Shown: piece by piece, positions 1 through 64,000 of the stretch | Layout: each line of letters begins with the position of its first letter | Position numbering within the stretch: the first letter of the stretch is position 1 | Source of the DNA: Octopus vulgaris | Lineage: Eukaryota | DNA: 64,000 nt | Direction: 5' to 3' | NCBI GenBank assembly: GCA_951406725.2 | Contig: OX597814.1 | Coordinates: 184,388,001-184,452,000, forward strand | The notes under the pieces: model-generated | Databases searched by the model: none | The model's input: the letters and a program-made list of their open reading frames with translations, nothing else | Told to the model about the DNA's origin: nothing | Position numbers and translations under genes: made by a program

Positions 1-569
1 CATCGAAGACCAACAAATCCGTCAGTGCTTACTTCAGGTTTCTGGAAGTTCAAGTAGAACTCACTTATTTCCATCGGTTACAATAAAAAGAATGTTGTAG
101 AAAAATTTCATACTATATCAAATTAGGTTTCTCCTCCGAAGGGCCAGGTCTCTGTAATAGCTCCTTTATCAACTCCTTATCATAGTTCCTTTATCAGCTC
201 TCTATTATAGTTCTTTATTAACGGATTACATTCAAATATCGCTTTACATATCTAACTTATAAATTAAGTAAAGAGGATTAGTATAGTACCATGCTGATAG
301 CATAGTCAGGATATTTAATAATTGTCCCTTAATCTTATAAATTGAAGCGCTATAAAGTCGCCTTTTCCATAAGACAATTTGATGGATGCTGCAAAAAACA
401 ACTCCGTCAATTCGCCTAAAACTATTGCGATTGATTTACATATAAAGGAAATTTTATATCATTTGTCCTCACTTTTTCATATGGTTCTCTCTTGAGTCAT
501 ATACTTAATGCGTTAAATCTATAAAGAATCTGTATGTGTGTATACATATAGATATGTGTGTGCGTGTGT

Positions 570-620
<51 letters not shown>

Positions 621-1581
621 TGTGTGTGTGTATGTGCGTGCAAGCGTGTATATATATATATATATATACATATGTGTACTCACGCGCGTGTGTATGTGTG
701 TAAGTCGTCTAAAAAATCATAAATCATGAAAAAATTCTTTCGTATATCTGTCAGATCGAAGTGTTCAGCATTATAAATACATTACGGCAGATATTACCAA
801 TTGGTTTCTTACTAGGGGTCCAACGGAGTGTTAGTTAACAGTCTGATTATGTAAACCAGCGCTCTTCAGAGATAGAAGTTATAGAATGAAATATGGTGAC
901 TGCTCTCTATTGCTGAAGATGAGGTTGCTGTGAAAAAGACGATGAAATGAACTGAGCAAGGGTTTGGCTAAGAGTTATGTCCCTTGGTTCAAAAAAACCT
1001 CATCTATGGATGTTGCAAGGCGAGAAGAATTTTCTGCCAAAAGGTTTATGGGAAATGTGTGTATTATTGATTTTGGTGCTCTTGTAGAAATGGAATGTGA
1101 TTAATGGTACTATATTTATTTATAACGTTTGCAGCGGGTATTGGAGGATCAAAGGCCGATTACACATCTGTGTGTTTTTTTTACTTTTATGTTTTGACTT
1201 AATTCTTGGGGCGTTTATTTATACATGCAGGGTATGTAGGATACAATAGCTATGAGGGTTTATATTGGGGGTGGGATGGACAATGGTCTGCTGGGTGAAT
1301 GTCAGCCCTGTTAGGCTGTGTGTATTTGTGGGTACTTTCGTGTATAATCTGTTCTCTGTTGAACTTTTAGTGCGAAACCGATCGGTAAGTTCGGCCGTAA
1401 TAGATATATAATAATGTACATTTCAATTAATATATATATATTTATAAATTGAATTAGAGATAAAACCACAGTGAAAAACTAAAGATATATATAACTATCA
1501 GAAATTATTAAAAAGTTTAATATAAGATAACAAGTAAAAACCACTACGTACGTTTCATAGCCATAACCTAATTCAAATTAC

Positions 1582-1632
<51 letters not shown>

Positions 1633-1633
<1 letters not shown>

Positions 1634-2700
1634 CGCAAGGATGTGGAACAAATAAAGTATTATTGGACGCTCAGGAAAGAAGGGAAGAAGGAGGGTTTAA
1701 CGTTTCGAGCGGAGCTCTTCGTCGGAAACATAGGAGAAGGAAAAATCCCGAGAAGGGAAGACAGAGGGAAAAAAAATCGCCTGTGGTACTCACGAGGTCA
1801 CATACTGAAAGACGGAAGTAGTAAGGTAGAGGAATAATGTTTTTTAAAAACAGGAGAGTTTATCAAAGACAGTATGGTAAAGAAAGTGAGAGGGGGAATG
1901 TGTGTGGGTGGGTGCGTGCGGGGAGGTCAGCGTGTGCGCGTGTGTGCGTGTATGTGTGCAATGATGACACGTGTGTGTATGTGTGTGTGCGTGTGTGTGT
2001 GTGTGTGCGTGTGCATATGTGTGTCGACACAACGGCTAGTAGCAGGCCAGTATGTAAGAATTAAGGAGTGGTGTTTTGGGTCCAATCACAGGTCAAAAAC
2101 AAAGAGGTATGTGTGTGTGCGTGTATGTATATGCGTAGAGTTTGGGTGTGTGGCGAGTAACTGTGCTTAACTTAGTGTATGTGTTCGTGTGTGCTTGTAC
2201 GTTCGTGTGTGTGTATATATATGTATGTATAATTGTGTGTGTGTATATATATGTATGTATAATTGTGTGCGTGTATGTATGTGTGTGCGTGTATGTATAG
2301 TGTGCCGTGTGTATGGGATGTATGTGTGGGTTCACTTGTGTGTGTGTGTATGTGCGTGTAGTTGTGTGTGCGTGTATGTGTGCGTTTGTATGTGCGTGTG
2401 TGTAAGCGTATATGGATGTATATGCGTGTATCCGTGGGGTTGTGAGTTGAGCGTGTGTGCGTGCGTATGTGTGCGCATGTTTTTGTGTGCGTATGTATGT
2501 GTGTGTCTGTGCTTATATGTGTGTACGTATGTGTATGTGTGCGTGCGCGTGTAGGTATATATTGTGTGTATGTATATGTGTAGGTGTGTATGTGAATTTG
2601 TGTAGATTATTTTGCACATTACTTAATCATCGTTATATGTTTTATCTTATTTTTAATCTTTCTATAATATGTAATTTTCTAGATGGTATAATTTAATTTT
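1633..2700 (-). mobile_element. Penelope-like (PLE) non-autonomous remnant with hammerhead and degenerate CA-rich body
   Basis: 1633-1785 is the reverse complement of the repeat at 55085-55235. Contains a hammerhead motif and is bounded by (TA)n runs. Confidence 0.6.
1695..1729 (-). ncRNA. Minimal type-I hammerhead ribozyme (variant core)
   Basis: Minus strand reads gttt-CCGACGA-a-gagc(tcc)gctc-GAAA-cgtt-aaac. Stem I is gttt/aaac, stem II is gagc/gctc, stem III is the palindrome aacgtt. Confidence 0.7.
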
Positions 2701-2755
2701 TCATTATTGAATAGATAAAATGGGTTTTTTTCTCTCATTTATATATATATATATA

Positions 2756-2794
<39 letters not shown>

Positions 2795-2864
2795 TTTGTG
2801 AAATTTGATTTAGTATTTCTAAATTGAATTTATCCCTGTAAGTTTCGAATAATATTCCCTCGTA

Positions 2865-2947
<83 letters not shown>

Positions 2948-3785
2948 TATGTGTGTGTGTGTGTGTGCGTGTGCATATGTGTGTCGACTAAAACCCTTCA
3001 AAGCGGAGCTCCGCTCAAATGACTGAAAAACTTAAATGAATAAACGAATATAAAAGAATGTGTGTGTCTGTGTGTGTGCGCATATACAAAGCAGAAAATT
3101 CAGTATTTAATAAAACGAATCATAAATGTATGCCAACTCGCTGCCTTACTCTGTACAATGTAATGAGCAATCTGTTCATACTTTTGTTTACAACCTGAAC
3201 TATTTGGATGTATGCACACAGACACGCACATATACAGGCGAACAGATTCATATTTGTAATATTACCAGCTCAAAGCAAGATTAAAATGTTATATAAAGAC
3301 GTTGTTATCATTGCTAATTAGATTAACCGCCCTTTTCTTAGAGGAAAAGAACAAGAGAAAGAGTAGCATCGTAAGTAGATTAATTTTCTTTTGGTACTAC
3401 TGGCATTATACATTATCTACATTTGTTTTCATATACTCAAGAAATGGTAACGTATGCAGCATTTCATTAGGCACCGCAGTCTTCCTCACAGCACTAAATA
3501 TTTTAATAATGTTTTGCTACTTCACAAGCATAAAGTATTACATCTTGAACTCATTTTCCTTTAGATGTTAATATACCAGCAGTCAAACTCAGATTCTTAT
3601 TACAAAAATGTCTTTCAAAACAGCGCTCTCTGTATTCGCAGAGCCAACAAGTATACATTTGATACCATGTAATATTCACTGACTTTCATAAAAGCAAGGA
3701 TCTGACCGCAGCAGGTAAATCACTACTAATAAAAACCATAATTCACGTATATAACTCTCAAAACTTTAAACTTGAAATATATTCA

Positions 3786-3864
<79 letters not shown>

Positions 3865-3997
3865 TGTGTGTGTGTGTGCGTATATATACCGCGTTTTTTA
3901 ACAAGGCACGTCCATAATAGATCATTTTTCAAAAACTATACCACCATGAATTTCTCTTCACGTTTGATTTATGCTTTGTATATTATATAGATACACA

Positions 3998-4430
3998 CGC
4001 GTAGGAGTGGCTGTGTGGTAAGTAGCTTGCTTACCAGCCACATGGTTCCGGGTTCAGTCCCACTGTGTGGGACCTTGGGAAAGTGTCTTCTACTATAGCC
4101 ACGGGTTGACCAAAGCCTTGTGAGTGGATTTGGACGGAAACTATATATGTATATATATATATATATGTATATATATGTGTGTGTGTGTGTGTGTATGTGT
4201 GTGTGTGTGTGTGTATACGTTTGTGTGTCTGTGTTTGTCCCCCCTCCCCAACATTACTTGGCAACCGATGCTGATGTGTTTACGTCCCTGTAACTTTGCG
4301 GTTCGGCAAAAGATACCGATAAAATAAGTATTACGCTTACAAAGAATAAGTCCTGGGGTGGATTTGCTTGACTAAAGGTGGTGCTCCAGCATGGCCACAG
4401 TCAAATGACTGAAAAGAGTAACAGAGTAAA
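3998..4430 (+). mobile_element. tRNA-derived SINE family A (internal TA/TG microsatellite)
   Basis: A-box-like tggctgtgtgg, B-box-like ggttcagtccc, CORE-like ccttggg.aagtg, internal microsatellite, tail ending in gtaaaaga-type repeats. More than 20 homologous copies or fragments in the window. Confidence 0.9.
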
Positions 4431-4812
4431 AGGGATATAGATCGTTGAATATATGAACGTATATATATATATATATATATATATATCAAATGAAAGAGAG
4501 GGAACGAGATGGAGAAAGAAAGAAAAAAGAGAGAGAGAGAGAGAGAGAGAGAATAGGTGATAAATATCATTCAAAACACAAATTACTCAATACAATTCAC
4601 AATATGTGTTTTAATCTAGGAATAATACTTTTTTTATTTTGGTATTAGGTATACGTGTGAACCAACCGTTTTATTATGCTTCTGGCTCCACCAGTATGAC
4701 ATGAAGTTTAACAGGAAAGAAATATTCACATACATTGATGTGTGTGTGTGTGTATATAGATATATGTGTGTTTATGTGTGGGGATAGAGGGAAAGAGAAA
4801 TAAATCTATCTA

Positions 4813-4846
<34 letters not shown>

Positions 4847-4847
<1 letters not shown>

Positions 4848-5277
4848 TAGCAGCATAGCCCGGCATTGCCCGGGTATGTAAGAGCCCCTAGTAGGCAACG
4901 ACTAATCCCAATCTAGTCCTTTCCCTCTTGGGAACGAAGGCGCATGTGCAGGTTGCAATATCTTCTCTTCACTCGAATACTTCTGTGTATACGATGTTCC
5001 TAGCTGTCCCTTTGGGCGATAAAAAGGGCGAGTTGTGTCCCCTAGACAGAAAATGTGTTGCATATAAAAAGCTTAGATTCTCGACCCCATGTCGAATTTA
5101 TCGAACTTTTTCAGAACTGGGGGAACTTTTCAAAGTTTTCGCTGCGTTAGTTTTGAATTATGACATTGGGCTATGTGTGTGTCAAGTTTCATCAGAATCG
5201 GTTGAAAGCCGAGGTCAGGGTGAGGGTACAACCTGACAGACACACAGACACACAGACACACAGACAGACAAACTGCC

Positions 5278-5285
<8 letters not shown>
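4847..5285 (-). mobile_element. Non-autonomous Helitron
   Basis: Minus strand ends in hairpin cccgggcaatgccggg about 8 nt before terminal CTAG followed by T. Has a gtctgt microsatellite near the 5' end. Second copy at 56199-56648. Confidence 0.8.
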
Positions 5286-5345
<60 letters not shown>

Positions 5346-5454
5346 ATATATAAAGTTATATATATATATATTTATATATATATGTATATATTTAGATAGA
5401 TGGATAGATATATAGACAGATAGATAGATAGCTATATACATACTCTTCTATTCT

Positions 5455-5684
5455 TTTCTTTTATTCTTTTACTTGTTTCAGTCATTTGACTGCGGCCATG
5501 CTGGAGCACCTCTTTAGTCGTACAAATCGACACAGTACTTATTCTTTATAAACGTAGTAATCATTCTATCGGCCTCTTTTGCCAAACCACTATGTTACGG
5601 GGACATAAGCACGCCAACATTAATGGGGCGACAAACACAGACACACAAATACATATACACATAATACATACGTATACGTATATA

Positions 5685-5733
<49 letters not shown>

Positions 5734-5744
5734 AGAAGCCTGTC

Positions 5745-5793
<49 letters not shown>

Positions 5794-5952
5794 TATATGA
5801 CAGGATTCTTTCAGTTTCCATCTACCAATTCCACTCACAAAGCTTTGGTCAGCCCGAGCCTATAGTAGAAGACACTTGCCGAAGACGCCACAAAGTGGGA
5901 CTGAACCAGGAACCAGGTGCTTTGGAAGCTAGCTTCTTACCACACAACCACT
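5455..5952 (-). mobile_element. SINE family A (diverged)
   Basis: Reverse complement of family A head, core and tail. Confidence 0.85.
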
Positions 5953-6226
5953 ACAAAGGGTAACAGAATCAACATCAATACTGTCTACGATAAACGGATA
6001 AATAGATAAATAATATAGGGAAACACAAATTCTTCACAAATTCGTGAGAAGTCTGGAGCTGAGGTCAGCAATATTATGTTAGTTTTGATATTCTATCTCT
6101 AAATGGAAGAGAACTATCGATTCCACTTGCATATGGTTTCCATGGCTACAAGATTAACTGAGTTGCGAGGCTTGTTATATAATTCGTGCACTTGTATCCA
6201 GCGAGGTCACTTATGACGTGTCTCTC

Positions 6227-6404
<178 letters not shown>

Positions 6405-6743
6405 TACATACAGTCATACATGATATACGCTGTATATATATATATCAACCTATTCATTTCGACTCCAGCTTTCTTGCTTTGCTTTATGTGTTTATAATCT
6501 GGGGTTAATAAATTCGATAAAGATAATGGTAGTTATGAGTTCCGATATCAATAATAATGATGATGATGATAATAAGTGTTCGACATGATAAAATAACTAT
6601 AATGACCGTCAAACATGGCAAACATGGAGCTTAGAAAACGTGTGGTATGTAAAAATCTGATACACAAAGACTAAGGGATAACTGTCTCTACTACTGTGCG
6701 TGATGAAATTTGAACATCTAATTCAATTTTTAATTTCCGTTGG

Positions 6744-6779
<36 letters not shown>

Positions 6780-6782
<3 letters not shown>

Positions 6783-7320
6783 CCCCTTCTTTCTCTCTTC
6801 ATCTGTCCCTTTCTCCTCTCTCTTGTGCTCACGTGACCAGCCAGCGACTACTGCCTTTTCGAATCCAGCAGTCATTGTGGCAACACATATTTGTTTGTTC
6901 TCCGTGGCCTTAAGGCACTCTTCCGTAGCCAGCCCAAAACTTTACTCGTCCTGTCGAAAAGACGCTTGTCCTGACGTCCTGGTTTTGTTATTATTGTTTT
7001 TACGTATTTTGTATTCTTATTCGTGCTATCATTATTGTTTTTACGTATTTTTGTACTTTTATTCGTGTAACATCGTCCGTTTTCCGTCCCTGTGTTGTAT
7101 ACATTCGAGGCTTTCTTCCAAGGAATCTAATGCGCTTGGCTTAGATTTCCCCTGGGGGCTGCCCAGATCGGAGCAATCTCAAGATTAATCAGCCGAAATT
7201 GCGAAGATGATCCTGTTCTTGACTGATGATTGAGGGCTTCGAATGTCCCGTCCGTGTTTTTTGTGTCTTCTAAATGTTTCACGTTCTTGTCCCAGTTTGT
7301 ATATTTTTTTACTTTTACAT
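6780..7320 (+). mobile_element. TA-flanked pyrimidine-rich repeat, probable PLE-related remnant
   Basis: 7085-7310 is homologous to the reverse complements of 31915-32130 and 39410-39600 and to 48005-48127. Inserted between (TA)n runs. Confidence 0.6.
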
Positions 7321-7663
7321 ATATATATATATATATATATATATCAAGAACGATATAAACTGTTGTCATGACGAATGTGCTTATGTAAATGAAAAGTATT
7401 CGGAACATGCTGTGCCAGATGAACACACAAAGGAAGAAACTATTTTCAAACTCTTAGTTATACCATGCTCATAAATATCTCCCTCCATGTCCCTCGCACA
7501 CTCAACCTCCCTAGCCATCGGGAAAAAAAACCCCAGCTGATTCCCGTACAGATTCACGTCAGTTGTACAAGACAAAAACAGTGCTTCCGAAATATGTAAG
7601 ACATCACGTATCACCAACCTCTTGGGGTTATTCACGTTTCATTAAAGAAACTTATAAAATGAC

Positions 7664-8064
7664 CGGCGCAAGAGTGGCTGTGTGGTAAGTAGCTTGCTTA
7701 CCAACCACATGGTTCCGGGTTCAGTTCCACTGCGTGGCACCTTGGGCATGTGTCTTCTACTATAGCCTCGGGCCGACCACTTGTGAGTGGATTTGGTAGA
7801 CGGAAACTGAAAGAAGCCCTTCGTATATATGTATATATATATATATGCGTGTGTGTGTTTGTGTGTCTGTGTTTGTCCCCCTAGAATTGCTTGACAACCG
7901 ATGCTGGTGTGTTTATGTCCCCGTTACCTAGCGGTTCGGCAAAAGAGACCGATAGAATAAGTACTGGGCTTACAAAAGAATGAGTCCCGGGGTCGAGTTT
8001 GCTCGATTAAAAAAGGCGGTGCTCCAGCATAGCCGCAGTCAAATGACTGAAACAAGTAAAAGAG
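7664..8064 (+). mobile_element. SINE family A, full length
   Basis: Complete head-core-microsatellite-tail arrangement. Confidence 0.9.
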
Positions 8065-8397
8065 ACAAAGGACGTACGTGTTTATCTGACAGTTTGAGAG
8101 CTCTAACGCTTTCATAATAATTCGAGCCTGACCTTTTGGTGTCTTTGTTATATGGGTCAATTCTTACTTTGAAATATCCTCCATCGTGACTCGCCTCGAC
8201 GGGATTGTTTTCAATGTAGAGTTCCTCAAGAACTTAACCATAACGTTTTACTCAGATTTTGTTTCTAATTCCATATTGCTCTAACTATACAGAACTCCCC
8301 TGTCATAAATGGCCCTTTTTACTTTAACTTTTAATCAGCCGTACTGCTACGCTGGTGATAACTTTTGCCCTTATTTAAACTTCTGCATATACACATC

Positions 8398-8620
8398 TCT
8401 CTTACTCTTTACTCTTTTACTTGCTTCAGTCATTTGACTTGCGGCCATGCTGGAGCACCGCCTATAGTCGAGCAAATCGACCCCGGGACTTATTCTTTTG
8501 TAAGCCCAGTACTTATTCTATCGGTCTCTTTTGCCGAACCGCTAAGTTACGGCGACGTAAACACACCAGCATCGGTTGTCAAGCAATGCTAGAGGGACAA
8601 ACACAGACACACAAACATAT

Positions 8621-8683
<63 letters not shown>

Positions 8684-8848
8684 TACGACAGGCTTCTTTC
8701 AGTTTCCGTCTACCAAATCCACTCACAAGGCTTTGGTCGGCCCGAGGCTATAGCAGAAGACACTTGCCCAAGACGCCACGCAGTGGGACTGAACCCGGAA
8801 CCATGTGGCTGGTTAGCAAGCTACTTACCACGCAGCCACTCCTGCGCC
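8398..8848 (-). mobile_element. SINE family A, full length
   Basis: Reverse complement, near-identical to the copies at 20645 and 34720. Confidence 0.92.
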
Positions 8849-8949
8849 TGTAACACACAACTATGATATTTCGGGCTGAGTAATCGAAAGAGGTTGTCCA
8901 ATAAGGATATCCATCTATTTTCTCTGCCTAATATTCCTGAGAGAACCAT

Positions 8950-9180
8950 GTAGTTAGACTCGTCAGGAACCTCTGCTATGTGGTCCACTCGGAAGCAATC
9001 GTCATTTGAATTTCTGGTTGGACTGCCAAGTGTGACCAGCTGAGGATATAGATATAATCAACCATCTCCCTCATTCTCTACTCATATGTCTCCTGCCGGC
9101 TTCCTCGGCTTCAAGAATCTGTCTTATGATATTTTCTTGTGACATCATAATCACATGTCCTTAATACCGGAGCTATGACC
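8950..9180 (-). mobile_element. Degenerate RTE-type LINE 3' fragment
   Basis: Minus translation LRY*GHVIMMSQENIIRQILEAEEAGRR...GRW resembles the RTE C-terminal LRWxGHVxR...GxRxRGRPxxRW motif. Confidence 0.5.
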
Positions 9181-11095
9181 TCTCAATGCAGATATGAGAA
9201 GTTAGTTTTTTCCTTTATCTAAATAAAAATATCATTATACATATAAAAGGAGCTAGTAGCATAAGCCCTGTAATGCACATAAGCAAAACAACTAAAAATC
9301 TTCAAACTTCTTACGAAAATCGTTTATAGCTCCGAAATATCAATAACATTCTCAGAATTCAGACTAACGCTTCAGAACCAGAAAATAATTGACTCCTGAT
9401 AATTTTCCGGCCATATAAAAATCATAACTGCCATTCTTGTCAAAGGAAATCCTGATCTATATAAGCTAGAGTACATAACAATCGATATATTAGCAAATAT
9501 CTACAATGAAACACAACACACTATAACAACTAACACACAGACATTGTTTCTACTCTAATCTAACGAAACTAAAATGTATTTTGTCTCTCTGAATATGAGA
9601 CGTATCAACTTTATAAAATCTAATCCGATACATCTACCAACTCCTCTTTATTTTATTCACACGTTCAACCTTACTTTATCCTACATAACACCACCACCAC
9701 CACCGTATGAAAATTCCTTTATATATATTTCCATGGATTAAGGCAATTCTGCGTGGTAGACAAACATGCCAGATATAACCTCTAATATTACAATTTACAA
9801 TCTTAAAAAATAAACAGAGACTGCAAGGTAATAACAATGGCAACAACAAACAAAATTTGATCTCGTGCTACATTAACAAAATACCTGCGAAGGTCATGGA
9901 AGGAAATGCTTTGCGACAATATATTTCCATGTTTCTGGTAAATGTAAGTCTCATGGTTGTTTTCCAACGCGTCACTCCCAAAGAGTCTTCAATTACTAGC
10001 TGAGAGACAGTCTCTTCACACATGGGTTATACTAAATTGGCCTCAGGTTTTCTGAAGTATCCTGCTAAATACTATTACTTCAATATATTTCATATTTCGA
10101 TCATGCTCCTCTTTCCTTTTTGTTACCTTTATTGTATCTAACATTCCAGAAACTGCAGTAAATACATCACATACAACTTCCATCCCAAGAATGCAATCCT
10201 GTTGAATTTTCTTTCAGAGTATGTTTCGCTTCATATGTTGACTGAGAGAATTTTATTCTGAACATCAAATGCATCAATTTTCCAAAATATGTAGGGTCTG
10301 ATACTACTATTGGCAACCATCCCTCACTTCATATTCTGTATAATCCATACAAGAATCCCTGTACTATTTTGAAAAGTCTTATATTATTTTTACCACAGGA
10401 ATATTAATATCTATATTAAGCCTTCAGTTATTAGCTTTTCTTTATTTGCATTTTTGCATCTGATAGATTATAGAGCAATAATAACTCTCAAAGTGCAGAC
10501 CTATTTAAATTAATATACATATATACATACACCCAAATACATAATCAGACACATACTTATAAAAATAGATACATACGTGCGTGTGTGTGTGTGTGTGTGC
10601 GTAGGGGAAATGCATTTATAAAACGCTTTCTGTTGTTATTTTGCGTTTTCGACAGGAAGAAGGCAACTTTATACATGACCTTCGTAGACACTTCACGAAA
10701 AGTAAAAGATAGAAGCGGTTAGTTCTCTTCAACATCTGGAAGTCGATGTCTGCAGGAAAAAAGCCAGTGGGCGGCAATAAAAACATCCGCAGACAAAACA
10801 CTTAAATCTTGTAGACAGGTGATTCTAACGAGAAATAAACATAATGATGTTCTCATGAATGTCAACTAAAATGAAAACACCATTAACTTAATACACCTTA
10901 AAATCATTTTATCCATAATTTTACTCCAGCGGTAATAAACCTAGAAACTATAATAATCTAGATTAAACACAGATATACCATGAAAGAATATGAAGAAGCC
11001 TCTACAGAAAAAAAAAGAGAATTATTGTTAAAAATTTATGCTAAAAGGAAGGCTCAATATGAAAAGTAGAGATTTTCATACCTACCTACATCTGA

Positions 11096-11425
11096 GACCC
11101 CCCCCCCTTCGGTCACGACACAGACCATGGGATTGCATCTAGAAAGTTACCCTCCCAGGTACAAGTCCGGGCAAGGTTGTTTATGGAAGACCAGCAGTCG
11201 CCCATGCATACTGGCCTCCCCTCTCCACGTCACCAGTGTTATCGAAGTAAGGCAAGGGCCGATACAGCTTGGCACCTGTGACGTCGCAACTCATTTCTAC
11301 GGCTGAGTGAACTGGGGCAACGTGAAATAAAGTGTCTTGCTCAAGAACACAGCACGCAGCCCGGTCGGGATTCGAGCTCACAACTTCACGATCGTAAGCT
11401 CGACGCTCTAACCACTGAGCCATGC
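11096..11425 (-). mobile_element. tRNA-derived SINE family C
   Basis: Head tggctcagtggttagagcg...ttACGat...gctcgaatccc, CORE-like tgttcttgagcaagacactt, tail aatcccatggtc...gtcgtgaccgaagggg. Confidence 0.85.
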
Positions 11426-12002
11426 ATACCTACCTACCAACATACATACATGCATGCATGCATACATACATACATACATACATACATACATACATAGGGA
11501 AAAGAGAACATTTACGGCAAATTAATGCAGAACTTTTACTCTGACTATGAATTCTCCTATGTAACCATCATCATAGGTGCATTAGTTTATGTACCAACGC
11601 ATTTTACAGATTTCAGATAGTGGTTTTGGTATTGCTGGGGTACTGCCTTTAGAATGATTGCTTTCTTTTTATTTCACATACACCTCCCGGCTTTCTCCCT
11701 GGAATTGTTTCTGGCGAAGTAGCAAACTGGACAGAGGGACACGTCTTTGTGTTTTCTGCTACGTTGTAGTTTCATCTGATACTTCATAGAAAAAATTTTC
11801 TAAGTATTCATTGAAAACACCCACATAACCACTTCGCAGGTTTTAGAAGCTGTTTCGCAAAGTGTTGAATAGTTGTGGGCCCTAGAAAACTAAACTGTTA
11901 GAGTATTTGGTTATAATGAATCGCAGGCTCAGAATCAATTTTCCGAACTTATGATCTTCAGTTCAACACCTTAAACTCTAGGCCACATCCTCTCAAACAT
12001 AT

Positions 12003-12063
<61 letters not shown>

Positions 12064-12357
12064 TGTACACATATACATATATGTACGCATACATGAATGC
12101 GTCTACATGTTTGTGAGTTTGAGAATGTATGCGCAATTATAACACAATTTTGGCATTAGTCATCATTATACTTTAACGAAGTTCCAGAAAGTCGGTTATT
12201 CAATTTAGTATTAATCTTCTTTTGGTATTTTTCATATTTGCTATTTATTATTGCTCGTTAACTCTCGACGTTTCTTTTCTATCTATAGTTACAGAGGTAA
12301 CTGAAAACTCGGTTAGGTTTTAGTTTCCTTTGGGATATGAAATATATATATATATAT

Positions 12358-12490
12358 AAAGTCAAGGTAGAAAATGCTAAAATAATTTTATAAAAAACAA
12401 GTTCTGGTTTCAGTCATTGAGACTTCTTCAACTGTAAGTATGGAAAACAATTAAATTTTGGAAAAATTAAAGGAAAAGCTTTTTAAAAGC
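12358..12490 (-). mobile_element. PLE-like fragment with degenerate hammerhead
   Basis: Minus strand 12397-12435 reads acag-TTGAAGA-agtc(tcaat)gact-GAAAccagaa-cttgt. Abuts (TA)n. Confidence 0.45.
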
Positions 12491-12588
12491 TATATATTAT
12501 TGCTCGTTAGCTCTCGACGTTTCTTTTCTTTCTATAGTTACAGGAGCAACTGAAAATTCACTTAGATTTTAGTTTCCTTTAGGATATG

Positions 12589-12649
<61 letters not shown>

Positions 12650-13030
12650 AAAAAGTAAAAAGTGAAAAAACCACAGAAGGCTTGTTTTAAAAGGTTAAAA
12701 AATATATATTTGTGTCAATATGTCTGAAGAATGTTATAAATTTTTTTCATACAATGACATAATTTAGAAGAAATGACCGGTTTTACGTTCAGCTTTTCAA
12801 ATTTCTTAAATCGTTATGTTTACGTTGAGCGGAGATCTAGATAATAAGTGATTTCTTCCGGTGTAAGGGAGATAATCGGCGTGTTGTCCAGGATGAGGAA
12901 TTTGTACGCCATGTAAACCGGGAAACCGGTCCTTACGAGTCAGCATGTCTCAAGAAGATAACCTTTTTTTTTATTACATTATTGAAAATATATTCTATTT
13001 CATGTACTGTGAACTCATTTTCCATCTGTT

Positions 13031-13114
<84 letters not shown>

Positions 13115-13623
13115 ACCACATACAAAAGTATAAATATCTGGTCGAAAGTTTCAGCCCTTGAGTCGCTTTTATTTTTTACTTCCTACCGATTAAGAAATAT
13201 TGGATTTTGCTTTTGGATCAAAGCCAGAGTTTCGGAGAGAAGGGGCTAAGTCGGTTACGTCAAGCCTACTGCTAAGCCGATACTTATTTTCTTGACAGCG
13301 AAAGCATGAAGGGCAAAGTCGACCTCGGCGAAATTTGAACTGCCAATGTCGATAAAAAAACATTAAACATATACAGGTTCCCGCGTGCTCTAACAAAATT
13401 GTGTGAGTTGTGTGCGTGTGTGTGCGTATGTGAGAGAGAGAGAGAGTGTGTGTGTGTGTTTGTGTGTACACGCATGTTTGAGTGTGTTTTCCTTTTTTTT
13501 TTTTATCTTGGAGTCTGTCTGCGAAGCATGTATGATCACTGAGCTAGGAAACTAATCAGAAGCCTATTTCCAATTAGGCCTGATAGCATCTTGCCAAATT
13601 GGCCACAATCCAGTATTTTCATT

Positions 13624-13667
<44 letters not shown>

Positions 13668-13682
13668 TATTATTAATATTTA

Positions 13683-13729
<47 letters not shown>

Positions 13730-14098
13730 ATTATTATTATATTATTATTATCATTATTATTATTAATGTTGCTGGTATTATTGTTGATGTTTTTGTAGAT
13801 GATATTCTCGCAGCTAACCTCACCAGCACCCATCCACCACAATCCCCCCCACCACCACCACCACCGCCGCCGCCATTATCACGAGCGCTTACGCTGACAT
13901 ACATGCTCATTTTTATATATATAAGGAAGGCTGTATGTTAGTCATACGTTATAGATCTGATGCTAACCGGAAATCGCTTTATGTAACTCTATCCATCAGG
14001 TCTTGGACTCAGTAGATGATGGCAGTGATTGTGCTGGTAGCAGCAACAACAACAACAACAACAACAACAGCAGCACCAGCAACAGTAGCAGCAGCAGC

Positions 14099-14136
<38 letters not shown>

Positions 14137-14625
14137 AACCTGATGATCGTCATGGCAGACCTTGTATCAATCAGCATTGGTTATGTTGATAGTGATGGTG
14201 GCTGTCTGTTGTAAGAAGCGATGGTTGTTCTGTTGCGTGCTTATAGTTCGTAGCAGTCACATGGACAGTTGCGCCAATGGCACTGATGTCCTCTTAATTG
14301 TTATATGGGTGACGGTGGCGCCACTACATTCAATATCTTTGCTGTAGTCATGTCGGCTGTTGAGAAACTGCAATATTTTTTCTAAAATTAGTAAATCTAA
14401 TAAAGCCAGTTACTGGATTTTTCCTGTTTGTGTGTATGAGGTTATGTACGTACGTACGTATGCATGTATGTTTGTATGTATGTATAAATATATATATATA
14501 TATATTTATTTATTTATTTATAAATATACATATACACACACATACATATATACGTATATACATTGCACGTATATATATATACGCATGTATAAGCACACAC
14601 ACACACACAAACACACACATGCACA

Positions 14626-14673
<48 letters not shown>

Positions 14674-14746
14674 CATATATACATATATATACATTACACG
14701 TAGATACACATGTATAAGCACACACACATACGCACGCATATATATA

Positions 14747-14796
<50 letters not shown>

Positions 14797-15704
14797 AAGA
14801 TGAAGCAATCATCATATATATATAATGTATGTATGTATACATATATCGTTTTTGCTTTAGCTATCCCATTACTAACATATCGTAGAAAGATGTTGATGAT
14901 AATGATGATGAAGCTGATGATGATGATACTGGGATTTTTGTTGTTGTTGTTGTTGTTGTTGTTATTGTTGTTGTTGCCGTTGCTTTGTTGTTGTAATGGT
15001 TGTGATCGCTTGCATCTTCTTGTGCCAAAACAACTTTGAACAACATCATCTACAAAAATAACGCCAGCAGCATCATCATTTTTAGCATCAGCGTCGTCGT
15101 CGTCGTCGTGCTCCACCTCCTCCTCGTTCTCCTTCTCGCCCCCCTTTATCATCATTATCATCATATTATAATCACCAATAAAGAGCAGCCACTACAACGA
15201 CAAGACGAGAAACACCAGCAATAAGAACAAAAACCACAAACACTACCACCACCACCACCACCACAACAACAACAACAACAACATAAACAGAAGCAACAAG
15301 AACTGCAGCAGCAGCAGTAGCAGCAGCAGTAGCAGCAACAGCAACAGCAGTAGCAGCAATGAGCAGAGATAGGAGTAACAAGATTACTATCGACGACAAC
15401 ACACATGGCAATCGATGGCTTCTGTCTACACTGAACCAGGCAGAAAATGGAAGTAAAAATACAGTCCAGTTGTTTCCGTTGCATAACAACGAGTTAATTG
15501 TCGCATTGGAGAAAGAATAGCTTCTGCCATTATCCTATATATAACTATGTTATTATCAGATACCTTATTTTAATGTGGTTGGAGGAGAATACATTGATCT
15601 TCTTTCCCTTTCGTAATTTCTGCATTTACTGAGGTCACAATGGCTTTCTTCTGTGAGAATCATTTCCAGAAATTTCGTTGCAAACGGAATATCTACGAAA
15701 CGCT

Positions 15705-16146
15705 CGGTTCTTTCTTTCTTTCTTTCTTTCTTTATTTATTTATTTATTTATTTATTTCGTTCTTTCGTTCTTTCTTTCTTTTTTCTTTCTTTCGTTCTTT
15801 CTTTCTTTTGTTCTTTCTTTCTTTCGTTTTTTCTTTCGTTCTTTCGTTCTTTCTTTCTTTCATTCGTTCTTTCTTTCTTTTGTTCTTTCTTTCTTTTTTT
15901 CTTTCGTTCTTTCATTCTTTCTTTCATTCGTTCTTTCTTTCTTCTTTCCTTCCGTCCTTTCTCTCTTTCGTTTTTCTTTCTTTCTCTCTTTCTTTCTTTC
16001 TTTCTCTCTTTCCTTCTTTCTTTCGTTCGTTCGTTCTTTCTTTCTTTCTGTCGTTCTTTCTTTCCTTCTTTCTCTCTTTCTTTCTTTCTTTCTCTGTTTC
16101 CTTCCTTCTTTCTTTCTTTCGTTCTTTCTTTCGTTCTTTCTTTCTT
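15705..16146. repeat. Degenerate (TTTC)n/(TTCG) polypyrimidine tract
   Basis: About 440 bp tetranucleotide-based tract. Confidence 0.95.
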
Positions 16147-16861
16147 GTCGATTCCGCAGATTATTGTTGGTATAACGGATTAACGGGGTGACGATGTAAA
16201 TACTTGTGGACTTTTTTTAAATATACATTCTAAGTTCAAATGCTGCCGGGATTGACTTTGCTTTTATCGCTTCGAGATCGATAAAATAAGTCCCAGTTGA
16301 GCACTGGGATCGATTTAATCAACAGAACTCCAGCCTCGAAACTGCTGGCCTTTTTCCAAAATTTAAAATTATTTTATAGTGAGGGCGCATGGCCTAGTGG
16401 AATGGTGTTGCACTCACGATCAAGAGACCGTAGTTTCAATTCCTAGAGCGGGTAGTGCGTTGTGTTATTTAGCATGGCGCTTCATCTCATGTTACTCTAC
16501 GACTTCGACACCGGAAGTGCTTCATGTATTTCGTGTATACTGAACTCGTTTTTCATCTGTTCCACACACACACACACACATACAAAAGTATAAATGCCTG
16601 GTCGAAAGTTCCAGCCCTTGAGTTGCTTTTATTTTTTTACTTCCTACCGATTAAAAAATATTGGTTTCTAATTTTGGATCAAGGCCAGCGGTTTGGAAAA
16701 GGGGTTAAGTTAGTTACATCAACCCTACAGCTAGACCTATGCTTATTTTATCAACAACGAAATGATGAAGGGCAAAGTCGACCTCGGCGAGATTTGAACT
16801 GACAATGTCGATCAAAAATATTAAAACATATACATGTTCTTGGCGTCGATTTGATGGAGAA

Positions 16862-16913
<52 letters not shown>

Positions 16914-17009
16914 AATGTGCAGCACAACCTTTTGATCACTATAAACAAATAATTTTTGCAGATAGCAGTACACTCATACATCATCTTAGACGAGAGAGCC
17001 CATCATCAT

Positions 17010-17412
17010 CATTATTATCACTATATTTTACTTTTAACGGGTCTTGTGCCTAGGTAATCATCCTGGAACGAGTGAAGGATAAGAGCTATTACAATATAAT
17101 TGAAAACTTAGAGAGGGGAAGTAGCAGAGGCAGTAGCGAAATATCTTCATGTAATACAACACAAACATTTAAGTGGATAGGGTTTTACTAAGGATGTTGA
17201 CAGTACTCGTCAACACAATATTTTCGATTTCTCTGAGACATGATTCTCCTGGGATCTTATCTAGATGTTTTTGACATCCCTTTTTTTTGTCATACCTAGG
17301 ACACCCACAATAACAAGAACAGTTCTCGCTTTAAAACGCCATATCTTTGTACTTCAATTTTCAGGTCCTTATATTTACTTAAATTGTCAAATTCCTTTAC
17401 AAATATATTTCA
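17010..17412 (-). mobile_element. Older R4/Dong-like non-LTR retrotransposon 3' end
   Basis: Frameshifted minus translation KEFDNLSKYKDLKIEVQR/WRFKARTVLVIVGVLGM..HLDKIPG..IVLTSTVNILSKTLST*, matching a restriction-like endonuclease C-terminus. Confidence 0.75.
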
Positions 17413-17435
17413 TTATTATTATTATTGTTATTATT

Positions 17436-17975
<540 letters not shown>

Positions 17976-19122
17976 AGCCGGCGAGTTGGGTGATCTGTTG
18001 CAACATCGCGAGTCCGCTGCTCTAGCCACTAAGCCATGTGCGTCCACATATAAGAAATATATTTCATATTAACTTATGGTGTTTGGGGACTTTCCGGAGT
18101 CATTTTTGCCGATATGATCAGTTTACATTAATCTATAAAGTTTATAATATCATACTTGGATTGATTTTGCTGAAGGCGTTTGTTGCGTTAGATGAGAAAT
18201 ATTCTCTGGTACATTGAATCATAGCATACAGCAGCAGATATATTTCCCACAAGATTTACTATTTTCACTTCATCAAATTAAATTGAAGTTTTTATAATTA
18301 CACGTTTGTCCAAATATATGATATAAACAATGTATCACAATTGACTTTTATTTTTATTTCGTCAGCTGTAATTTTTTCCTATCCAGCACGGAATTTTGTC
18401 AGTGAACAGGTCGCGGTCTCAAAGCGACGAAAATATTTTGGCAAATTAAATTCAAATGTTGAAGTGAATCTAACGGTTTTTATGTGTTTCTTAAATGGCT
18501 TATAAACACCTTCAACGCTGCAATTGTTTTCGTTCCAGCACACGATCTCAGATCAGGTCACTTGCTATGCAGGTACATCTCCAATAATGATACAAAAAGC
18601 CAGTATTTTGGTGGGAGAAAAACACCTAAAAAAACACATGCATGGGTGCATGGTAAGATTTTCGCTTCCGAACCAATGTCGTATATTCTCATCATCATCA
18701 TCATCGTCGTCGTCGTCGTCATCGTCGTTGTCATCATCATCATCATCATCATCATCATCACCACCACCACCACCGCCACTACCACTACCACCACTACCAC
18801 CACCACCACCACCACCACCACTACCACCACCACCACTATCATCACAATCGTGCCTTTAAACCAATCTGTGAATAATATATTCGTCTCACAGAAGCGTGAT
18901 CAACATATTGAATTAGTTTGATTTCTAGTATTTCTAATAAGCGATCGGGGAAATATCGCGTGAATTAAGAAAATTTCTATTCAGCAATCCTTCGAAATTC
19001 TAGAAATGGCAAGCATCTCTCAAGATTCAATCTATTTTATGAAAAGATGAACATATTTGATAACACCATCTTAGCTACAATTTTAGGAAAAAAAACCCCC
19101 AAAAAATTCAGTTATGTGAACA

Positions 19123-19287
19123 TGCGCAGGAGTGGCTGTGTGGTAAGTAGCTTGCTTAATAACCACATGGTTCCGGGTTCAGTCCCACTGTGTGGCACCT
19201 TGGGCAAGTGTCTTCTACTATAGCCTCGGGCCGACCATAGCCTTGTGAGTGAATTTGGTAGACGGAAACTGAAAGAAGCCCGTCGTA

Positions 19288-19357
<70 letters not shown>

Positions 19358-19592
19358 TGTGCGTGTATATATGTTTGTGTGTCTGTGTTTGTCCCCCACC
19401 TAACATCGCTTGACAACCGATGCCGGTGTGTTTACGTCCCCGTAACCTAGCGGTTCGGCAAGAGAGGCCGATAGAATAAGTACTAGGCTTACAAAGAATA
19501 AGTCCTGGGATCGATTTTCTCGACTAAAGGCGGTGCTCCAGCATGGCCGCAGTCAAATGACTGAAACAAGTAAAAGAGAAAGAGAAAGAGAA
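19123..19592 (+). mobile_element. SINE family A, full length
   Basis: Complete copy. Confidence 0.92.
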
Positions 19593-19825
19593 ATGTTCAT
19601 AGCTGATATTTGTTTTGATCATATGCCTCATTTATGGTGTCTTACCTGGGGTTAAACAATAACGTCAGCGACAAAAGAAGTCAGTTCGATCTATTGGGAC
19701 TAACGGCAAGATTCTTCTCATATACTCTTCTGTTGCTGAAGCAGAATTCCTGGGGAAGGAGCAATACACTTGCTCATGAGACAGTCGAAATATATTTGAC
19801 CTTGGGATTAAAGAACAGCAATAGC

Positions 19826-19869
19826 CGCTGCTGCTGCTGTTATTATTCCTTCCCCTCCTCCTCCTCCCC

Positions 19870-19910
<41 letters not shown>

Positions 19911-19914
19911 GCTG

Positions 19915-19953
<39 letters not shown>

Positions 19954-20005
19954 TTACTACTACTACTACTACTACCAACACTACCACTGCTGTTGCTGCT
20001 ATTAA

Positions 20006-20041
<36 letters not shown>

Positions 20042-20269
20042 CATCACTACCACTGCTGTTGCTGCTGCTGTTACTACAACAACTACTACAACAACTACAA
20101 CTACTACTACTACTAATACTATTACTACCAACACTACCACTGATATTGCTGGTGCTGCTATTACTACTACTACTACTAACGCTACCACTAACACTACCAC
20201 TACTATTGCTACTACTACTACTACCACTACTACTATTACCAACACTACCACTGCTGTTGCTGCTGCTAT

Positions 20270-20326
<57 letters not shown>

Positions 20327-20350
20327 TACTACAGATGCTGATGCTGCTAT
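19826..20350. repeat. Compound (CTA)/(CTG)/(CCA) trinucleotide array
   Basis: Direct inspection. Higher-order unit ccaacactaccactg recurs. Confidence 0.95.
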
Positions 20351-20644
20351 ATTTTTTAATAATGCTGCAGATATTCTTGAGCATTTTGTTTACGATCTTT
20401 TTTTTTCTTATCTCATATCTTTGCCAAGCGTCCAAAAGGCAGTGAAAACGAAACTATAACAGTAACCAACATACGGCTATGAAACAAAATTATGAAAGTG
20501 TTAAATTAAAAGCCGAGCCTCTTTGACTTACATTTGACCTTGTCGTGCGAGGAGCAGCTCAGAAAATATTGGACATATCTATGTCTCTGTAATATCTTCA
20601 GACATATCTATGTCTCTGTAATATCTCAGTATCGTTTCAGTACC

Positions 20645-20867
20645 CTTTTACTCTTTTACTCTTTTACTCTTTTACTTGTTTCAGTCATTTGACTGCGGCC
20701 ATGCTGGAGCACCGCCTTTAGTCGAGCAAATCGACCCCGGGACTTATTCTTTGTAAGCCTAGTACTTATTCTATCGGTCTCTTTTGCCGAACCGCTAAGT
20801 GACGGGGACGTAAACACACCAGCATCGGTTGCCAAGCAATGCTAGAGAGACAAACACAGACACACAA

Positions 20868-20920
<53 letters not shown>

Positions 20921-21590
20921 CAAAGCAATAAAGGGTTTAGCAACGAATTGCCTTACCACAGACCGAATTTAGAAATAGCAGTCAAAGAGTTATAGCTATT
21001 TCTTCTACTAAAAAGGGAGATCTCAGTAAAAAACACAGCAATTGGAAGGCAGACACAAACAGGCAAGAGAGAATGAATTGACGGCAATCTATCATACAAT
21101 TTTAAGTTATCATACACTTTTAAGTTGTATGATAGATTGCCGTCAATTCATTCTCTCTTGCCTGTTTGTGTCTGCCTTCCAATTGCTGTGTTTTTTACTG
21201 AGATCTCCCTTTTAGTAGAAGAAATAGCTATAACTCTTTGACTGCTATTTCTAAATTCGGTCTGTGGTAAGGCAATTCGTTGCTAAACCCTTTATTGCTT
21301 AGTATTACTTACATTTTCCTCAAATGAGGCTTTTACATGCCGAAGACTACTTGGTGTAATTGATAATTATTCCAAATTAATTAATTTCACCCTTCATTAT
21401 TACTATATATATATACATATATACGATAGGCTTCTTTCAGTTTCCGTCTACCAAATCCACTCACCAGGCTTTGGTCAGCCCGAGGCTATAGCAGAAGACA
21501 CTTGCCCAAGATGCCACGCAGTGGGATTGAACCCGGAACCATGTGGTCGGTTAGCAAGCTACTTACCACACAGCCACTCCTGCGCCTATA
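20645..21590 (-). mobile_element. SINE family A interrupted in its (TA)n by a fold-back element
   Basis: Tail half 20645-20920, head half 21405-21590. Confidence 0.9.
20921..21404. mobile_element. Fold-back element, 177/176-bp inverted arms plus unpaired tail
   Basis: 20923-21099 is the reverse complement of 21125-21300, differing by one homopolymer indel. Tail 21301-21404 resembles 58581-58672. Confidence 0.9.
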
Positions 21591-22441
21591 ACCATGCTTA
21601 ACGACCACAACGACAACAAGAACAAGAAGAACAACGACAACAGAAATAAAAACCAGCAAATAAAAACGATGACAAAGATGACGAGATGCAAAGTGCAATA
21701 GGAAATATCTGTAGCATTCAACAACATGTGAAGCTGGATTAAATCAAGCCAGAAACAAGCTGGGTATATGAAGCAGGTCGAGTATTTTGGCAATAATCTC
21801 GAAGATTCCAATAAAAACTACAAATATATCAATGATTTTTTGGCAGCTTTACGGAAACCCGTATGAACACAAAAACATCGTTACCGACATTTTCCATATA
21901 AATAATCTTTCTGCAAATGTTTTATTTAACAGCAGAAATGCTATTCACACTTTCATTTTCTGTTCTCCAAAACGACTTCTTTCCTCTCAGCGGACTTTTA
22001 GTTTCTTCATTCATATCTTTCAATCTTTCTTTCTGGTTTTCTTTTCTTCCTTCCTTTATTTCTATTTCTGTCTTTTTCTTTTCTCTCTCTCTCTCTCTCT
22101 TTCTTATTTTTTAATCTATCGAAGCCATCGCAGTAGAACTGGACACATGAACGAATAGAGCGAATCTGATAAACACAGAAAAGAAATCTGCAAGTTAACA
22201 AGGCTGATAGGTGGGGAAATAAATATGCATGCGCCGACTATGGATAAGGATGACGTTTGTATAAAGCGGTGTTCTGAGAAATGTTACCGAGATTATTCTT
22301 GTACCCGGATACGTAAAGACAATAAGAAACACAAAAAAAAAAGAAAACGAAATAACGAAATGGAAAGAAAGAGAAAAAGAAGATAAACGAACAATATATT
22401 TCCTTTCCTTGTGCTAAACATAAGAATATGCATGTACATAT

Positions 22442-22490
<49 letters not shown>

Positions 22491-22494
22491 GATG

Positions 22495-22572
<78 letters not shown>

Positions 22573-22582
22573 TGTATGTATG

Positions 22583-22631
<49 letters not shown>

Positions 22632-22635
<4 letters not shown>

Positions 22636-23004
22636 CGGGAAGCTTTATGAAAATAGACAAAAGACGAAGGCAGGTGGAAAACAAACGAACAATTGTATTA
22701 GTATGGCGCTCAGGAAATATAAATAAAACAAATCTTTAACGTTTCGAGCCTACGCTCTTCAACAGAAAGATACACAGAGAGAAAAAAAACACAGAAAGAA
22801 GGAGAGAAAAAAAATGCGTGCAGTAGCTAACGAATCAACATGGCGATCTGATTTCGGCCAGAGGTCAAAGATCAAACATGAGACGCGAGAGCGAAATAAG
22901 GGGAGATAATAGGGTTGATAATAGGGTTGAAGGACCAGCTAATAGTGCGTAGGAGGGGTCTGGACGTGTGTATGTATAGGGTTGGTGTATGTATTAGTAT
23001 GTAT

Positions 23005-23039
<35 letters not shown>

Positions 23040-23520
23040 AGAGAGTATTAGTGCGTAGGATTGGTCTGGACGTGCGTATGTATGGGGTTGGTGTATGTAT
23101 TAGTATGGCACATCATATATGATGTGATGTGTAAAGTCGTGTGGTGTAGTGAGGAGAAGAGGGGGAGGGGGAGGAGAGGGGGAAGAGGAGAGGAGGGGGA
23201 GATGGGGGGGAGAAGGAAGGGGAGGAGGGGGAGGAAGGAGGAAAGAGGGAGAGGGGGAGAGAGAAGGGGAGAGAGGGAGTGAGGGAGCAGAGGGAAGGGG
23301 AAGAGGGAAGGAGGGAGGGAGAAAGAGAGAAGGGAAGGGGAGTAGGGGTGAAAGGATGAAGGACTGAAGAAGTAGGGGTCGGGGGGAAAGGATAGGTGAG
23401 GAGGGGGGGAGAGTTGAGACCAAATGGCGTATAAGAGCGAAGAGAGAAGATCAATTCCTAGAAATCTGTTACAAAAAGAAAATTGAAACTGCACGCGGAA
23501 ATGTAAGGGGAAAGTAAGAA
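22632..23520 (-). mobile_element. PLE-like remnant with hammerhead and purine tract
   Basis: Same layout as 1633-2700 (gtggaa..aa...gtat...gcgctcaggaaa...aacgtttcgagc). G/A-rich tract at 23150-23410. Confidence 0.6.
22732..22771 (-). ncRNA. Minimal type-I hammerhead ribozyme (A6U variant)
   Basis: Minus strand reads atcttt-CTGTTGA-a-gagc(gtag)gctc-GAAA-cgtt-aaagat, with a 6-bp stem I. Confidence 0.7.
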
Positions 23521-23857
23521 AAAAAATAAGCGAAAATTCACATTGGAAAACAAAAAAAGTAAAGGCTTTTATGAACAGTAAAGATAGATATATACAATTA
23601 CATGAACTGATGTAGGAATAAAAGTAATAAAAGTCATTATTATGAATTGTTAAAGAGATTCAAAAGCATACCGGTTTCGTGAATTTACTAAACATTGTTT
23701 TGAATGCACACCGATTAATAAACGGTGTCAGGTCTACTAGACCCTGAGTAAAACGATTATGTGTAAGAGAGGTAAGAAGTTCTGGATTTGCTGCAATTAG
23801 GGTAGATATAGATCTGTAATGTGAATGGTGTATGGGATGTATAGGGGTTAATGTATT

Positions 23858-23892
<35 letters not shown>

Positions 23893-23896
<4 letters not shown>

Positions 23897-23969
23897 TTGA
23901 AGAAATGGAGCTGAACGAAGATTGAACAGAAATCGTTCAATCTTCGTTCAGCTCCATTTCTTCAATTCA
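23893..23969. repeat. Perfect 35-bp inverted repeat at the end of a TA-flanked insert
   Basis: 23893-23927 pairs with 23935-23969 around the 7-nt loop agaaatc. Insert continues to about 24127. Confidence 0.92.
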
Positions 23970-24125
23970 CTAATAATATTAAAATTCAATTATCCGCACC
24001 AACGCACGGTTACAACACCATATGGTTGTACCTCCAACCGTGCTGTCTTCTGCTGTGATTTTTGCTACCAAGGTATCGGTTAAACTTTTGATTAATCTGC
24101 TACAAGATTATTCATCTTTCTATTT

Positions 24126-24191
<66 letters not shown>

Positions 24192-24195
<4 letters not shown>

Positions 24196-24480
24196 TATTT
24201 GGGCACACGACATCACCAGCTGTGTAATCAACATGAAGTATGAAAACAAACGAGTTAAATACGCAAACAACGAGAGAAAAAATGGAAAACAGGACAAGTA
24301 ACACGGAGAACGACCCTTCATCGGTTTTCGGATGTCTATCTACTCTTCCTTTCGAGCATTCAACAACATTATGAGTCTTCGAAGACAGTTGCTCCAATAA
24401 ATTCCGAAATAAAAGTTTGAATTTATGTAGAGTCAAAGTTGGGAACAAAAACACGAATAAACCGCACGAAAATAAACATG
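24192..24480 (-). mobile_element. TA-flanked repeat with reversed-order hammerhead-like boxes
   Basis: Same layout as 27135-27320, 27430-27598 and 60030-60207. Confidence 0.55.
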
Positions 24481-24691
24481 ACAACCGGTGATGGTGTGTT
24501 TACGTCCCCGTAACTTAGCCGTACGGCAAAAATTGACCGATAGAATAAGTACTATGCTTACAAATAATAAGTAATGGAGTCGATTTGTTTGACTAAAGAC
24601 AGTGCTACTGCATGGCTGCAGTCAAATGACTGAAAAAATTAAGAGAATAAAAAAAAGAGAATTCATAAATAGAATACATAATATATAATAC

Positions 24692-24792
<101 letters not shown>

Positions 24793-24950
24793 ACACATAA
24801 ATAATATAAATTCGTATTTATATGTGTGTATATATGTATATATATATGTATATATATATATGTATATATATATATGTTTATATATATATATACATATATA
24901 TATATACTCACAGATACATATGTATGTATTTAATAATCTAAAAACCATAA

Positions 24951-25016
<66 letters not shown>

Positions 25017-26209
25017 CATGTATATACATGAATGTATGTATATATGTTTGTATGTAAGTATATACGTACGTATGTATGAATGTACATGTAAGCTTCCTAA
25101 AAGTTAATTTGAGTATGTTTTACGTCTGGTTACCATAGAGAGTTTGGTGGAGACTCAAGAACGAATATTAAAAAGAGTGTAGGTGTAGGCTGTGTTAGAG
25201 ATAATGACGTGAATTCGACGAGTTTCTTCGGCAAGTAAAGAACTCCGTAGAGAGATAAGCACTGATTCAAAGAACACAGCAGCATAAGAATAGAAACGAG
25301 CAGATAATGCTGGAAGAACTAAAAAGATTAATTGAAGATATCAGAGGATATTGAACAAGTTTACGTTCGCTCAGACGTTTACATATCTGCATAGAGCTAA
25401 GTATAATTAATCCTATTGCGCGTATTCTGTGGATGTGTTATGCAAGCATGTATATTATACATGTGCGCATGTACATGCATGCATGCATGTATGTGTATGC
25501 ATGTATGCAAAGTGTCGTTGTACAAAGTGTCATTTGAGCGCGTCAGATGAAAATTGTATTAGTTCTGACTCTATGCGGTCAGAGTTCAAATCCTACACAG
25601 ATCAAATTTTCATTATCCCAGGATCGATAAATGAAATACTAGAAAAATATAGGGGTGATTGCTTCTCTCTCTCTCTCCCTCTCTCTCCCTCCCTCCCCCT
25701 CTCTCTCTCTCACGGAATCGGCTATTTTGGGCTGTAAAAGGAGTTGTAGGGTTTCTTTCTCCATGAATGAAGGTTAAGCGAATATTAAGAAAACATTTCT
25801 CGTGTGTTCTGTGGGTGTGTGTGCGTTTGTTCTTTTGTTCAGTCATTTGACTGCGGCCTTGCTGGAGTTGCGCCTTTAGTTGAACAAATCAATCCCACTT
25901 GCTCTTTGTAAGCCTAGTACTTTCCTCTCGGTCTGTGTTTGTCCCCCCACCATCGCTTGAAAACCGATGTTGGTGTATTTACGACCCCGTATCTTGGTGG
26001 TTCGGCAAAAGTGACAGATAGAATAAGTACTAGGCTTACAAAGAATAAGTCCTGGGGTCAATTTGTTTAACTAAAGGTGGTGCTCCAGCATGGCTGCAGT
26101 CAAATTCTTGAAACAAGTAAAAGAATATACATATATGTATATATGTATGTATATATAGGTATGCATGTATATATGTGTATATATATATGTTTACACACAC
26201 ACACACTAC

Positions 26210-26261
<52 letters not shown>

Positions 26262-26324
26262 GGTGGTGGTGGTGGTGGTGGTAGTAGTAGTAGTAGTAGT
26301 GGTGGTGGTGGTGGTGGTGGTGGT

Positions 26325-26399
<75 letters not shown>

Positions 26400-26998
26400 T
26401 GTAGTAGTAGTAGTAGTGTTGGCGATAGCGGCGTTACGTGTGTCTGTCTGTATATATCCAAGAACGCGCATAGAGATGTATATATTTATTTACTTGTACA
26501 GAAATGTATGCACATGTGTTTGTATTTACTCATACATGTTTGTGTCTACGCTTATCCGACTACGTTATCTCTGGACTTTTTTCTTATTGACTTGCGACTT
26601 TTCCGATCTTGATTAAACCCGATGATGATTTTTTTTTTTTTTTTTTTTGGTTTTTGGTTTTTGTTTAGTCTTACAAATATTTGATTAGTTTTTCCCGTCT
26701 CAGTTTTTTTTTTTCTTCTCTCCTCTCTGTAAGATTGTCTATATTTGCAATGGCGTCAATTGTTTGGGTGAGTGAGGATTTAGTCGATATTTTTAGCGAG
26801 AAAATTTTCATTCGAAGAACCGATAACAAATTAAACACTGATGAATCAGTCTTTTCTCTTATAAAGATCTTTAGACTATCGTCGGATTATTGCGAACGAA
26901 ACCATTAAATAAAGAAATGAAGCGCATATATCTTCTATCTATATTTGGGACGCCCTGGAGCTTTTCAAACTAATTAAAGAAAAGAAACAAAATTTATA

Positions 26999-27098
<100 letters not shown>

Positions 27099-27321
27099 TT
27101 TTATATATATAGCTATAGATATATATACATGCATATATGGGTACAGGACGTCAAAAATATGTGGACAAAATGAGAAACGAGAACATAAAAAACAAAAAAC
27201 GTGGAAAACGAACTTTTTTTTCGAACAACGAAAGAAACAAATAGAGAAACGAGACAGGCAAGATAAAGAACATTCCCTTCATCGGTTATCCTCTGTTCCA
27301 TCTACACCGCGTTTCGAAGAT

Positions 27322-27354
<33 letters not shown>

Positions 27355-27602
27355 TTAATAAATAAAACATATGCATATATATATATACATATATGTACGT
27401 ACCTACCTCTACATGTATATATACACGCATATATGAGTACAGGACACCAAAAAACGTCGAACACAATGAGAAACGAAAACATAGACACAAACACAAGGAA
27501 CTGGACATTTTTCTTAAACAACAACAAAATAGAGTACAGGACAAATAACACAAGGAAAAAACCCCTTCTTCAGTCGCCATGGTTTCATCTACTCTACGGA
27601 GT

Positions 27603-27752
27603 AAGCACATAAATGCGAAACATGCTAAAAAGAAGCAAAAATATCACCAAAATTGTTACTCACAGTTTCAATTTTAACCGTCCGACGAACGGGAATGTGA
27701 AACTCTGGGTAACAGTTTTTGTGATATTTTTGCTGCCTTTTAATAAAGTATA
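27603..27752. mobile_element. Fold-back PLE-like element with hammerhead
   Basis: Arms 27634-27670 / 27698-27734. Plus-strand hammerhead 27676-27717 reads aaccgt-CCGACGA-acg(ggaa)tgt-GAAA-ctctggGTA-acagtt. Same family as 37190-37425. Confidence 0.75.
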
Positions 27753-27769
27753 TATATATATATATATAT

Positions 27770-28385
27770 AGGCTCAGGATCGGCTGTGTGGTAAGTAGCT
27801 TGCTTAACAACCACATGGTTCCGGATTCAGTCCCACTGCGTGGCACCTTGGGCAAGTGTCATATACTCTAGCCTCGGTCTAACCAAAGCCTTGTGAGTGG
27901 ATTTGGTAGATGGAAACTGAAAGAAGCCCATCGTATGTATATATATATATATATAAAAGGCGGCGAGTTGGCAGAAACGTTAGCACGCCGGGCGAAATGC
28001 GTAGCCGTATTTCGTCTGCCGTTACGTTCTGAGTTCAAATTCCGCCGAGGTCGACTTTGCCTTTCATCCTTTCAGGGTCGATAAATAAAGTACCAGTTAC
28101 GCACTTTGTTTGTCCCCTCTGTGTTTAGCCCCTTGTGGGCAATAAAAATATATATATATGTGTGTGTACGTGTGTGTGTATTTGTACCTCCCCACAAACT
28201 CGCTTGACAACCGATGCTGGTGTGTTTACTTCCCCGTAACCTAGCGGTTCTGCCAAAGAGACCGATAGAATAAGTACTAGGGTTCCAAACAATAAGTCTG
28301 GGGTCGATTTGCTCGAGTAAAGGCGGTGCTCCAGCATGGCTGCAGTCAAAGGATTCAAACAAATAAAAGAATAAAAGAAAAGAAA
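27770..28385 (+). mobile_element. SINE family A with a family B SINE (27957-28147) nested in its (TA)n
   Basis: Family A head 27770-27950 and tail 28150-28385, with family B between them. Confidence 0.88.
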
Positions 28386-28696
28386 GGATATATATATATA
28401 TGTATGTATACACACATGCATATACATATATATATGTATAAATATGTTATATGCATATATATATAATACTTATAAGTATATAACATGTATAGGTTTGACT
28501 GTATTTATGTATATATGTATGCATGTATGTATGAATGCGTGTAGGTATATAATAATGCATGCATGTATGTATGTATATATTAATAGATTCCTTTTTACTT
28601 TGAAAACAGATTTTCTAAGACATAAAACTGTGTGTTTTGTTGAGACATATTTTTGTGCGTTTTTTTTATCTTAATTTTTCTACGGCTTATTATACA

Positions 28697-28995
28697 TCTT
28701 TATATATAAAAGTGAAGTTGTGTGTCTGTCTCCTACGATTTAGATTCCTAACTACTCCCACATTTTGCGGTGCAGTTTAACCAAAAGCGGGTATCTTATA
28801 GTCGTAATTCATATCGAGCCCTTCTGGGTATTAGCGCGCGTCTACGATGAGTCTACGATTTTTAAAAAAAAATTACCATCATTTTTCCCATTTTTAATGC
28901 ATTTTTTTGCTATTATATAAGGGGAGTAACTCTCTAAAAATGCTTATATAGTTATTTCCCTTACAAACTCGAGCAACGCCGGGCGATACTGCTAG
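28697..28995 (+). mobile_element. Non-autonomous Helitron, complete
   Basis: A|TC 5' end, 3' hairpin ctcgagcaacgccggg, CTAG|T end, no target-site duplication. Confidence 0.85.
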
Positions 28996-29173
28996 TCTAA
29001 ATATGAAATTTCTGCTCTCATGGCTGCAGTAAGAACCCAATTGGAATTAATTAATATACATTCTGAGGAATTCCAACCACGTTTCGTGTTTCTCTACAAC
29101 ATGAGCTCCTTTATAGGATCCAGTGGCTAAAGGCATCATCAGAAGGAACCACATCCGGTTTCGTCCCCTACAT

Positions 29174-29405
29174 AAAGCGGCGAGCTGGCAGAAACGTTAG
29201 CACGTCGGGCGAAATGCGTAGCTATATTTCGTCTGTCGTTACGTTGTGGGTTCAAATTCCGCCGAGGTCGACTTTGCCTTTCATCCTTTCGGGGTCGATA
29301 AATTAAGTACCAGTTACACACTGGGTCGATGTAATCGACTTAATACCTATGTCTGTCCTTGTTTGTCCTCTCTATGTTTAGCCCCTTGTGGGTAATAAAG
29401 AAATA
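29174..29405 (+). mobile_element. SINE family B (Meta-domain-like centre) with 15-bp target-site duplication
   Basis: ggcgagctggcagaa head, ggttcaaattcc B box, central ggtcgactttgcctttcatcctttcggggtcgataaa. ggtttcgtcccctac occurs at 29157-29171 and 29406-29420. Confidence 0.9.
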
Positions 29406-29884
29406 GGTTTCGTCCCCTACTCCGCTGCCGTTTTCGACGTGGTGCCCCCCTCCTTTCGGAGGTGTCTCCAGCTCTGGTGTTGAATGCGTTTCTTCTTTCT
29501 CTTTTTTTTCTTTTGGTTTTTGGTTTCTTCGATGCAGCGACAACAAATATTAGCGGGCGACTTGACCATCCTACTAAATTCCCATTTAAATACTCGCCGG
29601 TACGCTCCAGCAGTCAGCACCAACTAATTGTCACGTGACGCTGTCAAAGCTTCAACAGACCAATAGAGGGGGAGGGCACGTAGTTTTAGACCGTGCCCTC
29701 TCTAAACCTGCCTTCTGTTGTGTTAGTTTCAGTTCTAACACCCAGAGTCGACCAGCTGTTTGGTTGTACAAGCCTTCGAACCAGGAGGAGGGCGCGCTAT
29801 GAACGAGATCGCTATCTTCACCCACTTGTCAATCAGCGATACTGCTTAAGTGTCAGCCAGCCTCACCTAGCGACACTATTTCCC

Positions 29885-30905
29885 AGTCGGCATGTTTTGG
29901 GTCTTCTCGCTTCAGCCATATATAGAAGCTGGCTCCTTTATCTTCCTTATTACTTTTCTCAGCTCTGAGCTCGAGAATGCAAACCTTCTTTTAAATAACA
30001 TCATCATTTTCCTTTCAATGAAGCCTCAAGCCCACACTGCCAGGTGGTAATACTCGACAGTCCATCCCTGTTCTCCTCACTCTTCAATTAATCTCTCATA
30101 CCTCTTCTCCTTCCGTTGTTCTGCATTAGCGATGTTCTCTTCCCATGGCACTGTCAGCTCTATCAAAATTCCAATTTTCCGTTTGTGTTCCATAGGATTA
30201 AGTCAGGTCTTTTTGTTGTTTTTATGAGTAGAAATATTAACAGTCTTTCCAAATCCGCAGCTAGCTCCCAGTATCCCTTCCATCTTTCGTCTGTGTCGTA
30301 TATCTTTTGAAAGCTTGGCCTTATGTCCTTTTCTCTCCGTCTGAAAGTATATTTTTCCGCGCTTTCCACTTTTCGGTATTCTCCCCTATTATATCCCTCG
30401 GTCTTCTCCTTGAGTGCTGCGCTTATGACACCGAGGACTTGATTGGGATGCCATATATATCTGTCTAGAGCTAGCCTGCAGTTTGACAGAACATGTCTCA
30501 CCGTCGCTTTCTCTCCGCATCTACATTCATCAGTTGTTTGTATGTTCCACCGGACTAAATTCGCATGAGAAGGTAAAACGTTGAAGATAGACTTAATCAG
30601 GAAGGATGTTTTTGCTTGTTCCCAAGCCCAAAGTTCCTTCTGCGAGATTCTGCGACTGACTATATATTCCTCCCATCTCAGGCACTGTCCCTGTTGACTA
30701 CATTGCACCAAATGTACAAATTCGCCTTTCTTCTTCCTCCTTTCTCACTTCGAGTACCACTGCCTTTTTCATCTCTTTTACACTGCTCATGCAAAATGGC
30801 TAGTAGTTGTGCAACCCTAGACCGGCTCTTGCTTCTTGTGTCGCTCCGACTATATCGGCCTGCCTTAGCTTTCCGATCGCCCTGTTTACTGCCTCTTACG
30901 CTGTA
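29885..30905 (-). mobile_element. HERO-like non-LTR retrotransposon fragment (zinc knuckle plus restriction-like endonuclease)
   Basis: SFLIKSIFNVLPSHANL, CRCG..HVLSNC, RPDLILW, then IELTVPWEENIANAEQRKEKRY and ASFYIWLKRED. Contains stops and frameshifts. Confidence 0.88.
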
Positions 30906-31752
30906 GGAATTATGTCATCGCAATAAGAAATTTTTTTTTTACAATGGATATTATTTATTAATGCAAATCAATGTGGATGCGTCTACGTAGTATCTCGATC
31001 TTATACAAATACCAGCCAAATCTCACCCTCGGCGCACTTAACTGTCTGAATGTAAAAGGACACATTGGATAATATAACATTGATTATATAGCTCCTTTCG
31101 TTCAGACAAAAACAGCAACATTATTTATTTTGAATCTGTTGAAAAAACAAGCGGTGTGATTAGCTACTGAAAAGAATAATATACGCCATCAAGATCCTAT
31201 TTTATTTGGCTTTCCTCTTTATTTTCATTCTGGCGGAAAATGTGATGTAATAATAATATATAAGAGTCGTCTTTTCGCTGTGACGTTGGTAAATGCCTAG
31301 CAATCTTGTCTTAAGAGCAGTGGTTCGTAAACATGTTTTACTTGCGACGCACTTTAAAGCTAAAATAAGAGATATTTGGGCATCAAGTCAAAATATGCAT
31401 TATAAAAAGTTATTTATATTTCTCTATTTGACCTAGTACACAAGGTCTCCAATATTTCGTAGCACTTAATGATAGGTTGTATGTATATAAAGATCAATTT
31501 ATTTTCCCTATTTATTGTTTTATTCGTTCAACATAGATTTCATATCTGGAGTTCTCAATGTTATTATCATTGTAAATAAAATCTGCACAGTGTATTATAA
31601 GATAAAGTAAAATGGTTAAGATTTTCGATTGTAACTATTATATAAAATTTATTTTATCAGCCACTTCACAAACACACGGTTTTGGGTACTTGTTTTCTAT
31701 CTTAGATTCGTGTTTATAAAGTGTCTAATTAAATTTAACGCCTATAACGCCT

Positions 31753-31794
<42 letters not shown>

Positions 31795-31914
31795 GTGTGA
31801 GTATATGTATATGTATATGTGTATATATATATATATGTGAGTATATATATATATGTGAGTATATGTATATATGTATATGTATATATATATATAAATATGA
31901 ATGTTTTTATATAT

Positions 31915-32150
31915 AATGAACGTGAAACACAGGAAGGGACGAACACGGAACACAGACAAAACATTCGAAGCCTTCAATCTTCAGTCAGACACCGAACCAT
32001 CATAGCAAATTTCGGCTGTTCAATTCTGATATTTGCTCCAACTCGGCCAGCCCCAAGAAAAAAAACTAAGCTGTAAGCATTAGATTTCTTGGTAGAAGAC
32101 AGGAATGTGAACGCACAAGACGGATGTAAACACAAGAGACGAAAACGAAA
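31915..32150 (-). mobile_element. Copy of the 7085-7310 repeat family
   Basis: Shares ggctg..cagccgaaa..ctgaagattgaaggcttcgaatg on the minus strand. Confidence 0.65.
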
Positions 32151-32401
32151 TTGAAAACGGTAATGAACAAACAAAACATATATAACGGTGGTTGTCATAC
32201 GACTTTAGACCAAATGAGACAGAAACAACAACAACATAGCTGGCGTAGAAATAATTACCGTTTCGGTAGCGGGGACACATGTTGGTCGAGATACGAAGGC
32301 CAACAGAATGGTTTAAGAAATATATATGTATGTATGTATGTATATATGTATGTATGCGTGTGTGTGTATGAATGAGTGTGCGTGTGCTTGTCTGTGAGAG
32401 G

Positions 32402-32847
<446 letters not shown>

Positions 32848-32853
<6 letters not shown>

Positions 32854-33135
32854 AACCATCAAGGTGCTTGAGAAAGTGGTAGTCGGTAGGAGAAAGGACT
32901 GGAGAATAAGCTGGGTGGAGAACTTCGTAGCCAAATACCCTCAACTTCTGGATTGTCCTTAGTGAAGCGTGTGGTCGAGCATTGTCATGAAGGATGACTG
33001 ATCCTCTTCTGTTGACCAGTCTGGGACGGAGGGGTAGCAGTTTTTCATTCATTTTGGCAATTTCATGGCAACATGTTTCTGTAGAAATGGTTTCTCCAGG
33101 TTTTAAGACGTTAAACTCAGTAAAATTCTGTACAA
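32848..33135 (-). mobile_element. mariner transposase DDD-domain fragment
   Basis: LKPGETI...ILHDNARPH...HPAYSPVLSPTDYHFLKHL. Confidence 0.92.
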
Positions 33136-34719
33136 ATTCTTCGTGGTTCAAAACGTTGCTTACTTTTTACTCAACCTGATAGCTGCTGATATACAAAAAA
33201 AAAAAAAAAAAAGAAAAAGAAAAAAAACGAAAAAAGGAAAAAAAATCAACGTGGCTGAGGTAGGAAAACTTGATCATTTCGTCTTTTGTATATTGCCAAC
33301 TAAACTGTCTGATATGTCCACTAGGTTTTTGTATTTTCTTTTTTCTAAGATAGTGGTGAGTAATATAAAGAAGACTGACACAAGGCTATTCAATCAGGGC
33401 TGACGAGGGACTGAACAACAATAATAACTGAATGCTGCAGTTATATTTGCATTCAATAAAATCGTCAATAGTCAATAGACAGCTCGGCATCATTTAACTA
33501 CCAGGATATGGATCTCTATTTGTAATGATGAACCTTACAAAAAAAAAAAAAAAAAAAAAAATCTAGCGAAATTAATCCTTATATTTAGGTTTCTTATATT
33601 GTTTTTACTTTTCGACATTTGGTCGATATATTATCGGATTAAAAAAAGTTGCTCATTCTATATCTCTCTCACTCCTCTCTCTCTCTCACTTTCTCTCTCT
33701 CACTCTCTCTTTCCCGAGATATTTCTCGCGGCGCCGGGTTAGATGCGAATATATTGCTTAGACGGCTGATGATAATTCATTCAATGTATAAGGGAAACAG
33801 CTGGCGTAGATGTCTTTCTGAATGACATGAGCGGATTTACTGAAAATAAAAAAAAAGAAAGGACGAGAATTTTTAAAAACAAAAAAACAAAGAATTCCTA
33901 AATATATATATATATAAAAAAAAAACTAAGAGAAAATAATGAATTCAGAGAAAATAATATCAAACTCTTAGCATCTGTGCTTCACTTTCTGTGCAGAAAT
34001 ATATACGCAAAACAGTATACAAGCACGAATCAAAATGCGAGTCATACTAGGTCAGATTACTTGCTTGAAATAGCAGCTAGATCTTTCTACGATGATACAC
34101 AATCGCTCTAAATTAGAAAGGAGATATGTAGGAAATGTGGTTCTAGACATAGAAAAACCACCTCTGTGTGTATATATGTACATATGTATATGCGTGTGTA
34201 TGGAGAGAGTGTACAATTTGTTGAAAAATCCAGGGGAATAATTACAAGGTAGGTAAAATGTTGTTTAAGTGTCCCAGGATTTAATTCAGGGATAGTAAGT
34301 CGTATTTAGTAGAAAATAGGAAAATTGAATAACCTAATAATAATTTCTGCAAATTTTCTTTTTATTTTTTCTTCCATCTTACTTCCCATAATTTCCACCC
34401 TCTCCCCGTCTTTCCTTTTTTTTAATGAATTTTTTTTAATATTTACAATTTGGCCGTTTCTCTCCCCCTACTTCTCTCTCTTTTACTTTGGTTTATCCTC
34501 CCTTTCTTTCCCCCTCCCTGTCATTCTATACATCTCTTCTCACACTCTCTGGTTTGTCTCGATAACGTCATTTCAAATTCCTAGCGTCTACTGTTCGTAT
34601 GTAAGCATTTTGTGAAGGAACAACAATGTGTATATATGCTTAAGTACGTGTGTATATGTGTATACAATTATGTGTTTGGGTCTATCGATGTTTTGAGATA
34701 TGTATGCTCTTGTGTATAC

Positions 34720-34949
34720 TCTTACTCTTTTTACTCTTTTATTTGTTTCAGTCATTTGACTGCGGCCATGCTGGAGCACCGCCTTTAGTCGAGCAAATCG
34801 ACCCCGGGACTTATTCATTGTAAGCCTAGTACTTATTCTATCGGTCTCTTTTTGCCGAACCGCTAAGTGACGGGGACGTAAGCACACCAGCATCGGTTGT
34901 CAAGCGATGTTGGGGGGACAAACACAGACACACAAGCACATACACATAC

Positions 34950-34995
<46 letters not shown>

Positions 34996-35153
34996 GACAA
35001 GCTTCTTTCAGTTTCCGTCTACCAAATCCACTCACAAGGCTTTGGTCGGCCCGGGGCTATAGCAGAAGACACTTGCCCAAGATGCCGCGCAGTGGGACTG
35101 AACCCGGAACCATGTGGCTGGTTAGCAAGCTACTTACCACACAGCCACTCCTG
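34720..35153 (-). mobile_element. SINE family A, full length
   Basis: Complete copy. Confidence 0.92.
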
Positions 35154-35179
35154 CCGTATGTATACGTTCCTTTCTGTAT

Positions 35180-35517
35180 ACTCTTACTTGTTTCAGTCTT
35201 GTGACTGTGGCCATGCTGGAACACCACCTTTAGTCGAGCAAATAGACCCTAGGACTTATTCTTTGTAAGCCTCGTACTTATTCTATCGGTCCCTATTGCC
35301 GAACCGCTAAGTTACGAGGACGTAAACACACCACCATCGGTTGTCAAGCGATGTTGGGTTGACAAATAAAACACACTCACACACACATATACGACGGGCT
35401 TTGGGAGGCCCGAGGCTATGGTAGAAGACACTTGCCCAAAGTGCCACACAGTGGGACTGAGCCCGGAACCATGTGGTTGCTAAGGAAGCTACTTACCACA
35501 CAGCCACTCCTACGCCT
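35180..35517 (-). mobile_element. SINE family A with internal deletion
   Basis: Tandem with the previous copy. Confidence 0.85.
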
Positions 35518-35678
35518 ATGTGGATAAGTATGTGATAAGTATGTTTATTTTAGCAGAAAGAACGTTTCTATGTCGTTGCCGCGAGAATATGTACGAGTAT
35601 ATGTGTAGATATATGCATATGTATGTGAGTATATTTCTGCCTGTGTAAGTTTGCATTTGAATATATTTCAATATACAT

Positions 35679-35857
35679 AGGCGCAGGAGCGGCTGTGTAG
35701 TAAGCAGCTTGCTTCCCAACCACATTGTTCCGGGTTCAGTCCGACTGCGTGGAACCTTGGGTGAGTGTCTTCTGCTATAACCTCGAGCCGACCAAAGCCT
35801 TGTAAGTGGATTTAGTAGACCGAAACTGAAAGGAGCCCGTCGTATATATATCTGTGT

Positions 35858-35902
<45 letters not shown>

Positions 35903-36090
35903 TGCGCATATGTATATATGTATATGTATTTGTGTCTGTGTTTGCCCCACCATCGCTCGACAACATAGCGGTTCGGCGCAAGTGATCGATAGAATAAGTA
36001 CTAGGCTTACAATGAATAGGTCTTGGGGTCGATTTGTTCGACTAAAGGCGATGCTCCAGCATGACCACAGTCAAATAATTGACACAAGTT
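35679..36090 (+). mobile_element. SINE family A (diverged)
   Basis: Head-to-head with the 35180 copy. Confidence 0.85.
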
Positions 36091-36949
36091 AAAGAAATAT
36101 ATGTATGTGTGTTTGCGTGTATCTATATGTATATATTTATGTGTATGTTTATATAAAAATATATATATATAAATATGTTTATGTGTATGTGCATGTATAT
36201 TAATGCGTGTATATGTATATGTGTTTGTATACGTTTGTATTTTTGTATGTATATGATATTTATATTTACACGTCACATATTTGAGTGTGTGTACGCGTGT
36301 GTGCATGTGAATATAAATACGTTACATTTTAAAGGGCATTCTATTTCTGTTAACATGTCTGTTTGATGAGTTTGTTATTTATATCTTTCCTCGTGAGATT
36401 GATGCACTGCTGACGATAATTTATCTTGTCCGACATTTTTGGTGTGCATCCGTCGAATCATATGTAGATGAATTTAAGATATAAATGGTTTAACAACATC
36501 AGCAGTGATCGTCTCCCTATTCAATTTTCCTATATATATGTGTGTGTGTTGTTATATGTGTGTGTATGTGTATGTAAGTATATTCCTTCAATGTGTAAAA
36601 ATAACAAGGAGAGAATAAGTAAATAGTTATCAAGGTAGCAAAAATTTACAGAAATGCCAAAGATATTACTGCCTACATACAAAGGTAGAAATTCCAGGGT
36701 TAAGTGAAATGTTTTTGTATAGCATGGATAAATTAAGAAATGAAGTCAAACGCGGGTGTTATTCAAATCATTTATACTACCAACATATGTTTCGATAAAA
36801 GCATTGAGATTATTCCGGAGGGAATAAAAATGATATAGAATAATGCAATCATCACGCCAGGGAAAAAAAAGAGAATAAGACACAACAATAAGCCATTTTA
36901 ACCGAATGTGATTACCGCGTGTGTGTGTGTATATATATATACACAGTAT

Positions 36950-36987
<38 letters not shown>

Positions 36988-37286
36988 AACACACATATAT
37001 ACGACAGGCTTCTTTCAGTTTCAGTCTACCAAATCCACTTTGGTCGGCCCGAGGCTATAGTAGAAGACCCAAAGTGCCACGCAGTGGGTCTGAACCCGGA
37101 ACCATGTGGTGGGTAAGTTGCTACTTACTACACAGCCAGTCCCATATATATATGGGACTGGCTGTGTAGTACGTAGCTTATATATATAAGAGTAATCACA
37201 TAATGCGAAACAAGGTGGTAAAAATAGTACTCGAATACCAGAGGGAGAGTAATATGCTTTATTAAAATGCAGCAAAAATATCACAA

Positions 37287-37330
37287 AAAATGTTACTCAG
37301 AGTTTCACGTTCCCGTTCGTCAGACAGTTT
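37287..37330 (-). ncRNA. Type-I hammerhead ribozyme, canonical core
   Basis: aaactgt-CTGACGA-acg(ggaa)cgt-GAAA-ctc(t)gaGTA-acatttt. Confidence 0.8.
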
Positions 37331-37348
37331 AGTGCAGAATTCTAAACA

Positions 37349-37392
37349 AAACTATCCGACGAACGGGAACGTGAAACTCTGAGTAACAGTTT
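37349..37392 (+). ncRNA. Type-I hammerhead ribozyme, U4C variant
   Basis: aaactat-CCGACGA-acg(ggaa)cgt-GAAA-ctc(t)gaGTA-acagttt. Confidence 0.75.
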
Positions 37393-37422
37393 TTGTGATA
37401 TTTTTGTTGCATTTTAATAAAG

Positions 37423-37454
<32 letters not shown>

Positions 37455-38084
37455 ATATGAGTGTGTGTGTGCCTGTGCCTTTGTATATGTATTTGTCCTC
37501 CTATCGCTGCTTGACGAGCGGCACTGTTGAGTTTGCTTCCTCGTAACTGACCCGTTCGGTAAAAGAGACCGACGGAACAAACACTATGCTTTGTTCGATT
37601 AAAACCCTTCAAAGTGATGCTCCAGCATGGTCGCATCAAATGACTGAAACAAATAAAAGAATAAAAGAATAAAGAATATATGTGTACACGAGTGAGTGGA
37701 GAAACGAAAGAAAATCGCACTCAATACATTTAGTAGATTAAGTTACATTTAGTAAATTAAGTACCAGCTGCGTACTGGGTTCGATCAAATGGACTGGTCC
37801 CCTACCCCAAAATTTCGGGCCTTATGCCTAGAGTAGAAAAGAAGTTAACATTTTTTTCTATAACCTTTTCATTCGACCCGATGCTTCTGAAAGTTTTGTA
37901 TACGCGTTGCATGAACCTAGGTCGTCGGACTCAGGCGGTTGGGTAGTCCGTACAGTTTAAGCTAGCAAGCGAATATGACGACAGCGTTCGTAGACTCCAA
38001 CAAAGACCAGTTGCTGCACGAACATATGTCACTCAGCTTCAGCGACATAGTTCGTTGACTGCTACAGTCTACTTTCATTATTAA

Positions 38085-38297
38085 AAGGCGGCGAGCTGGC
38101 AGAAACGTTAGCACGCTGGGCGAAATGCGTAGCCGTATTTTGTCTGCCGTTACGTTATGAGTTCAAATTCCGCCGAGGTCGACTTTGCCTTTCATCCTTT
38201 CGGGGTCGATAAATTAAGTACCAGTTACGCACTGGGGTCGATATCTGTCCTTGTTTGTCCCCTCTGTGTTTAGCCCCTTGTGGGTAATAAAGAAATA
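38085..38297 (+). mobile_element. SINE family B
   Basis: Near-consensus copy flanked by attattaaaa repeats. Confidence 0.9.
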
Positions 38298-38705
38298 ATT
38301 ATTAAAACACTTCGCTTGGCTGGGAAAAATGCTTAGCGGCTTTTCGTCCGTCTTTACATTCTGATTTCAAATTCCGCTGAGGTCGACTTTGCCTTTCATT
38401 TTTTTTTGGGGGGGGGGGATAAAGTAAGTACCAGTTGAGCACTGCAGTCAATGCCAAGCGATGATGACGGGACAAACACAGACAAAAAGATGCCCACACC
38501 CAGGCATATGACGGGCTTCTTTCTGTTTTCGTCTACTAAATCCACTAACAAAGCTTTGATCGGCCCAAGGATATAGTAATCCAAGGTTGCACACAGTGGG
38601 ACTGAACCCAGAACCATGTTGGTTGGGAAGCAAGCTTTAATAAATAGATTATTAGATTGACAGAGAGATAGATAGATTCATTGACAGTTAGATAGATAGA
38701 TAGAT

Positions 38706-38750
<45 letters not shown>

Positions 38751-38755
38751 TAGAC

Positions 38756-38845
<90 letters not shown>

Positions 38846-39409
38846 ACACATAGCGTCTGACTGACAAATAAAAAAATAATAGTTGGACGTCATGCTGGTG
38901 AACATGTTTTAATCGGTTTTAATCACCAACCTCCAAGATGATACATTCAACTGTAAGTGGAGAAGTGGGTAGGCTACTGTTTAGTTAAGTACATAAATTA
39001 TCGTGTGGGGTCGTTAACTTTGATAGGAGTAGGGGTGCGATAATAAGACCTTTCATTTGAGAGGGCGGGAAGTATCATAAACACTTCACGGTTTGATGTT
39101 TCAACGTGACAGATATGTGATATAGTGGACTTGAGGAACTGGTCAAATTTAGCATGCCCTCACCACATGCCTCCTAGTTTCAACTGACGCTGGCCCCACC
39201 TCCACATGCATGTGTGTGTATAAAGTATAAACTTCATCGCATATACGTGAGTGAGTGTATGTGTACATGTGTGTGTTTGTATGTATGTACTTATATATGC
39301 ATATATATATACACACACATGTATTGTTGTACTTCGAGATGGTCATTTTATTTATTTTATTTTTTGTCAAATAAACACACGCATATATATATATATATAT
39401 ATATTAAGG

Positions 39410-39600
39410 TATGTAGAAAAATACAACATGGACAAGAACGTATAACTCTTAGAAGACGACACAATAAACACGGACAGGACATTCGAAACCCTCAGTCTTC
39501 AGTCAAGAACCGGATCATCGTAGTAATTTCGGCTGATTAATCTTGAGATTACTAGATCACGGCCAGCCCTCCAAGAAAAACCAAGCAACGAGCATTAGAA
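39410..39600 (-). mobile_element. Copy of the 7085-7310 repeat family
   Basis: Minus strand ggctg..ctcaagattaatcagccgaaa..ctgaagactgagggtttcgaatgtcc. Confidence 0.65.
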
Positions 39601-40202
39601 AAACTATATATATATATACGAACACCAGGACAGCAAAAGGGACAGATATAAAAAAACAAAAAACAATAATGGAATACAGAAACATGAAATACAGAAGCAT
39701 TAACGGTGAAAACAAAGTGTCTTACGACTGATAACAAGCAAACAAATTTTTCTGGCGCAATGGAAAAAGCCTTTATAGTGGCGGACGAAAACAGCGATGT
39801 TAACAAGACGAGGGTCAGAAACTGAAAGGCAGATTTCGGCCAACAGTCACGTGACAGAGAAGAGGGAAAAGAAAAGAAAGAGAAGCAAAGGAAGAGAGAG
39901 AGAGAGAGAGAGAGGATACATAAATATATATATATTATACACTCATTTACAAACATATATACGCACACACACATACATAGATACATATGCATACATGCAT
40001 ACATATATACATACATATATACATTCGTACATACACAGAGAGATGGATGCATACTTAAGCATGTGTGCGAGTATGATGTGTGAAACAAAAAAAAAAGAAA
40101 AAAAGAAATAGATTTCCATCCCTCATCAGCCCTTGGTAGTTATCAACACCACACTTTACAAGAAGAGATGTATAAAAACAAATGTAAAATCGAATAACAA
40201 TA

Positions 40203-40353
40203 CTGATGATGATGATGATGATGATGATGATGACGATGATGATGATGATGATGGTGGTGGTGATGGTGGTGGTGGTGCTGGTGCTGGTGGTGGCGGTGGT
40301 GATGATGGTGGTGGTGGTGATGATGATGATGATGATGATGGTGGCGGTGGTGG

Positions 40354-40406
<53 letters not shown>

Positions 40407-40464
40407 ATAATGATGATGATGGTGATGATGATGGTGGTGGTGGTGGTGGTGGTGGTGGTGGTGG

Positions 40465-40500
<36 letters not shown>

Positions 40501-40572
40501 CAACGACGACGACAGCGACAACGACAACCCACGATAAATATGATGATGATGACGATGATGACGAAGACAACG
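40203..40572. repeat. (GAT)n/(GGT)n trinucleotide array
   Basis: Direct inspection. Confidence 0.97.
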
Positions 40573-41233
40573 AACGATTGTCACCCCCTGCCAACCCCCC
40601 CCCCCAATTCCGTCCCGTCTCCTTTTCATTCATTCATTCATTCATTTGTCTCTCTACTTGGATTACACTGAAGTGTGAAGTACTATTCCTGTGATCAAAA
40701 GCGTGGTGAGATATTAGCGCTTTACTAAACCCGACACTCTCCAGATTTGAAGTAAACAATTTGAGACAACTCTCACTCATTTTTCACCCCCTTATCATTC
40801 CACCCTTGCTGTTATTGTTATCTTTTATATTTGCTTTTATTATTGTTGTTTGTGGCGATGTTTACTGAGTGTATTTTTTTTTTTTTTTTTTTGTCAAAGT
40901 TCTATAAATCTTTTTCAACAACACGATAGCTCACCTCCTACCTAAAGTCAAACTTTAGCGCCTACTAAGCCAAGCATGACCGGTACTTGTGTGCGCGTAC
41001 ACACAGACACACACACTCTCAGACACAGACACACAACACCCACATATATACCTACATACGCACACGAACATAAACACCGCCGACATATATACACACGCAC
41101 ACCTGTGCGTGTGTGCTTGTGTACAAGACCATGAATACAAACTCTTTCTACTAAATCGAGAGAATTAATTGCGTGAGGGTGTGTGAGCTTTTACTGGGAC
41201 ACCAACACAATGTGTTTCAACTCAATTTTGTAA

Positions 41234-41474
41234 CAGTGGTCCCGGTGCGCGCACTCGCGCACTCGCGCATCCGCGCTAGCTAGTCATGACTAGTCGATCC
41301 TTACTTTGTGTTTTTGCGTGTTATTTACTTTGTTTAAACAATTATTTACTTTGTGTAAAAAAATTATTTATTTTGTGTTTTATTTACTTTGCTAGGTAGT
41401 CGTTATATGATCGACTAGTTACGACTGGCTATCGCGGATGCGCGACTACGCGAGTGCGCGCACCGGGACCACTG
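41234..41474. mobile_element. MITE with ~65-bp CpG-rich terminal inverted repeats (hAT-like cagtggtccc termini)
   Basis: cagtggtcccggtgcgcgcactcgcg / cgcgagtgcgcgcaccgggaccactg. Internal ttatttactttg repeats. No clear target-site duplication. Confidence 0.8.
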
Positions 41475-41730
41475 TTCTCAAGTAGTACCTTGTAATTAAT
41501 GGTACCACTAAAAAAATTAATTTTGAAAATAATTATGAAGTTCGTAAAGCAATTTTGTTAAATTAACATGAGTGGTGAGGCGTAGGAGTGGCTGTATGGT
41601 AAGTCACATTGTTCTGGGTTCAGTTCCACTGCGTGGTTAGTAGCTTGCTTACGAACCACATGGTACCGGGTTCAGTCCCATATCACGCATACAACTAACA
41701 CATAACTACGCATATATAGATCATATATTA

Positions 41731-41963
41731 AAAGGCGGCGAGCTGGCAGAAACGTTAGCACGCCGGACGAAATGCGAAGCCGTATTTAGTCTGCCGTTAC
41801 GTTCCGAGTTCAAATTCCGCCGAGGTCGATTTTGCCTTTCATCCTTTCGGGGTCGATAAATTAAGTACCAGTTACGCACTGGGGTCGATGTAATCGACTA
41901 AATCCCTTTGTCTGTCCTTGTTTGTCCCCTCTGTGTTTAGCCCCTTGTGGGTAATAAAGAAAT
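41731..41963 (+). mobile_element. SINE family B
   Basis: Full copy. atatatagatca is repeated on both sides. Confidence 0.9.
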
Positions 41964-42454
41964 ATATATAGATCAGTGATGGTTTGTATTTGAAAACATT
42001 ACACTTTAGAAAGTAATATATTTGTAACTTTCAATGCAATCTAAAGCTTTTTTTTAAATTTACACTCCCGTGTTCTACAGAGCTGATTAATGAAACAGCT
42101 TCGGAAGAGAGACAGAGAGTCCATATGGAAGCAAAAACAAACAACAACAAAAGAAGAACGGATGAAAAGAAAAAGAAAAAATGTTACCGATATGTGATTG
42201 GTTGCTTTATATATTTAGCTATTCAACTGTGTCATACGTGATATATTCATCTGTGCTCATGAAAAAATATTTTAATATCTTTAGTATCATATATTGAAAG
42301 TACCATATATTGCAGAAAATAAGGAAGATGAATGTTATGCCCATGAAGAACTAAATGTTTTTTCTTTGATTCATCTTTTAATATGTGACCGTCTTTCCAG
42401 GTATGACAGGAATCATCATTTGGAATGTATATTATTTTATCCAATAGGTATTTG

Positions 42455-42584
42455 GCAACGAACCACATGGTTCCGGGTTCAGTCCCACTGCGTGGCACCT
42501 TGGGTAAGTGTCTTCTACTATAGCCTCGGACCGACCAAAGCCTTGTGAGTGGATTTGGTAGACAGAAACTGAAAGAAGCCCGTC

Positions 42585-42674
<90 letters not shown>

Positions 42675-42872
42675 TTGTGTGTGTCCCTCCCCAATATCGC
42701 TTGACAACCAATGCTGGCGTGTTCACGTCCCCGAAACGTAGCGGTTCGGCAAAAGAGAACCGATAGAATAAGTACTAGGCTTACAAAGAATAGGTCCTGG
42801 GGTCGATTTGCTCGACTAAAGGCGCTGCTCCAACATGTCCACAGTCAAATGACTGAAACAAGTAAAAGAGTA
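42455..42872 (+). mobile_element. SINE family A, 5'-clipped
   Basis: Homology to family A. Confidence 0.88.
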
Positions 42873-43717
42873 ACTCTCCAATAAACATGAAGAAAATTGC
42901 TAGAAAAATTCACCTATTTTGGCGCAAAATTGAAAAATATTGTAACAAAATGTTCTGCTTTTTTTTTCTTTTGTTATTGGCTTTTTTTCCCGCGAAACTA
43001 AGATCAGACTTTCCGGTGTAATTATTGTAGAAGGTTTGTGATCAGTTGCAATATATATGAACAAGTACATTTCTTATGATTTCCAAAGACTATACGGCTA
43101 TCCTGAGTTTGTGGCTACTTCTGGAGGAAGAGAGAGTTTTATCATACTGGTGGAACAGGGTAGGGAACCCAGTTGTTACAAGTGTGTCATAAGAAGATCT
43201 GGAAACACAGGAGGACTTTCTGTTCAGAAGAGTTAAGAAAACAAGTGAAGAAAAAAGGAACAAAGAATAGCAGTAAGTATAAAAAAGTTAGTTTATAAAG
43301 CGCTGCGGTTCGCAACACAGAGACCAAATGCCGATGACTAAAGCACAGAAGGGGTGACCAATAACGGAAAACAAGGCTGGAGAAGAAATGCCTGTCGCAA
43401 AGTGTGTTTCGTAAAAGATGGAAGTCTATAGCAAGTATGTTGCGAGTGAAAGAACCTGTTTAAACGAGAATATAAAAAGGAGAAAGCAAAGTCTTCAGTG
43501 TGAGTATGTGGTTTATGGGGTCGATCGCGTCCTCCGCTTCATTTTTTTGTAAATCACTCATTCTCATTTAACTGTATATATTTTATAGAAATATTAAATT
43601 TCTAAATATCTCAGAGAGATATAAGCAGTGGTGGAACGATAGAGCAGTTGTATACCGTCAACTTAACGTGACAGTCCCATATTTCTATTTTTGGTGATCA
43701 GTGAATTTACTTCACTG

Positions 43718-43785
<68 letters not shown>

Positions 43786-43787
43786 CG

Positions 43788-44235
43788 TATATTTGCCATT
43801 TGAATATGGCTAACCCCTAAAGGTTGGATGCTACTGTAGTTTGTAGCCCCAGGAGGACACCTCCTCCAGCTGGCTATAGACACACTTTCTGTGCCCTATC
43901 AGTTTTTGCAAAGGGAAGCCATCCTTTCCGTCTTCAACTTATGATACACACGGACTGATATTGAAAAAGTGTAATCGATACTGGAAAAAATATATGTATT
44001 TGTGAAGGGAACCTATTTCTCATCGACAACTATGATTGTCACACGCCGATGACGGGTCAATACCCTGAAACTCGAGTCCGTGTGTATCATAAGTTGTAGA
44101 CGGGAAGGATGGCTTCCCTTTGCAAATACTGATAGGGCACAGAAAGTGTGTCTATAGCCAGCTGGAGGAGGTGTCCTCCTGGGGCTACAAACTACAGTAG
44201 CATCCAACCCTTAGGGGTTAGCCATATTCAAATGG

Positions 44236-44243
<8 letters not shown>
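43788..44243. mobile_element. Inner fold-back element, ~169-bp arms, inserted in (TA)n
   Basis: 43788-43956 / 44075-44243, 4 mismatches by eye. Hammerhead at the spacer/arm junction. Confidence 0.9.
44040..44084 (+). ncRNA. Type-I hammerhead ribozyme, U4C variant
   Basis: cacacg-CCGATGA-c-gggt(caat)accc-t-GAAA-ctcgaGTC-cgtgtg. Palindromic stem III actcgagt. Stem I extends to 44026-44098. Confidence 0.8.
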
Positions 44244-44291
<48 letters not shown>

Positions 44292-44334
44292 TACAAAGTC
44301 TAGACAGGTATCTTCAGCTAGCAGACCATGCTAC

Positions 44335-44377
44335 TCCAGACTGATGACGAGCAAAGACTCAGAAACATGTCTCTGGA
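44335..44377 (+). ncRNA. Type-I hammerhead ribozyme, canonical core
   Basis: tccaga-CTGATGA-c-gag(caaaga)ctc-a-GAAA-catGTC-tctgga. Palindromic stem III acatgt. Confidence 0.85.
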
Positions 44378-45109
44378 CGCAAGCTTAGCTGGATGGGGGT
44401 GCTTGTCTCCCCCTTGTAAACATAAGGACACAGGAAATGTGTCAAGGCCGACAGGAAGCGTTGATACTTCCTAGGGCTAAATAGCGGTGGTGTGATTCCC
44501 TTTATGGGAATGTCACGTTAAGTTGATAGTATACAACTGCTCTGTATATAATTTAATTGTTTGTTTATTCATACGTTTCGTCTCATTCGATACCCTGACC
44601 CTAATGTTTGTTTTGTCTGTCCTCGTATCGTCCCCTAGTTTTCTCAACCTCATGGTTAATAAAGAAATTGACTAAAGCACTGAAGTCTTCTTCCCTTTGT
44701 AAGGGTCGGAAAGAAATGGATGATGTACAGAAGTCGTAAATGAGCAACTGCAGTGTGATAAAAAGAAGAAAACACGAAAAGAAAGAAGTAAAGCCTAACC
44801 AAAGCAAAGACACTAAAAAAGTGGACCATCCCTTCTGAGAATGCATGGAATTCACGCGTCTCTTCCAACAATTATGAAGGACCAATCCTATTGTGTGAAA
44901 AATCAGAAAGAAGAAAGGAAAATATGTTGATTGAGGGAGTGATTGACAATAACCTCAGAGAATAATCTTTTGATAGGTTCTACTTCCGCTTGATGGTTTA
45001 TTTACCTGTCAGTTTGAGCAGGTAGATTACTGTCATGTGCCGTGTTTGGTAATAGGTTTTGCTACTTCTTATCCCTCTATTACGTCGATTATGATGGGAT
45101 ATGATCAGA

Positions 45110-45148
<39 letters not shown>

Positions 45149-45426
45149 GATGATTCTGATCAGTCAGCAGCCTTGCCAAATAAAAAGTCGCAGTCTGAAT
45201 ACTTCGGAGATCGACTTAGCCTTTCATCTTCCTAAGATCGACAAAATAAATACCAGTTGAACACTGAGGTCGATGCAGTCAAGCTACCCACTTCCCTGAA
45301 ACTGCTGGCCTTGAGCTAAAATTACAAAATATCATCATCATCCTCCTCCTCCTCCTCCTCCTCCACCTTCTCCTCCTCCTCCTCCTCCTCATCATCATCA
45401 TCAGTGTTGTTGTTGATATTTTCGTT

Positions 45427-45639
45427 AAGGCGGCGAGCTGGCAGAATCGTTAGCACGCTGGACAAAATGCTTAGCTGCATTTTGCCTGTCACTACATTCT
45501 GAGTTCAAATTCAGCCGAGGTCGACTTTGCCTTTCATCATTTCAGGGTCGATAAATTAAGTACCAGTTGAGTATTGAACTCGACGTAATCGACTCGTCCT
45601 CTCCCCTAAAATGGCTTCCCTTGTAGCAAAATTTGAAGC

Positions 45640-45702
<63 letters not shown>

Positions 45703-45905
45703 CATGGTTAAGGCGGCGAGCTGGCAGATTCGTTTGCACGCCAGGCAAAATGTTAGCGGCATTTCGTCCAGCTTTACGTTCTGAATTCAAATTCCTTCAA
45801 GGTCGACTTTACCTTTCGGATACCAGTTGAGGTGAGTACTGGGGTCAATGTAGTCGGTTAGCTCCCTCCCTCGAAATTGCTGGCCTTGTGCCAAAATTTG
45901 AAACT
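45427..45905 (+). mobile_element. Two tandem family B variant SINEs (45427-45640, 45710-45905)
   Basis: Same head and centre as family B but an alternative tail (tggccttgtgccaaaatttgaa) followed by trinucleotide repeats. Confidence 0.8.
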
Positions 45906-45987
45906 TTCATCATCATCATCACCACCATCACCACCACCTCAACCACCACCACCAGCGCCATCTTATTATTATTATTATTATTATTAT

Positions 45988-46629
45988 TGAGTGAGAGAGC
46001 AGTGCATGCCATCAAAGTGACACTGAGGTAAAATATACGAAGCCCAGTATAACCATCACGACTACCCGTCTGATAAGGGTACACCAGGCACATGCATCAC
46101 AACCATATGTACGCGGCATGGTGATCTCATATCAAGATAAACAGCACATGACCTTGCAGGTGGGGCCCAGTTAGAATTTTCTTCAGGTCGAGTAGCCCAT
46201 CCTGCTCAAAAGGTCCCTGAATAAGGGTTGCTTTAGGATGTTGAACGAAACACCTATGTTTCCAGAGGTGAATTATTCAAACTCCAAAGAATTCCTTTCA
46301 ATACACGGCTATGATGCTCCCCCACTACTTCTGCTCGTGATCAGAGATGCACGTATTGTCAGCCACTAAGGGACATGCTCAACTGGTTATGGTCAAACAA
46401 CTGACAAGCAAATCTGTGATATTGAGCAGAATATTTGCTGTAACCCATCTTTTATACCAAGACAAAACACTGTACATGATGACACTTCCAATCAGTTAAG
46501 ATCAGAAGCCATGAGAGCCACTGCCTGGTACTGCATCAGGGCATTCAGAAGCCATGAGAGCCACTGCCTGGTACTGCATCAGGGCATATCAGAAGCCATG
46601 AGAGCCACTGCCTGGTACTGCATCAGGGC

Positions 46630-46633
<4 letters not shown>
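45988..46633. mobile_element. Non-coding element inserted in (TAA)n, with one terminal 43-bp unit triplicated
   Basis: High-complexity 645-bp block flanked by (ATT)n on both sides. Units at 46502-46544, 46545-46587 and 46589-46631. Confidence 0.6.
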
Positions 46634-46705
<72 letters not shown>

Positions 46706-46708
<3 letters not shown>

Positions 46709-46957
46709 TAGTATAGTTTTTATATCGTGCTTTCACTTCACTACCGAGCGCAGCTGTGTGTGCCTTAGGTATGTGCTGTGATTTGTTTTGATGCTCTGAT
46801 GGTTATTGTACGGAAAATGTTCTGCGTAGGATGTGTGCAGTGCCTAGTAGTGCAATTTTCTGTATGTTATATGTGTTTGTAAGTCCTGGTGTTTTTGTTA
46901 TGTAGTTGTCTGAATATTTTTTTTATCATGCCTAATGCACCTATTATGATAGGAATA
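46706..46957 (-). mobile_element. R4/Dong-like 3' end, second copy
   Basis: Near-identical to 17436-17680 (PIIIGALGMIKK...). Flanked by (TAA)n. Confidence 0.85.
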
Positions 46958-46986
46958 TTATTATTGTTATTGTTATTATTATTATT

Positions 46987-47076
<90 letters not shown>

Positions 47077-48124
47077 TTTACTAGTATTGATGTTGTTGTT
47101 GCTGTTGTTTGTAAGGAAAAGGATGAACTCTATGAGTTTATCAGTAACAACTTCACGTATAAGGCCCGCTTGTGTATTGGTTGGCATTTATATGTGTATG
47201 TATAGACGAATGTGTGTATACGAGTGCAGTATGCATTTATGCTTGCATATATGTGCGTGTTCTTGTATGTGTTTGCATATGTAGGCGCACTCGTGTCGAA
47301 GTGCATGTCTGTTCGTGACCCTTCGCCGCCATAAAAAAGAAAAAAAAACTCAGCAAAAATAACAAGGCAAATCAATGCGTCAATCGGACAGAAATCTAAA
47401 GATATTAACAAAGAAGCACTTACCGCCTTGCCAAATAAAACAGAGACATGGGCTGGATTGATTACACTATTGAACAATCAAATTAGTGGTGCGTAGTAAG
47501 TATACTATTTACTGAGAACACGATGAATAACTTCTCAACAGTATTATATTATTGTACAAGTTTGTTTGTGACGGTGGGGGTTGGAACAGTATCCATAGCA
47601 TATTGAAAAGGAAGTGAAATGCTTGAGTGGTCACTGCATTCATTGGATTACCTTCGTAAAGATATCTTGAGTTCAAATCTAGGCTAATGCGTTTTTATTG
47701 TGTATTTTGAAAAAAATAAAATAAAATAAGATATTCTTCGTTTTACAGTTCATCTAACAGTCTGAATTAGGCAACATATTATCAGAGAATATTACCTGAG
47801 AGGGACTTGCGTACAGGCCAGGAGGAGTGTGTGGTAAGAGGTTTATTTCCCAACCACACACACAGTCCGGGACTTAGGTCTACTGTGTGGCACTTTGGGC
47901 AAGTGTCTTCTTCTATAAAGCGTTGTGAGAGAGAGTTGGTTGACTTAAACGCAAAGAAGCCTGTCGCTGATACGCACGGACACACACACATACACACACA
48001 TGTATAATCAGCCGAAATTGCGAAGATAATCTGCTACTTGACTCAGGAAAGAAAACTTCGAATCACCCGTCCTTGTTTTCTTTGTATCGCGCCTATCTAG
48101 ATGTTTTGCGTTCTTGTTCCATTT

Positions 48125-48196
<72 letters not shown>

Positions 48197-48202
48197 TATA
48201 TA

Positions 48203-48262
<60 letters not shown>

Positions 48263-48738
48263 CGTGTATGTGTGCGTGTGTGTGTGTATGTATGTATATA
48301 TGTATGTACGTATATGTTGCTGTGTGTATTTGTATTTGTCTGCCACCACCGCTTGGCAACCAATGTTGGTTTGTTTACGGCTCCGTAACTTAGCGGTTGG
48401 CAAAAAGAGACAAATAGTATAGAATAGGTACCAGGTTTAAGGAGACGAATTAGCTCTGGGATCGATTTGTTTGGCTAAAGCTTTCACAGCGTTGCTCCAG
48501 CAAGTCCGTAGTCTATTTGACTGAAACAAGTAAAAGGTGAAAGATAAAGAAATATACCGTTTTCTTTTTACCTGAGGCTTGAGCTCAGCCCCAAAATTAA
48601 AAATCACCTGAAGCCTTTGAAAGGAAACATTAGTCTTGACAGTAAGGTTGATTTGTCCTTGATGCATACGCCACCATCATGCGCCAATGTATAATTTGCG
48701 TACGTCAGGCAAGAATTCAGAATTGAAGTATTTCCTTA

Positions 48739-49135
48739 TAGGTGCAGGAGTGGGTGTGTGGTAAGTAGCTTGCTTACCAACCACATGGTTCCGGGTTCAG
48801 TCCCACTGCGTGGCACCTTGGGCTAGTGTCTTCTACTATAGCCTCGGGCCGACCAAAACCTTGTGAGTGGATTTGGTAGACGGAAACTGAAAGAAGCCCG
48901 TCGTATATATGTATATGCATATATATGTATTTATGTGTGTGTTTGTGCCTGTGTTTGTCCTCCAACATCAATTGACAACCAATGCTGGTTTGTTTATGTC
49001 CCTATCACTTAGCGGTTCGGCAAGAGAAACCGATAGAATAAGTACAAAGAATAAGTCCTAGGATCGACTAAAGGCGGTGCTCCAGCATGGCTGCTGTCAA
49101 ATGACTGAAACAAATCAAAGAATAAAAGAAAGGAA
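48739..49135 (+). mobile_element. SINE family A
   Basis: Full copy with small deletions. Confidence 0.9.
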
Positions 49136-50159
49136 AAAGAATGAATACCATGAATGTTATAAGGGACAATTTTGTAAAGAACGTTAAACACAATTAAATC
49201 ACTGCTATTTGATTTCTGATACTTATTTTGATAAACATGGAAAGATAAACGGGAAGAATAAAGATAAACTTGGATAAATAAGAAGATCGAGATTAAATAT
49301 TTATATTAAGACCCTTGTCACAATTACAATGATTCCTCTGCGCGCTAGAATAAGATTTTAGTCGATGTCATCTACACTTTTACGTGACTGGTTTCTCTTT
49401 CGACAGTTCCGGAAAGATCTTGACTAAAAATACAGAATGATAAAAATTAATTACCATAATAGCTGTAATTTTTTCCTTTAGTGACTTATCCTGTGCTAAG
49501 TCGTAATCTCAACTACTTTTGGCAGAAAAAATAACACGTCTTCAAAGCACTTAATGCAGTCCTCAACTTCCAACCGTATCAATTTTTAAAATACTAGAAT
49601 ACTTTTTACACTTACCTCTTTAGTGAGGTTAAACACTATATAGCTGTTAATCTAGCGATCTCAATGTGCAGTCGTCTTTAGTTTTTTTCAAATTGTAAAG
49701 CATTTAATCCGGCTCTCCACCGACATTTTTTTTAATGCTTTTATATGTAATACATACAGTTCAGCTGCGATCATATGTACGTACCTCATCAGTTTTCAAG
49801 CATTTAGTCTGGTACTTAACCCACGTAAATTTTCAGTTTTAAATGCAGTATAATCTCTTTATTCATTCCTTCCTTGACCTCTTCAATTTTAAAATACCTC
49901 AAAGCATTTACACTGATGCTCAACACTCCTAAATTTCTCTTCAAATACTGTAAACTATATTAGAACAAAAAAGAAAAAGAAACAACTCCAAACAACAATT
50001 AACCGGTCTCCATGAGTTAATTGTTATTTGGATTAACGGAGAAAAGTATTGCGAGACCGTTTACATTTATTTTTAATTTATTTTTAATTCAACTAAAATG
50101 TGACTGTTAGGAAATCCTAATCTCAACTGGTTTATGGAAATCATACAAATCGTAGTTTA

Positions 50160-50432
50160 TTTTTATTTATGCGCCCCTTTCAAGCCTAGCCAGGCTCATG
50201 GGCCCGGTTTCCCGGTTTCTATGGCATATGTGCCCCCCTCCCAGCTAGACGGGACGCCAGTCCATCGTAGTGTTACTCAAGAAACAGGAAGACAGAGTGA
50301 GAGAAAGTTGGGGCGAATGAGTACAACATGGGTCGCCACCACCCTCTGCCGGAGCCTCGTGGAGCTTTTAGGTGTTTTCTCTCAATAAACACACAACGCC
50401 CGATCTGGGAATCGAAACCGCGATCCTCCGAC
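50160..50432 (-). mobile_element. tRNA-SINE with V-domain-like block (family D2)
   Basis: Minus strand ggtttcgattccc B box, gatggactggcgtcccgt block, tail shared with 51345. Confidence 0.8.
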
Positions 50433-51344
50433 TTATACCTGCCCTGAAATTTCTGGCCCTGTACTAAAATTTGAAAGCAATATAGTCAAAGCATGAAGGC
50501 GTTTAGTTATAGCTCTGATGTTACAAAGCAGATACTATAGCAAAAAGATATACAACATTTAATGATTGGAAATAATTGGATAAAATTCGAGATTAGATTT
50601 TATAAAGAATTCATCTCTAAAATCACTACCTTTATAACCAACAGGGATCTGTTATATGCTCATTCGACTTGCTAGAAATACTAGCCGAATTTCCCAAAGG
50701 TCGCAGTCAACGACATATTGGTCAATGTTATACTTTATGTTCTCTGAATGAAAAATAATCTAGTTGACTATAGCTGTAACGTTTTTGATTACGCATTTGA
50801 TTGATGAGGGTGCACTTGAGTTTAAAAGAAACAGCAGTATCAAAAACAGTAAGAAGTATTATCATTACCAGTAAATACACACATAAACACAGACCCCCCA
50901 CACACACACACATGTATGTATATGTATTTATGTTATATATATAAATATAAGAGATAATTTTCGTGTAAGCAGATTGGATGCGATGTTCTAAGTATTTTTT
51001 GCTTTTCTTTTCAGTTCTACATTTCTTAAGTTCTCCCATTTTTCGGACAGTCCCAGCATAGCCACAGCTCGCGGGCTGAAACAGGTAGAAGATAAAAAGC
51101 ATAGAATAACCTCACTGTCTGCCCGTGAGAGATTTGTCTTCTTTCTGCTATGCCAACCACTGTTGAACTGCATATTTTGATTTGTGAAAGACAAAACTCT
51201 CTTTCAAACGCCATTTATATTTACTTAGTTGTCGATCCACTTCATGGTTGCTTAAACTGCGAAAAGTAGCGGCAACATCTCTCTCTCTCTCACTCTCCCA
51301 AGAATATATCTCTTCTATTTTAATGGGGAGTATTATATAATATG

Positions 51345-51598
51345 TGGAGGCGCGTGGCTTAGTGGTTAGGGTGTCAGTGCCATGATCGTAAGATTGTGGT
51401 TTCGATTATTGGACCGGGCGACGCGTTGTGTTCTTGAGCAAAACATTTCATTTCACGTTGCTCCAGTCCACCCAGCTGGCAAAAATGAGTAACGATGCGA
51501 TGGACTGGCGTCCCGTTCAGCTGGAGAACACATACGCCATAGAAACCGGGAAACCGGGCCCATGAGCCTGGCTGGGCTTTATAAAGTGCGCATAAAAG
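51345..51598 (+). mobile_element. tRNA-SINE family D1
   Basis: tggcttagtggttag A box, CORE-like block, gatggactggcgtcccgttcag. Degenerate relatives at 16381-16500 and 56822-57030. Confidence 0.85.
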
Positions 51599-51854
51599 AA
51601 AAAAAATTATATGATATAGTCCAAAGTACTCTATATGTGATACAAAAAGTCACGACTGAAACATCTTCGATCATATGTTTGTTAGATCAAGCACAACATT
51701 AGTTACTAAAAAGTCCTTCAACTAAACATTTTCTTCTCCCTTTATCACTTGGTTCTATCTCTCTTATTCTGTCTTCTCATATCTTTTGCGTACAAAATAT
51801 CTATTATCCACGAAACACAACCTTCATATTTTTCGGTTTAGTATAGTTATTGTG

Positions 51855-52087
51855 AAGGCGGCGAGCTGGCAGAAACGTTAGCACGCCGGGCGAAATGCGT
51901 AGCCGTATTTCGTCTGCCGTTACGTTCTGAGTTCAAATTCCGTCGAGGTCGACTTTGCCTTTCATCCTTTCGGGGTTGATAAATTAAGTACCAGTTACGC
52001 ATTGGTGTCGATGTAATCGACTTAATCCTTTTGTCTGTCCTTGTTTGTCCTCTCTGTGTTTAGCCCCTTGTGGGTAGTAAAGAAATA
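51855..52087 (+). mobile_element. SINE family B with 15-bp target-site duplication
   Basis: agtatagtt(a/t)ttgtg at 51840-51854 and 52088-52102. Confidence 0.92.
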
Positions 52088-52310
52088 AGTATAGTTTTTG
52101 TGTAGCCTAGTCACAGCTGGCCAAGGCAAAACTGATCAAGAGTCATTAATTTATTTCATCTACCGTGCTGCATAAGGGGAATCTTCAAATCTTCCTATTT
52201 TCAACGGGTCATTCGACATATATCTAAACAACAATGTTGGTATAGAGTTGAATGTTTCATTGATTTGCAGTGCTGGGTTAAATTCGTCAAAGGAATAATT
52301 TTTGCATAAA

Positions 52311-52722
52311 AGGCGTTGAAGTGGCTGTGTGGTAAATAGTTTGCTTACCAACCACATGGTTTCGGGTTCAGTCCCACTGCGTGGCACCTTGGGCAAGTGT
52401 CTTCTACTATAGCCTCGAGCCGACCAAAGCCTTGTGAGTGGATTTGGTAGACGGAAACTGAAAGAAGCCCGTCGATATATATATGTGTGTGTATGTGTGT
52501 GTATATATACGTTTGTGTGTCTGTGTTTGTTCCCCCAACATCGCTTGATAACCGATGCTGGTGTGTTTACGTCCCCGTAACTTAGCGGGTCGGCAAAAGT
52601 GACTATTAGAAGAAGTACTAGGCTTACAAAGAATAAGTCCTGGGGTCGATTTGCTCGACTAAAGGCGGTGCTCCAGCATGGCTACAGTCAAATGACTGAA
52701 ACAAGTAAAAGAGTAAAAGAAT
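52311..52722 (+). mobile_element. SINE family A, full length
   Basis: Complete copy. Confidence 0.92.
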
Positions 52723-53845
52723 AAAATTAAGTGAAGAACTTCGCTTTTAGAAGATGTGATTCTGTGACAGCTATGTTTTTCTCAGAAGCGATAATGATAC
52801 GAGGAGAATTGACAATTCAAAGGGAATAGATTCAGTGACTCAAAGTTAGGCTACGTCTAATGAATACTTGCGAGTTTGATTTCTTCAACACGCATTAAAT
52901 CTAGTTTTAGAAGCGAGGAATGTGAAAATGGGACCGGTTTTTCTCTGTGGCAAAGAATTACTGACATAAAGGAAATAAGTTGAATCTATATAGGAATATA
53001 TCGTTAGTTGAGAATTTGGCCTTTTTACAAAAAAGTTATCCCTGTAATGATAGACCATGATGGAGGATTCCACGTGGTGACTCAGGTTATTTGAAACAAC
53101 ATCTAAACCTTGCTTATATCACACCCTACACTGGTTGTAAAAGAACAAAAAAAAAATCAAGCGTGAAAAACCAGATGGGAAGGTCACGCTTGGGACTTCT
53201 TAGGTCAGCTTCATTAGGATTAATCTGGGGCTGAGCCATAAAATCTCATGATGAGTAACTTTCATAATAAGAAGGCAGAAAACATCCGTTAGAAATAGCT
53301 GAGGCGAGTTGTAAGAAATTTAATCAAAGTTATCAATCAGACTGGTGTCAATTATATTTGAGACGTCAATGAAAGTTTAACTCTGCCACATGAATTTGAG
53401 CTCTGGATGACTTCCCTAAGCTACAGTCGGTTAATTCCGACTGGTGTTAGTAAATTCAAACTACGCTCGGTTACAGTCGGACTCCTCCGGCTATCATCGC
53501 CTACATATGGCTTTTATATGATGACTCAACGATTTTCATTCGGGATTTTACAGTTGTGATTACCGAAACTCTTTTCTAATACAAATCGTGATTACCGAAG
53601 AAATCCGTTTGCATAAGTGGCAGATATGTGATGTGGAATGATCCCCTTCACTGCTTAGTAATTTGTCATATAAAGGGTTAAATTAAAGATTGCAATATTC
53701 CGTTGATTCATGCAGAACTTGACATGATATACAGCTTAGCTTAAACATTTGTATCAGTAGAATTATCTCACTTCTATTCTGATAACAACGGTTTGTCTTA
53801 GTAGTTGCCTTTTCCTTACGATCTTGTTTACTCGCTCTACTATAT

Positions 53846-53886
<41 letters not shown>

Positions 53887-53949
53887 CTTTCTCTTTCACA
53901 CACACACATACATATAATACACATATATGTACAGATATATATAGATTCA

Positions 53950-54018
<69 letters not shown>

Positions 54019-54139
54019 TAGATAGATAGATAGATATATAGATAGATATAGATATGTTCATATGTATGCCTGTATGTTTGCAGCTAGGCAATACATATTT
54101 ATGAACATGTATACATACGTAGATACATAGATACATACA

Positions 54140-54175
<36 letters not shown>

Positions 54176-54272
54176 TATGCATATATATGTGTGCGTGCGT
54201 AATACAGACATACTTATCTATCCATCTCTCTCTCTATATATATCTATATATATATCTATTTCTCTCTCTCTC

Positions 54273-54332
<60 letters not shown>

Positions 54333-54964
54333 CATACATATGCATCTGTGTATTATTAGACACACACATACACATTTTCGTTGTTTCACTTCTATTTCTT
54401 CCCTTATTCTGTTCAAACCGAAGTCGCTTTCGTCCTTACTTTACTTCTAAATTTTCGTCATTCAACGAAAAGCTGTGATATATTTATCAAATGAAGCATT
54501 AAATGCAAACAGTTTTTTCTTTCAATGCAATGACAATATTGACGCAATGCTTGTTTTACCAAAATACAGCAATTTGCATAATGTTGAAATAGTATATAAA
54601 CTGAAGGGTAAATTATAGCCGTATAAGAATTGACTTGTCAGTTCTTGCATAAACAAAACACATCAAAATCAATATGGCTTCCACCAGTTTGTCGACTCTG
54701 CTCAGGAGGATCGGCAATGAAGTGGTTTTCGTCTCCACCATTTGTTTATTTCAGTGAAGTATCGATAAATCTCTTTACGCAATGAATAGAACTGATCAGC
54801 AATTTGCAGAGTATATACATATATCCACCCATACAACCGCATACAGATAATTTGCTATTTCATAATGCATCTCTGGAGAGAGACTTTGCTTTAACATACA
54901 CATATATATGCTTATATATGCGTACCTACACACACACGCCCTCACACACAGATTGAAAGAAAGG

Positions 54965-55044
<80 letters not shown>

Positions 55045-55084
55045 GGTATATATAGATATGTTTATAAATATGTATGTGTACCGT

Positions 55085-55275
55085 TGGCGATTTTTTTCCC
55101 TCTGTCTTCCCTTCTCTGCATCTTTCTTTTTCCTATGTTCCTGATGAAGAGCTCCGCTCGAAACGTAAAACCCTCCTTCTTCCCTTCCTTCCTGAGCGTC
55201 CAATAATACTATATTTGTTCCACCTCCTCGCGTTGTTGTGTTTTCTCTTTGTGTTTTCATGTTTGGATTAACTTT
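55085..55275 (+). mobile_element. PLE-like remnant with hammerhead
   Basis: Homologous to the reverse complement of 1633-1785. Ends in (TA)n. Confidence 0.7.
55137..55171 (+). ncRNA. Minimal type-I hammerhead ribozyme, canonical core
   Basis: gttc-CTGATGA-a-gagc(tcc)gctc-GAAA-cGTA-aaac. Confidence 0.78.
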
Positions 55276-55442
55276 ATATATATATATATATATATATACA
55301 TATATATAAGCATATATATATATATATGCTTATATATATGTACATATGATATATAAAATGGCGCTATATATATAATTGCACATACATACATGCATAGATG
55401 CATGCATACATACATACATACATACATACATACATACATACA

Positions 55443-55473
<31 letters not shown>

Positions 55474-56198
55474 TATGTATAAACGTCCATGTTTAGATAC
55501 AAACAACGTCGCTATTTCTCAACGAATTTTTACCAAATTTTTCAGGGAGATTAGGTGCAGCCTGAAAGACTGACTGTATAAAATCATCTGTGTCCCATTG
55601 TATGAATCTTAAAAGAATTATAGAACAATTGGAAGTAGTTGCGTAGGAGTATTAGTGTAGGATACAAAAACGTCGGTTTGTCATGACAAGATCTGTTTTC
55701 ATTTTTTATTCAGCCTTTTCTTCGTGTCAGTCTTTCTGTCTCACCCACACTTACACACGCACACACAAACACGGTGGAACAACAACACAATCATACGCAT
55801 GTGTATATATTTATAGAGTGCATATATATCTATGTTGCCATGTTCGTTTATCGGTAAGATTAACAAAAGTATGTACTCAATCCAGCAAGAGATATGTATC
55901 ATTTAATGACTATAGGAAGAAGTCCTTTGGTGAAGTCCTGTGGTGAAGATTCACGCTCAGCTAGTGCAGTTATCAAACCGACAATTGTTCAGGCTCAAAT
56001 GACATGGGCACTCTGGGGAAATGCGAGAAAATTCGAGAGGAAAATCCCGCTTCACTTCATGGTGTGTTTTATATTGTTGTCCCAGATATGGCTAACTAGT
56101 TGTATGACTGGAATTTCTTCATCTAATGAGTTAAAGGAACACAAATCCTTCCTTCATTTTACTTAACGGCTTACTCTCGTCTTTTTTTTAAATATATA

Positions 56199-56648
56199 CT
56201 AGCAGCATAGCCCGGCATTGCCCGGGTATGTAAGAGCCCCTAGTAGGCAACGACTAATCCCAATCTAGTCCTTTCCCTCTAGGGAACGAAGGCGCATGTG
56301 TAGGTTGCAATGTCTTCTCTTCACTCGAATATTTCTGTGTATACGATATTCTTAGCTGTCCCTTTGGGCGAAAACATGAAAACATCATTGTGCCTCCCAA
56401 CGCGTGAACAGCCCAGAAAATGTGTCGCATATAAAAAGCTTAGATTCTCGACCCCATGTCGAATTTATCGATTTTTTCAGAACTGGGGGAACTTTTCAAA
56501 ATTTTCTCTGCGTTAGTTTTGAATTATGACATTGGACTATGTGTGTGTCAAGTTTCATCAGAATCGGTTGAAAGCCGTGGTCAGGGTGAGGGTACAACCT
56601 GACAGACACACAGACACACAGACAGACAAACTGCTGTTTATATATAGA
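56199..56648 (-). mobile_element. Non-autonomous Helitron, sister of 4847-5285
   Basis: Same CTAG end and hairpin. High identity to the other copy except one internal block. Confidence 0.82.
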
Positions 56649-57042
56649 GGGATAATCTATTCCCGTTGTTTTTTTCTCGCGTTTCTTCAGGCTCATTTTA
56701 GCCTGATTGACTGCCGGATCGTGCAGATACCCTATAATAAGAAGCCTGTCCGATTACTGCATTACTTGCGCAACGTCCTGTGAAACATTGTATGTAGACC
56801 GTAGATTAATGGTTCACAAATGTGTTTGGTTAGGGTATTGCTCTCATGATCGTAAGATTGTGATTTCGGACGACGTCTTGTGTTCTTGGGCAAATATTTC
56901 ATTTCCGGTGGTCCAGTATATTCAACCGGCAAAACTTAGTGTTCCTGCGACTGACCGACGTCCCATTCAGCTGGGGAATATATACCACACAGAATTCGGG
57001 AAAACGGCCTTATGACCCAATGGCACGAGAAAGATCTTTGGC

Positions 57043-57081
<39 letters not shown>

Positions 57082-57209
57082 ATAATAAATATTAGGGAAT
57101 AAATCCAAATTTACAGGGAAAAAATCAGATTTAGGATTAAATCCAATTTTATAGTAAAATATTATATAATATTAATTTGGTAAATGATGCCGAATTTTAC
57201 ACTTCTGTA

Positions 57210-57270
<61 letters not shown>

Positions 57271-57971
57271 TTTATAGGCTTAAATCTTCTAAGAATCACC
57301 GTGCATTGACAAAGATAAATAGTCTAATGGTAGAGCATACATACATACATATATACATATATATAATTTTGTATTATATATATCATAGCCGCAGGAGTGT
57401 CTGTGTGGTAACCACATGGTTCCGGGTTCAATCCCACTGCGTGGCATCTTGGGCATGTGTCTTCTGTTATAACCTCAGTCCGACCAAAGCCTTCTGAGTG
57501 GAAACTGAAAGAAGCCCGTCGTATATATATGTGTGTGTATGTTTGTAAGAGTTGTAAAGTCTTTATGTTCGTTCCAAATGAATTTTAATGGGTGGCCACT
57601 TGGAGAAGAGTGAAATGGAGGAATGTCAAGCTACTAACAGCTTGTGTTTATTTTTTTGACAGTTTTTTTTTCTTGAGTCAACATGCCAGGGGCTAAAAGT
57701 TTGACCGGTGAAGACAAATAACTTAAACCCAATTAAGACAATCAAAATATATACAGTAACATGTACTTAATACAAAACGCGCACATGAACACAAATAGAC
57801 GTATATGCATACATACGTACATACACACATACATATATGCACATCACTCTCTCCCTCATCTCTCTCTATATATATACATATATATGTGTGTGTGTATTCA
57901 TATGTAAATATATATATATATATATACATACATATATACATATATACATATACATACATATATACATATAC

Positions 57972-58022
<51 letters not shown>

Positions 58023-58271
58023 CATATATATATATATATATATGCATACATACATATATATATATACATATATATATCTTTTATCTTTTACTTGCTTCAG
58101 TCATTTGACTGCAGCCATGCTGGGGCACCGCCTTGAAGGGTTTTCATCGAATAAATCGTCCCCAATGACTTGTAAGCCTAGTACTTAGTCTGTGTGTGTG
58201 TGTGTCTTTCTCTCTCTCCCTCTTTGTCTGTCGGTCTGTCTCTCTCTCTCTCTTTATATATATATATACAT

Positions 58272-58672
58272 AGTATTAATTTATAAAATTTATAAAAATA
58301 TGGTAAAGTAAAAAAATTCACTTTACCACACACCGAACTTTTCAGAAATAGCAGCCAAAAATTTGGCTATTTCTTCAACTGTAAATAAAAGTCTCCAGAC
58401 AATGCATACTCAGAAAATAACTCACATAGGTATAAGTGAGTTATTTTCTGAGTATGCATTGTCTGGAGACTTTTATTTACAGTTGAAGAAATAGCCAAAT
58501 TTTTGGCTGCTATTTCTGAAAAGTTCGGTGTGTGGTAAAGTGAATTTTTTTACTTTACCATATTTTTATAAATTAATACTTCAAATATACCGTAAATGGT
58601 CTTTACATACCGAATACTGCTTGGTCGAATTTATTAACAATTAATTAATTCTACCCCTTTTTTTGATGACTA
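58272..58672. mobile_element. Fold-back element, 139-bp perfect arms plus unpaired tail
   Basis: 58287-58425 / 58436-58574 with a 10-nt loop. TA-flanked. Related to 20921-21404. Confidence 0.9.
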
Positions 58673-58764
58673 TATATATACATATGTATATACATACATG
58701 CATACATACATATACATACATACGTACATACATACATACATACATACATACATACATACATACA

Positions 58765-58797
<33 letters not shown>

Positions 58798-58886
58798 GTG
58801 TATATTTATGTATACATACTTATGTATATATGAACTTACCTACACCATAAACACATACATATATACATACTGAGAGCCAGAGAGAA

Positions 58887-58926
<40 letters not shown>

Positions 58927-60029
58927 AGAGATAGAGAGACGTGTAAATATAAGAAAGTAGTGAAGCTAGAAGAGCGATTATTTTTGTATCATCTGTACTA
59001 CTTTTTAATCTATTTTACAAAAATTGTTTACTGAACCACTTCGAGACTGCTACTTATATGCAAAATGAATAGAAAGAAACCACTGTAACATGTAACAAGG
59101 TACCAATATTAAACGTTAACACTTGTGAATCACTTCCGAATCACGAAGGACAATGTTGAATGCCTTAGAGACATTAGTTCTTTGGGGGAAGTTGTTTAGT
59201 TTTAAATGCTCTGTGAAGACGAAGCTAATCTATGATCTGTCATCTGGAAGAAAAATCTTCACTCTGTAGTAAAATAAATAATCAGAAATCTTTGCAGGGT
59301 ACGAGAAAACAAACAGGGATAGCTAGCACTAATTATCTCAACATTTGGTCTGCTAGCGAAGAAAGTGCGGAGACGCATAAATAAATATACTTACATCCAT
59401 GTCCACATATAATCGCGGGTCGAAGGTCTTACAATGTCAGTTCATGACTGTTTAACGTGCGTTGTTATGTATTTACTTAATTATAAAGAGGTGGTGCAAA
59501 TGGACAGATTGATAGAATGCCAAACTGGATGTTTTCTTATAAACAGTTCAGTACATGACTGTTCATTCATATTTCCAAGTCTGTTAGAATCGATTTTGAT
59601 TTCCTTTGTTCTGGGTCAATTCAAATATACACGCCATTCAATAAATTACATGACTGCATAAAAAATACAGAAATATATTGTGTAATGTCTGTTTTCCATC
59701 GTTCACTATGCATGTAGGTACAAAGAAAGTTAGTAGCATAACAGCGGATAAAATATGTCTTACAGTGTTTATTGAAGAGTCGTTATTTTTTGAATTTGAT
59801 TTCCCACCGACGTCGACTTTGACGTTCATCATTCAAGAGGCATTGAAGGGCGATATAAGCGATTTCTTCGGTCAATCATTGTGGCCTTGTGCCTATAATG
59901 CGCACGCGCGTATATATATATATATATATATACACATACCTATATATAATAATATAAATAATATATAAATATATACGCATATATACATACGAATACATAC
60001 ATACTTATATGTGTACGTATATACATATA

Positions 60030-60207
60030 TATATGTGGGCACAAGACGTCACGAAACGTAAACAACAAAATATTCGAAGTCCGAGGACATGGAATAAGAA
60101 CATTTTTTGGCGAACAACGAAAAAAAAGAAATGGAAAATAAGACAAACAACACAAAGAACGATCCTTCATCAGTTGTCTACTGTTTTTCTAATCAATATT
60201 TCGAGCA
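60030..60207 (-). mobile_element. TA-flanked repeat with reversed-order hammerhead-like boxes
   Basis: Minus strand gctc-GAAA-tattgatTA-16 nt-CTGATGAagg. Confidence 0.55.
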
Positions 60208-60233
60208 TACACACACACACACACACACACACG

Positions 60234-60335
<102 letters not shown>

Positions 60336-61499
60336 CAGGGAGAGAGAATGGGAGAGAACTCGGGTGTGTACAGAAATACAAAAAATAAACACTACACCTC
60401 AACATATTCATTTGCAAATACCTTAGCTCTATGATTACGACACTGTTACCACTCTGTGTGTGTGTGTGTGTGTATGTGTGTAGACAGATAGACAGACAGA
60501 TAGACAGACAGATATATATATATATAGAGAGAGAGAGAGGTGGCGGGAGATAGGTATTGGTATACAGATACATACACACACATGCACGCGTACACATGTA
60601 CACATAATGACTGTTGCTTTCACGACATGGTACATGTATAAGTAATGCCTTTCTATTTCTTTACCTCTCACGATAATGTTTCTTCCATACTAACTTGATA
60701 TAAATTGCTTATTCTGTGATATGAGCTCTATGCAGTATATAAGCACACACATACACACGCACAGGTTTACTAATAAATACCTACGTGTACACACAACGTA
60801 ATATACTCCTTTCTTGCTGACATCAAACATATCCAGCCTGATCTGAACAGAACGCATGCTGATGCAGTCCATATCGCCAACTTCACCTGATTTACTTCAG
60901 CTATAACACTCTACCATTACCAACTTAACTTCTTCCATTCAGTTCTTTCCCCTTTCAGCTTAAGTGTCACTAGTCTGTACAACTCTAGTTGTTGGTATAA
61001 CATACGAACCCATCCTACCAAGCAACGGGGCCCCAACCGATTCCAAGACCATTCACGCCAGGATATATTATTTAGTATTTTCACACATCGGATCTTTATG
61101 ATCGTAAGGTTACATATTCAATGCTGCTTTATTGAGATACCACCAGACGGGTTGCCAACCAAGCTAAAGAGGTTTCACACCCCCATGAGACAAAATTAAC
61201 ACTGCTGGATTTCCATCGGATACTTCACACTTTCGAGGTAGGTACCAAATAGATTTACCGAATATAAGAGTGTAAACATGGAGTAACCACAGTAAGCTCT
61301 CCAGATCGTACATAAATTAAGTGTTCTTTACAGCAGTAGAAAGAAATAGTGTGGTGCTTCCACAATTTATACTAAACATACTACAAACTTTTGTTCTGTA
61401 CAATCGGTTTAGATAGGACCCATAAACAAAAATGAGTTTAGTGTCAAATGATGATGACAGTCTTTAATGATTATTGGTAATGGAGAAACCTGAACAAGG

Positions 61500-61867
61500 T
61501 GATTCGATGAGAATCGAGAGCGGTTAGTGATACAGAAAAATAGGGAGGAGCCAGTTATCAACAAAAAGACTTGCTTAAAGAAGGTATCATGACCGATGTG
61601 CTAGCTGCAGAGAAATTCTCCCATGAAATTCGATAATTTTCTCAATGAAACACAAAAGTTGCATTAAAAGATACAAAGCTCGGGCACTGAAAGACAAAAG
61701 AACGAAATCTGCCTTATAGGAACTGGATGATGGTGATGCAAAATGAAAAACAAAACCACAATCCGGTCGTTGACATCCCAAAAGGAGTTCGTACTGCAAA
61801 AGGAGTTCGTCTGCTTGTATCTCTTCACTGATATTTTGCTCGACTGCTTGAGCAACTAATGAGTCGG

Positions 61868-61899
<32 letters not shown>

Positions 61900-62830
61900 T
61901 AGACGTCAATACCTTCTTGAACGGCTTTCGGTGGATAACAGCAAAGAAATTATTGGAAGCGAGGAGCAGCAGTACGAGAGAAAATTTGTTCACTTTGTAT
62001 GTGCCCTTCGAGATTTATTAACATACACTATGAGTCTTGGCAACTTCTTAGCAAAACAGTCCCACTAGAGAATGAATACATTGCCAATTTTATAAGCGAG
62101 TTAGTACTGCAAGGAAAAAAGCACTAACAAAGAGAGCGCTGTTGATAAAATCCAACCCATAAATCTGATTTTGAACAATGAATAAGGAAACAGCTTGGCA
62201 CTTATTATCGGTGATTTGGTAAGGAAGTGCTTGACACTTTCACCTTTCTTGCTTTAGCTGACTTTTGGAATATTCCTTCAGAAGTTAGAACTGTTGAAGA
62301 GAATCCTTTTCTAGTTGGAAAACAGAAGAACCATCTTTAAGTATACGGACATCGTCACCGTTAGTTATCGAACACCTATAAAGTGGACGTAGTTTGCAGT
62401 ATTCTAAAGGAATACAAGGCAGTGGCAAGAGCAAAGTGATGGTCGGCTCTTTGAGAGGGCTAGTCCTTGCCTTCTGACATCGTCATGGGCTGCTGGATAG
62501 ATAGACCGGTTAAACCCTTCGACTTATGTTTCGACCCGAGCCTGCAGGACTACAGGAATTAAGACAACGTTATAAATAGAATTGTTCGTAACAGAATTGC
62601 TTATAATTTTGTCCCAAAATGGATCAAAAGAAAGCTGTTTCTGAAAAGCTGTGCAAAGGTGAAGAATGCCTGCACGACCTCTGTCTTTACTTCACGCATG
62701 ATCAAAGTACCTGGTCCCCAGTTCGTCTAACTCCATCGGTATATCTTCTTCTTTGCTTCATCTTGAAGAGACGTGTTCCATTGGTCAGTCAAATCGCGAC
62801 TGTTAATGCGATTATACACGCATAATGGGC
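61500..62830 (+). mobile_element. Highly degenerate L1/Tx1-like ORF2
   Basis: VDIPKGVR...YFARLLEQL near 61769 resembles the RT GVRQG..LFALxLEPL motif. DNVINRIVRNRIAYN/LCKGEECLHDL near 62563-62690 resembles zf-RVT. Many stops. Confidence 0.5.
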
Positions 62831-63074
62831 TAAACACACTTCATGGAAGTCAATGTTAAAATGGGAAAATGTTGGAAAGAATATACTGAATGTATTTATA
62901 AACCTGTTAGCTGAGCTACAAATTCAGTAATGCCACTGTGCGAGTTACCTTCCTCTCATCAACTATCTTTGTTATTTAATAATTTGTTTCTCTATCTTCC
63001 TTGTAGTGAAGACGCAGTGGTCCAGTAGTTAGGACAGCGGACTCGCGGTTTTAGGATCGCGATTTCGATTCCCA

Positions 63075-63130
<56 letters not shown>

Positions 63131-63958
63131 CACATACACACGCACTCATACACACACGCAAAGAGGAAGAGAATGACATAGAGAGGCACACATATATTTG
63201 TGTGTCTCTGTGTGTATGTGTGGGTGCATTTACAAATGCGCTCGTTTTTGTGAAGTTACTTTTATGCAATAGCGTGTGTAATGTATAAGTGTATGCAATG
63301 AGATTGCTATTATGAAATATTTTCAAGTCATTTGCATATATATTCATTTATCTTCAACACACTTGTATCACAACTTTGAATGCTTCACATTAAATGTAAT
63401 CTTCAGAGGAGGCGAACACTAAAAATTGACGAAAAAAAAAACCAAAAAAACCTAAAGAACGAATCCTACAAGCATTTTATCTTTTGAATCTCATGTAATT
63501 CAGTTCATATAGCACATCCGTTTCGAAGATTTTATACGATTCTAATAAATAAACAGATAAATAAACCAAGCGGTGGTACATATTAACTTACATAAGTCTT
63601 CACTCTTCAAACAGTCGTATATGACTTTCAAAAGATGTAGAAGAAAACATTGAGAAAAATAACATGGCAGTAAAATGTAGCGGTGCCGCCAATACAGACT
63701 TTTGGCAAGAATAGACTAGAGAAAAGTAAATAAACTGAATGATAATTTCACGGGCACATCAGAGAATTGCTTGTATATTTGCCACCTGGAAAGTTATTTG
63801 GCAGGAACAAACGAAACTTATGAATCTACGATCGATGTGTTGGTAATAGTAGTCTCTGTTGCCCTTTCTATATATTTGTAAGTATTAATGTCTGACTGCG
63901 TGCGTATAAGGTGTTGCTCGTTAGACATCTTCCTCTTCTGTGTGTGTGTGTGTGCGTT

Positions 63959-63989
<31 letters not shown>

Positions 63990-64000
63990 GTGTGTGCGCT

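Follow-up and report, generated by a model that had tools for sequence, protein, structure and literature searches.

A motif carried by repeats of the Octopus vulgaris genome is likely to be a single-molecule hammerhead-like ribozyme with a split core, predicted to cut retroelement RNA after C17 (7178/7179 in the copy described here). On the whole we also lean towards the wider reading, that it is an active natural hammerhead with a four-strand core, a backbone open at A9/G10.1 and a kinked fourth helix as a clamp. It would then lie outside the six permutations thought possible, would be the first ribozyme of a non-circular permutation from animal genomes, in tens of thousands of copies here, and would represent a ribozyme that has gone unnoticed in part of the Naiad clade, whose members range from cnidarians to cephalopods. 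The positions below refer to the window, the whole stretch of 64,000 nucleotides of contig OX597814.1 that was analysed, which is repeat-rich, non-coding animal DNA from a genome of 2.8 Gb.

The strands of the motif follow the order II(5')-X(5')-III-UH-I(3')-linker-II(3')-GAAA-III-X(3')-I(5')-CUGANGA, and the parts of one copy are listed in Table 1. The cleavage block (a UC or UA triplet and the strands that complete stems I and III) lies upstream of GAAA, giving the block order site, GAAA, CUGANGA, which is that of type SGC, and every strand finds its pairing partner inside ~75 nt of one monomer. A fourth helix, X, formed by the strand after the stem II 5' strand and the strand before the stem I 5' strand, would connect stems I and II at their distal ends. 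Since the 5' strand of stem II stands upstream, the backbone is interrupted between A9 and G10.1.

The first-pass annotation of the window had described GAAA at 24-26 nt before CYGANGA in several TA-flanked repeats, and had proposed a permuted hammerhead completed in tandem or circular RNA, with no convincing stem I in cis. The permuted hammerhead in Penelope-like repeats is upheld here; stem I is present (7179-7184 with 7217-7222), and completion only in tandem or circular RNA is unnecessary, as the three core stems and UH are all present in one monomer. The six full copies and the truncated copy at 27562-27598 were all found again at their places in the window, of which those at 27279, 60167 and 27567 are not intact, being truncated past the predicted cut and without the cleavage block. 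The repeats called otherwise dissimilar turn out not to be so within two groups, A (7195, 31978, 39496) and B (24318, 27279, 60167, 27567). The stems ggctg/cagcc and gagca/tgctc are real, and the varying stem that GAAA closes does covary among families; the suggested pairing of an upstream tttc with GAAA is not kept in the family consensuses.

Table 1. Parts of the motif at 7195 and further copies in the window.
Feature	Positions	Strand	Remarks
5'-truncated copy of repeat family A1	6780..7317	+	between (TA)n tracts; ends approximate; full monomer ~723 bp, non-coding
Stem II 5' strand, first base the proposed G10.1	7157..7161	+	upstream of every other core part
Helix X (bridging) 5' strand	7162-7169	+	
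GGA strand, predicted kink-turn	7170-7172	+	kink-turn pattern from general background
Stem III strand, last base U16.1 = 7177; C17 = 7178	7173..7178	+	
Predicted cut	between 7178 and 7179	+	by analogy with hammerheads
Stem I 3' strand	7179-7184	+	
Linker, 5 nt	7185-7189	+	
Block G: stem II 3' strand, C11.1 = 7194	7190-7194	+	
Block G: G12-A13-A14-A15.1	7195-7198	+	
Block G: stem III strand	7198-7202	+	
Predicted kink-turn: 3-nt bulge and GAU	7203-7208	+	
Helix X 3' strand	7209-7216	+	one base unlike the rest of the family in this A1 copy
Stem I 5' strand	7217-7222	+	
Core C3-A9 = CUGAUGA	7223-7229	+	
Intact motif, young family A2	31978..32052	-	H17 = A at 32030; monomer ~715 bp
A-group copy, compensatory changes in stem III	39496..39568	-	H17 = C at 39547; kink-turn strand decayed
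Decayed family B1 copy	24318..24394	-	stems I and III broken, U4C; B1 consensus intact
Family B2 copy	27279..27322	-	starts ~7-11 nt past predicted cut
B-group copy	60167..60207	-	starts ~7-10 nt past predicted cut
B-group (B3-like) copy	27567..27599	-	starts ~19-24 nt past predicted cut; without GAAA
Further A-group copy, absent from the first-pass annotation	48005..48127	+	starts 7 nt past predicted cut; core decayed

A kink-turn consists of a 3-nt bulge and then tandem G-A and A-G pairs between two helices. Helix X, which has ~6-9 bp of differing sequence in each consensus (seen by eye), runs on into stem III by way of an internal loop, and in A1, A2, A4, A5 and N this loop reads as a predicted kink-turn in clean register, with a 3-nt bulge and then GAU opposite NGA. 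In B1-B4 the loop is longer and irregular in that register, and the register is absent from two cnidarian Naiads. A direct link between such a helix and stem III was found hard to fit to the crystal structure in type SGC (Eckert et al., PMC10085705), and a sharp kink would be one way to accommodate it.

Nested folding programs are unable to represent the predicted pseudoknotted fold; for A1 they favour a rod in which the cut site is sequestered, and the z values, 0.1 to -1.3, are unremarkable. At 7170-7243 (+) the bases 3' of the A-group core have possible partners in the kink-turn/stem III strand, giving an alternative rod; this pairing is not significant across families but could slow cleavage in family A. 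A conserved downstream "off-switch" strand, as seen in the A1 fold, was rejected as a general feature because cognate pairing beat shuffled tails in only two of nine versions (4 and 23 of 500 shuffled tails) and was no better than non-cognate pairing.

Families and covariation of the helices

The pattern GAAA-N24..26-CYGANGA has 10 matches in the window, six of which are the copies reported before; the other four (14885+, 53565+, 60053+, 9102-) lie outside the motif-bearing repeats and are chance-like. The box motif itself is real, as the first-pass annotation had it: the stricter CYGAWGA form has eight matches in the window, while 100 local dinucleotide shuffles averaged 0.61 and never exceeded 3. 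A strict descriptor of the four strands matched three times in the window and twice in 400 kb of random genome, and the same 464 kb gave one match in 10 shuffles. In 800 kb of random genome it matched three times, as compared with none in 5 shuffles; one of these matches (L187) has family support, and the other two (L180, L336), with short or wobble-rich stems and no family, are probable false positives. The same 800 kb held 10 family copies with core sequence, from which simple arithmetic, with wide error, gives ~35,000 copies in the genome. Among the best 150 of 282 Rfam matches in the window no hammerhead family occurs; these are of miRNA type only, microsatellite-driven and below their cut-offs. 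A GC-rich descriptor match with the same four-strand wiring, with stems of 7, 6 and 4 bp, was observed on the minus strand of another locus (L059, ~314-397 of the reverse complement); it is unrelated to families A, B and N and probably represents a further family.

Genome searches gave 40-43 scored matches per query, and first-look candidates numbered 3394 (A1), 3732 (B1), 3010 (B2), 2092 (A2) and 1239 (N), which are not copy numbers. Consensuses of 30 loci each keep the boxes and restore all four helices, even where the window copy is decayed. The 181 unique full-core copies fell into 16 clusters, and the A2 copies are 99-100% identical. Nine versions were compared: six are family consensuses, B4 is a consensus of two copies, and A4 and B3 are represented by one copy each. 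A MAFFT alignment of ten versions put the stems out of register and was used neither for pair counting nor for a covariance model.

Covariation, anticipated by the first-pass annotation for a structured RNA, is found in the core stems: stems I, II and III each hold 44 of 45 Watson-Crick pairs across the nine versions, in which stem II occurs in 5 distinct sequence versions and stems III and I in 7 each. Swapping strands between versions halved the pair count, with P values (2e-4 for II, 2e-5 for III, 1e-5 for I) that are optimistic because the versions form about three related groups and strands were chosen by best pairing, and also because stem II is mis-parsed in B3 (one decayed copy) and stem I is broken in B4 (two copies). 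The core CUGANGA, GAAA and UH (H not G) are present in all nine versions, H17 being C or A throughout. The pairs G10.1-C11.1 and A15.1-U16.1 are invariant, and G12, G8, C3 and a non-G at 17 are likewise kept in every version despite the turnover of the stems. Stems I, II and III abut the core when the stem II 5' strand is taken from upstream.

Carrier repeats and Naiad elements

In the copies that carry the motif the 3' end is fixed, ~130 nt past the site, and the 5' end varies; they are flanked by (TA)n, and inverted pieces of the 5' part occur. One locus (L031) contains five A1 monomers, head to tail and spaced ~724 bp apart, and A2 monomers of ~715 bp also occur in tandem pairs. A fixed 3' end, 5' truncation, tandem and inverted copies and microsatellite targets are traits of Penelope-like elements or non-LTR retrozymes, and tandem and inverted 5' pieces are described as typical of Penelope-like elements (PMC8557442). 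No long ORF was found in the A1 and A2 monomers, where the longest have 67 and 150 codons and both run on the opposite strand, which speaks against the coding remnant that the first-pass annotation had allowed for.

Naiads are (TA)n-targeting Penelope-like elements described as lacking a canonical hammerhead, and no fold for them is proposed in the accessible text of Craig et al. (2021, PMC8557442), where the labels "HHR_core" and "HHR_half_core" are given to elements that misfit the descriptors, Naiad_Ovul among them. By eye, and among those of the 54 published Naiad consensuses that were read, the same four-helix wiring is present at the 3' end, on the ORF strand, of Naiad_Obim and Naiad_Ovul, and also in the records preceding Naiad-4_Chem and Naiad_Plae, which by list order are Naiad-3_Chem and Naiad-2_Movir. 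The Naiad motif stands ~1 kb behind the stop codon. Family N of the octopus genome is the 3' end of a Naiad_Ovul-type element.

The Naiad clade is marked by an ORF with GIY-YIG at its N-terminus and reverse transcriptase at its C-terminus. The linkage to Penelope ORFs raised by the first-pass annotation is probable for family N: the putative end of a Naiad ORF is followed by the motif on the same strand in two of 12 loci fetched for this purpose (L380, L381). Their Naiad identity rests on a by-eye match to published Naiad DNA, because the ORF fragments were not recognised by Pfam; BLASTP of the family N ORF fragment gave a weak match to a Neptune ORF (E 0.013). For families A and B no linked ORF was found, nor any similarity to the Naiad (N) 3' UTR at E < 0.001. 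A GIY-YIG search for the mobilising element, in which 150 of 6136 candidates were scored and 20 regions read, found intact Penelope-like ORFs that were 781-aa Neptune-type (RT, then GIY-YIG), and the motif was in none of the 20 regions with Penelope-like ORFs. Many intact 781-aa ORFs belong to a young Neptune-type family (L192-L197, L199, L210), in whose 3' UTR the descriptors found neither kind of hammerhead. In the nematode and arthropod Naiad consensuses seen in the supplement of PMC8557442, cores either have CUGANGA first, with long-range stems, or have a C run before the core, and these elements may hold more non-standard hammerhead layouts.

Other repeats were observed in the window. A very abundant SINE-like repeat of ~440 bp with an internal microsatellite makes up a large share of it (3990-4430, 7665-8065, 8400-8850, 19120-19590, 34720-35160 and others). 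Long inverted-repeat (hairpin) elements at 37260-37419, in the 27680 region and in a further locus (L196) have a sub-threshold Rfam match to MIR6140 and a CYGANGA string in each arm, and are likely MITE-like repeats. An open frame at 32810-33166 (-) has an HDNARPH motif, which we take to be a mariner transposase hallmark, here probably in a remnant. A 193-codon open frame at 30166-30744 (-) has a CxC...HxxxxC knuckle, presumably of the kind found in the C-terminal part of restriction-like-endonuclease non-LTR retrotransposons.

Predicted function and alternative readings

In the proposed ribozyme, helices III and X would make up a single hairpin with its loop paired to the sequence on either side, a double pseudoknot. 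A kink-turn between III and X, as predicted in the A and N families, would bend helix X back so that it clamps stems I and II at their distal ends, and helix X thus kinked may replace the usual contact between loops I and II and compensate for the break between A9 and G10.1. The chemistry of cleavage would be that of standard hammerheads, with G12 as the base and the 2'-OH of G8 as the acid (PMC11300833). Cutting of tandem or read-through transcripts would yield templates of unit length, to be copied by a Penelope-like (Naiad-type) reverse transcriptase, and this would account for the many insertions with a start just past the cut; release of unit templates in this way has been proposed for other Penelope-like hammerheads (PMC4209133).

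The positions of 5' ends relative to the predicted cut were counted in 90 tail-anchored copies of A1, A2 and B1, retrieved with queries that held only sequence well downstream of the site; the set takes in the window's own three copies and some tandem neighbours, and 30 B2 copies were left out because their query carried TA flank. Thirteen 5' ends fall in -5..+10 (1221 nt at risk, 1.06% per nt) and 8 in +11..+21 (0.85% per nt), compared with 7 in -37..-6 (2088 nt at risk, 0.34% per nt) and 16 in -101..-6 (0.28% per nt). The interval -5..+10 differs from these upstream intervals with P = 0.010 and P = 0.0006, respectively. Among 68 bystander copies, 13 of the 52 at risk start in -5..+21, two of 54 in +22..+49 and one of 39 in -32..-6. 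This clustering fits templates that begin at the cut. There is no sharp peak at the cut itself, and microhomology to (TA)n targets may contribute, since nine of the 13 bystander ends lie at +7..+9 in the A/U-rich linker.

The spread of ends over -5..+21, densest at +7..+9, would also suit a hammerhead-derived structure that is non-catalytic or very slow and is kept as a protein-binding or reverse-transcription signal, the 5' clustering then coming from polymerase stalling or TA microhomology. The competing nested folds agree with such a structure, as does the report that in vitro the ribozyme of a Poseidon element, the one Penelope-like element so tested, needed protein and that its cleavage was dispensable for insertion (PMC11167929). 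It is nevertheless an unlikely explanation: the residues named above (G12, G8, C3, the A15.1-U16.1 pair and the non-G at 17) are constant in nine versions while the stems turn over, and few 5' ends fall in +22..+49, where most helices need unwinding.

A cleaving hammerhead could also be of the ordinary type SGC, with G10.1, or the whole of stem II, directly 3' of CUGANGA and the upstream strand accessory or competing. A G does occur at most 3 nt past A9 in all nine versions of the octopus genome. If a 1-nt insert is allowed, B1 and B4 have four downstream pairs available, two of them wobble; with 5 nt inserted, four Watson-Crick pairs are open to A1, A2 and A4 but not to A5. A relaxed downstream descriptor found 18 B1/B2 copies in 1.16 Mb, with a wobble-rich stem II of 3-4 bp, and the pseudoknot hammerhead has a natural stem II of one pair (PMC11300833). 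Yet the upstream strand forms 5-6 Watson-Crick pairs in eight of nine versions, covaries, and always has G as its first base, opposite C11.1, whereas a downstream strand starting 0-2 nt past A9 reaches at most two Watson-Crick pairs in any of the nine versions (only one pair in A5 and two in N). By eye, two cnidarian Naiads have no downstream partner. By this measure none of the nine versions qualifies as type SGC with an intact block C (stem II 5' strand 0-2 nt past CUGANGA), and a true-SGC descriptor with at least four stem II pairs had no match in either the window or the 800 kb of random genome. We therefore regard this reading as quite improbable.

Completion of the core only between two tandem copies, or in circular RNA, is very improbable. 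Tandem monomers exist (the five in one A1 array, and the A2 pairs), minimal Penelope hammerheads have been proposed to act as dimers (PMC4209133), and the knotted topology might be easier to reach if copies exchanged strands. One monomer, however, supplies all strand partners, as described above, and stem III, with 5-7 bp, is not palindromic. An accidental spacing of two short boxes, or a relic of coding sequence, would account for the four unrelated raw matches in the window and is refuted by the family consensuses and their covariation, by the shuffle controls, by the lack of long ORFs in A1 and A2 and by the position of the Naiad motif behind the stop codon.

Relation to known hammerheads

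GAAA before CUGANGA is already known from type II, SGC and GCS hammerheads; what is unusual in the split-core motif is the upstream 5' strand of stem II. The motif falls outside types I, II and III (CGS, GSC, SCG), the order S-G-C not being that of a circularly permuted nested three-way junction. Type II hammerheads also have GAAA before CUGANGA (Perreault et al. 2011, PMC3088659), but there the site lies between the two boxes, with nested hairpins, and in the octopus motif it lies upstream of GAAA. A type II reading of the octopus motif was rejected, as the 24-26 nt spacer accommodates neither a stem III nor a stem I hairpin, and a second degenerate type I core from CUGANGA onward was rejected because the consensuses lack a following GAAA.

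The closest known system is formed by the type-SGC hammerheads (HRIMA-1 and variants), non-circular permutations with proven cleavage that come from metatranscriptomes only, as far as the main text of Eckert et al. (2023, PMC10085705) goes. The octopus motif shares with them the order site-GAAA-CUGANGA, all core bases, a short linker between stems I and II, a pseudoknotted core and an extra helix, predicted in the octopus motif, between the distal ends of stems I and II; in type SGC this helix is sometimes connected directly to stem III. In that work the 5' strand of stem II is assumed always to follow CUGANGA within 1-2 bases, as an uninterruptible block (PMC10085705). The octopus motif, with this strand at its 5' end, corresponds to the SGC circle opened at A9/G10.1. 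None of the SGC hammerheads described in that text is from the genome of a known organism, whereas here the motif belongs to a high-copy animal retroelement; cleavage is proven there, and the octopus motif is known from its sequence.

Rebuilding of helix II from long-range pairing is shared with the pseudoknot hammerhead (Zhan et al. 2024, PMC11300833), in which A9-G12 and G10.1-C11.1 make up the short stem of a loop. Because the link from A9 to G10.1 is kept there, it sets no precedent for the break. The split-core wiring is not described in the literature searched (largely papers open without subscription, and PMC10085705 apart from its supplements). If true, it breaks the stated rule that hammerheads consist of three uninterruptible blocks in six orders, and current descriptors would therefore miss a whole class. 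It would also answer why Naiads seemed to be without hammerheads, and would add to the known ribozymes a compact, pseudoknotted scaffold whose free ends lie at the core, likely a natural case of a hammerhead organised by a kink-turn.

With Naiads (PMC8557442) the octopus repeats share the (TA)n insertion bias, 5' truncation, and tandem and inverted copies; they differ in that no ORF link was found for the window families A and B, and some nematode and arthropod Naiads are laid out otherwise in the consensuses seen. Location in terminal repeats and tandem non-coding monomers are shared with the minimal or canonical type I hammerheads of Penelope pseudo-LTRs and of non-LTR retrozymes, where an extra base after A9 is also common (PMC4209133; bioRxiv 10.64898/2026.07.22.740005). 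The window holds both kinds of hammerhead, with canonical minimal type I copies at 55141-55167 (+) and ~1699-1725 (-), which consist of CUGANGA, an extra A, a 3-bp stem II and GAAACGUH and belong to a separate TA-flanked repeat family; the copy at 1719 (-) carries U4C. Penelope-type type I hammerheads run from CUGANGA through the stem II hairpin to GAAA and UH; their stem III is weak, and they are believed to depend on dimers (PMC4209133; bioRxiv 10.64898/2026.07.22.740005). The octopus motif differs from them in its four long-range helices and its full stem III.

Follow-up and report, generated by a model that had tools for sequence, protein, structure and literature searches.

Nested hammerhead-motif repeats in Octopus vulgaris: retrozyme-like units whose inverted copies pair a short with a long 3′ end

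Layout of the nested locus

We analysed a window of 64 000 nt of Octopus vulgaris DNA (assembly GCA_951406725.2, contig OX597814.1, positions 184 388 001 to 184 452 000, forward strand); coordinates below are those of the window. The locus consists of a 352-nt hammerhead-motif repeat that has inserted into the TA run inside a related repeat of ∼354 nt. The nested fold-back structure described in the initial annotation was recovered: the outer inverted repeat (43641–43681 and 44503–44543) matches at 38 of 41 positions and the inner inverted arms (43788–43956 and 44075–44243) at 165 of 169, with TA runs at 43722–43781 and 44239–44288. The 41-bp outer repeats are real, but the outer element starts at 43586, not at 43641, and is 55 nt longer than had been described.

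With unit positions counted after the predicted cleavage site, the outer element can be read as follows. A 13-bp target site duplication on the left (43573–43585) is followed on the minus strand by the inverted arm (43586–43681, unit +132 to +227), which has the long 3′ start and comprises a 55-nt tail absent from the right end (43586–43640) and the 41 bp common to the right end (43641–43681). The direct arm, on the plus strand, begins with a 5′ part (43682–43721, about +224 to +263) that extends as far as the internal TA run; its remainder (44289–44543) passes through a type I hammerhead motif (44335–44377, plus strand, predicted cut after 44371) to +172, the short 3′ start. The target site duplication on the right (44543–44555) is identical to the left one at 12 of 13 positions. 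In contigs of four out of four public runs position 43585 is joined directly to the letters of 44556 onward, representing an empty outer site, which may be paralogous because the host sequence is itself a repeat. This host (43363–43585, and 44556 onward) is a high-copy repeat starting at ∼43363.

The inner insertion is flanked by (TA)30 on the left (43722–43781) and (AT)25 on the right (44239–44288). Its inverted arm (43782–43956, minus strand) covers unit positions 349 (−3) to +170, a short 3′ start. The direct arm (43973–44243, plus strand) runs from +247 through the inner type I hammerhead motif (44040–44084, plus strand, predicted cut after 44078) to +164 and ends in the TA run, with a short or eroded end. 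A 25-nt jumped fragment (43954–43978, minus strand, unit +219 to +243) joins the two arms via short microhomologies. Since the junction includes a 3-nt microhomology (AGT) in addition to this fragment, the inner arm end can be placed 1–4 nt from the cut; it does lie near the predicted cut, as had been noted, but 1–4 nt 5′ of it and not exactly 4 nt. The internal TA spacer of the outer family has 6 nt in 18 of 27 other copies, with a maximum of 34 nt; therefore, the long TA tracts at this locus likely grew at or after insertion.

Elsewhere in the window, a third fold-back element (37260–37419) adjoins a TA run and has a hammerhead-like motif in each arm (cores CCGACGA and CTGACGA); its relatives were seen at loci L135, L150, L164 and L336. 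An Rfam match to MIR6140 at the same positions reflects the hairpin only. A short near-perfect palindrome with a small TA run at its centre is located at 37126–37171.

Two related families of tandem units

On sequence features, both elements can be characterized as members of related, abundant, non-coding families of 352–355-nt tandem units, i.e. as non-LTR retrozymes. For the inner family 849 exact matches of a 27-mer were counted in the 2.8-Gb genome, and its unit forms a 9-unit tandem array with a period of 352 nt; the outer unit has 353–355 nt, with three hammerheads in locus L199. Inner and outer units align collinearly at about 59% (E-value 6e-21). The longest ATG ORFs of the units, 57 and 51 aa, indicate that they are non-coding, and the folding of the inner unit is far above that of shuffled sequences (z = −5.9). 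A short (within 170–400 nt) non-coding tandem unit with a type I hammerhead motif in each unit was what we found of the features by which non-LTR retrozymes are recognized at sequence level. The ORF with RT and GIY-YIG domains of an autonomous Penelope-like element (PLE) was not seen, as there was no tblastn match in the window and the units are non-coding. A related tandem family with 360-nt units and a hammerhead with a U3-A8 core, about 60% like the inner unit, is present at L151:1240–1790; further relatives, at 60–73%, occur in L312 and L335.

To survey copies of the inner family we used 160 distinct loci taken in coordinate order from the matches of two exact patterns (the first 100 of 849 and the first 100 of 185) and mapped on a natural array. 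Overlapping loci of one insertion were left out, as were L040 (duplicate of L038), L171 and L172 (the same as L005 and L001) and C2:84973080. As best-scoring loci favour long arms, only those of the 30 best-scoring loci that were also in the pattern lists were counted. The outer-family sample had 51 loci drawn from 95 matches plus the window copy. Being drawn by exact-match patterns, the samples lean to younger copies.

Hammerhead motifs

A relaxed scan for type I hammerheads produced exactly two matches in the 64-kb window, with cores at 44046 and 44341, vs 0.13 matches per 64 kb in shuffled windows; both hammerheads of the initial annotation were borne out. The strict scan of the window gave no match: a pair at the base of stem II was obligatory in it, and this base is unpaired in both motifs. 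No hammerhead family was among the Rfam matches listed (150 of 216, and all 14 in a second search).

Stem I has 6 bp in both the inner and the outer motif, stem III is palindromic and the base of stem II is mismatched; the core is CCGAUGA (C4) in the inner motif and CUGAUGA in the outer one, and the C4 core was present in 67 of the 89 inner-family cores matched. Judged by their letters, both hammerheads deviate from the consensus, the inner one being mostly C4 and the base of stem II being unpaired. Across three related families the stems vary in letters while pairing is kept: the third family has the same stems in other letters, with a U3-A8 core. Stem III lengths differ among the aligned hammerheads. 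The palindromic stem III is predicted to pair between two molecules, as a dimer, and self-cleavage of these hammerheads as dimers is putative here.

Target sites and class of the elements

Direct repeats of at least 7 nt were observed at 21 of 41 non-microsatellite sites, vs 70 of 1640 mismatched controls. Of 232 typed ends, 160 directly adjoin (TA)n. The copies have variable 5′ truncation and a fixed 3′ end with an optional tail, together with a head-to-head inverted copy, target duplication and AT-rich or (TA)n targets, all of which are features of Penelope-type insertion. The initial annotation had proposed retrotransposition products of the Penelope type in place of MITEs; tandem units, variable 5′ ends, a one-sided tail, target site duplications and AT-rich targets uphold this proposal, and by these features the elements behave like non-autonomous PLEs.

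Inverted termini and a flanking duplication at the locus are what one would also see for MITEs or fold-back DNA transposons mobilized by a transposase. The copy survey did not produce the fixed matching TIRs and uniform length of such elements. The 3′-outward inverted form is missing in 69 of 160 loci, arms vary in length (median 203 nt) with a maximum of 741 nt, a tail distinguishes the two ends and head-to-tail arrays exist. MITE identity is refuted by this survey, and we leave it practically no probability.

Arm ends and the predicted cleavage site

The initial annotation had suggested that arm length is set by ribozyme cleavage, and had named breakpoints placed at random with respect to the GUC in other copies as evidence to the contrary. 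Random placement is what we observed: 5′ breakpoints are scattered round the 352-nt unit. Among 233 typed arms from the 160 inner-family loci, 12 end within −4 to +6 of the cut, while 9.1 are expected at a flat stopping rate (p = 0.21), and one arm ends exactly at +1 (0.84 expected). Read-through by at least 5 nt was seen in 134 of 141 passes reaching the cut, although it does not show that the RNA was never cut, as a religated circle or an uncut multimer looks identical. Of 77 outer-family arms, 2 end within −5 to +6 of the cut, and the outer arm at the locus ends at +132, 131 nt from its own cut.

If the polymerase ran off the 5′ end of a cleaved RNA, cleavage would determine both arm length and inversion point, and the inner arm end at the locus, 1–4 nt from the cut, would be in line with this model. 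So would three small excesses near the cut, all seen after the fact: at −4 to −1 we counted 7 ends vs 3.2 expected (p = 0.047; rank 19 of 352 four-nt windows); in non-inverted copies, 12 vs 5.0 at −20 to 0 (p = 0.005); in inverted copies, 11 vs 5.9 at +1 to +11 (p = 0.039), the latter two p-values being uncorrected for 54 window-by-subset tests. Pausing of the polymerase in the fold explains these excesses better, as two of the three lie 5′ of the cut, in sequence absent from a cleaved RNA. A weak local excess close to the ribozyme may exist even so. The counts within −4 to +6 and at +1, the read-through and the outer family all speak against the model, and stops cluster more strongly at other positions of the inner unit, namely at +99 (10 vs 3.3) and +295–297 (8 vs 2.5; both uncorrected). 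A GC-rich hairpin is predicted with its 3′ foot at the +99 cluster. As a general rule, cleavage-set arm length is refuted, and we give the model a very small probability. The inner copy of the window stays compatible with cleavage, its near-cut arm end being a coincidence of one copy. The view that the 3′ cleavage product was copied in inverse turned out to be a misreading of direction: each arm has a fixed 3′ site as its start, from where it extends in the direction of the ribozyme.

Two fixed 3′ start sites, one per arm

Terminal arms of the inner family (n = 251) fall into two classes by their 3′ ends: 121 short (+160 to +178, near +170) and 112 long (+208 to +232, near +216), with 18 others. 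The two 3′ ends are 46–55 nt apart, which is the tail length. Among solo copies both ends occur (37 short, 30 long, 2 other). Copies inverted with 3′ ends outward were found in 91 of 160 inner-family loci, and 73 of 76 typed inverted pairs combined a short with a long arm vs 38 expected (p = 1e-18); two were short with short and one long with long. The window's inner copy is one of the two short–short exceptions (170/164), and in 15 of the 91 inverted loci an end belongs to neither class. In the outer family (51 loci) all 17 typed pairs were short with long, 9 further pairs being untyped; the window's outer copy obeys the rule (+172/+227). A similar small hairpin around CTCTGAGA is seen in both tails (43586–43640 and inner unit +190 to +215); judging from its place between the start sites, it is a candidate protein-binding site.

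We believe that the inversions are best explained, and probably so, by twin priming on one RNA, carried out at each element by a dimer of a Penelope-type RT/GIY-YIG enzyme. The ribozyme would act earlier, likely in the release of unit RNAs, and would not set arm length. A PLE dimer would then bind the tail region of one retrozyme RNA, nick both target strands about 8–14 bp apart and prime one cDNA at each of the two fixed sites of the same RNA. Each polymerase would stop at random, which would give the arm length, and the two cDNAs would be joined head to head by microhomology or template jumps; if only one priming survived, a solo copy would result. The stretch is longer than one unit in 52 of 160 inner-family loci, and arms of this length need a template that is a circle or a multimer, as the template RNA may have been.

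The arms of a pair are closely related: they agree at 431 of 438 diagnostic sites vs 254 expected, and arm divergence is 3.0% within loci vs 7.0% between loci (49 loci). Such agreement would also be produced by fold-back or self-priming, in which one cDNA, or an antisense template, copies itself and later asymmetric central deletions scatter the junctions; self-priming of this kind is a published proposal for head-to-head PLE structures (PMC3846280). Two further observations fit with it: paired 5′ ends are no more than 30 nt apart in 21 of 73 pairs vs 13.2 expected (p = 0.01), a weak coupling, and 29 of 76 two-segment junctions overlap by at least 2 nt. Several others do not. In 37 of 57 pairs neither of the arms is contained in its partner, with no overlap in six; of 73 pairs, the short arm reaches further in 38 and the long arm in 33, with 2 ties, and the 5′ ends are separated by more than 30 nt in 52. 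There was no excess of equal-length arms, as if made in lockstep (8 vs 8.4 expected). Furthermore, the short end behaves as a priming site rather than a stop because it is also the 3′ end of the 37 short solo copies, which counts against fold-back. On this evidence we consider a fold-back origin unlikely, if still worth weighing.

Twin priming could also have used two separate RNAs, one per subunit. The two arms are copies of the same region, and on a single RNA this would call for strand displacement; a single active donor would give matching arms as well. Still, only 7 of 438 diagnostic sites disagree even though the family has distinct subfamilies, and the strict combination of short and long is most easily understood with both sites on a single bound RNA; priming on two RNAs seems to us improbable.

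Twin priming on one RNA, the explanation we favour, has its own difficulties. The short–short inner copy of the window and the 15 inverted loci with an end in neither class depart from it. Paired 5′ ends closer than chance would fit some fold-back or coupling, and the agreement of arms could reflect two RNAs of one donor locus or gene conversion. Also, among the PLE loci examined (see below) we found no autonomous partner whose terminal repeat is homologous. An extra fragment, like that of the window's inner copy, was present at 15 of 91 inverted junctions.

The twin priming of L1, attributed to Ostertag and Kazazian in 2001, is said to involve both target strands priming cDNA on one RNA, with an inverted 5′ part as the outcome; the internal site at which the second primer anneals reportedly varies, and there is no overlap between the arms. 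In the octopus copies, in contrast, both starts are fixed, 46–55 nt from each other, and the arms duplicate the same region.

Search for a partner enzyme

The genome has young elements with RT and GIY-YIG domains, including ORFs of 781 and 775 aa, with an RVT_1 score just under the cut-off. Young PLEs likewise end at one of two 3′ sites within (TA)n: of 13 assigned by eye, 10 were short and 3 long, and of 30 in a second count 20 were short, 6 long and 4 not found. None of the 95 PLE loci examined carries the retrozyme unit as its own terminal repeat; homology of the terminal repeat to the unit was seen in none of 35 GIY-YIG loci and in none of 30 loci of a second family. When three PLE proteins were compared by tblastn with 270 loci, one collinear case (L265/L306) came up. 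We rejected it as a partner, since 12 of 13 full-length relatives run on into a 3′ UTR of their own, which makes the case a secondary insertion.

The dominant young PLE (L146:1945–4287, 781 aa) has a Cys motif before GIY-YIG. Upstream of its ORF there is a second open frame of ∼330–390 aa (L146:606–1682) with no Pfam match, and its 456-nt terminal repeat contains an atypical hammerhead-like motif. Retrozyme copies are often located in the TA tract at the 3′ end of autonomous PLE copies (L322, L328, L312 and L073), which suggests shared targets.

Comparison with known systems

Metazoan retrozymes are described as non-coding units of 350–390 nt in mussel and 330/350 nt in axolotl, for which expression, circles and cleavage have been shown (PMC7229834; 10.64898/2026.07.22.740005). 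The octopus elements resemble them, as far as these accounts go (Cervera and de la Pena 2020, PMC7229834; Li, Clavereau and Pollet 2026), in a unit of ∼350 nt with one type I hammerhead each, in forms from monomers to multimers, in being highly self-paired and in the presence of PLEs in the same genome. Even the mismatch at the base of helix II has a counterpart, the axolotl HHR_Amex2, which still cleaves (10.64898/2026.07.22.740005). Unlike metazoan retrozymes as described there, octopus copies have inverted insertions, two fixed 3′ ends and target duplications; the inner core is mostly C4, and it is from sequence that we know these elements.

Insertions of endonuclease-positive PLEs, as presented in Arkhipova 2013 (PMC3846280) and Craig 2021 (PMC8557442), are 5′-truncated partial tandems, often with an adjacent inverted copy and usually with a tail on one end only; their 8–10 bp duplications and microsatellite targets are likewise similar to those of the octopus copies. 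The octopus elements differ from these PLEs in having no ORF and in a tail of 46–55 nt vs 30–40 nt. In these sources the inversions are explained by self-priming or endonuclease resolution, and the formation of PLE tandem and inverted structures is called undefined in PMC8557442. Tail asymmetry is treated qualitatively in these accounts, whereas in the octopus the pairing was counted (73 of 76 and 17 of 17 pairs).

According to the text of Frangieh 2024 (PMC11167929), a purified Penelope protein acts on both strands of AT-rich DNA, which it cuts and extends. The RT of PAc Poseidon, a protein predicted to be a dimer, starts at two internal sites that delimit the tail; hammerhead cleavage is described as dispensable for insertion in vitro, and no RNA ends at the cut were reported from RNA-seq (PMC11167929). 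The octopus families are similar to PAc Poseidon in two 3′ start sites delimiting the tail and in AT-rich targets. PAc Poseidon, unlike the octopus units, is autonomous; no strand difference in start site was seen for it, and inverted products, which we counted in the octopus, are undiscussed in the text of PMC11167929.

Implications

The octopus elements belong to known classes, non-LTR retrozymes and Penelope-type insertions, and the surprising claim of the initial annotation fails. The value of the locus is in the copy statistics, which bear on how PLE inversions are formed and how retrozymes move; it adds two families and a direct test of the cleavage idea. The qualitative asymmetry of the tail was already published; the pairing of one short with one long end is counted here. 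We have not found this counted rule in print; Arkhipova 2006, Evgen'ev and Arkhipova 2005, Lunse 2017 and supplements may hold it. A near-strict rule of short with long, with matching arms, links the in vitro start sites described in PMC11167929 to genomic inversions.

One could speculate that PLE inversions generally, and those of retrozymes particularly, are the work of an asymmetric dimer held on a single RNA, which is probably circular, with one subunit for each start site and target strand; the trailing polymerase would displace the leading cDNA, and the tail would be the spacer between the two active sites. We would give this generalization an even chance of being right. If true, the asymmetric dimer would replace antisense self-priming as the source of head-to-head PLE structures, and it would tie the mobility of retrozymes to PLE enzymes.
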